DNA of 36,977 bases from assembly GCF_001194135.2 (NCBI RefSeq), contig NC_068996.1, positions 35,292,312-35,329,288 of the forward strand, read 5' to 3'. Source of the DNA: Octopus bimaculoides (lineage: Eukaryota). How positions within the stretch are numbered: position 1 is the first letter of the stretch; the number at the start of each line of letters is the position of its first letter. The notes under the pieces were generated by a model. It worked only from the letters and a program-made list of their open reading frames with translations, did no database searches and was not told where the DNA came from. Below are positions 1 through 36,977 of this stretch, piece after piece. Made by a program: the position numbers and the translations under genes.

Positions 1-98
1 GTTTTACAAAAAACTTATCTTCCCTTCTCTGGAGCGATTGTGGTCGATTTTGTGGGCACCATACACTTAAAATCCAGGCATAACTACAGATTTCTATC

Positions 99-215
99 CC
101 ACCGACTTTGGATGATCATAACTTTCAGAAAAATGGATATTTGTTTGTGAAATTTTCTACGAATATGTGTTATATCATGAAGATTCCAAATATACCAACT
201 TTGGGGGAGGGGATA
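99..215 (+). mobile_element. Partial copy of the same MITE family
   Basis: CACCGACTTTG..TCATAACTTTCAGAAAAATGGATATTT..TGAAATTTTCT matches 1826-1885. Confidence 0.6.
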
Positions 216-384
216 CACATGAACGAAGTCCCATGGAGTTTTTATTCTTTCAGAATGAAGTACACAAATATATTGAATATTGTGTTTGCTTCTATCAAGA
301 CCGTTTACCTTTAAAGCGAAAAAGCAAAACCGACGTATACGACAGGTATGTAAAACATATTTCGGTGTATTTTCTCTGTAACAT

Positions 385-530
385 TCTGCGTTCAAATCCT
401 GCTGAGATCAGTTTTATCTTTCGTCCTTTCGCAGTCGATAAAATAATAAAGTAATGAGATCGATAGCACCGACTAAACCCCTTCCTCTCAAGATTGCTGG
501 CCTTGTGCCTAAATCAGAAATCAATCTTTT
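385..530 (+). mobile_element. SINE family D fragment (Nin/Meta-like central domain; domain name unverified)
   Basis: GTTCAAATCC B-box, CTTTCGTCCTTTCGCAGTCGATAAAATA, and tail TGCTGGCCTTGTGCC. Related pieces lie at 14420-14490 (+) and 17985-18105 (-). Confidence 0.55.
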
Positions 531-1817
531 CAACCATGATGTCATCGTGACTGCCTTAAGAGAGTTTAAGAACATTAACCCGTAATCGATTGAAAATTCG
601 TTTGGATCATTGTTATTTAAATACGTTAATCTCTACTTTACTATGTACTATACATACATTTTCAATTGATTTATTATCAATGAAGATTTTTCTTCCCCTC
701 CTCCTACTCAAAATCATTATCCTTGGTCTTTAATGATTAAACTAAATCCGACATTGTCACCATATTTTTAGACATCGAACTCACTACTGTAAATATCTTT
801 TTTGTAGTTGTCCAGCCTTGCCTTTCGTGACAGTTTTATCTTTTTACTCTTTGATACAGTTGTAGCTTTACTTGACTAAAATGTTTTTTGTCTTACGCTA
901 GAATATGTATGTTAGACGACACTTAACTATATATTCTCGTAAAAGAGATTCCTTAGGTATTTTCCCCATGTCAAACGTGATACGTTTGGGAGAGGGTTTC
1001 GACCTTGTCTTCTACCATTAAGAAACAGGTAGGACCACACATTGCCTTCAAAAGCCACCTTAAATTTGTGAAATCTTTGTAGCTCAGATTACATTATTTT
1101 TGAAAATATAATGTGATGGTCATTAGGAGAATGTCGATGCTGGGTGAAGGTTGGCATCACTGCAACAGTGACAAACCACCAACAGCTCACTATCTGAACT
1201 AAGCTACCATCGACTTAAATGTAAAGGGCACCGTTGAATATTTCTGGACGAGAACTAGAGAATATTGTTTTTCTCTTATTTATCTATTTATTTCGGGTTT
1301 AATATCAGAATAATTGAAATTTGTTGCCTTATTTACATTACATACCTAATTATTACGGTTTCAATCTATCTAACTATAAAATGGGTACCACGACGTATAG
1401 ACTGCTAATCGATTTGTTAGAACTCTAAAACGAATCAATGAAAATCAAAACCGATCACATTTTTTTGTTCATGTGAAAGAACCAATGCGGAAAGAAAAGT
1501 TTGTTTAATATTCAATCAGACGGAAGAGTCGGCGCTTATGACTTCTCCGAACTGTGATATTAACACGGCTGATGTTCAGTTTGTGTAGCTGTAAACTCCT
1601 TAAGGAAAATTACGAGGGTGGAAAATTGTTTCTAGAAATATCTCACTCAAAAAATGAAGGACTGTTTATAGTTAACTGTAAGGCTTGCAGATAGAGGAGA
1701 TACGGTATAGATGATGAGAAGAGGAGGGGTAGGCTGAGCGGATGTGGTATGCAATTGGTAAGTTCAGAAAGTAGAAACCGTTAGAGTAAAAGTAAAAATG
1801 AGGAATAACAACTACAC

Positions 1818-2565
1818 GTGTGCTACTCTGACTTTGTTTCTTCATAACTTTATGAAAAATGGATATTTTATAATGAAATTTTCTGCAAGCACTTTTTCAG
1901 ATGGTGTACATTACGATTATATCAGTATTTGTCGTGAAAAAACTTCTTTCTTGAGAGGAGAGGAAGAAGTGTTTCATGTAATTCATACCCTTCGATTTTG
2001 TTTTTTCATAAATTTCTGAAAAATCTACACATCAAAACGTATAAGGAAACAATGTCGAGATGCATGAAATATCCGTGCCCAACCATTTTTTCCCCCCACA
2101 TTGAATACCGATATAATCCACACAATTATATCGGTATTAAATCGATTGGCTAAAATTACCCAAAATTTGCAAACTTTAAGAGATATTAACTTTTTATTGA
2201 TTAATTTAAAGCAAGAATAAATTTCATTTCCATAATTAGCATACAAAACTACATCAATACACCAAATTTCAAATAACTTGAAACAAAATTGAAGGAATTG
2301 AAAAGTGAAAACCAAACAGAAAAGATCTGAAAAGTATTTGTAAAAATTTTCACTTAAAAAAAACAAACTATTTTCTGAAAATCATGAAGAAACAAGGTCG
2401 CGGCATATGAATTGCCCGACGCTCCTATCCCTCCCCGAAATTATTTTCCCCCACAAATTCCAATATAACTGTAAACTAAGTGAAACGTACTTGTAAAAGA
2501 ATTTACTGAAAAAAAATGTTCCTTTTTCAGAAAGTTATGAGGAAACAAAGTCGGGGTAGGCACAC
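1818..2565. mobile_element. MITE with long modular inverted repeats
   Basis: GTGTGCTACTCTGACTTTGTTTCTTCATAACTTTATGAAAAA (from 1818) is inverted at 2523-2565. The module recurs at about 2366-2400 (-). Confidence 0.75.
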
Positions 2566-4214
2566 TTCTGTGGTTAACCAGAAATGACAAAATAGACGGA
2601 ATAGACTAGAGGTTGTAGCGTATTGAAAATGGTGAGTCGTTGCCAATGACCCCGAAACCTTTTTTTTTTTAATGTAATTTAGATGCCTAGATATGTATCA
2701 GCTGTACTGTCCAAGATATCGGTGTTCCTTCAGTATTGAGAGATCGCCAAGGAAAAAAAATATACGGGGAGATATTGAGGTTTCAAATCTGAAACGACAA
2801 TATTCTTTCAGTCTGTATATTTTTTTCCTCTTTCTCCTTCCTCCAAATATGCGCGCGCGCAAATAGATAGATAGATAGATAGATACATTGATCATCATCA
2901 TCATTGTCGACGACGTTATGATTATAATCATTATCATCATCATAGCTTGGCATCGCAACATGAAGTGAGCTGTCCTTCGCTCCCTGATGACATAGATACA
3001 TACATTACCTACATTATATATATATATGCATATATATACTTACATATAAATACACACACATATATACATACTCAATAGATACAGAGACATTTGTACAAAA
3101 AAAAATTTCAGTGACACTGACAACTGATAATGTTAACCTAAAACAAATATAGTGTCAAAGATGCGAGAGCAAGAGAAAGAAGAGACAGAATAAGAGGGAG
3201 GGAGGGTAAGAGACGGGGACAGCATAAAGAAATATGAAATAGAAAGAGATGTTAGAAAATTACTGTCTGTAAATCTTACAAGGAGAGATATTCAGCAACA
3301 GTACTTTGTAGTAAAGATTGTTTGCCAACACAACATGGCAGTCCTGGTTTAGGACGAATGTTGCTGTAATTTAGCCCCAGGAAACGTCGTCTCCAGCTGG
3401 CTATACGACACGATCTGTGTCCTTATATTTTCGAACAAGGGAATCTAACACTCCCACTCAGCTCAAAACAATATCTGTGTATCGCGATGGTCGTGTCTGG
3501 AAGGTTTTAATGATAAGCCTGTTCAATAATAATGGAACGTAATGTCCTCTCTATTAGTGGTCTTCAGTCATTAATCTATCAGGTTCCAAGTTTTCACTTT
3601 GGTGTTTCACCATCTACTCCTCTTATTCCCATGTAAAGATATACACTGTAAATCTATATAAAAATCCTTTTGTCACTACCAATCATTATTTTAAAGATAC
3701 CATAATTACCGCTACAAGCTGCGTGCGCGCGCGCGTTCTGTAAGCTGGTTTCTAACAAAAATACAAAGCTCCATCGTTGGAATATAGGTATTAAAAACAA
3801 TGTCAGATATTGAACTTGAGACAAATCTTGCATATGTTTACTGTTCCACTTACGGATTACATTTGTAATGTGGGTGTTTCTTTTCCTGAAAATTCTAGCT
3901 TATCCAGATTGTCACTTAGGCATTTAATGACAACACGAACTGCAACAGTTCCTATCAATATAAACGTGAATTTATTATCTGGATATACGACCTGAAAATT
4001 TTAATCCAGTTGTTCATAGTTACTGCCTTCCTCTTGAATTTTCAAATAAAATAGCTGACCTCTATAACAATGCATACTTTTTCTTGTCTACTTCAAACAA
4101 CAATACCGGGTTTGCTGTGTATCCACTTGATAGAAGTGTTGATGGAAATGTTCTACCAATATCCCTTGTGCTGATCTTTATGCATGTATTCAATAACAGG
4201 GTGTTCTCTACATT

Positions 4215-4497
4215 GAAGGCGTATAGCCAAGTGATTAGAGTATTTGGCTCGCGATCGAAGGGTTGTGAGTTCGATACTCGACGGCGCGATGTGTCCTTGA
4301 GCAAGACACTTTATTTCACGTTGCTCCAGTCCACTCTGCTGACAAAAATGAGTTGTACCTGTAATTCAAAGGGCCAGCCTTATCGAATTCTGTGTCCAGC
4401 TGAATCTTCCTGAGAACTAAGTTAAGAGTACTCAGGACGACTTTTCCGTCGTTTGGATCAACTGCAACACTCGTCGTCATAACCGACGGAGTGCTAT
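4215..4497 (+). mobile_element. tRNA-derived SINE family C (CORE-like head)
   Basis: TAGCCAAGTGA and GAGTTCGATAC boxes, GTGTCCTTGAGCAAGACACTT, and tail GGATCAACTG...GACGGAGTGC. Confidence 0.8.
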
Positions 4498-5681
4498 GTT
4501 ATTCTCTATATTTATTTGTGTGTGAACCCTACTTGTATTCTTCATATTACGTCCCTGTAAACTAGCGACCCTTCAGGCCGTGCCCCAGTATGACCGCAAT
4601 CCAACGACTGGAAAAAGTAAGAGATAAAAGGTCCTATCTCTGTCAATAGACAACAAAGATAGGTTCTCTGCTTGCGAACCTATCTCTGTTGGCAGTGACG
4701 GGTTCGCAACAGAGACTTGCAGTGATCAGCTCATCCTTCCAATAAATCTAAGATTAACTGGAATTCTAATCACCAGTAATCGCCTAGCGTCTTGCACCCT
4801 TTGGATAAAGCCCCCTATTACAATACAATAGCTGCCAGTTAACGGCGGGAAAAAAAAAGATTAAAAGAAAGAGAAAATGAAGGAAGGAAAGAAATGAAAC
4901 TATTCTCAGAGCGTTGAAGCGTGTTATGAGCACACCATTCTACTTATTCTAATTGAGACACGAGTTTAGGAAGATACAATCACACCCTCTCGTACGTACA
5001 CAGGTTGCCAAAGACCTTCATATGAACACCAATTATTGACTCACACACACATACACACACTTTTACATAGATAACGTGTATACAGTTGAATACGCCTATT
5101 TTCATAAAATGATCATAGAGTGGAGATAAGCACGTGGTGGAGCCCACCCACTCTCACCTCTATCTCTTTTTTCACCTTCTCTCTCTCACAACACACACGC
5201 ACGCACGCACGCACGGAAAATACATCTTCACCAGATAACGTTCTTTCTAAGATATATTTCTTGTACATTATCATGAATAAATTGTTAAAGCATTTTAGAT
5301 AAGATTAAACGTTTGCTCTTTCTTTTCATAACGAAAACACACAACAGTCACTAAAAGCACATACATACATACGCATATTATTTTATACACGTATTCATGA
5401 ACATTAAATCTGATCAGATTTGGATAGCGAGCAGAATCTCAATGGGTGAATGTACGGTTCACCACAGCTCAGAGGGAGAAAGTGGCAGGAGGTGCATAAT
5501 TACACTTGGATTTCATTGTTATTTGCAGCCCCCAGAAAGTTTTTTTTTTCCAATCTCTGGTTGATGAGCACAGGAAGTTTCTGTGCCGAATGTAGGTCTT
5601 GGCAACAAAATTGTTTATCAATGTTACTTAGGAGAAACAGTTGCTGGCTGGCAGAAAGCCTAAGTGTTGTTGGATTAAAAT

Positions 5682-6068
5682 GCAAGGCGTGGCTATGTGG
5701 TAAGAAGTTTACTTCCTAACCACATGGTTCTAGGTTCAGTCCCACTGCATATCACCATGGGCAAGTATTATGCATTACAGCCTCGGGCCAAACAAAGCCT
5801 TATGAGTGGATTAGTAGACGGAAACTGAAAGAATCCCGTCGTTTATGTATGTGTATTTGTGTTATCCTCTTCTCAACGCTTGACAACCGATGTTGGTCTT
5901 TTTATGTCCTTGTGATGTAGTTGTTCAGCAAAATGAGACCGATAGAATAAGTGCCAAGTTTAGTAATTAAAAAATAAGTACTGGGCTTGATTTGTTCGAC
6001 CAAAACCTTCAGGTTGAAGCCCTAGCGTGACCACAGTCTAGTGGCTGAAAGAAGTAAATGATAAAAGA
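5682..6068 (+). mobile_element. tRNA-derived SINE family A (tRNA head, CORE-like segment, central microsatellite, tail 1), full length
   Basis: A-box-like TGGCTATGTGG and B-box-like GGTTCAGTCCC. Collinear with at least 8 other copies in the window. Confidence 0.85.
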
Positions 6069-6304
6069 TATATTAGTGTCATATCCCTTTCGTGATCAAA
6101 TCTTGCATGTGATTATTCTTTGATTCATCTGTGGGACCAATCACAGTAAGTACCAATAATATACTGTGACCGTAAATTCAATTGAAACAATTAGTCAATC
6201 ACAATTGTATGAACTATGACGTTGTTAAATTCTGACACTTGGATTCGAACTAATTACCTGGCAGGAGGAATGGAATACCCACGCTAACGAGATATTCTCT
6301 AAGC

Positions 6305-6580
6305 CAGTGCTTCTCAAACTATCTGATGTGCGTACCAGCAGTCTCCCACCACCACCAATGTGCCAAGGACCGGTGATATTTCTTAGTAATATTACTTTAT
6401 ACCGGAAACAATATATATAATGAATGTAATAAAAGTTGACAACCTTTTTTTATCTTATATTTATTTTGTAAACAAATAATGCAATATTACATAAGCATTT
6501 TATAATGTTTCTTTCTTTTCTGGAAACTCGCCGCGTACCGGCAGCTGACGGCTCGCGGACCACCACTTTGAGTAGCACTG
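6305..6580. mobile_element. hAT/Charlie-type MITE
   Basis: TIRs CAGTGCTTCTCAAA and TTTGAGTAGCACTG. Perfect 8-bp target-site duplication CTCTAAGC at 6297-6304 and 6581-6588. Confidence 0.92.
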
Positions 6581-6841
6581 CTCTAAGCGATCGCTTTCCC
6601 TACTAGAAAAACTGCCAAATTTCCCTAAAACTTTACCCTGTTGCCTTTAAGGAAAAAGTGGACAATGGGAGTCTAGTGCTTACAAATATGTATATATATG
6701 TATGAATGTGTACAGGATGATCACGAGTGGGCTGCATTCGATAATGGTGAATTCTCCTGTATTAAACGAATAAACGACAGGTGAGGGTTCCAAATTTCTT
6801 CTTGAACAGTCTATAATGATCTGTCCATGATGATGAAATGT

Positions 6842-7015
6842 AAGCTCACTCCCTCCATCAAATCGACATTGCCCGTAAAGGTGTACGGTATGTCACACGT
6901 CGAAGTGATGTCAGAGGAACGTGAAATGAAATGTTTTGCTCTAGGTCCGGAAATCGAAACCAAGATCTTGAGTTCGTGAGTGCAACACCCTAAACATTAA
7001 ACCATGCACTTTCAC
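6842..7015 (-). mobile_element. tRNA-headed SINE fragment (another family)
   Basis: Minus strand has GCATGGTTTAATGTTTAGGGTG...GGTTTCGATTTCC boxes. Confidence 0.55.
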
Positions 7016-7354
7016 ATTTAATCATAAGTTTGCTTGATTAGGAAGGGCTATCACTGAGTTTCATTCCAAACTCATTGAAATTACACCAGTAAGTCCCCTT
7101 ACATTCTTTCTTATACCGACTTTAAATTATGACTCTATGGCTATTTACTTCCTCTCGACTAGTTTTCAATTTGAACAACAAAGAATTATTTTTCTTAAGA
7201 GGGAATTGAGTGAATGTGTAAATAAGATGACCTACATTTATATTTTATGATAAACTGTTGTAATAATGTGATTAATGTGCCTTGACAACAGTTTACGACA
7301 ATGAAAAAGAAAGGAAAACGATCCGTAAGTATCTTTATCACTTTATGAGTTTGA

Positions 7355-7396
<42 letters not shown>

Positions 7397-8129
7397 ATCA
7401 CAGTGAGGAAAAGGGACAGAACGAGAGAGAGAGAGAGAGCAATGATTGCATTGTTGGGTTTCGGAGCCAAATCTTAACACTTTTATACATTGTGGTTTTG
7501 TAGTTAAGCAAACTCTCACACGCACCCCCACCCCCCACACACACACAAATATATACATACACGAGCACGAACACATGCACAAATATGAGCATACACGTAC
7601 AATACATATAAAATATCACAGACAGCAGTTTCTGTTTTTACACACACGCAGTACATTTTGGTGCCTTGTAAGAGCTACTGAGATGAGGAACAGAAAATAA
7701 TGGATAAGAAAAACGACTAAAAATTTGTGCAACTGCATACAGCATTGGCTACATACGCAACAAAAAACAATCATTGTAAATAGAACATTATTAATGTTTT
7801 ATCTCTTCCATGTTTCACTCACTGGACTGCGTCTATGCTGGGGCACCGGCTTGATCGTCCCTCGCTATTTATTTGTTTTTAAATCTAGTACTTATTCTAT
7901 CGGCTTTTATCCAAACCGTGTATGTATTTGTATGTGTGTTTATAATTCTCTGTGACCCTATGAGTTGTGAAAACTAACAGCAATATCTTAAATTTCTTTG
8001 TGTGAGGAACACAATCTTACCAACACTAATATCATTTTCTCGAATTAGAGCAATCACAAGAGTGATCACAGGTCCAAACACTGGTATCACATCAACTATA
8101 CTCATAGTTAGGTTTTTAAAACTTAAACA

Positions 8130-8870
8130 TGTTCAATCCGCCATCCCAGTGTAATGAGGAGGGAGCTGAGTGTTGGACAGACCATCACGTTATTAAGAGA
8201 AATTATGTTGCATGTGCAATCCTCGAGAGTGTCAAATATAGAGACCTCATTACTGCAAGCTCAACAGTTCTAATATTTCTAAAGAACTTCTGTCACCCTC
8301 TACCCGTTGACGTGAAAGCTCCAAAAGCAGTCATCACTTCGGGAAATGACATAAATGACAAAGGGTCTTCCCTCGATTCCACACACACACACACACACAC
8401 TCTCTCTCAGTTGCTGTTGGTGATGATGGTGTTGAAACCATCGGATTGAAAGCAAAAACGCATCAAGATTAGTTCGATGAGGACTTCAGCACAATCGATA
8501 GACTCCTGAATGATATGTACAAGGTCCACGAAATAACTCTGTACAATTCCCCTTTACACACTCTAAAAATGCAATGGCGAATTCACATTCGGAGTGAAGC
8601 TTAATTCATCCTTCATACTCTGGAACATTAATGGTGGATTGCAAACGCTCTCAACATATCCAAAACTTGCAGGTTTTGGATGACGTACACAATCTTATAT
8701 CCGTACAATAAAGACATTCCGTATATTCAGAATTTATTTCACGATACCAGAAAAATCAGTGAATAATAAGAATGTGCTGGACAAAAGATTTCAAACGCCT
8801 CTTAAACCAGCCCAAATCAATGGATCCAGCAACCGTGGAGGAACTTGTGAAATATCCATAAGCCACCATT
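8130..8870 (+). pseudogene. RTE-clade LINE ORF remnant (end of endonuclease and linker)
   Basis: GAECWTDH (8162-8185), KTHQD*FDED...IDRLL (from 8455) and WTKDFKRLLNQPKS (from 8778) occur in the order expected for RTE/BovB-type ORFs. Split by a (CA)n tract. Confidence 0.8.
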
Positions 8871-9011
8871 TACGCGCGCGCGCGCGCGCGTGTGTGTGCG
8901 TGCGTGCGTGCGCGCATGTATGTGCCCATTGTAGATCTCGAAAGACCATAGTGAGTCTTCATTTGCAAAACGCAGTTTTGTAGAGTGTACATTTTATTGA
9001 AATATTGAGAT

Positions 9012-9168
9012 CAGGGCAGACCTAAAGGAGGTGGGCTAAGGGGCACGTGAGCCCCTCAAGAAAAGAAATGCGTCCTTGTAAATAATGTTATTACGCCCTT
9101 TTCTCTTGGAATTGTATTCCCTTCTGACCTTGTGCGCTCCTTTCGAAAAATTCCTTGGACTTGCCCTG
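9012..9168. mobile_element. Small MITE-like element
   Basis: Ends CAGGGCAGACC and GGACTTGCCCTG are inverted. The TSD is not convincing. Confidence 0.45.
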
Positions 9169-9361
9169 AAGAGGATCTATGAAGAGCTCAATCATAACTT
9201 CTAAAGTCTATCACTATCAATATATGTTTTCTTTTTAAGCCTGATACTTATTCTATCAGTCTCTTTTGCCGAACCACTATTTTACGGGGACGTAAACACT
9301 GGTTATCAGCGGGAGGGGCAAACACACACACACACACGTGAAGCAACAAAAATTCAATAGG

Positions 9362-9456
9362 TTATAGCAGTACGTACGTTTCGTACAAGCTCCATTTATT
9401 CATGTGGTGAGAACACCACAGAATGTACAATGAAAATGTACTCCTCAGCTGCATAA
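9362..9456 (-). ncRNA. Type I hammerhead ribozyme, mirror copy
   Basis: Reverse-complement arm of the palindrome. Identical core, stem I and stem III. The stem II tip TGTGGTG/CACCACA is fully Watson-Crick. Predicted cleavage between 9371 and 9370. Confidence 0.9.
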
Positions 9457-9466
9457 TGGAATTTCA

Positions 9467-9561
9467 TTATGCAGCTGAGGAGTACATTTTCATTGTATTT
9501 TCTGTGGTGTTCTCACTACATGAATAAATGGAGCTTGTACGAAACGTACGTACTGCTATAA
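9467..9561 (+). ncRNA. Type I hammerhead ribozyme (minimal, Penelope-type)
   Basis: Stem I TTAT-GCAG (9467-9474) pairs with CTGC-t-ATAA (9553-9561). Core CTGAGGA 9475-9481. Stem II GTACA/TGTAC is extended by TTCATT/AATGGA, TATT/AATA and TGTGGTG/CACTACA. GAAA 9541-9544. Stem III is one C-G pair around the palindromic loop GTAC. GTA triplet, with predicted cleavage after 9552. Confidence 0.9.
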
Positions 9562-10169
9562 CCTATTGAATTTTTGTTGCTTAACTTCAAATTTTATTCA
9601 CCAAATTTCTTGATTTTGTTTTTGGTTTTTATCCTACCAAATTCTGGTGCCTCAAGCATTTTAAGTACCACATTTAATCTTTTGATTAAATCGATATTAT
9701 TATATATAAATATATATACGGACTTTCAGTTTCCGTCTACCAAATCCACTCAGTAGGATTTGGTCGGCCCGTGGCTATAGTGGAAGAGACCCGCCCAAGG
9801 TGCCATGCAGTTGGGCTGAACCCAGAACCATGTGGTTGGGAAACAAACTTCTTACCATACAGCCGTATATGTGTATATATGTACACACATACACATTCAC
9901 GCATCTAACAGAACACACAGGTGTACACGTGTATGTTTATGTTTGTAATGAATATCAGAAATCATATTCATGTAAATCTATTCAATCCAACCAGTAATAA
10001 TATTGACTAAAAATTTTGTTATTCGAATATTCCTTTCCTGGAATTTACTCATATCTATGGTCCTTTCACCTTCAGATGTATAAATACGTTGTAATTCCCA
10101 AATGGCTCTAGTCAGGTTCAACTCTTTAAAACATATTGATCTTGTTGCATGGAGTTTAATCATGTTCAT

Positions 10170-11260
10170 CTAAACAGACACTTGATGAATACAGCTTTTC
10201 AGAGTAAATAGAATGGAAATGAGAGGACATGAATGGGGTTAAGTAGCGTTTTATGGAACACAGTGAAATATAAAAGGAGTGAGGGGGGAATGTTTAGAGC
10301 GGAAAGAAGAGTAATGTACGACAGAGAGAGAGAGGGGAGAGAAAGAGAGAGTCTAGACACAATCAGAGAGGCGGAAGAAAGACTACACTGTACTTTGGGA
10401 GATGAGGAACACATTGTGAAAGGAGTGTTTACAATAGAAGGAAGAGTAGAAAGCGAATAAAGAAATAAGTAGTGGGAGAAGAGTATCAGAGTAAGTAGAG
10501 AGAGGAGCTAGAGGAGAATGTATAGAGAGAAATAGTGAGAAGTGTTCATTGTAGAAGGCAGAGTAAATTGTATAGAAAAGCAAGTATGATTACAAACAGA
10601 AATAGGTAGTGAGAGGAGTGTATTAAGAAATTACACTTGATCATGGGAGTGAAAGTAAATTATTCAGAAAATAAGTAAAAGCAGACGGTTCAAGATAAGG
10701 AAGAGTAGAGTGTACGGACGTGGTAGCAATAAGTATATGAGAGTGAAAGTAACGTGTTCAGAGTGACTGTACGAGGAAGCCACATAATAAAAGGGAGTGA
10801 AAATAACGTGTTCTGCGGGCATGGCAGTATATAGTGAACTAGAGGGAGGGTGAGTAAGAGTGGACTCGGTGGAGGAGTAGGCAGAGTGAAGTGTTTAGAG
10901 AAGGGCGAATGTAAAAGAAAGAGAAATAAATGAAAGTAGATTATTAGTATTTTTAGGAGAAAGATATAGAGTGAATAAGAGAGGGGTAGCGTCAGAGAGT
11001 GATCGAGTGATAAAAGTACGAGAGTGGAATATATGGAGAGGCATGAGTGATGGCTGATAGCGGGAGTTAGAGAAGGGTAAAATAGACGAGAACCGGGGAA
11101 GGTGGGGAAGCAAGCAAAATAATACGGAAGAGAAAAGGGGATTTAGGTGGTTTAAATTTAGAATGGTTATTCGTTTGGATTAGAATTAATGAATTAATAT
11201 GTAAATCTGTAGTGGAGATTATCAGAGCTGGACAAGAAATGTGAATCATTTCAAGATGAC
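10170..11260 (-). mobile_element. Possible very old L2/CR1-like LINE remnant
   Basis: The minus strand is strongly pyrimidine-rich. Faint ordered motifs LSDATPLLFTL, YNEHFSLFLSIHSPL and FTVFHKTLLNP resemble L2 SDH..L.F, YN..L...LD.HAPL and LF.TF..LLNP. The similarity is weak. Confidence 0.3.
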
Positions 11261-12689
11261 TAAATCGTGAAAGGAGAGAAAAAAGAAATTTTTTTTTAAA
11301 GAACGCGGAGGAGGGGTGAAGGAAAATGACGTAGGGAAAAAGAAAAGGAAAAGTTAGAAATAAATACGGAGAAAGTCATAAAGAAAGAAAAAATAAAGAC
11401 GAAAAAAAAGGAAAGAATGTAGTATAGGAATGATATCATCGTGTTATGATGGAATGAGAGAGAATGGTAACGTAGATGATGTCGGGGAATGCTATGAGAG
11501 GCTGTTTCTTACTATTTGCATCGCACCTACATATATACAAACACGCACGCACACACACATATATAGTTAGACATCATCTAATAAACATCGGCAACAAAAA
11601 TCAATATACAGAACAAGTGGCCAAAACAGAAAAACAACCTCTTAAGAGACGGGAAAGAGAAAGAGAGAGAGGGGGCAGGGGAGACAGAAAACGTGGGTGT
11701 AAAGAGACTCCTTAAGAAGCGATAGGAACGTGATAATACTCCACATGACTGTAAGAACTGCTGGATATATCTATCTTGATGGAGTCTCTATGTGGTCTAT
11801 TTGACCTGCGAAATACAATTGTCAAATATTCTTCACATCACTTCCTACTGTTTTTTAAAATAAGACACTTTAGATAATGATACACTGTACCAGAAAAGAA
11901 ACGAAATGGTAAGGTCACTGTTGGAACATCTTTGAAAGTATATCTACTGGATCAGGACTGAATCTAGGGATAGGGTTTAATTCCCACTACTACCCACATT
12001 CACCACCATCACCAATATAGAATGTGCTAGAATTTGCCCACATATTTCAATACAGTAGTGATGGAAATATGTTTCTTATGACTTAGTGGTGGAGGAGGGG
12101 GGGATCAACAGCCATAATTTTTTGTAAGGTTTCCAAAACCAGCAAGGAAATGACAGATGAAACCAAGTGTGATGAGTTAATTGCAGGCCAAAGGCTTGGT
12201 GTGGATGTTTTCCACAGAGAATGCGACTCAAGGTACCGATGAAGCAAATGGTGATGCTAAACAGGGAGACGGATTAATTCTACCATCCAGGAAGACATAC
12301 AGTCCCTCCAGATAGATTTTTCTCAAAGTTTCTATCAAATTTCATCCACAAGTCTTTGGACAACCTGAAGATATGGTAGAAATCACTTACTTGTTCTGGG
12401 TGTCAGTCTAGAATGAAACAAGAAGTCATGCGGTTGGGTTGTAAAGTAAATTTCACCTTTCACACCTACCCAGCAATGCCATTCTAAAACTAAACAATCA
12501 CATCATTGAAATCTCAAAGCTATGAGATAATTCATGATTGATTCAAAACAATGTCAATGAATAAGCATTACATTTGACAGAGTAATCTGAATGCTTAAAG
12601 GGTTAAACATACATCTATGACTGTACCTCATTAGCATTCAGTTTAAATAAGCACTTTATCACTTTTAATTAAGCACTTAGTTAGCTTTC

Positions 12690-12980
12690 ATCATCATCAT
12701 TTTATGTCTGCTTTCTATACTGATATAAATAAGAAATGTATTGATTTGAAAGAGGTCACAAACATGCATGTTTGTGTGTCTTGGTATGTTTGTGTGTATG
12801 TGTGTGAAGCATGTTGCACTTGTTACATTTTACTTTGGCATGAATTCTACAGCTTCATGCCCTTCCTAACTCCAACCACTTCACAGAGTGTAACTGGGTA
12901 TATTCTCTTATGGCACCTGCACAAGCAAGGTCATCATGTATTCTTCAAGATTCAAGAGAATTCTCACCTCTGTAACTTGT
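12690..12980 (-). mobile_element. Diverged, interrupted RTE-type 3' end
   Basis: TTCTACAGCTTCATGCCCTTCCTAACTCCAACCAC at about 12846-12880. (CAT)n at 12689-12700. Confidence 0.55.
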
Positions 12981-13204
12981 CACATACTTACTTATATGAG
13001 TAAATACACATTAATGTATCAAGCACAAGGAAAATTGTCCTTAATACAAAATGGAGAGTGATATGTAATTTAATGGCAGCTGAAACTTCCCCAGTGATGC
13101 TCCACATGTCACCTTTTGGTACATTGGGTTGTGTTATATGTTAAAACAGGTAAAACTCAGCAAGCTGTATATGTACATACATACATTTACATGTGTATGT
13201 ATTA

Positions 13205-13455
13205 TGTGTTAATTCTGACATTGTGCAATAATTGAAAGCAAGTGTCACCGCTGTACAAGTGATGTCATTTATTACCAATTTTCCATGGAAACATGTCTGC
13301 TGATAGGGGGGAAAATACCTTACTTGGAAACAGGTAAGGGTTGGCAACAGGAAGGACATCCAGCTGTAAAAAAATTCTGCTTCAATGAATTTTGTCTGAC
13401 CCATGCAAGCATAGGAAAGTGGGTGTTAAGCTAATTTGGTGATGATGATGATGAC
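13205..13455 (+). mobile_element. SINE family B 3' half
   Basis: Collinear with 19340-19560. (GAT)n tail. Confidence 0.7.
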
Positions 13456-13547
13456 GGTATATTAAGAAAAAAACACAAACTCACAAATACACATGCATAT
13501 TTGCATACATACACACATATGTACATATGTGTATATGTGTGTCATCA

Positions 13548-13808
13548 CTTGAGAAGACCTGTCAAGCCAAGTGAAACCATAGTCATGGCAGATACTGGTG
13601 TCATGCAACTGGCACCCATACCAGTGGTACGTTAAAGCATCTATTACCTTCTTGGGGTTGTTGGTGTTAGGAAGGGCATCCAGCTGTAGAAAACGATGCC
13701 AAATCGGACTGGAGTCTGGTGCAGCCCCTCAGCTTACCAATCCTGATCAAACCATTGAACCCATGGCAGCATGGACAATAGACGCTAAATGATGATGATA
13801 ATGATGAT
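13548..13808 (+). mobile_element. Older RTE-type LINE 3' end
   Basis: CTTGAGAAGACC...TTAGGAAGGGCATCCAGCTGTAGAAA...TAAATGATGATG. Confidence 0.75.
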
Positions 13809-13839
13809 GTATGAAAGTGTGTAAACAAGTATGTTTATA

Positions 13840-13940
13840 GGCACAAGAATGGCTGAGTGGTTAACAAGTGCGCTTCCTAACCATGTGGTTTTGCATTCAG
13901 TCCCACTACATGGCACCTTGGATATGTGTCTTCTACTATA
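13840..13940 (+). mobile_element. SINE family A head fragment
   Basis: TGGCTGAGTGG...CAGTCCCACTACATGGCACCTTGG...CTTCTACTATAG. Confidence 0.7.
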
Positions 13941-14004
13941 GTTTTGTACTGGATGTTTTTGGCATACAGAAGCTGTCAGGAAGTATGTTGTACATTATTT
14001 ACCT

Positions 14005-14015
14005 ATCTATCTATC

Positions 14016-14050
<35 letters not shown>

Positions 14051-14144
14051 GTGTGTGTGTGTGTGTGAATGTATGTATGTGTGTGTGTGTGTGTGAATGT
14101 ATGTATATGTGTGTGTGTGTGTGAATGTATGTATATATGAGTAG

Positions 14145-14175
<31 letters not shown>

Positions 14176-14205
14176 TTTACATTGTGTGTGTGTGTGTGTG
14201 TGTAG
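14005..14205. repeat. Compound (TA)n/(GT)n microsatellite block
   Basis: Read directly. Similar blocks occur at 7355-7440, 17285-17325, 23715-23800, 25693-25770, 26235-26355, 27131-27330 and 36910-36977. Confidence 0.95.
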
Positions 14206-14789
14206 GATAGTGAAGCATCCAGGAACTGAACCCGAATCATTGAGTTACTCAATCACTGATACAGTCTTCCAAGTATCTGCACTAAAGCAATTATCTCTAT
14301 GCATAAACAAAACACTATTTCTTCTTGGAAACTGGAGAATTCCATCTATTTCACAAAGGTCAAGAAAGTTTCTTTTTACATTCAACGTTAAAGGTTGATT
14401 GATTGGCATAAGTGTTGAGTGTCTTAAGTTCAAATCTCTACATAGTCAACTTTACCTTTCAGCCCTCCAGGGGTAATACATTAAAGTAACATCATGTACT
14501 TTTCTCTTTGATTTTTTGCTTTTGTTCCAATTTTTTATCTTTTAATTGTTTCAGCTACTGGACTGCAGCCATGCTAGGGTACCACCTTGTAATTAAAATT
14601 GAAAGTGTTGATATCAGAAATTATTATGAAAATTGGGCTGAGAATTTTTTATCAATGCCAACAACTATAGATTCTTGAAAATGTGCAATCTATTCTCTAA
14701 TTTCTGTCTTTGTTAATTTGTTAGATTCATGAATTTGTCATTGTTAGATTTAAGAAAAAATTTATGAAACATTCTTAGTTGTAATTATA

Positions 14790-15060
14790 ATGAACCATCA
14801 TTATCATCACCTTCATCATTTTAACACTAACTCTTTTCCTTGCTTGCAGGGGCCAGCAAAATCTGTTGATGTAGATTTTTCTACTGGTGGGTACTCTTCC
14901 TCTCACAAATCCTCTCCTACTTCCAAACAAGGTAAATATTTCAACTGGTCCTGTGAACATGAACAACACAAAGGCCAAACATATCTGTATGGAAGATTGC
15001 AAATAAATGACATAACTTGTATGACAGTGAAACTTGTTTACAATTAACATATGATGTCAA
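14790..15060 (-). mobile_element. Diverged SINE family B 3' half
   Basis: The reverse complement aligns to 13230-13455, with a (CAT)n tail on the left. Confidence 0.55.
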
Positions 15061-15079
15061 GGTGCGCACATACGCATGC

Positions 15080-15116
<37 letters not shown>

Positions 15117-15495
15117 CTGGACCTGTTAATTTCTTTTTTGCCATATCCACTCAAAGCTTTCCTCAGTACAAGGCTATAATAGAACACACTTGTGCAAAGT
15201 ACCATGCAGGGTGGCAGAACTCAAAACCATGAAGTTGCAAAGCAAACATTACTACACAACCATGTTGTGCTTATTATACCAATTTAAATATTTTCAATCC
15301 ATTTTTTTATGAAGTAATATGCATTTTTTTCTTCATAGAATCTGCCAATGACAAGTTGGCTAAATGATNNNNNNNNNNNNNNNNNNNNNNNNNNNNNNNN
15401 NNNNNNNNNNNNNNNNNNNNNNNNNNNNNNNNNNNNNNNNNNNNNNNNNNNNNNNNNNNNNNNNNNNNNNNNNNNNNNNNNNNNNNNNNNNNNNN

Positions 15496-15730
15496 TATAT
15501 ATATATATATATATATGTATGTTTGTGTATATGTTTATGTGTCCCCCCAACATTGTTTGACAACCAATGGTATGTTTACGTCCCCATAACTTAGCAGTTC
15601 GGCAAAAGAGACCGATAGAATAAGTACTAGGCTTACAAAGAATAAGTCCTGGGGTCGATTTGCTCGACTAAAGGTGGTGCTCCAGCATGGCTGCAGTTAA
15701 ATGACTGAAACAAGTAAAAGAGTAAAAGAG
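15496..15730 (+). mobile_element. SINE family A 3' half
   Basis: GACCGATAGAATAAGTACTAGGCTTACAAAGAATAAGTCCTGGGGTCGA...GAAACAAGTAAAAGAGTAAAAG, following a gap. Confidence 0.85.
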
Positions 15731-16439
15731 TAATGAGAACTTCAACATGGAAGCTTCTATGTTCCACTTTGCTCAAATCACATCTTTAAAAAAAGGAAAG
15801 GACAACTTTAGTACTACAAATTCTTTTAATATTACAGAAAAGAGTCACACGATGGATTCTTCAAGAAGCACCAACTGCTTGCAGGAGGCCTAGGAGTAGA
15901 CCAAGAACCATATGATTCAATAATATCTATAGTCTCAGTTGGTCACTCTTGGGAATCCAGCAAGAAAGTGTGATGGCAGTTGATTCTTATAAGATTCTAT
16001 GGAGGAGGTGCTTGAGGACTCTACCCCTATGACCCACCAAGGAATAGTAGGCAGAGAAAATGGATGTAAGGGTATTAGTTTACGTAATCCTAGATAAGCT
16101 GTCTGCAAGGAAAAGTACATTTGTTATTTCAACAGTGCCATTGCTTTCACAAACATTGTATATGTCCCAATAATAAAATACTGGCTTTTCTACTTGGATT
16201 AATATACACAGCCACCCTCCAACAATATCAATATTTACATAAGACCTGCTAGAAATAGAAGGCAAATTTCCCTCATATCATACCACTATCGTCTTGAATA
16301 AAGAAAGGCTACATTAGGTAATGCGATCCTATATACCTGTAAATGGACAGAATGGATAGTCATGGTAGGAATGTCTTTGATCATTGGTCTGTCTAGTCAG
16401 GACTGACTTGGGGTTAAGCGACAACAACAAAAACAGCAA

Positions 16440-16770
16440 CACCCTGTAAAATTCGACACAACCACCACACCACCTCCACCGTTATTACTACTAGTATTAC
16501 TATCACTATTGCTACTTTAACCAGCCACTACCATCCATACAATCAGCAACTAACCGCTACTGTCAAAACTGTTGATATCTACTACCACTACTACTTCCAT
16601 CCAAACAACCATCACAACAATCTCCTCCACCACCACAACAATAACATTACCATCACCAGTACAGCCATTGTCACTACAACCACAATCATGATCACCACCA
16701 CCATCACCACCACCATGACCACCGCTATCATCACTCCATCACTACTACCTCAGCGTCTGCCACTAGCTGC
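16440..16770. repeat. Degenerate (ACC/ACT/ACA)n low-complexity tract
   Basis: Read directly from the sequence. Confidence 0.85.
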
Positions 16771-17518
16771 TGCTTGTTTTCCTCCAATGCACTCCTACCC
16801 ACCCTGACATCTGAATGTTGTCATGCCATGAGTCACTCTCTGAAGGTACAAGTATTGCTGGCTCATGCAGGGACATGCAACATGCATGGTGTGCTCAGTC
16901 ATACACACACACACATTTCTATACACTAATAATATACTCCTCCTCTTTCTCAGCTTCCCTCTATTTCCGTTTAGAAAATACTCCACCTCCTAATCAATGA
17001 ATGAGGGAGAGGGAAACAGGTAAAGTGAGAGAGAGAGAGAAACCAGACAGACAGACAGGGCAAGGGCATGTCTACAGAGTGTGTTCATGCTCCTTTGAAT
17101 GGTGATATACTCTTGCAAATGGTTCCAGATTCCATAATAAGAGGAACATGGAAATTATTTTAGTTTGTTCTGTTTTGTACATAGTATTTATTTTTATTTA
17201 AATTCTTGTCGTTTTCCGGAAATTAATTTAGTTTCCTCAACTGTAAACAACGTTTATTTTTATGTTTGTTTAAATTAAAATAATTATAATAATAATGATA
17301 ATAATAATAATAATAATAATAATAACCATGATAATATTTCTAGATTAATATTATTTGCTCTCTTTCTCTTGTTTTGTACAATGATTATTAATAAAAATAT
17401 TGTTGTTGTATAAAATAATTACAACTGTGACTAAACAAAATCTATATAAAATGGAATAGAAAGCATTTTAACAACATCAATTACAACTTGTTTTTGATAA
17501 GTCACTTTAATAATAATA

Positions 17519-17745
17519 TCGTTTAACGTCCGCTTTCCATGCTAGCATGGGTTGGACGATTTGACTGAGGACTGGCGAACCAGATGGCGGCACCAGGCTC
17601 CAATCTGATCTGGCAGAGTTTCTACAGTTGGATGCCCTTCCTAACGCCAACCACTCCGAGAGTGTAGTGGGTGCTTTTATGTGCTACTGGCATGAGGGCC
17701 AGTCAGGCGGTACTGGCAACGGCCATGCTCAAATGGTGTTTTCAT
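17519..17745 (-). mobile_element. Young RTE-type LINE 3' end
   Basis: Reverse complement of the 24277 and 29663 copies. Confidence 0.85.
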
Positions 17746-17879
17746 AGCTATGTGTTGAGAGGAATTCTTTGGGGTTTGTGTAATTCACATCTGGAAATAT
17801 GGGTGTTTGTACATCACCCTTAAACAAACTTTATTCAGGGAACCTTTGAGTGGGATGGGCTACATGAATGGATGGAAGT

Positions 17880-18105
17880 CAAAGTTGATTCTGATGGAAT
17901 TTGAACTCATAATGTAATAAGTGGGAACACATACCATTATGCATTTTGTCCTATGCTTTAAAGATTCTAACAGCTCACAGCCTTTTTTTTTCTAATTTTG
18001 GCACAAGGCCAGCATTTTTAATATATAACAGCCTCAGTACTCAACTGGTATTTTATTTTATTGACCACGGAGAGATGGAAAGTAAAGCTGACCTGGTGGG
18101 ATTTT
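17880..18105 (-). mobile_element. SINE family D fragments
   Basis: GGCACAAGGCCAGCA...TTTATTGACCACGGAGAGATGGAAAGTAAAGCTGACC is the inverse of the 385-530 motif. Confidence 0.55.
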
Positions 18106-18419
18106 TCTTCCATGTTTTAACAAATACTGAAATTTTTCAAAAAATATTTTGTTTTTTGTATCAAGTTTTGGGGCCAATTCAGTATACTAAAACTCTAGCC
18201 CAAAATGTGTCCTGATTGGAAACCATAATCATTCTAGAGATTATATGCTGGTTGAATCCCATGACCTCTATGTCATAGAAAAAGTATTAAAATTTTCAAG
18301 TCCATGTACTCTTCTATAATGAGAGTAGTCATGTAGTTCTGCAGCAAGAAACCTATTCTTTTCTGGTTCCTTCTCTCATCTCATAACATAAAGCTACTTC
18401 CCTCTCTACTCTAGCTCCA

Positions 18420-18665
18420 CTCAGTCAAAGGAGTGTCTTAGTTTTGCTAGCTGTGTGGTGATCTCATTAGTGGTGGTGTTGGTATTGCGAAGGTAGGCAT
18501 CCAACTGTGGAAACCATGCCAAAGCAGACACTGGAGCTTGATGCAGTGTTTGGATCCATTAGATTTGTGTTACATCATTCAACCCACGCCCATGCCTGCA
18601 TGGATATACATTAAATGGTAATGATAATAATGGCAATGGTAATGAAGATGATAACGATGATGAGG
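18420..18665 (+). mobile_element. Diverged RTE-type 3' end
   Basis: GCATCCAACTGTGGAAACCATGCCAAAGCAGACACTGGAGC...CATTAAATG and a degenerate (GAT/AAT) tail. Confidence 0.6.
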
Positions 18666-19154
18666 AGGAGCAGGGAGAAGAGGAGGATGAACTGCATTAT
18701 GCAAAAAAAAACCAGCCTAGTAGAAGCACTAATCAATTGTACAGTGCTCCCACTACTGCAATAGGCTTTATTTATACAAGATATTGATTTATATTCTTGG
18801 TGAAGTCGTCATTCAAAAGCTGTCATTACCACCGACGCAAAACTATGTTGAGTCTATGTCAATGGTTACCTATTTTGTCATGAATTCGATATCTCGTCCT
18901 TTAATATTGGTGATATAATTATGGTTTTTGTCTGTCTGGAAAATTTTGTGACTTATGGCATAAAAATTAATATATTCTATATATTCTATATAGTTATTAT
19001 TGCAAATACTTTCAAAATATGGCTTCCCTTTCTACAAGTAATGTATACGTGTGTGTGTGTGTGTGATATGTAAACACCAATTTGAGATGAAAGAGTAGCA
19101 GCCAATACAACTGTTTATTGTTTGATATTGTCTGCATTAAAACCTTAGCTATTC

Positions 19155-19282
19155 AGGATGTGTGGTTAAGAAGTTTGTTTCTTAGTCATGTGGTTTCAGG
19201 CTCAATCCCAATGTGTGACACCTTGGGCAAGTTTCAACTATTATAGTCCTGGGCTGACCAAAGTCTTATCAGTGAATTTGGT

Positions 19283-19316
<34 letters not shown>

Positions 19317-19560
19317 TATGTTAGTGTCTACTCGTCTTGACATCACACTATAGTTGTAAAATGAGTGTTACTGTCATATAAATGGTGTCTCTCATTTCCA
19401 ATCTTCCATGAAAATATGTCCAGCTTGGCAACAACTGAGGGTTGGCAACAACTGAGGGTTGGCGACAGGAAGGGCACCCAGCTGTAGAAAATCTGCCTTA
19501 ATAAATACAATCTGACACAAACAAGGATAGAGAAGTGGACATTAAAGCTTCATGATGATG
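19155..19560 (+). mobile_element. SINE with family-A head but RTE-derived tail (family B)
   Basis: The head matches family A. After (GT)n, the tail GGTTGGCGACAGGAAGGGCACCCAGCTGTAGAAAATCTGCC...GACATTAAA..TGATGATG matches the RTE 3' UTR. 17-bp tandem duplication at 19425-19458. Confidence 0.75.
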
Positions 19561-19584
19561 ACAATGGTGAATATAATATATAAG

Positions 19585-20235
19585 CGCAGATGTGGCTGTG
19601 TAGTAAGAAGTTTGCTTCCCAACTACATCATTCCAGGTTCAGTCCTACTGCATGGCACCTTGAGCCAGTGTCTTTTACTATAGCCTCAGACTGAAGAAAG
19701 CCTTGTGTATAGATTTGGTAGATGGAAACAGAAAGAAGCCTATCATANNNNNNNNNNNNNNNNNNNNNNNNNNNNNNNNNNNNNNNNNNNNNNNNNNNNN
19801 NNNNNNNNNNNNNNNNNNNNNNNNNNNNNNNNNNNNNNNNNNNNNNNNNNNNNNNNNNNNNNNNNNNNNNNNNNNNNNNNNNNNNNNNNNNNNNNNNNNN
19901 NNNNNNNNNNNNNNNNNNNNNNNNNNNNNNNNNNNNNNNNNNNNNNNNNNNNNNNNNNNNNNNNNNNNNNNNNNNNNNNNNNNNNNNNNNNNNNNNNNNN
20001 NNNNNNNNNNNNNNNNNNNNNNNNNNNNNNNNNNNNNNNNNNNNNNNNNNNNNNNNNNNNNNNNNNNNNNNNNNNNNNNNNNNNNNNNNNNNNNNNNNNN
20101 NNNNNNNNNNNNNNNNNNNNNNNNNNNNNNNNNNNNNNNNNNNNNNNNNNNNNNNNNNNNNNNNNNNNNNNNNNNNNNNNNNNNNNNNNNNNNNNNNNNN
20201 NNNNNNNNNNNNNNNNNNNNNNNNNNNNNNNNNNN

Positions 20236-20296
<61 letters not shown>

Positions 20297-20490
20297 CTGT
20301 GTTTGTCGCCCTACCATCGCTTGACAACCGATGCTGGTGTGTTTAGGTCCCCGTAACTTAGCAGTTTGGCAAAAGAACCAATCAATAGAATAAGTACTAG
20401 GCTTACAAAGAATAAGTCCTGGGGTCAATTTGGTCGACTAAAGGCAGTGCTCCAGCATGGCCACAGTCAAATGACTGAAACAAGTAAAAT
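19585..20490 (+). mobile_element. SINE family A with a gap in the central microsatellite
   Basis: Head at 19585-19747 and tail at about 20290-20490. Confidence 0.85.
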
Positions 20491-20678
20491 ATATATACAC
20501 ATACACGCACACACACACACACACACACATTACTTTTTTTGTTTTGTTTATATAGGACTGCAGTGTTCAATGTATCCTTATAAAGAAAGGTTGAAATTTA
20601 TGAAATAGTGAAAACACTTTTAAACATTAATTAAAAAAAATCTAAAGTATAAAACCATGAAATATGAAAGCACTTTGA

Positions 20679-21112
20679 TTTATTTATTTATTCTTTTACA
20701 TGTTTCAGTCATTTGATTGTGGCTATGCTGGAGTACCACCTTAAAGGGGTTTAGTTGAAGAAATCTTCCCCAGGACTTATTTTCTGTAAGCCTAGTACTT
20801 ATCCTATCGGTCTCTTTTCTCTTTTGCCTCACATGGTGGGAGGACAAACACACACACAAAGACATACACACACATAAATATATATATGTATATATATACG
20901 ATGGGCTTCTTTCAGTCTCTGTCTACCAATTCCACTCACAAGCATTTAGTTAGCCCGAAGCTATTGTAGAAGACACTTGCCCAAGGTGCTACACAACAGG
21001 ACTGAACCCAGAACCATGTGGTTGGGAAGCAAGCTTCTTACCACACAACCATGCCTGTGTCTATCCGCACAGCTACACCTGTGCCTATCCACACAGCCAT
21101 GCCTGCACCTAT
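20679..21112 (-). mobile_element. SINE family A with triplicated 24-nt 5' end
   Basis: Full body on the minus strand. 24-nt units at 21041-64, 21065-88 and 21089-112. Confidence 0.85.
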
Positions 21113-21359
21113 ACAATATTTCCTTTGTTTCTTTAAAATTATAACTGTTATAAGATTATTGTCATCATAGCAAAGTGTAAGTTAGACAAAAAGTGATACA
21201 GACGTAAATCTAAATGTAAAGATTGAGACAGAAAAAAAGAAAGAGGATGTGATTGCAGTCAATGAGAGTTGTGGCTTTAGGACAGAGACGATGTCTAAAA
21301 TAAACAATAAAAGCAACATTTTTATTAGAATATATGAAAATTAGAACGTCTAAGATTTT

Positions 21360-21706
21360 CACAATTAGAATGCTGGACCTTATGAAGGAGATGGCTGAGG
21401 ACTGAGATATGTTGTGAATTGCTGTACTCAAGAAGACCTGCCCACCACAACAGAAATGAGATGCTAAAACCAAGGTGTGGGTTCTGGTACCACATAAAAA
21501 GTATTGGTGATGATGCCACATACACACGTACCCAGTATAATCTGTGGAGTAGTTGGTGTTCGGAAGTGCATCTAGCTGCAGAAACCAAACCATAAACAGA
21601 CTATGAAACTTGGTATGGACCCTGACCTTGCCAGTCCCAGTCAAGCTGTCCAACCCATGCCAGCATGGAAAATAGATGTTAAATGTTGATGATGATGATG
21701 ATGATT
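21360..21706 (+). mobile_element. RTE-type LINE 3' end including ORF terminus
   Basis: IRMLDLMKEMAED*DML*IAVLKKT, a decayed DR..WR terminus, followed by the shared 3' UTR and (GAT)n. This links the UTR family to a LINE. Confidence 0.7.
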
Positions 21707-21709
21707 CTA

Positions 21710-22811
21710 GATTGATCCAAAATTTAGAGTTTCTGTCACAAATGTATATCAGTTCAAACTGGAAGATGCCGGTATTATTAAACGTGCTCTCAAATTTAAN
21801 NNNNNNNNNNNNNNNNNNNNNNNNNNNNNNNNNNNNNNNNNNNNNNNNNNNNNNNNNNNNNNNNNNNNNNNNNNNNNNNNNNNNNNNNNNNNNNNNNNNT
21901 CAATCGATAATCGATCAAAGGGGTGAATCGTCGATTTATATTCCCTCCACTGGGTACGAAAGTGCACGAGTTACATGTATTTTGGCAGATCGTCTCGATG
22001 GAAGTAAAAAGGTCCACCTTTAATCATCACCAAAGACAAGAAGGACAGAATTGAACGCGTTTCAGGCATCTGTGTTGTGGAAACTGAAAAAGCCATGGTG
22101 TACACAGGCAGTTTTAAGGAAAATGGATCGATTCCATGCTGCCATTGATTTTGCGAGGAAGCGAAAGAGGTTTTGATGGTTTGGGATTCAGCCAGCAGGC
22201 ACAGGGGCAAAAGACATGAAGATCTAACTTCCTTGCAGAAAAGGAGAATAAGATCAAATCCTGATTCCTGTAGAAATGACTGCTGATCTCCAGGCTCTTG
22301 ATATTGCAATAAATAAACCATCCAAGGACCATTTACGCATGGAAATTTAATGACTACATCGAAAGCAGAATAGTGAGAAATGAGAGTGGAAATTTCGTGA
22401 AGCCCAAACTACAAGAGATCGGGACTTGGGTGACAAATCCATGGAACAAAATCACAGACAGCTGTGTTGCCATTGCGCTACGAGCGAGGCCTACCTGGAT
22501 AAGAACTTCTCATTCGTGAGGCCCAGACTGAAAGATATCGGGACTTGGGTGACAAATCCATGGAACAAAATCACATGAATTTATCCAGGCTACCTGGAAT
22601 AAGAACTTCTCATTCCATGAGACCTCTATTATTGCTCGACATGAGAGAATAGGAGCGAAAACTCGGCTGGAATTTTGGAAATCGATGATATGATTGTTTT
22701 TGAATAAATGGTTGTTAACGAGTTTCTGAATATCAAAGAAGAAACATGTTAATGGTAAGTAAATGTAGATCGTTTTTCGTAATTTCTGTTTATTTAGAAA
22801 TCTCGTAATTT
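21710..22811 (+). mobile_element. Decayed pogo/Tigger-like DNA transposon with frameshifted DDE_1-type transposase
   Basis: Peptides read across frames: QSIIDQRGESSIYIPSTGYESARVTCILA, KWIDSMLPLILRG, MVWDSASRH, LIPVEMTADLQALDIAINKPSKDHLRME, GTWVTNPWNKITDSCV. These match pogo motifs (TGHEK, LVWD..H, LQPLD..NKPFK). Interrupted by one gap and running into another. Confidence 0.88.
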
Positions 22812-23472
22812 NNNNNNNNNNNNNNNNNNNNNNNNNNNNNNNNNNNNNNNNNNNNNNNNNNNNNNNNNNNNNNNNNNNNNNNNNNNNNNNNNNNNNNNNN
22901 NNNNNNNNNNNNNNNNNNNNNNNNNNNNNNNNNNNNNNNNNNNNNNNNNNNNNNNNNNNNNNNNNNNNNNNNNNNNNNNNNNNNNNNNNNNNNNNNNNNN
23001 NNNNNNNNNNNNNNNNNNNNNNNNNNNNNNNNNNNNNNNNNNNNNNNNNNNNNNNNNNNNNNNNNNNNNNNNNNNNNNNNNNNNNNNNNNNNNNNNNNNN
23101 NNNNNNNNNNNNNNNNNNNNNNNNNNNNNNNNNNNNNNNNNNNNNNNNNNNNNNNNNNNNNNNNNNNNNNNNNNNNNNNNNNNNNNNNNNNNNNNNNNNN
23201 NNNNNNNNNNNNNNNNNNNNNNNNNNNNNNNNNNNNNNNNNNNNNNNNNNNNNNNNNNNNNNNNNNNNNNNNNNNNNNNNNNNNNNNNNNNNNNNNNNNN
23301 NNNNNNNNNNNNNNNNNNNNNNNNNNNNNNNNNNNNNNNNNNNNNNNNNNNNNNNNNNNNNNNNNNNNNNNNNNNNNNNNNNNNNNNNNNNNNNNNNNNN
23401 NNNNNNNNNNNNNNNNNNNNNNNNNNNNNNNNNNNNNNNNNNNNNNNNNNNNNNNNNNNNNNNNNNNNNNNN

Positions 23473-23716
23473 GGGGGATATTCAACGTGACACAGAGTGT
23501 GACAAGGCTGACCCTTTGAATTACAGGTACAACAGAAACAGGAAGAAAGAGTGAGAGAAGGTTGTGGTGAAAGAGTACAGCAGGGTTTGCCACCCATCCC
23601 CTGCAGGAGCCTCGTGGAGCTTTTAGGTGTTTTTCGCTCAATAAACGCTCACAACACCCGGTCTGGGAATCGAAACCGCGAGTCCGCTGCCCTAACCACT
23701 GGGCCATTGCGCCTCA
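23473..23716 (-). mobile_element. SINE family C' 5' part
   Basis: Near-identical reverse complement of 28167-28384. Confidence 0.85.
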
Positions 23717-24089
23717 TGTGTATGTATGTATGTGTGTGTGTGTGTGTATGTTTGCATACATACATGATCGTGTCGGTAAAATATATATATATTTATGTTT
23801 ATGCATGATTGTTGCACATATGCGTGCATATGCATATAAATTCGTCACATTTTCTAGGGCTTCCTTTATCTGTAAAAACGTCGATTTGATGAGTGCTTGC
23901 CTATGGCTTTATAGCTGATCATAATTCTTCCTGTCCAACGTATTTTGAATGCCATCCATCGAATCATATGTAGAAGATACGAAGAGATAAATGTGTTAAT
24001 AACATCCTAAGCATTTGTCTCCTATTTCAATGTATCCTATATATATATTTAAGAATTTAAGGATTGGAGAAAACACATGTTATAATTGC

Positions 24090-24186
24090 ATACTTTATTC
24101 CTACATATGTTTCAAAGGATTACAACCTGTGTGATCCATAGGGATCTTTGATATTAAAATTGTAACCTTCTCATCAGGGAAAGCAT
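24090..24186 (-). ncRNA. Type I hammerhead ribozyme, second unrelated family
   Basis: Minus strand: TTCC, core CTGATGA (24177-24171), stem II GAAGG-TTACAA...TTGTAA-t-CCTTT with inner GATCC/GGATC hairpin (24133-24146), GAAA, C[ATAT]G, TA, then GGAA closing stem I. GTA triplet, cleavage between 24102 and 24101. The G10.1-C11.1 pair is G-U here. Confidence 0.8.
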
Positions 24187-24276
24187 GGGAATCATCTTAA
24201 ACGTAAGACATTATGACCGATTATGAAAACAATAAATGGATAAGGTTATGACTTGATTCATTTGAAAAAAACCGTT

Positions 24277-24442
24277 ACTCTCGGAGTGGTTGGCGTTAGG
24301 AAGGGCATCCAGCTGTAGAAACTCTGCCAAATCAGATTGGAGCCTGGTGTAGCCATCTGGTTTCACCAGTCCTCAGTCAAATCGTCCAACCCATGCTAGC
24401 ATAGAAAGCGGACGTTAAACGATGATGATGATGATGATGATG

Positions 24443-24444
<2 letters not shown>
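24277..24444 (+). mobile_element. Young RTE-type LINE 3' end with (GAT)n tail
   Basis: GAGTGGTTGGCGTTAGGAAGGGCATCCAGCTGTAGAAACTCTGCC...GGACGTTAAAC(GAT)8. Nearly identical to the 29663 and 17519 copies. Confidence 0.85.
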
Positions 24445-24476
<32 letters not shown>

Positions 24477-24503
24477 AGTCTTTTAAATGTTGTAGGATAT
24501 ATA

Positions 24504-25692
24504 CAGGGTGTGGTGAATATATTGTCGTGTAAATTATGAAAATGTAAAAATAAGACTGACATCTCATTTTAACAGATATATTCACCAAAATTATATAAGA
24601 ATATATTGAAATAGTAAAGAGTAAATTTATTCAATAAAACCGCCATAGGCTTCTACCATGGCCTCCAGACGACTTCGGAATCTCCTGCAACTCTTCTGGA
24701 CGGTCTCCTTATTTAAGTCGGTCAATGCTGCGATAATCCTTCCCTGCAGTTCATCTTTGGTGTTAAAAGGACTTTTGTTGGTCTTTCAAAGGGGTTCCAG
24801 TCTGAGGATTTAAGTGGCCGGATGTTAGGGGGTGATGTGGTCACAGAAATTGTCTGATAGCCATGACTGGGTTCCCCTGCTTGTGCAGCATGATGCAGAG
24901 TCCTGTTGCCAGACATAGGGTCTTCCAGTAAGTCACCCTCTTCCCCCAGGGCAATGCTACTTCCTCCAAGCACTTGATGTCGGCCTCTGAGTCGAGTATG
25001 AAGCTGTGTGGGAAAAGAAGATGAATGGAGGCATAACGTGGCCATCACTAGTGATCTCTCCAAGCACCATGATGTTGACTGGCTGTTTGATTTTTATCAC
25101 TCTCGTTACATGTTTTGGGGACATGGCAAGCCAACGGATGTCCTGCGTGTTCCCCATCTGATTCCTGGCAGAAGATTTTCTTGTCTGTGATAAACCAAAG
25201 CATGTTCGGTTGGAGGGGATGCTTGAGTTTGTTCAAAATTTTCTTAGCACAGTCTTTCCTCTTGTTCTTGATGGCTTGGGATAAAACTTCGCCCTTCCTC
25301 ATCTTGTATGAGGAATATCGAATTTCCTCATGCACTATCTGCCTGATAAGCAACTCAGACACTCTCATGGACCTGATTAACTTGATTAACAGGAGTTCTT
25401 TTCTTATCACAACGATCAGATTGAGTTTTCCGAGCTGCTGTACTTTTGTAATCTCCATTAGACTCATCCAACTCTTTCTGAATCTTCTGCAGTGACCTCA
25501 GATTCACACCCAAACCACCCTGAAATGTTCGTATTGGCGCTTCCAGTAAGAATGCCAAGCAGAACAGCATGTCGTTTCCAAGTTTCCCAACTCACCCTCC
25601 TATACAGTGCAGTTGACAAAATAAAAGAACAAACAATGTGAATGTGAGAAATCAAAAATATAAAACGGCGACAATCTTCCCATTGCAACCTG
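24504..25692 (-). mobile_element. Tc1/mariner transposon (maT/DD37D-like), pseudogenised transposase
   Basis: TA target sites at 24502-03 and 25693-94. Imperfect TIRs CAGGGTG..ATTGTCG and CAGGTTG..ATTGTCG. Minus-strand peptides include YKMRKGEVLS, LNKLKHPLQPNMLWFITDKKIFCQ, WLAMSPKHV, IMVLGEITSDGHVMPPFIF and SSDWNPF. There are frameshifts and a 3' deletion. The subfamily call is less certain than the superfamily call. Confidence 0.9.
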
Positions 25693-25728
25693 TATATATG
25701 TATATATATATGTATGTGTGTATATATA

Positions 25729-25770
<42 letters not shown>

Positions 25771-26509
25771 NNNNNNNNNNNNNNNNNNNNNNNNNNNNNN
25801 NNNNNNNNNNNNNNNNNNNNNNNNNNNNNNNNNNNNNNNNNNNNNNNNNNNNNNNNNNNNNNNNNNNNNNNNNNNNNNNNNNNNNNNNNNNNNNNNNNNN
25901 NNNNNNNNNNNNNNNNNNNNNNNNNNNNNNNNNNNNNNNNNNNNNNNNNNNNNNNNNNNNNNNNNNNNNNNNNNNNNNNNNNNNNNNNNNNNNNNNNNNN
26001 NNNNNNNNNNNNNNNNNNNNNNNNNNNNNNNNNNNNNNNNNNNNNNNNNNNNNNNNNNNNNNNNNNNNNNNNNNNNNNNNNNNNNNNNNNNNNNNACACA
26101 CACACACACACACATATATATATGTGATGGTTTTTGGTAAGCTGCGTTGAATTTTAGAATTCTGTAAAGAATCGTAATAAAACTATTTTAATAAGATTAA
26201 ATAATAGTTTATAAGCTTTAAGCCTATAAAAATATCATTATCATTATTATTATTATCATTATTATTATTATCATTATTATATACATATATGCATGTACAT
26301 ATACACACACACATATCTATGCACACACACATACATACATACATACACACACATCAAATGTAAATCTAAATGAAGAGCTATGTCAATAAGTCTTAATTAA
26401 CAATATATCTCCAAGCTAATTCATCAATGAGTCAATTATAACCCATTTGATCTTCAAACTTTACTTAAATAATTTTCAGTTTGTCTTCACTGATGATGTA
26501 AATGGAAAC

Positions 26510-26676
26510 AGGTTCAGGTGTGGCTGTACGCTAAGAAGCTTGCTTCCAAACCGCATGGTTCTGGGTTCAGTCCCACTGCGTGGCACACTTCGACAAGTGC
26601 CTTCTACTATAGCCCCTGGCCAACCAAAACCTTGTAAGTGGATTTGGTAGACGGAAACTGAAAAAAGCCTGTCGTA

Positions 26677-26711
<35 letters not shown>
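26510..26711 (+). mobile_element. SINE family A head, running into a gap
   Basis: TGGCTGTACGCTAAG...GGTTCAGTCCCACTGCG...GTAGACGGAAACTG. Confidence 0.85.
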
Positions 26712-27239
26712 NNNNNNNNNNNNNNNNNNNNNNNNNNNNNNNNNNNNNNNNNNNNNNNNNNNNNNNNNNNNNNNNNNNNNNNNNNNNNNNNNNNNNNNNN
26801 NNNNNNNNNNNNNNNNNNNNNNNNNNNNNNNNNNNNNNNNNNNNNNNNNNNNNNNNNNNNNNNNNNNNNNNNNNNNNNNNNNNNNNNNNNNNNNNNNNNN
26901 NNNNNNNNNNNNNNNNNNNNNNNNNNNNNNNNNNNNNNNNNNNNNNNNNNNNNNNNNNNNNNNNNNNNNNNNNNNNNNNNNNNNNNNNNNNNNNNNNNNN
27001 NNNNNNNNNNNNNNNNNNNNNNNNNNNNNNNNNNNNNNNNNNNNNNNNNNNNNNNNNNNNNNNNNNNNNNNNNNNNNNNNNNNNNNNNNNNNNNNNNNNN
27101 NNNNNNNNNNNNNNNNNNNNNNNNNNNNNNATATATATATATATATAGGTAGATAGATAGATAGATATATAGATAGATACTTATAGAAACTTATTTGGAA
27201 GAGGATGCGTGGTGTTCAATCATATAATAATATAAAATA

Positions 27240-27279
<40 letters not shown>

Positions 27280-27286
27280 ATAAATA

Positions 27287-27324
<38 letters not shown>

Positions 27325-28166
27325 ATAAATAATTTATATTTCTATCAATATATCAGAGGATAATTTTATAACTTGTTTAAAACTTAGAGCAAAGATGACA
27401 ATAGGACTGCAGGTGAAAGTGCTCAGGTGATACCGAGGCGAAAGGAGAAATAAATTGAAAGGTGTAATGAATAAACATTCCAATCGGTGAAAACAACTTT
27501 GTATCCTTCCTAAATTATCAAAAATCGAATATAAATACAGATTAAAATAATAGGGCACCCAATGGTAAAACCCAACAATATAAGATATACGCATATACAC
27601 GAATAAAGGGTAATAAAACCTAAAAGGGTGACACGAGTAAAGTTGAATGAAGAAAAATACATGGAATAAATTTATGCATAATAAAGGTGACTAAATATTT
27701 AAGGCAAAGGAGCTAAAATAATATAAATATAAATATATATTTAATATATATATATATATATTTAATATAAATATAATATATCAGGTGTCCCAGATGAACC
27801 AACTTCACGGCAGGAGGTGCAGATGAGAGCAGCTGCATCAAACTCTCTCATGCACTAAATGTCAATTCCTGAATTAAAATTTGTGAAGTAAAATTGTGTA
27901 GCAACACCAAATGGCGGTGCCCCAGCATGGCCACAGCTCATGAGCTGAAACTGGATAAAATGAAAAAAAATGAAAATATAAAAATACAAGAGTATAAATA
28001 ACAAAAATGAAGTGTCAGGAGACCAGAACAGAGTCCATTTAAGACAATCTCTTTTATCGTTTTAAAGGATGCTGCTTCACATTGTTAATGTAGAATCCAT
28101 TAAGGAAATCTAACAGCAACACCTTTTTCGTCTTTTCTGCTTCATATATATTATTGTGTGGAGGCA

Positions 28167-28755
28167 CAATGGCCCAGTGGTTAGGGCAGCGGACTCGCAA
28201 TCATAGGATCGCGGTTTCGATTCCCAGACTGGACGTTGTGAGTGTTTGTTGAGCGAAAGCACCTAAAAGCTCCACGAGGCTCTGGCAGGGGATGGTGGCG
28301 AGCCCTGCTGTACTCTTTCACCACAACTTTCTCTTCCTGTTTCTGTTGTGCCTGTAATTCAAAGGGGCCAGCCTTGTCACACTCNNNNNNNNNNNNNNNN
28401 NNNNNNNNNNNNNNNNNNNNNNNNNNNNNNNNNNNNNNNNNNNNNNNNNNNNNNNNNNNNNNNNNNNNNNNNNNNNNNNNNNNNNNNNNNNNNNNNNNNN
28501 NNNNNNNNNNNNNNNNNNNNNNNNNNNNNNNNNNNNNNNNNNNNNNNNNNNNNNNNNNNNNNNNNNNNNNNNNNNNNNNNNNNNNNNNNNNNNNNNNNNN
28601 NNNNNNNNNNNNNNNNNNNNNNNNNNNNNNNNNNNNNNNNNNNCATGTGTCTGTGGAGTGCTCAGCCACTTGCACGTTAATTTCACGAGCAGGCTGTTCC
28701 GTTGATCGGATCAACTGGAACCCTCGATGTCGTAAGCGACGGAGTGCCAACAATA
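28167..28755 (+). mobile_element. SINE family C' (different body, same tail), gapped
   Basis: TGGCCCAGTGG and GGTTTCGATTCCC boxes. Shares CCTGTAATTCAAAGGG and the GATCAACTGGAACCC...GACGGAGTGCC tail with family C. Confidence 0.8.
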
Positions 28756-28858
28756 TTATTGTATTTCAGGATGGTTTTTTTTTCTGTGTTTTTTTTTTGC
28801 CAAATAAACACATGTACTATATATTTTTTTTCTTCACTTGTTTATTACTCTTCTTCTT

Positions 28859-28998
28859 TTATTATTGTAACTCATGTCCATTGTCCAGAATGAAGTGGAG
28901 CAAGAACATACATGGAAATGAAAAGTGTCGCTGAAGAGGTCACAGAGGTGTGTGACAAAAGATTTCTGGACGACAATGGACATGAGTTAAAATAATAA
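28859..28998. repeat. About 33-bp inverted repeat around a roughly 70-bp spacer
   Basis: TTATTATTGTAACTCATGTCCATTGTCCAGAA versus TTCTGGACGACAATGGACATGAGTTAAAATAATAA, with one mismatch and a 3-nt indel. Confidence 0.75.
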
Positions 28999-29054
28999 GA
29001 TAAGAACGGTAATAAATGAGTGAAGGAAAATATATACAGTGCATGTGTTTATTT

Positions 29055-29170
29055 GGCCGACCAAAGCCTTGTGAGTGGATTTAGTAGACAGAAACTGGAA
29101 GAAGCCCGTCGTATACGTAACTATATATGTATGTGTATCTGTCCCCCCCCCCCCAGCATCGCTTGATAAC
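29055..29170 (+). mobile_element. SINE family A internal fragment
   Basis: GACCAAAGCCTTGTGAGTGGATTTAGTAGACAGAAACTG...GCATCGCTTGATAAC. Confidence 0.75.
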
Positions 29171-29662
29171 NNNNNNNNNNNNNNNNNNNNNNNNNNNNNN
29201 NNNNNNNNNNNNNNNNNNNNNNNNNNNNNNNNNNNNNNNNNNNNNNNNNNNNNNNNNNNNNNNNNNNNNNNNNNNNNNNNNNNNNNNNNNNNNNNNNNNN
29301 NNNNNNNNNNNNNNNNNNNNNNNNNNNNNNNNNNNNNNNNNNNNNNNNNNNNNNNNNNNNNNNNNNNNNNNNNNNNNNNNNNNNNNNNNNNNNNNNNNNN
29401 NNNNNNNNNNNNNNNNNNNNNNNNNNNNNNNNNNNNNNNNNNNNNNNNNNNNNNNNNNNNNNNNNNNNNNNNNNNNNNNNNNNNNNNNNNNNNNNNNNNN
29501 NNNNNNNNNNNNNNNNNNNNNNNNNNNNNNNNNNNNNNNNNNNNNNNNNNNNNNNNNNNNNNNNNNNNNNNNNNNNNNNNNNNNNNNNNNNNNNNNNNNN
29601 NNNNNNNNNNNNNNNNNNNNNNNNNNNNNNNNNNNNNNNNNNNNNNNNNNNNNNNNNNNNNN

Positions 29663-29897
29663 GGCACATAAGGGACACCATTTCGAGCGTGGCTGTTTTC
29701 GTGCGGGTGACACGTAAAAGCACCCACTACACTCTCTGAGTGGTTGGCGTTAGGAAGGGCATCCAGCTGTAGAAACTCTGCCAAATTAGATTGGAGCCTG
29801 GTGTAGCCATCCGGTTGCACCAGTCCTCAGTCAAATCGTCCAACCCATGCTAGCATGGAAAGCGGACGTTAAACGATGATGATGATGATGATGATGA
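29663..29897 (+). mobile_element. Young RTE-type LINE 3' end
   Basis: Same 3' UTR and (GAT)n tail. The 5' side runs into a gap. Confidence 0.85.
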
Positions 29898-30374
29898 TAT
29901 ATAATTACACAATGATCATTACATGTAAGATGCCACCATTATCTTAACAAATGGAAAATGTTTTAATCTGCTGAACTGTTACCAATACCTGACCAATGGT
30001 TGGAGCGATTGTCGATTGACCTGTCAGTAATTCTTAACCAGGTGTTGGTAGTATTGCCCGTTGAACTGATACCAATATTTGACTGCTATTTATGGCCACT
30101 ATTCATTGAATCTGATTGAAAGCATAATTAAGTCAGTTCCAGCAATAATTAACCAATGAACAGACTCATTTAGTTGATTACTGTATATATTTCCAGTTTG
30201 TGACCCATCTTTAATTTGTGTGTTTAAATTAAGAAGAGCAAAACAAAAAAAAAATGCAATATCTTTCTTGTAGCATTGCCCAATTTCCATTGATTTTCAG
30301 GAATGACAGAAATATATACCTAAATATAACTTGACATGGTAGAAGACAGAAAGTAAATTCAATTTAATAATAAT

Positions 30375-30452
30375 GATGATGATGATGGTGATAGTGATGA
30401 TGATGATGGTGATAGTGATGATGATGATGGTGATAGTGATGATGATGATGAT
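30375..30452. repeat. 21-bp minisatellite (GATGATGATGATGGTGATAGT) x3 plus (GAT)n
   Basis: Read directly from the sequence. Confidence 0.95.
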
Positions 30453-30987
30453 CTGTACCATAATTCATATATGATACAATTGTTCCATATTTCATTTACA
30501 AAGAATTTTACTATGTTATATATATGACAGAACTCTACTGCAATTTGGTCCCTCTATATTTTGTGCTTTACAAAAAGAAGTATTTTTAGTTCTTAAGCAA
30601 CAATAAAACCATTGTATTCAGATTTTATTGTGTGTGTGTAGGGAGAAGTTAAACAAAGAAATCTTTAGGTTTAATAATGATAAAGATGGAAAATAAAACA
30701 AGAGGAAAAACAAAGCTAAAACTAAAATTACATAACGCCTGTGTAAGCAGTTAAAAATACATGTATATCAAGACACTCCAGACTGTTGCCTCTGCTGATA
30801 AATGAAATGCAAACATTGGATAGAATTTGTTACTTTGGAAACCGGAAATGGTATATCAGAACCAGAATAAAATTATGATAAATTTATTTGTATGGCAGAA
30901 TTGGTTAAGTGTTTGAATGCAACATTCTGAATTCTAACCCTAGTTTAAGAAGGCAATTCTGGTGAAACTATGAAGTAACTGTGAAGC

Positions 30988-31206
30988 TCCGTTTAGCTGT
31001 TTTGTTAACATATTTCTGTAGAGATAAAACTGCCTTTGTTTCAATTAATTTTGAAAATAATGAAGAATTTAGTAAAATATCTTTATAATTATCAAGTTGT
31101 TGTTTGGAATTTTGATGGAAGGTTTTAAGTTTGAATCACTTTAAAACAGGAAGTTTGTGTCATGGAACCAGGGGTGGTCTCATGTGGAAGAGTATCAAAA
31201 GAGGTA
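30988..31206. mobile_element. Decayed MITE-like repeat with degenerate TTAACCC-type ends
   Basis: Ends resemble CCCTTTT and AAAAGGGTTAA. A similar AAGGGTTAA terminus is at 12598-12606. The call relies on recalled repeat sequences. Confidence 0.3.
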
Positions 31207-31258
31207 ACAGCTGTTTCATTCTATTCGTCATAAGAAGTCCTTTATTTAGTTAATGCAT

Positions 31259-31560
31259 ATTATTCATTATCATCATCATTTGACATCTGCCTTCCATGCT
31301 GGCATGGGTTAGATGGTTTGACAGGAGCTGGCCTGGCAGAAGACTGCACCATGCTCTTGTGTCTGCTTTAGCATGATTTTTCATGGCTGGATGCCTTTTG
31401 TAACACCAATCATTCAGCAGAGTGGACTGAATGCTTTTTACATGGTACCAACACAAGCAAGGTCAGTTTTGGTATGGTTTTTACAGCTGGATGCTCTTCC
31501 AAATGCCAACCACCTTAAAGCGTGGACTGGATGCTTTTTAAGTGGCAGGGTCACCAAGTA
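31259..31560 (-). mobile_element. RTE-type 3' end with internal tandem duplication
   Basis: The GCTGGATGC...ACCA..CA...GAGTGGACTG.ATGCTTTTTA segment occurs twice. A (CAT)n tail is on the left. Confidence 0.65.
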
Positions 31561-31649
31561 TCTTGCAAGACAAGGAATCTTTGAGGGGGAAGGGAGTACT
31601 GGAGGAAGTTAAGAAAACTTACACAGTCATTGTGATCATCTTCATCCCC

Positions 31650-31790
31650 ATCCTCATAATCATCATTGTTATGTTCGCTTGCTTCCATGGTTTGGACAGG
31701 TCCTTTCTGACAGCATCTCACCATTTATTGCATTCACTCCTCACCTCTTTTGTGAGGTCCAACACCCTGAGGTCATAGTCCAATATGCAC
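31650..31790 (-). mobile_element. RTE-type ORF terminus with short 3' UTR
   Basis: Minus strand reads YDLRVLDLTKEVRSECNKW*DAVRKD, followed by an (ATG)n-like tail. Confidence 0.5.
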
Positions 31791-32769
31791 ATATATGTGC
31801 AGATGTACACACACACATGTATGCATGCACTCACATATGCACACACAGACACATTACTGAATAATTAAGAATGCTTGTTATGTATAGTGAAGTCAGGCAC
31901 AAGCAATGAAAATGTACTCAATACATAGAATCTAATGTTGGATTAGTTGTTTAACAAGGAAATCTCTTTCAAGTCACTGAGTACATTTTCTAAATGTTTC
32001 ATTTTAAAAGATAAAATCTTTGGTAAATTTTTTTCATTGGAACACATCAGTTACTCTCAGGAGTAACACTATTCACTCAGCTGCTGTAATTCTATAAGTA
32101 CAGAACCGAAAGTATTTCATCACCATTTTGTGCTCCCATTCACCCTTCCTGGTATCACTTTCTTTGTTTCTTACATTCTCAGCGTCATTCCTTACCGTCT
32201 TATTTTCTGCTGAATGCCCCTTTACGTCCATTGTTTCCTTTTACACTCTCTCATTCTACTAATGGTGTTCCCCACTACTCATGTATGTTTCCTACTATTT
32301 CCATCCCTATGTACCTCTGACCTTGTACTTGGCACTGTGTATCTTTTACACACTGTCCACATGCCACATCATCTGTGCTGCCATCCATTACTTCCCTGTC
32401 CCTATCCTATTTCCTCTATCTTTCCTCCTCCAAACTGGTATTCATCATTGACCGCACCTCTATTCATGTTCACCATTCACTGCCTTTGCCTTTTTTCCCC
32501 CATCTCTATCCATTTACCACTACCCTTTCACACTCTCACAAACTTGCCTACTCACTCACCCAGTCTAATTCTCTGGACCATTTCTCTTGCATTCACCTTC
32601 TTGTAATATGAAGGAATACCTTGATAGCTCTCGTCCATCTTCTCTCCTTTTCCATTTGGAGTAGCCACATATTTTCTTCACAGCAAGAAACATGTTCCTG
32701 TCCTTCTGCCATACTTTAACAGCTCATCACCTGGCATAAAGCCACCTCCCTCAATACTGCACCCGTCTC

Positions 32770-32992
32770 CCTCAGTGGAGAGATCCTGTCTTGTGAGTTA
32801 CTTAGCTACATCACTAGTACCTGTGTCACCTAGTACACTCTGTAACATGGTTGGAATTAGGAAGGATGGTTAGCCACAGAAACCACGTCAAAGCAGACAC
32901 TGAAGCTTGGTCTAGTCCTCTGGTTTATCAGTTCCTGTCAAACCATCCAGTACATGCTAGTACAGAAGATGAATGTTAAACAGTGATGATGA

Positions 32993-32996
<4 letters not shown>
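32770..32996 (+). mobile_element. Diverged RTE-type 3' end
   Basis: GGTTGGAATTAGGAAGG...AAAGCAGACACTG...ATGTTAAACAGTGATGATGATG. Confidence 0.65.
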
Positions 32997-33025
<29 letters not shown>

Positions 33026-33029
<4 letters not shown>

Positions 33030-33318
33030 GTAAAAAAAACATAAATCCAAAAGAAGCACACCCTAAGATATAGAGCAGTATATATTAAAAATGGGGAAGG
33101 CCAGTTCATGGGATTACCTTAGGTTTCTTGCCCATAAAGGGTTTAGTTTTATGGCATATCATTAGATGCCAAAACCTGTTGGCCCAACACTTCTTAAAGG
33201 TATGGCGGAAGAAATGCCTCACTACTCAAAGGTAACAATGGGGATTATCCCCCTTGGTTATCGGCCATCGACTTCTGGCTGTGCTGCCATCTTCTGGGCT
33301 CCAAAAGGCTAGCAAAAA

Positions 33319-33320
<2 letters not shown>
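33026..33320 (-). mobile_element. About 295-bp cassette bounded by (TA)n on both sides, containing the hammerhead relic; putative non-autonomous Penelope-derived element
   Basis: (TA)n tracts at about 32996-33025 and 33321-33352 flank a discrete, more GC-rich block. Classification is inferred. Confidence 0.4.
33109..33171 (-). ncRNA. Degenerate hammerhead relic (G5A core mutation)
   Basis: Minus strand: TGGCAT, CTAATGA (1 mismatch to CTGATGA), stem II TGCC-ATAAA/TTTAT-GGGCA, GAAA, CC-TAA-GG, TA, then ATCCCA. Stem I pairs at 5 of 6 positions. GTA triplet. Confidence 0.5.
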
Positions 33321-33354
<34 letters not shown>

Positions 33355-34002
33355 ATAGATATGTAACAAATACCTTTGATAAGATTTGAAAGTGACTCCA
33401 CATTTTTCTACATTATCAAACAAGTTCTCAGCCTATTGTCTTCACCAGTTGCACTGAGAGATTAATGAGAAAAACTGACCTCTCAAACCTTTTTCAAGGT
33501 ATTCATCGGTCAAATATGATATAGATAAAATCCTATTGTTCTCGGTTGACCTAATTAAATTAGCAAAAATATAAATACACAAGCTAGTATCTTTTGGTCA
33601 TCCAGCATCTGGCTGAGAAGCAAGCTTTCTTTTTCTCTTTAGATCAACCAGTCTCATGATCAAAGAGCAACTTTTCTCAATATGTTGGTCAACACCCGAA
33701 GGTAGACCTCTCATTATTTCTATCTGTGTACATTCCTTTTATTCTGCTTTTCTCCTTAGCAGTCACAGAGATAAAACTAGCTATTATCTTACAGAATAGA
33801 CTGGAGATCTACAAAAAAGCTGTGTACACACAAACAACTCATTGAAGTTGTATATATCTTATATATTGTATTGACTAATATTATAATCAACCTAACAAAT
33901 GACCATATCAATAATCAAGTAAATATTGTTTCTTATTCATTTCACCAGTGCATTATCACATTAAATTCCGTCATTAGATACATACATACAACATATAAAT
34001 AA

Positions 34003-34327
34003 ACTGGCATTCCGTCACTTACAATGCAGAGGGTTCCAGTGGATCTGATCAATGGAACAGCCTGCTCATGAAATTAACATGCATGTAACTGAGCACTCCA
34101 CAGACACGTACACCCTTTACGTAGTTCTCAAGGAGATTCAGTATGACACATAATGGGACATGGCTTTCCCTTTGAGATACAGGTACTACTGATTTTTGCC
34201 AGCTGAGTGGACTGGAGCAACATAAAATAAAGTGTCCTGCTCATGGACACAATGCATTACTGGGAATTGAACTCATGACCTTAAAATTGTGAGTTGAACA
34301 CCCTAACCACTAAGCCATGCAACTTCA
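34003..34327 (-). mobile_element. SINE family C (CORE-like head)
   Basis: Collinear with 4215-4497 on the opposite strand. Confidence 0.8.

Positions 34328-36977: not shown

What the first reader, a model, noticed from the sequence alone, without database searches (positions are those of the whole stretch)
9341..9582. Two intact hammerhead ribozymes head-to-head in a 242-bp palindrome
Seen: each 121-bp arm contains a complete type I hammerhead (stem I, CUGAGGA, long stem II, GAAA, C[GUAC]G, GUA cleavage site), one on each strand, with 5' ends meeting at the centre and only 4 mismatched pairs between arms. Established: Penelope-like retroelements carry minimal type I hammerheads in their pseudo-LTRs, often with a palindromic stem III loop that allows dimeric cleavage, and they often leave inverted pLTRs (Cervera and de la Pena 2014). 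Inferred: this is a young inverted pLTR or a non-autonomous ribozyme cassette that could cut a read-through transcript from either strand. The class is known; this family, its roughly 60-nt stem II and the zero-spacer geometry may be undescribed.
Basis: partly seen in the sequence, partly recalled or inferred. Interest (0 to 1): 0.9.

Follow-up and report, generated by a model that had tools for sequence, protein, structure and literature searches.

The report
Inverted pair of Penelope-type hammerhead relics
A real 242-bp perfect-centre palindrome carries one intact minimal hammerhead ribozyme motif on each strand, but it looks like an ordinary relic of a Penelope-like/retrozyme-type retroelement inserted head-to-head into a microsatellite, not a new kind of ribozyme device.

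Summary
Arms 9341-9461 and 9462-9582 are reverse complements with 4 mismatches and no spacer. Each carries a complete type I hammerhead: CUGAGGA, a 59-nt helix II domain, GAAA, C[GUAC]G, and GUA with a cut after 9552 (+) or 9371 (-). A min-HHR descriptor finds it on both strands, plus a third unrelated motif at 24098-24181. It finds nothing in 50 Mb of random sequence. Rfam Hammerhead_1 aligns full-length but scores below its threshold (18.9 vs 34 bits). The motif is of the dimer-only Penelope-like-element (PLE) type, and the predicted homodimer MFE is the classical double hammerhead. The palindrome plus about 113 nt on its right is an insertion into the (CA)n/(TA)n microsatellite of a SINE-like repeat. 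This matches published PLE habits: microsatellite targets, 5' truncation, adjacent inverted copies, and an extension at one end. No RT or GIY-YIG ORF was detected in the 37 kb window. A read-through transcript would fold into a 121-bp hairpin (-207 kcal/mol; P(HHR) about 1e-84), so cutting read-through RNA from either strand is not supported. Opposite-strand min-HHR pairs and inverted PLE copies are already published. No other copies could be retrieved, so copy number, covariation and RT linkage remain untested. Verdict: a new member of a known kind, of low interest.

The parts
9341..9582 (.). 242-bp zero-spacer palindrome (two 121-nt arms, 4 mismatched pairs)
9462..9582 (+). right arm: sense copy of the HHR-bearing unit on the + strand
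9341..9461 (-). left arm: sense copy of the same unit on the - strand
9471..9556 (+). minimal type I hammerhead. Helix I is GCAG/CUGC, extendable by 4 bp past a bulged U9557. The core is CUGAGGA 9475-9481 and GAAA 9541-9544. Helix III is C9545-G9550 with loop GUAC. The predicted cut is after A17 = 9552.
   Evidence: Rfam RF00163 full-length alignment; descriptor hit; constrained fold
9367..9452 (-). mirror-image hammerhead on the - strand. The core CUGAGGA is the reverse complement of 9442-9448, and GAAA is the reverse complement of 9379-9382. The predicted cut is after 9371.
9482..9540 (+). 59-nt helix II domain. A 5-bp closing helix (G10.1-C11.1, U-A, A-U, C-G, A-U) is followed by an imperfect rod ending in an 11-bp hairpin (UGUGGUG-UUCU-CACYACA plus AUUC/GAAU). 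Three of the four arm differences lie here, and one is G-C to G.U.
9583..9695 (+). about 113 nt of T-rich sequence that is also absent from 'empty' copies of the host repeat. It is part of the same insertion, present on one side only. It may be the 3' continuation or 'tail' of the right-hand unit, or the 5' part of a - strand unit. The right boundary is uncertain by about 7 nt because it lies in (TA)n.
   Evidence: alignment with empty SINE-like copies; no other copy in the window
9205..9337 (-). left half of the interrupted SINE-like repeat A, ending in its internal (CA)n tract (9318-9337), which abuts the palindrome
9696..9900 (-). right half of the interrupted SINE-like repeat A, starting with its internal (TA)n tract

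Best explanation
The locus is a relic retroelement insertion. A short HHR-bearing unit was inserted by target-primed reverse transcription into the (CA)n/(TA)n microsatellite inside a SINE-like repeat. The unit was either the 3'-terminal part of a Penelope-like element or a non-autonomous, retrozyme-like derivative of a pLTR.

The inverted duplicate arose at integration, in one of two ways:
(a) The RT reached the 5' end of its template at the position equivalent to 9462, snapped back and copied 121 nt of its own cDNA.
(b) Both cut target strands primed cDNA on two RNAs with the same 5' end. The cDNAs started at two alternative internal start sites, which would explain the about 113-nt extension on one side only.

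Each arm keeps an intact minimal type I hammerhead that can only become active as a double hammerhead. That structure needs an 8-bp intermolecular helix III (ACGUACGU) and crossed helix I.

In its present context the pair is not a working self-cleaving device. Read-through RNA becomes a 121-bp hairpin. Only arm-only transcripts at high concentration could cleave in trans.

Shown: the motif, the palindrome, the insertion site, the absence of an ORF and the folding energetics. Inferred: PLE parentage, the formation mechanism and the lack of current function.
For: - The core and all helices are intact on both strands.
- Chance is excluded: 0 hits in 50 Mb of random sequence and 0 in 300 shuffles, against 3 hits in the window.
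- The motif matches the published PLE min-HHR traits: G10.1-C11.1, an enlarged helix II, a short helix I, and palindromic 15.2-16.2 and loop 3 (PMC4209133).
- The homodimer MFE (-60.8 kcal/mol, ddG -9.4 relative to two monomers) is exactly the double hammerhead. The monomer HHR fold is 7-10 kcal/mol above the MFE.
- Alignment with four uninterrupted copies of the host repeat shows the insertion lies between its (CA)n and (TA)n tracts and spans 9338/9341 to about 9695.
- Published PLE biology fits. PMC8557442 describes microsatellite insertion bias, heavy 5' truncation, an adjacent inverted 5'-truncated copy, and a tail at one end. PMC11167929 reports that the PLE protein cleaves and extends both target strands and uses two internal RT start sites. 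PMC4209133 reports most min-HHRs as solitary motifs and some as opposite-strand pairs. The 2026 bioRxiv preprint 10.64898/2026.07.22.740005 reports that non-LTR retrozymes derive from pLTRs.
- A second, unrelated solitary min-HHR-like motif lies next to a (TA)n tract in the same 37 kb. This points to a genome rich in such elements.
Against: - No RT or GIY-YIG domain was detected among stop-to-stop ORFs >=50 aa of the window (low-complexity and gap-spanning ORFs left out). The PLE link is therefore architectural only.
- No other copy of the family could be retrieved. Multi-copy status, common termini and covariation are untested.
- The one-sided extension is about 113 nt, whereas the published tail is 30-40 bp.
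- No target-site duplication is visible, as expected in microsatellites.
- The inner ends of the arms (9462) are not the HHR cleavage site (9552/9553), so HHR processing did not define the template's 5' end.
- Rfam's gathering score is not reached.
- Exactly equal arms need a special explanation: snap-back or a fixed RNA 5' end.
Confidence: 0.65

Rival explanations
1. Hairpin-RNA locus. The inverted duplication matters as a source of a 121-bp dsRNA hairpin. The hairpin would be diced into endo-siRNAs, and/or A-to-I edited, and would silence transcripts of the same HHR-bearing retroelement family. In that reading the hammerheads are passengers.
For: - The read-through transcript folds into an almost perfect 121-bp hairpin on either strand (-209 / -202 kcal/mol).
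- Generic long-hairpin miRNA models align to it.
- Three of the four arm differences are same-direction transitions. This would be compatible with editing of an RNA intermediate, but four sites prove nothing.
- From my own knowledge, inverted TE duplications acting as silencing triggers are known, for example Mu killer in maize and Drosophila hpRNAs.
Against: All miRNA family matches are far below gathering scores and merely reflect any long hairpin. There is no evidence of transcription, no conservation data, and no small-RNA data. Any young inverted repeat would look like this.
Confidence: 0.12
2. One reading: an active double ribozyme cassette that cleaves host read-through transcripts from either strand.
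For: The catalytic core and all three helices are intact on both strands.
Against: - The equilibrium probability of the HHR fold in a transcript spanning both arms is about 1e-84. Nascent RNA pairs from the centre outward.
- The monomer HHR fold is 7-10 kcal/mol above the MFE.
- This HHR type showed no monomer cleavage and only weak dimer cleavage in vitro (PMC4209133).
- The two copies are on opposite strands, so no intramolecular dimer can form.
Confidence: 0.04
3. Assembly or library fold-back artefact. The palindrome is not present in the organism's genome.
For: The window is a draft scaffold with 8 N-gaps. Several of them sit at the same microsatellite of other copies of the host repeat, so this kind of site assembles poorly. 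Zero-spacer palindromes are a classic chimeric-read artefact, and PMC8557442 notes that PLE structures confuse short-read assemblies.
Against: The arms differ at 4 positions (3.3%), which a fold-back of one molecule would not give. The two flanks are the two halves of one interrupted repeat in the correct order and orientation. There is no N-gap within 5.7 kb.
Confidence: 0.07
4. Real hammerhead motif, but not PLE-borne. In this reading it is either a later DNA-level inverted duplication (fold-back repair at a break in the microsatellite) of a solitary retrozyme-like monomer, or a foldback/MITE-type DNA element that happens to carry the motif.
For: No RT/EN is detected in the window. There are no tandem direct repeats. 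Equal arms with zero spacer are what DNA hairpin-capped repair gives.
Against: The microsatellite target, the one-sided extension and the inverted-copy architecture all match published PLE insertions (PMC8557442, PMC11167929). Type I min-HHRs with palindromic helix III are so far tied to PLEs and their derivatives (PMC4209133, 10.64898/2026.07.22.740005).
Confidence: 0.12

Closest known systems
Minimal type I hammerheads of Penelope-like elements (Cervera & de la Pena 2014, PMC4209133; Lunse, Weinberg & Breaker 2017, cited via PMC6765202)
   Same: It has the complete core, G10.1-C11.1, a short open helix I (4 bp plus extension), an enlarged helix II, and a 1-bp helix III with a palindromic loop, so only a dimer gives a stable helix III. 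It occurs as a dispersed ORF-less copy. Opposite-strand pairs 100-700 bp apart were already noted in Schistosoma mansoni.
   Different: The helix II domain is 59 nt, against the 7-8 bp stems described. There is no unpaired nucleotide between A9 and 10.1. The two copies abut with zero spacer. No PLE ORF is nearby, and family membership by homology could not be tested.
PLE insertion architecture: pLTR, partial tandems, adjacent inverted 5'-truncated copy, one-sided 'tail', microsatellite targets (Craig et al. 2021, PMC8557442; PAc in vitro system 2024, PMC11167929)
   Same: It is a head-to-head inverted pair with 3' ends outward. It is inserted in a (CA)n/(TA)n tract, has an extra stretch on one side only, and shows no discernible TSD. 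The HHR lies near the 3' end of the unit.
   Different: The arms are only 121 nt and exactly equal. The one-sided extension is about 113 nt rather than 30-40 bp. No full-length partner or ORF is present.
Metazoan non-LTR retrozymes (Cervera & de la Pena 2020, PMC7229834; Li, Clavereau & Pollet 2026 preprint 10.64898/2026.07.22.740005)
   Same: It is a short (about 120-235 nt) AT-rich ORF-less unit carrying a type I HHR. Monomeric derivatives are common, and the family derives from PLE pLTRs.
   Different: Retrozymes are defined by head-to-tail tandem repeats that yield circRNAs. Here there is no direct repeat at all. The HHR is also the minimal type rather than the classical type with loop-loop contacts.
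Double-hammerhead of newt satellite 2 and ASBVd (Forster et al. 1988, cited in PMC4209133)
   Same: The predicted homodimer MFE has an intermolecular helix III and crossed helix I, with both cores unpaired.
   Different: In those systems the two copies are on the same strand, in tandem. Here they are on opposite strands, so dimerisation would have to occur in trans.
Inverted-duplication silencing triggers and hpRNA loci (e.g. Mu killer, Drosophila hpRNAs; from my own knowledge, not checked here)
   Same: It is a long, near-perfect hairpin made from an inverted duplication of part of a transposable element.
   Different: There is no evidence of transcription or small RNAs.

Membership tests
Type I hammerhead ribozyme (Rfam RF00163, clan CL00010) | Conserved core C3 U4 G5 A6 N7 G8 A9 ... 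G12 A13 A14, the A15.1-U16.1 pair, and H17 at the cleavage site | tested here: met
   CUGAGGA 9475-9481, GAAA 9541-9544, U9551 and A9552 are identical in both arms
Type I hammerhead ribozyme (Rfam RF00163, clan CL00010) | Three helices around the core with helix I open (type I topology), and G10.1-C11.1 | tested here: met
   Rfam alignment covers model positions 1-45 of 45; descriptor hits; constrained fold
Type I hammerhead ribozyme (Rfam RF00163, clan CL00010) | Score at or above Rfam's gathering threshold (34 bits) | tested here: not met
   It scores 18.9 bits, with E = 0.022 to 0.055 in local searches and no hit at gathering threshold. A 51-nt insert sits in the helix II loop; I infer that this lowers the score, but did not test it.
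Type I hammerhead ribozyme (Rfam RF00163, clan CL00010) | Site-specific self-cleavage | not testable with these tools
   This needs in vitro transcription.
PLE-type minimal hammerhead (Cervera & de la Pena 2014) | Very short helix III with self-complementary 15.2-16.2 and loop 3, giving a dimeric active form | tested here: met
   C[GUAC]G is present. ACGUACGU is an 8-nt palindrome. The homodimer MFE is the double hammerhead, with ddG -9.4 kcal/mol.
PLE-type minimal hammerhead (Cervera & de la Pena 2014) | Enlarged helix II and a short helix I (4-5 bp) without loop-loop contacts | tested here: met
   Helix I has 4 bp, with 4 more past a bulge. The helix II domain is 59 nt, longer than described.
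PLE-type minimal hammerhead (Cervera & de la Pena 2014) | [quoted passage not shown] | tested here: not met
   G9482 directly follows A9 and pairs with C9540 as 10.1-11.1.
PLE-type minimal hammerhead (Cervera & de la Pena 2014) | Located in the pLTR of an element encoding RT + GIY-YIG (true of a minority of genomic copies) | tested here: not met
   Pfam scans of the window's stop-to-stop ORFs >=50 aa (low-complexity and gap-spanning ORFs left out) gave no family at E <= 0.01.
PLE-type minimal hammerhead (Cervera & de la Pena 2014) | Multi-copy consensus family with covariation in the helices | not testable with these tools
   There were no matches in viral, metagenome or prokaryotic genome contigs. 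ORFs from the arms are not in the protein collection. The source genome is not available.
PLE insertion architecture | Inverted truncated copy abutting another copy, with 3' ends outward | tested here: met
PLE insertion architecture | Insertion into microsatellite DNA | tested here: met
   The insertion lies between the (CA)n and (TA)n tracts of an interrupted SINE-like repeat. Empty copies were aligned for comparison.
PLE insertion architecture | 30-40-bp 'tail' at one end, corresponding to two RT start sites | tested here: inconclusive
   A one-sided extension exists (9583-~9695), but it is about 113 nt and its relation to the unit is unproven.
Metazoan non-LTR retrozyme | Head-to-tail tandem repeats, each with a type I HHR | tested here: not met
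   There are no direct repeats around the locus, and no tandem array was found by TRF.
miRNA / hairpin RNA gene | Match to a curated precursor family, or small-RNA evidence | tested here: not met
   All miRNA model hits score 25-50 bits against gathering scores of 70-160, and they are explained by the palindrome alone. Small-RNA data are not available.

The most novel reading that the evidence does not exclude
The head-to-head double hammerhead may itself be the mobile or selected unit. One possibility is a 'foldback retrozyme' family whose RNA carries the hairpin, with the about 113-nt segment as its 5' part on the - strand. It would either use the hairpin in priming or integration, or act as a self-generated hpRNA trigger that regulates the parent PLE family. 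The unusually long (about 57-59 nt) helix II domain, also seen in the unrelated motif at 24098-24181, would then be a lineage-specific functional feature.
Probability: 0.07. Interest if true: 0.6.

Novelty: new member of a known kind. Interest (0 to 1): 0.2.

Why it matters
The finding matters only modestly.

- It is a clean, datable example (3.3% arm divergence) of a Penelope-type minimal hammerhead pair. An 'empty site' is available in the same window, which fixes the insertion boundaries and the microsatellite target.
- The exact zero-spacer symmetry and the one-sided extension are the footprints expected if PLE integration involves RT snap-back or priming from both target strands. That step has so far been seen only in vitro (PMC11167929).
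- For annotation, the locus should be labelled a retroelement relic or inverted repeat, not a ribozyme gene.
- If the source genome proves rich in long-helix-II min-HHRs (two independent loci in 37 kb), that family would be worth adding to hammerhead models. Rfam's model scores it below threshold.

Tried and rejected
- Rfam at gathering threshold on the whole window found nothing. Local E-value searches were needed to see Hammerhead_1.
- The strong miRNA-family hits were rejected as generic long-hairpin matches. All are below gathering score and disappear when one arm is searched alone.
- A 16-nt match of the arm at 31904-31919 was inspected. There is no motif and no inverted repeat there, so it was treated as chance.
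- I searched for other copies:
  - The family-specific gapped pattern gave 0 hits in viral, metagenome and prokaryote-genome contigs.
  - SINE 23- and 24-mers gave 0 hits in the metagenome, genome and viral collections.
  - Sequence strings gave 0 hits in the paper library.
- I tried to name the organism:
  - Exact look-up of 10 window ORFs found none in the collection.
  - A homology search with the transposase-looking ORF gave one unnamed 52% ENA hit.
  - ARAGORN found no tRNA.
My impression that the SINEs look cephalopod or mollusc-like is memory only and was not used.
I replaced it with concatenated stop-to-stop ORFs.
- The two HHR-bearing units in the window were compared for homology. 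The best local score equals the shuffle mean, so they belong to different families.
- Lunse et al. 2017 (PMC5785218) is not held and was cited only through reviews.

Full report
**1.

The repeat finder reports arms 9338-9461 and 9462-9585, 96% complementary with 0 nt between them. A base-by-base comparison gives 121-nt arms (9341-9461 and 9462-9582) with exactly four mismatched pairs: 9464/9459, 9498/9425, 9499/9424 and 9517/9406.

On the + strand the right arm reads as a complete type I hammerhead:
- helix I 5': GCAG, 9471-9474
- core: CUGAGGA, 9475-9481
- helix II domain: 59 nt, 9482-9540, closed by GUACA/UGUAC with G10.1-C11.1
- GAAA: 9541-9544
- helix III: C9545, loop GUAC, G9550
- U16.1: 9551
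- A17: 9552
- helix I 3': CUGC, 9553-9556

The left arm is the mirror image on the - strand, with the cut after 9371. All four arm differences lie outside the core and the closing helices. One of them (9517) changes a G-C pair to G.U in the terminal hairpin of helix II.

**2. The motif is more than chance.**

Rfam finds nothing at gathering threshold in the whole window. In local E-value searches, Hammerhead_1 (RF00163) aligns over model positions 1-45 of 45 on both strands. It scores 18.9 bits against a gathering score of 34, with E = 0.022 for a single arm. A 51-nt insertion sits in the helix II loop.

The higher-scoring miRNA-family hits are generic long-hairpin matches. All are below their gathering scores, and they vanish when one arm is searched alone.

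I wrote a descriptor for the published minimal HHR: CUGANGA, helix II, GAAA, a 1-bp helix III with a self-complementary loop, UH, and helix I of at least 4 bp. The results were:
- It hits both arms and a third locus, 24098-24181 on the - strand.
- It gives 0 hits in 300 dinucleotide shuffles of the window.
- It gives 0 hits in 50 Mb of Markov-1 random sequence of the same composition.
- A relaxed descriptor returns the same three hits against 0.02 expected per window.

Two independent loci in 37 kb therefore indicate a genome rich in such motifs. This fits the 'massive and widespread occurrence' reported for metazoans (PMC4209133).

**3. What kind of hammerhead it is.**

The motif has the traits that Cervera and de la Pena list for PLE min-HHRs (PMC4209133):
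- G10.1-C11.1
- a short open helix I
- an enlarged helix II
- palindromic 15.2-16.2 and loop 3

As a monomer, the HHR fold is not the minimum. The HHR-constrained energies are -21.5 and -22.0 kcal/mol, against MFEs of -28.7 and -31.6.

Co-folding two copies gives an MFE of -60.8 kcal/mol, 9.4 kcal/mol better than two monomers. That structure is exactly the double hammerhead. Both cores are unpaired, the 8-nt palindrome ACGUACGU forms an intermolecular helix III, and helix I is crossed between the molecules. The motif is thus dimer-dependent, as published for this class. The published in vitro work found no monomer cleavage and only weak dimer cleavage (PMC6765202).

**4. Context.**

The window is a eukaryotic draft scaffold. 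It has 8 N-gaps, dozens of microsatellites and no long ORFs.

BLAST of the flanks against the window and an alignment with other copies show that the palindrome sits inside one copy of a SINE-like repeat. Uninterrupted copies run body - (CA)n(TA)n - head (for example 5660-5990 on the - strand). At this locus the body ends in (CA)n at 9337, and the head resumes with (TA)n at about 9696.

The inserted DNA is therefore 9338/9341 to about 9695. It comprises the 242-bp palindrome plus about 113 nt of T-rich sequence on the right side only. That extra stretch has no other copy in the window. No target-site duplication can be read in the microsatellite.

Pfam scans of the window's stop-to-stop ORFs >=50 aa (low-complexity and gap-spanning ORFs left out) find no family at E <= 0.01. 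No RT or GIY-YIG domain is therefore detectable. There are no direct or tandem repeats of the unit.

**5. Comparison with published biology.**

- PLE insertions are heavily 5'-truncated and often have an inverted 5'-truncated copy immediately adjacent. They often carry a 30-40-bp tail at one end only, prefer (CA)n/(TA)n microsatellites so that TSDs are unreadable, and carry the HHR near the 3' end (PMC8557442).
- In vitro, a Poseidon PLE protein cleaves and extends both target strands. It also starts reverse transcription at two internal sites, and the interval between them is the tail (PMC11167929).
- Most min-HHRs are solitary. Some occur as opposite-strand pairs 100-700 bp apart (PMC4209133).
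- Non-LTR retrozymes, including monomeric derivatives, descend from pLTRs (bioRxiv 10.64898/2026.07.22.740005).

Every structural feature of this locus fits that picture. The exceptions are the length of the one-sided extension and the exact equality of the arms.

A zero spacer requires both arms to end at the same template position (9462). That follows automatically in two cases. In the first, the RT snaps back on its own cDNA. In the second, two RNAs with the same 5' end are copied from the two target strands. I cannot choose between these without other copies. The inner ends are not the ribozyme cleavage site, so HHR processing did not define the template's 5' end.

**6. Function now.**

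A transcript that spans both arms folds into a 121-bp hairpin (-209 / -202 kcal/mol). With the right-arm HHR enforced, the ensemble energy is -87.8 against -207.3 kcal/mol, giving log10 P of about -84. Partial transcripts show that the hairpin zips from the centre before helix II can close.

The two motifs are on opposite strands, so they cannot make the tandem dimer. The idea that the cassette cuts read-through transcripts from either strand is therefore not supported. Only arm-only transcripts, for example divergent ones, could meet in trans. Nothing suggests a promoter for such transcripts.

The likeliest present state is an inert relic. A hairpin-RNA role is a minor possibility.

**7. What could not be done.**

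- The family-specific pattern gave no hit in viral, metagenome or prokaryote-genome contigs.
- Probes from the host SINE-like repeats gave none either.
- None of 10 window ORFs is in the protein collection.
- A transposase-looking ORF has a single unnamed 52% homologue.
- ARAGORN finds no tRNA.
- Sequence strings are absent from the paper library.

As a result, copy number, covariation, RT linkage and the organism's identity remain open. An assembly artefact is unlikely, given the four arm differences and the correctly ordered halves of the host repeat. It cannot be excluded without reads.

**8. Verdict.**

The locus is a new member of a known kind. Its mild curiosities are the 59-nt helix II domain, the exact zero-spacer symmetry and the available empty site. 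Interest is about 0.2.

Noticed in passing
window 24098-24181 (- strand): A third, solitary minimal hammerhead-like motif: UUCC-CUGAUGA, a 57-nt helix II domain, GAAA, C[AUAU]G, UA, GGAA. It belongs to a different sequence family from the palindrome arms (no similarity outside the core). It has a G10.1.U11.1 wobble and is not reported by Rfam even at E <= 10. It lies beside a (TA)n tract at 24040-24052 and next to a SINE-like repeat B copy. It shares the long-helix-II architecture with the palindrome motif.
   Followed up: partly
window 5691-5952(-), 19576-19735 + 20287-20412(-), 20787-21064(+), 26522-26692(-), 36718-36930(-) and others: SINE-like repeat A has at least 10 partial copies and an internal (CA)n(TA)n microsatellite. 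Several assembly N-gaps (19748-20235, 26712-27130, 29171-29662) fall exactly at or next to that microsatellite. Other copies could therefore hide insertions or expansions that the assembler could not resolve. ARAGORN sees no tRNA-like head, so tRNA derivation is not shown.
   Followed up: partly
window 24277-24425, 29731-29879, 17518-17663(-), 13650-13795, 21546-21689, 31273-31423(-): A second SINE-like repeat (B), starting GGAAGGGCATCCAGCTGTAGAAAC. Three copies are 95-97% identical, which suggests recent activity, and there are older copies. The 24-mer gave no match in the prokaryote-genome or viral contig collections.
   Followed up: partly
window 10200-11500: A tract of about 1.3 kb that is purine-rich and almost free of C on the + strand (GC skew +0.5, AT skew +0.23). 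It has no clear tandem period. Its nature is unknown.
   Followed up: no
window 24600-25520 (- strand): Several adjacent ORF fragments look like a decayed DNA-transposon transposase. This is my reading only. Pfam gives no hit, and the only database homologue is an unnamed 190-aa ENA protein at 52% identity.
   Followed up: partly
window 9464, 9498, 9517 versus 9459, 9425, 9406: Three of the four arm differences are transitions in the same direction: T in the right arm where the complement of the left arm has C. Equivalently, this is A-to-G on the + strand of the left arm. There are too few sites to interpret, but this is the direction expected from A-to-I editing of a hairpin RNA intermediate.
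   Followed up: no
window 9469-9561 (+) and 9362-9454 (-): Each arm contains a 30-codon ATG ORF that starts in helix I and runs through the whole hammerhead (MQLRSTFSLY...). Neither sequence is in the 15-billion-protein collection. They are probably meaningless.
   Followed up: yes
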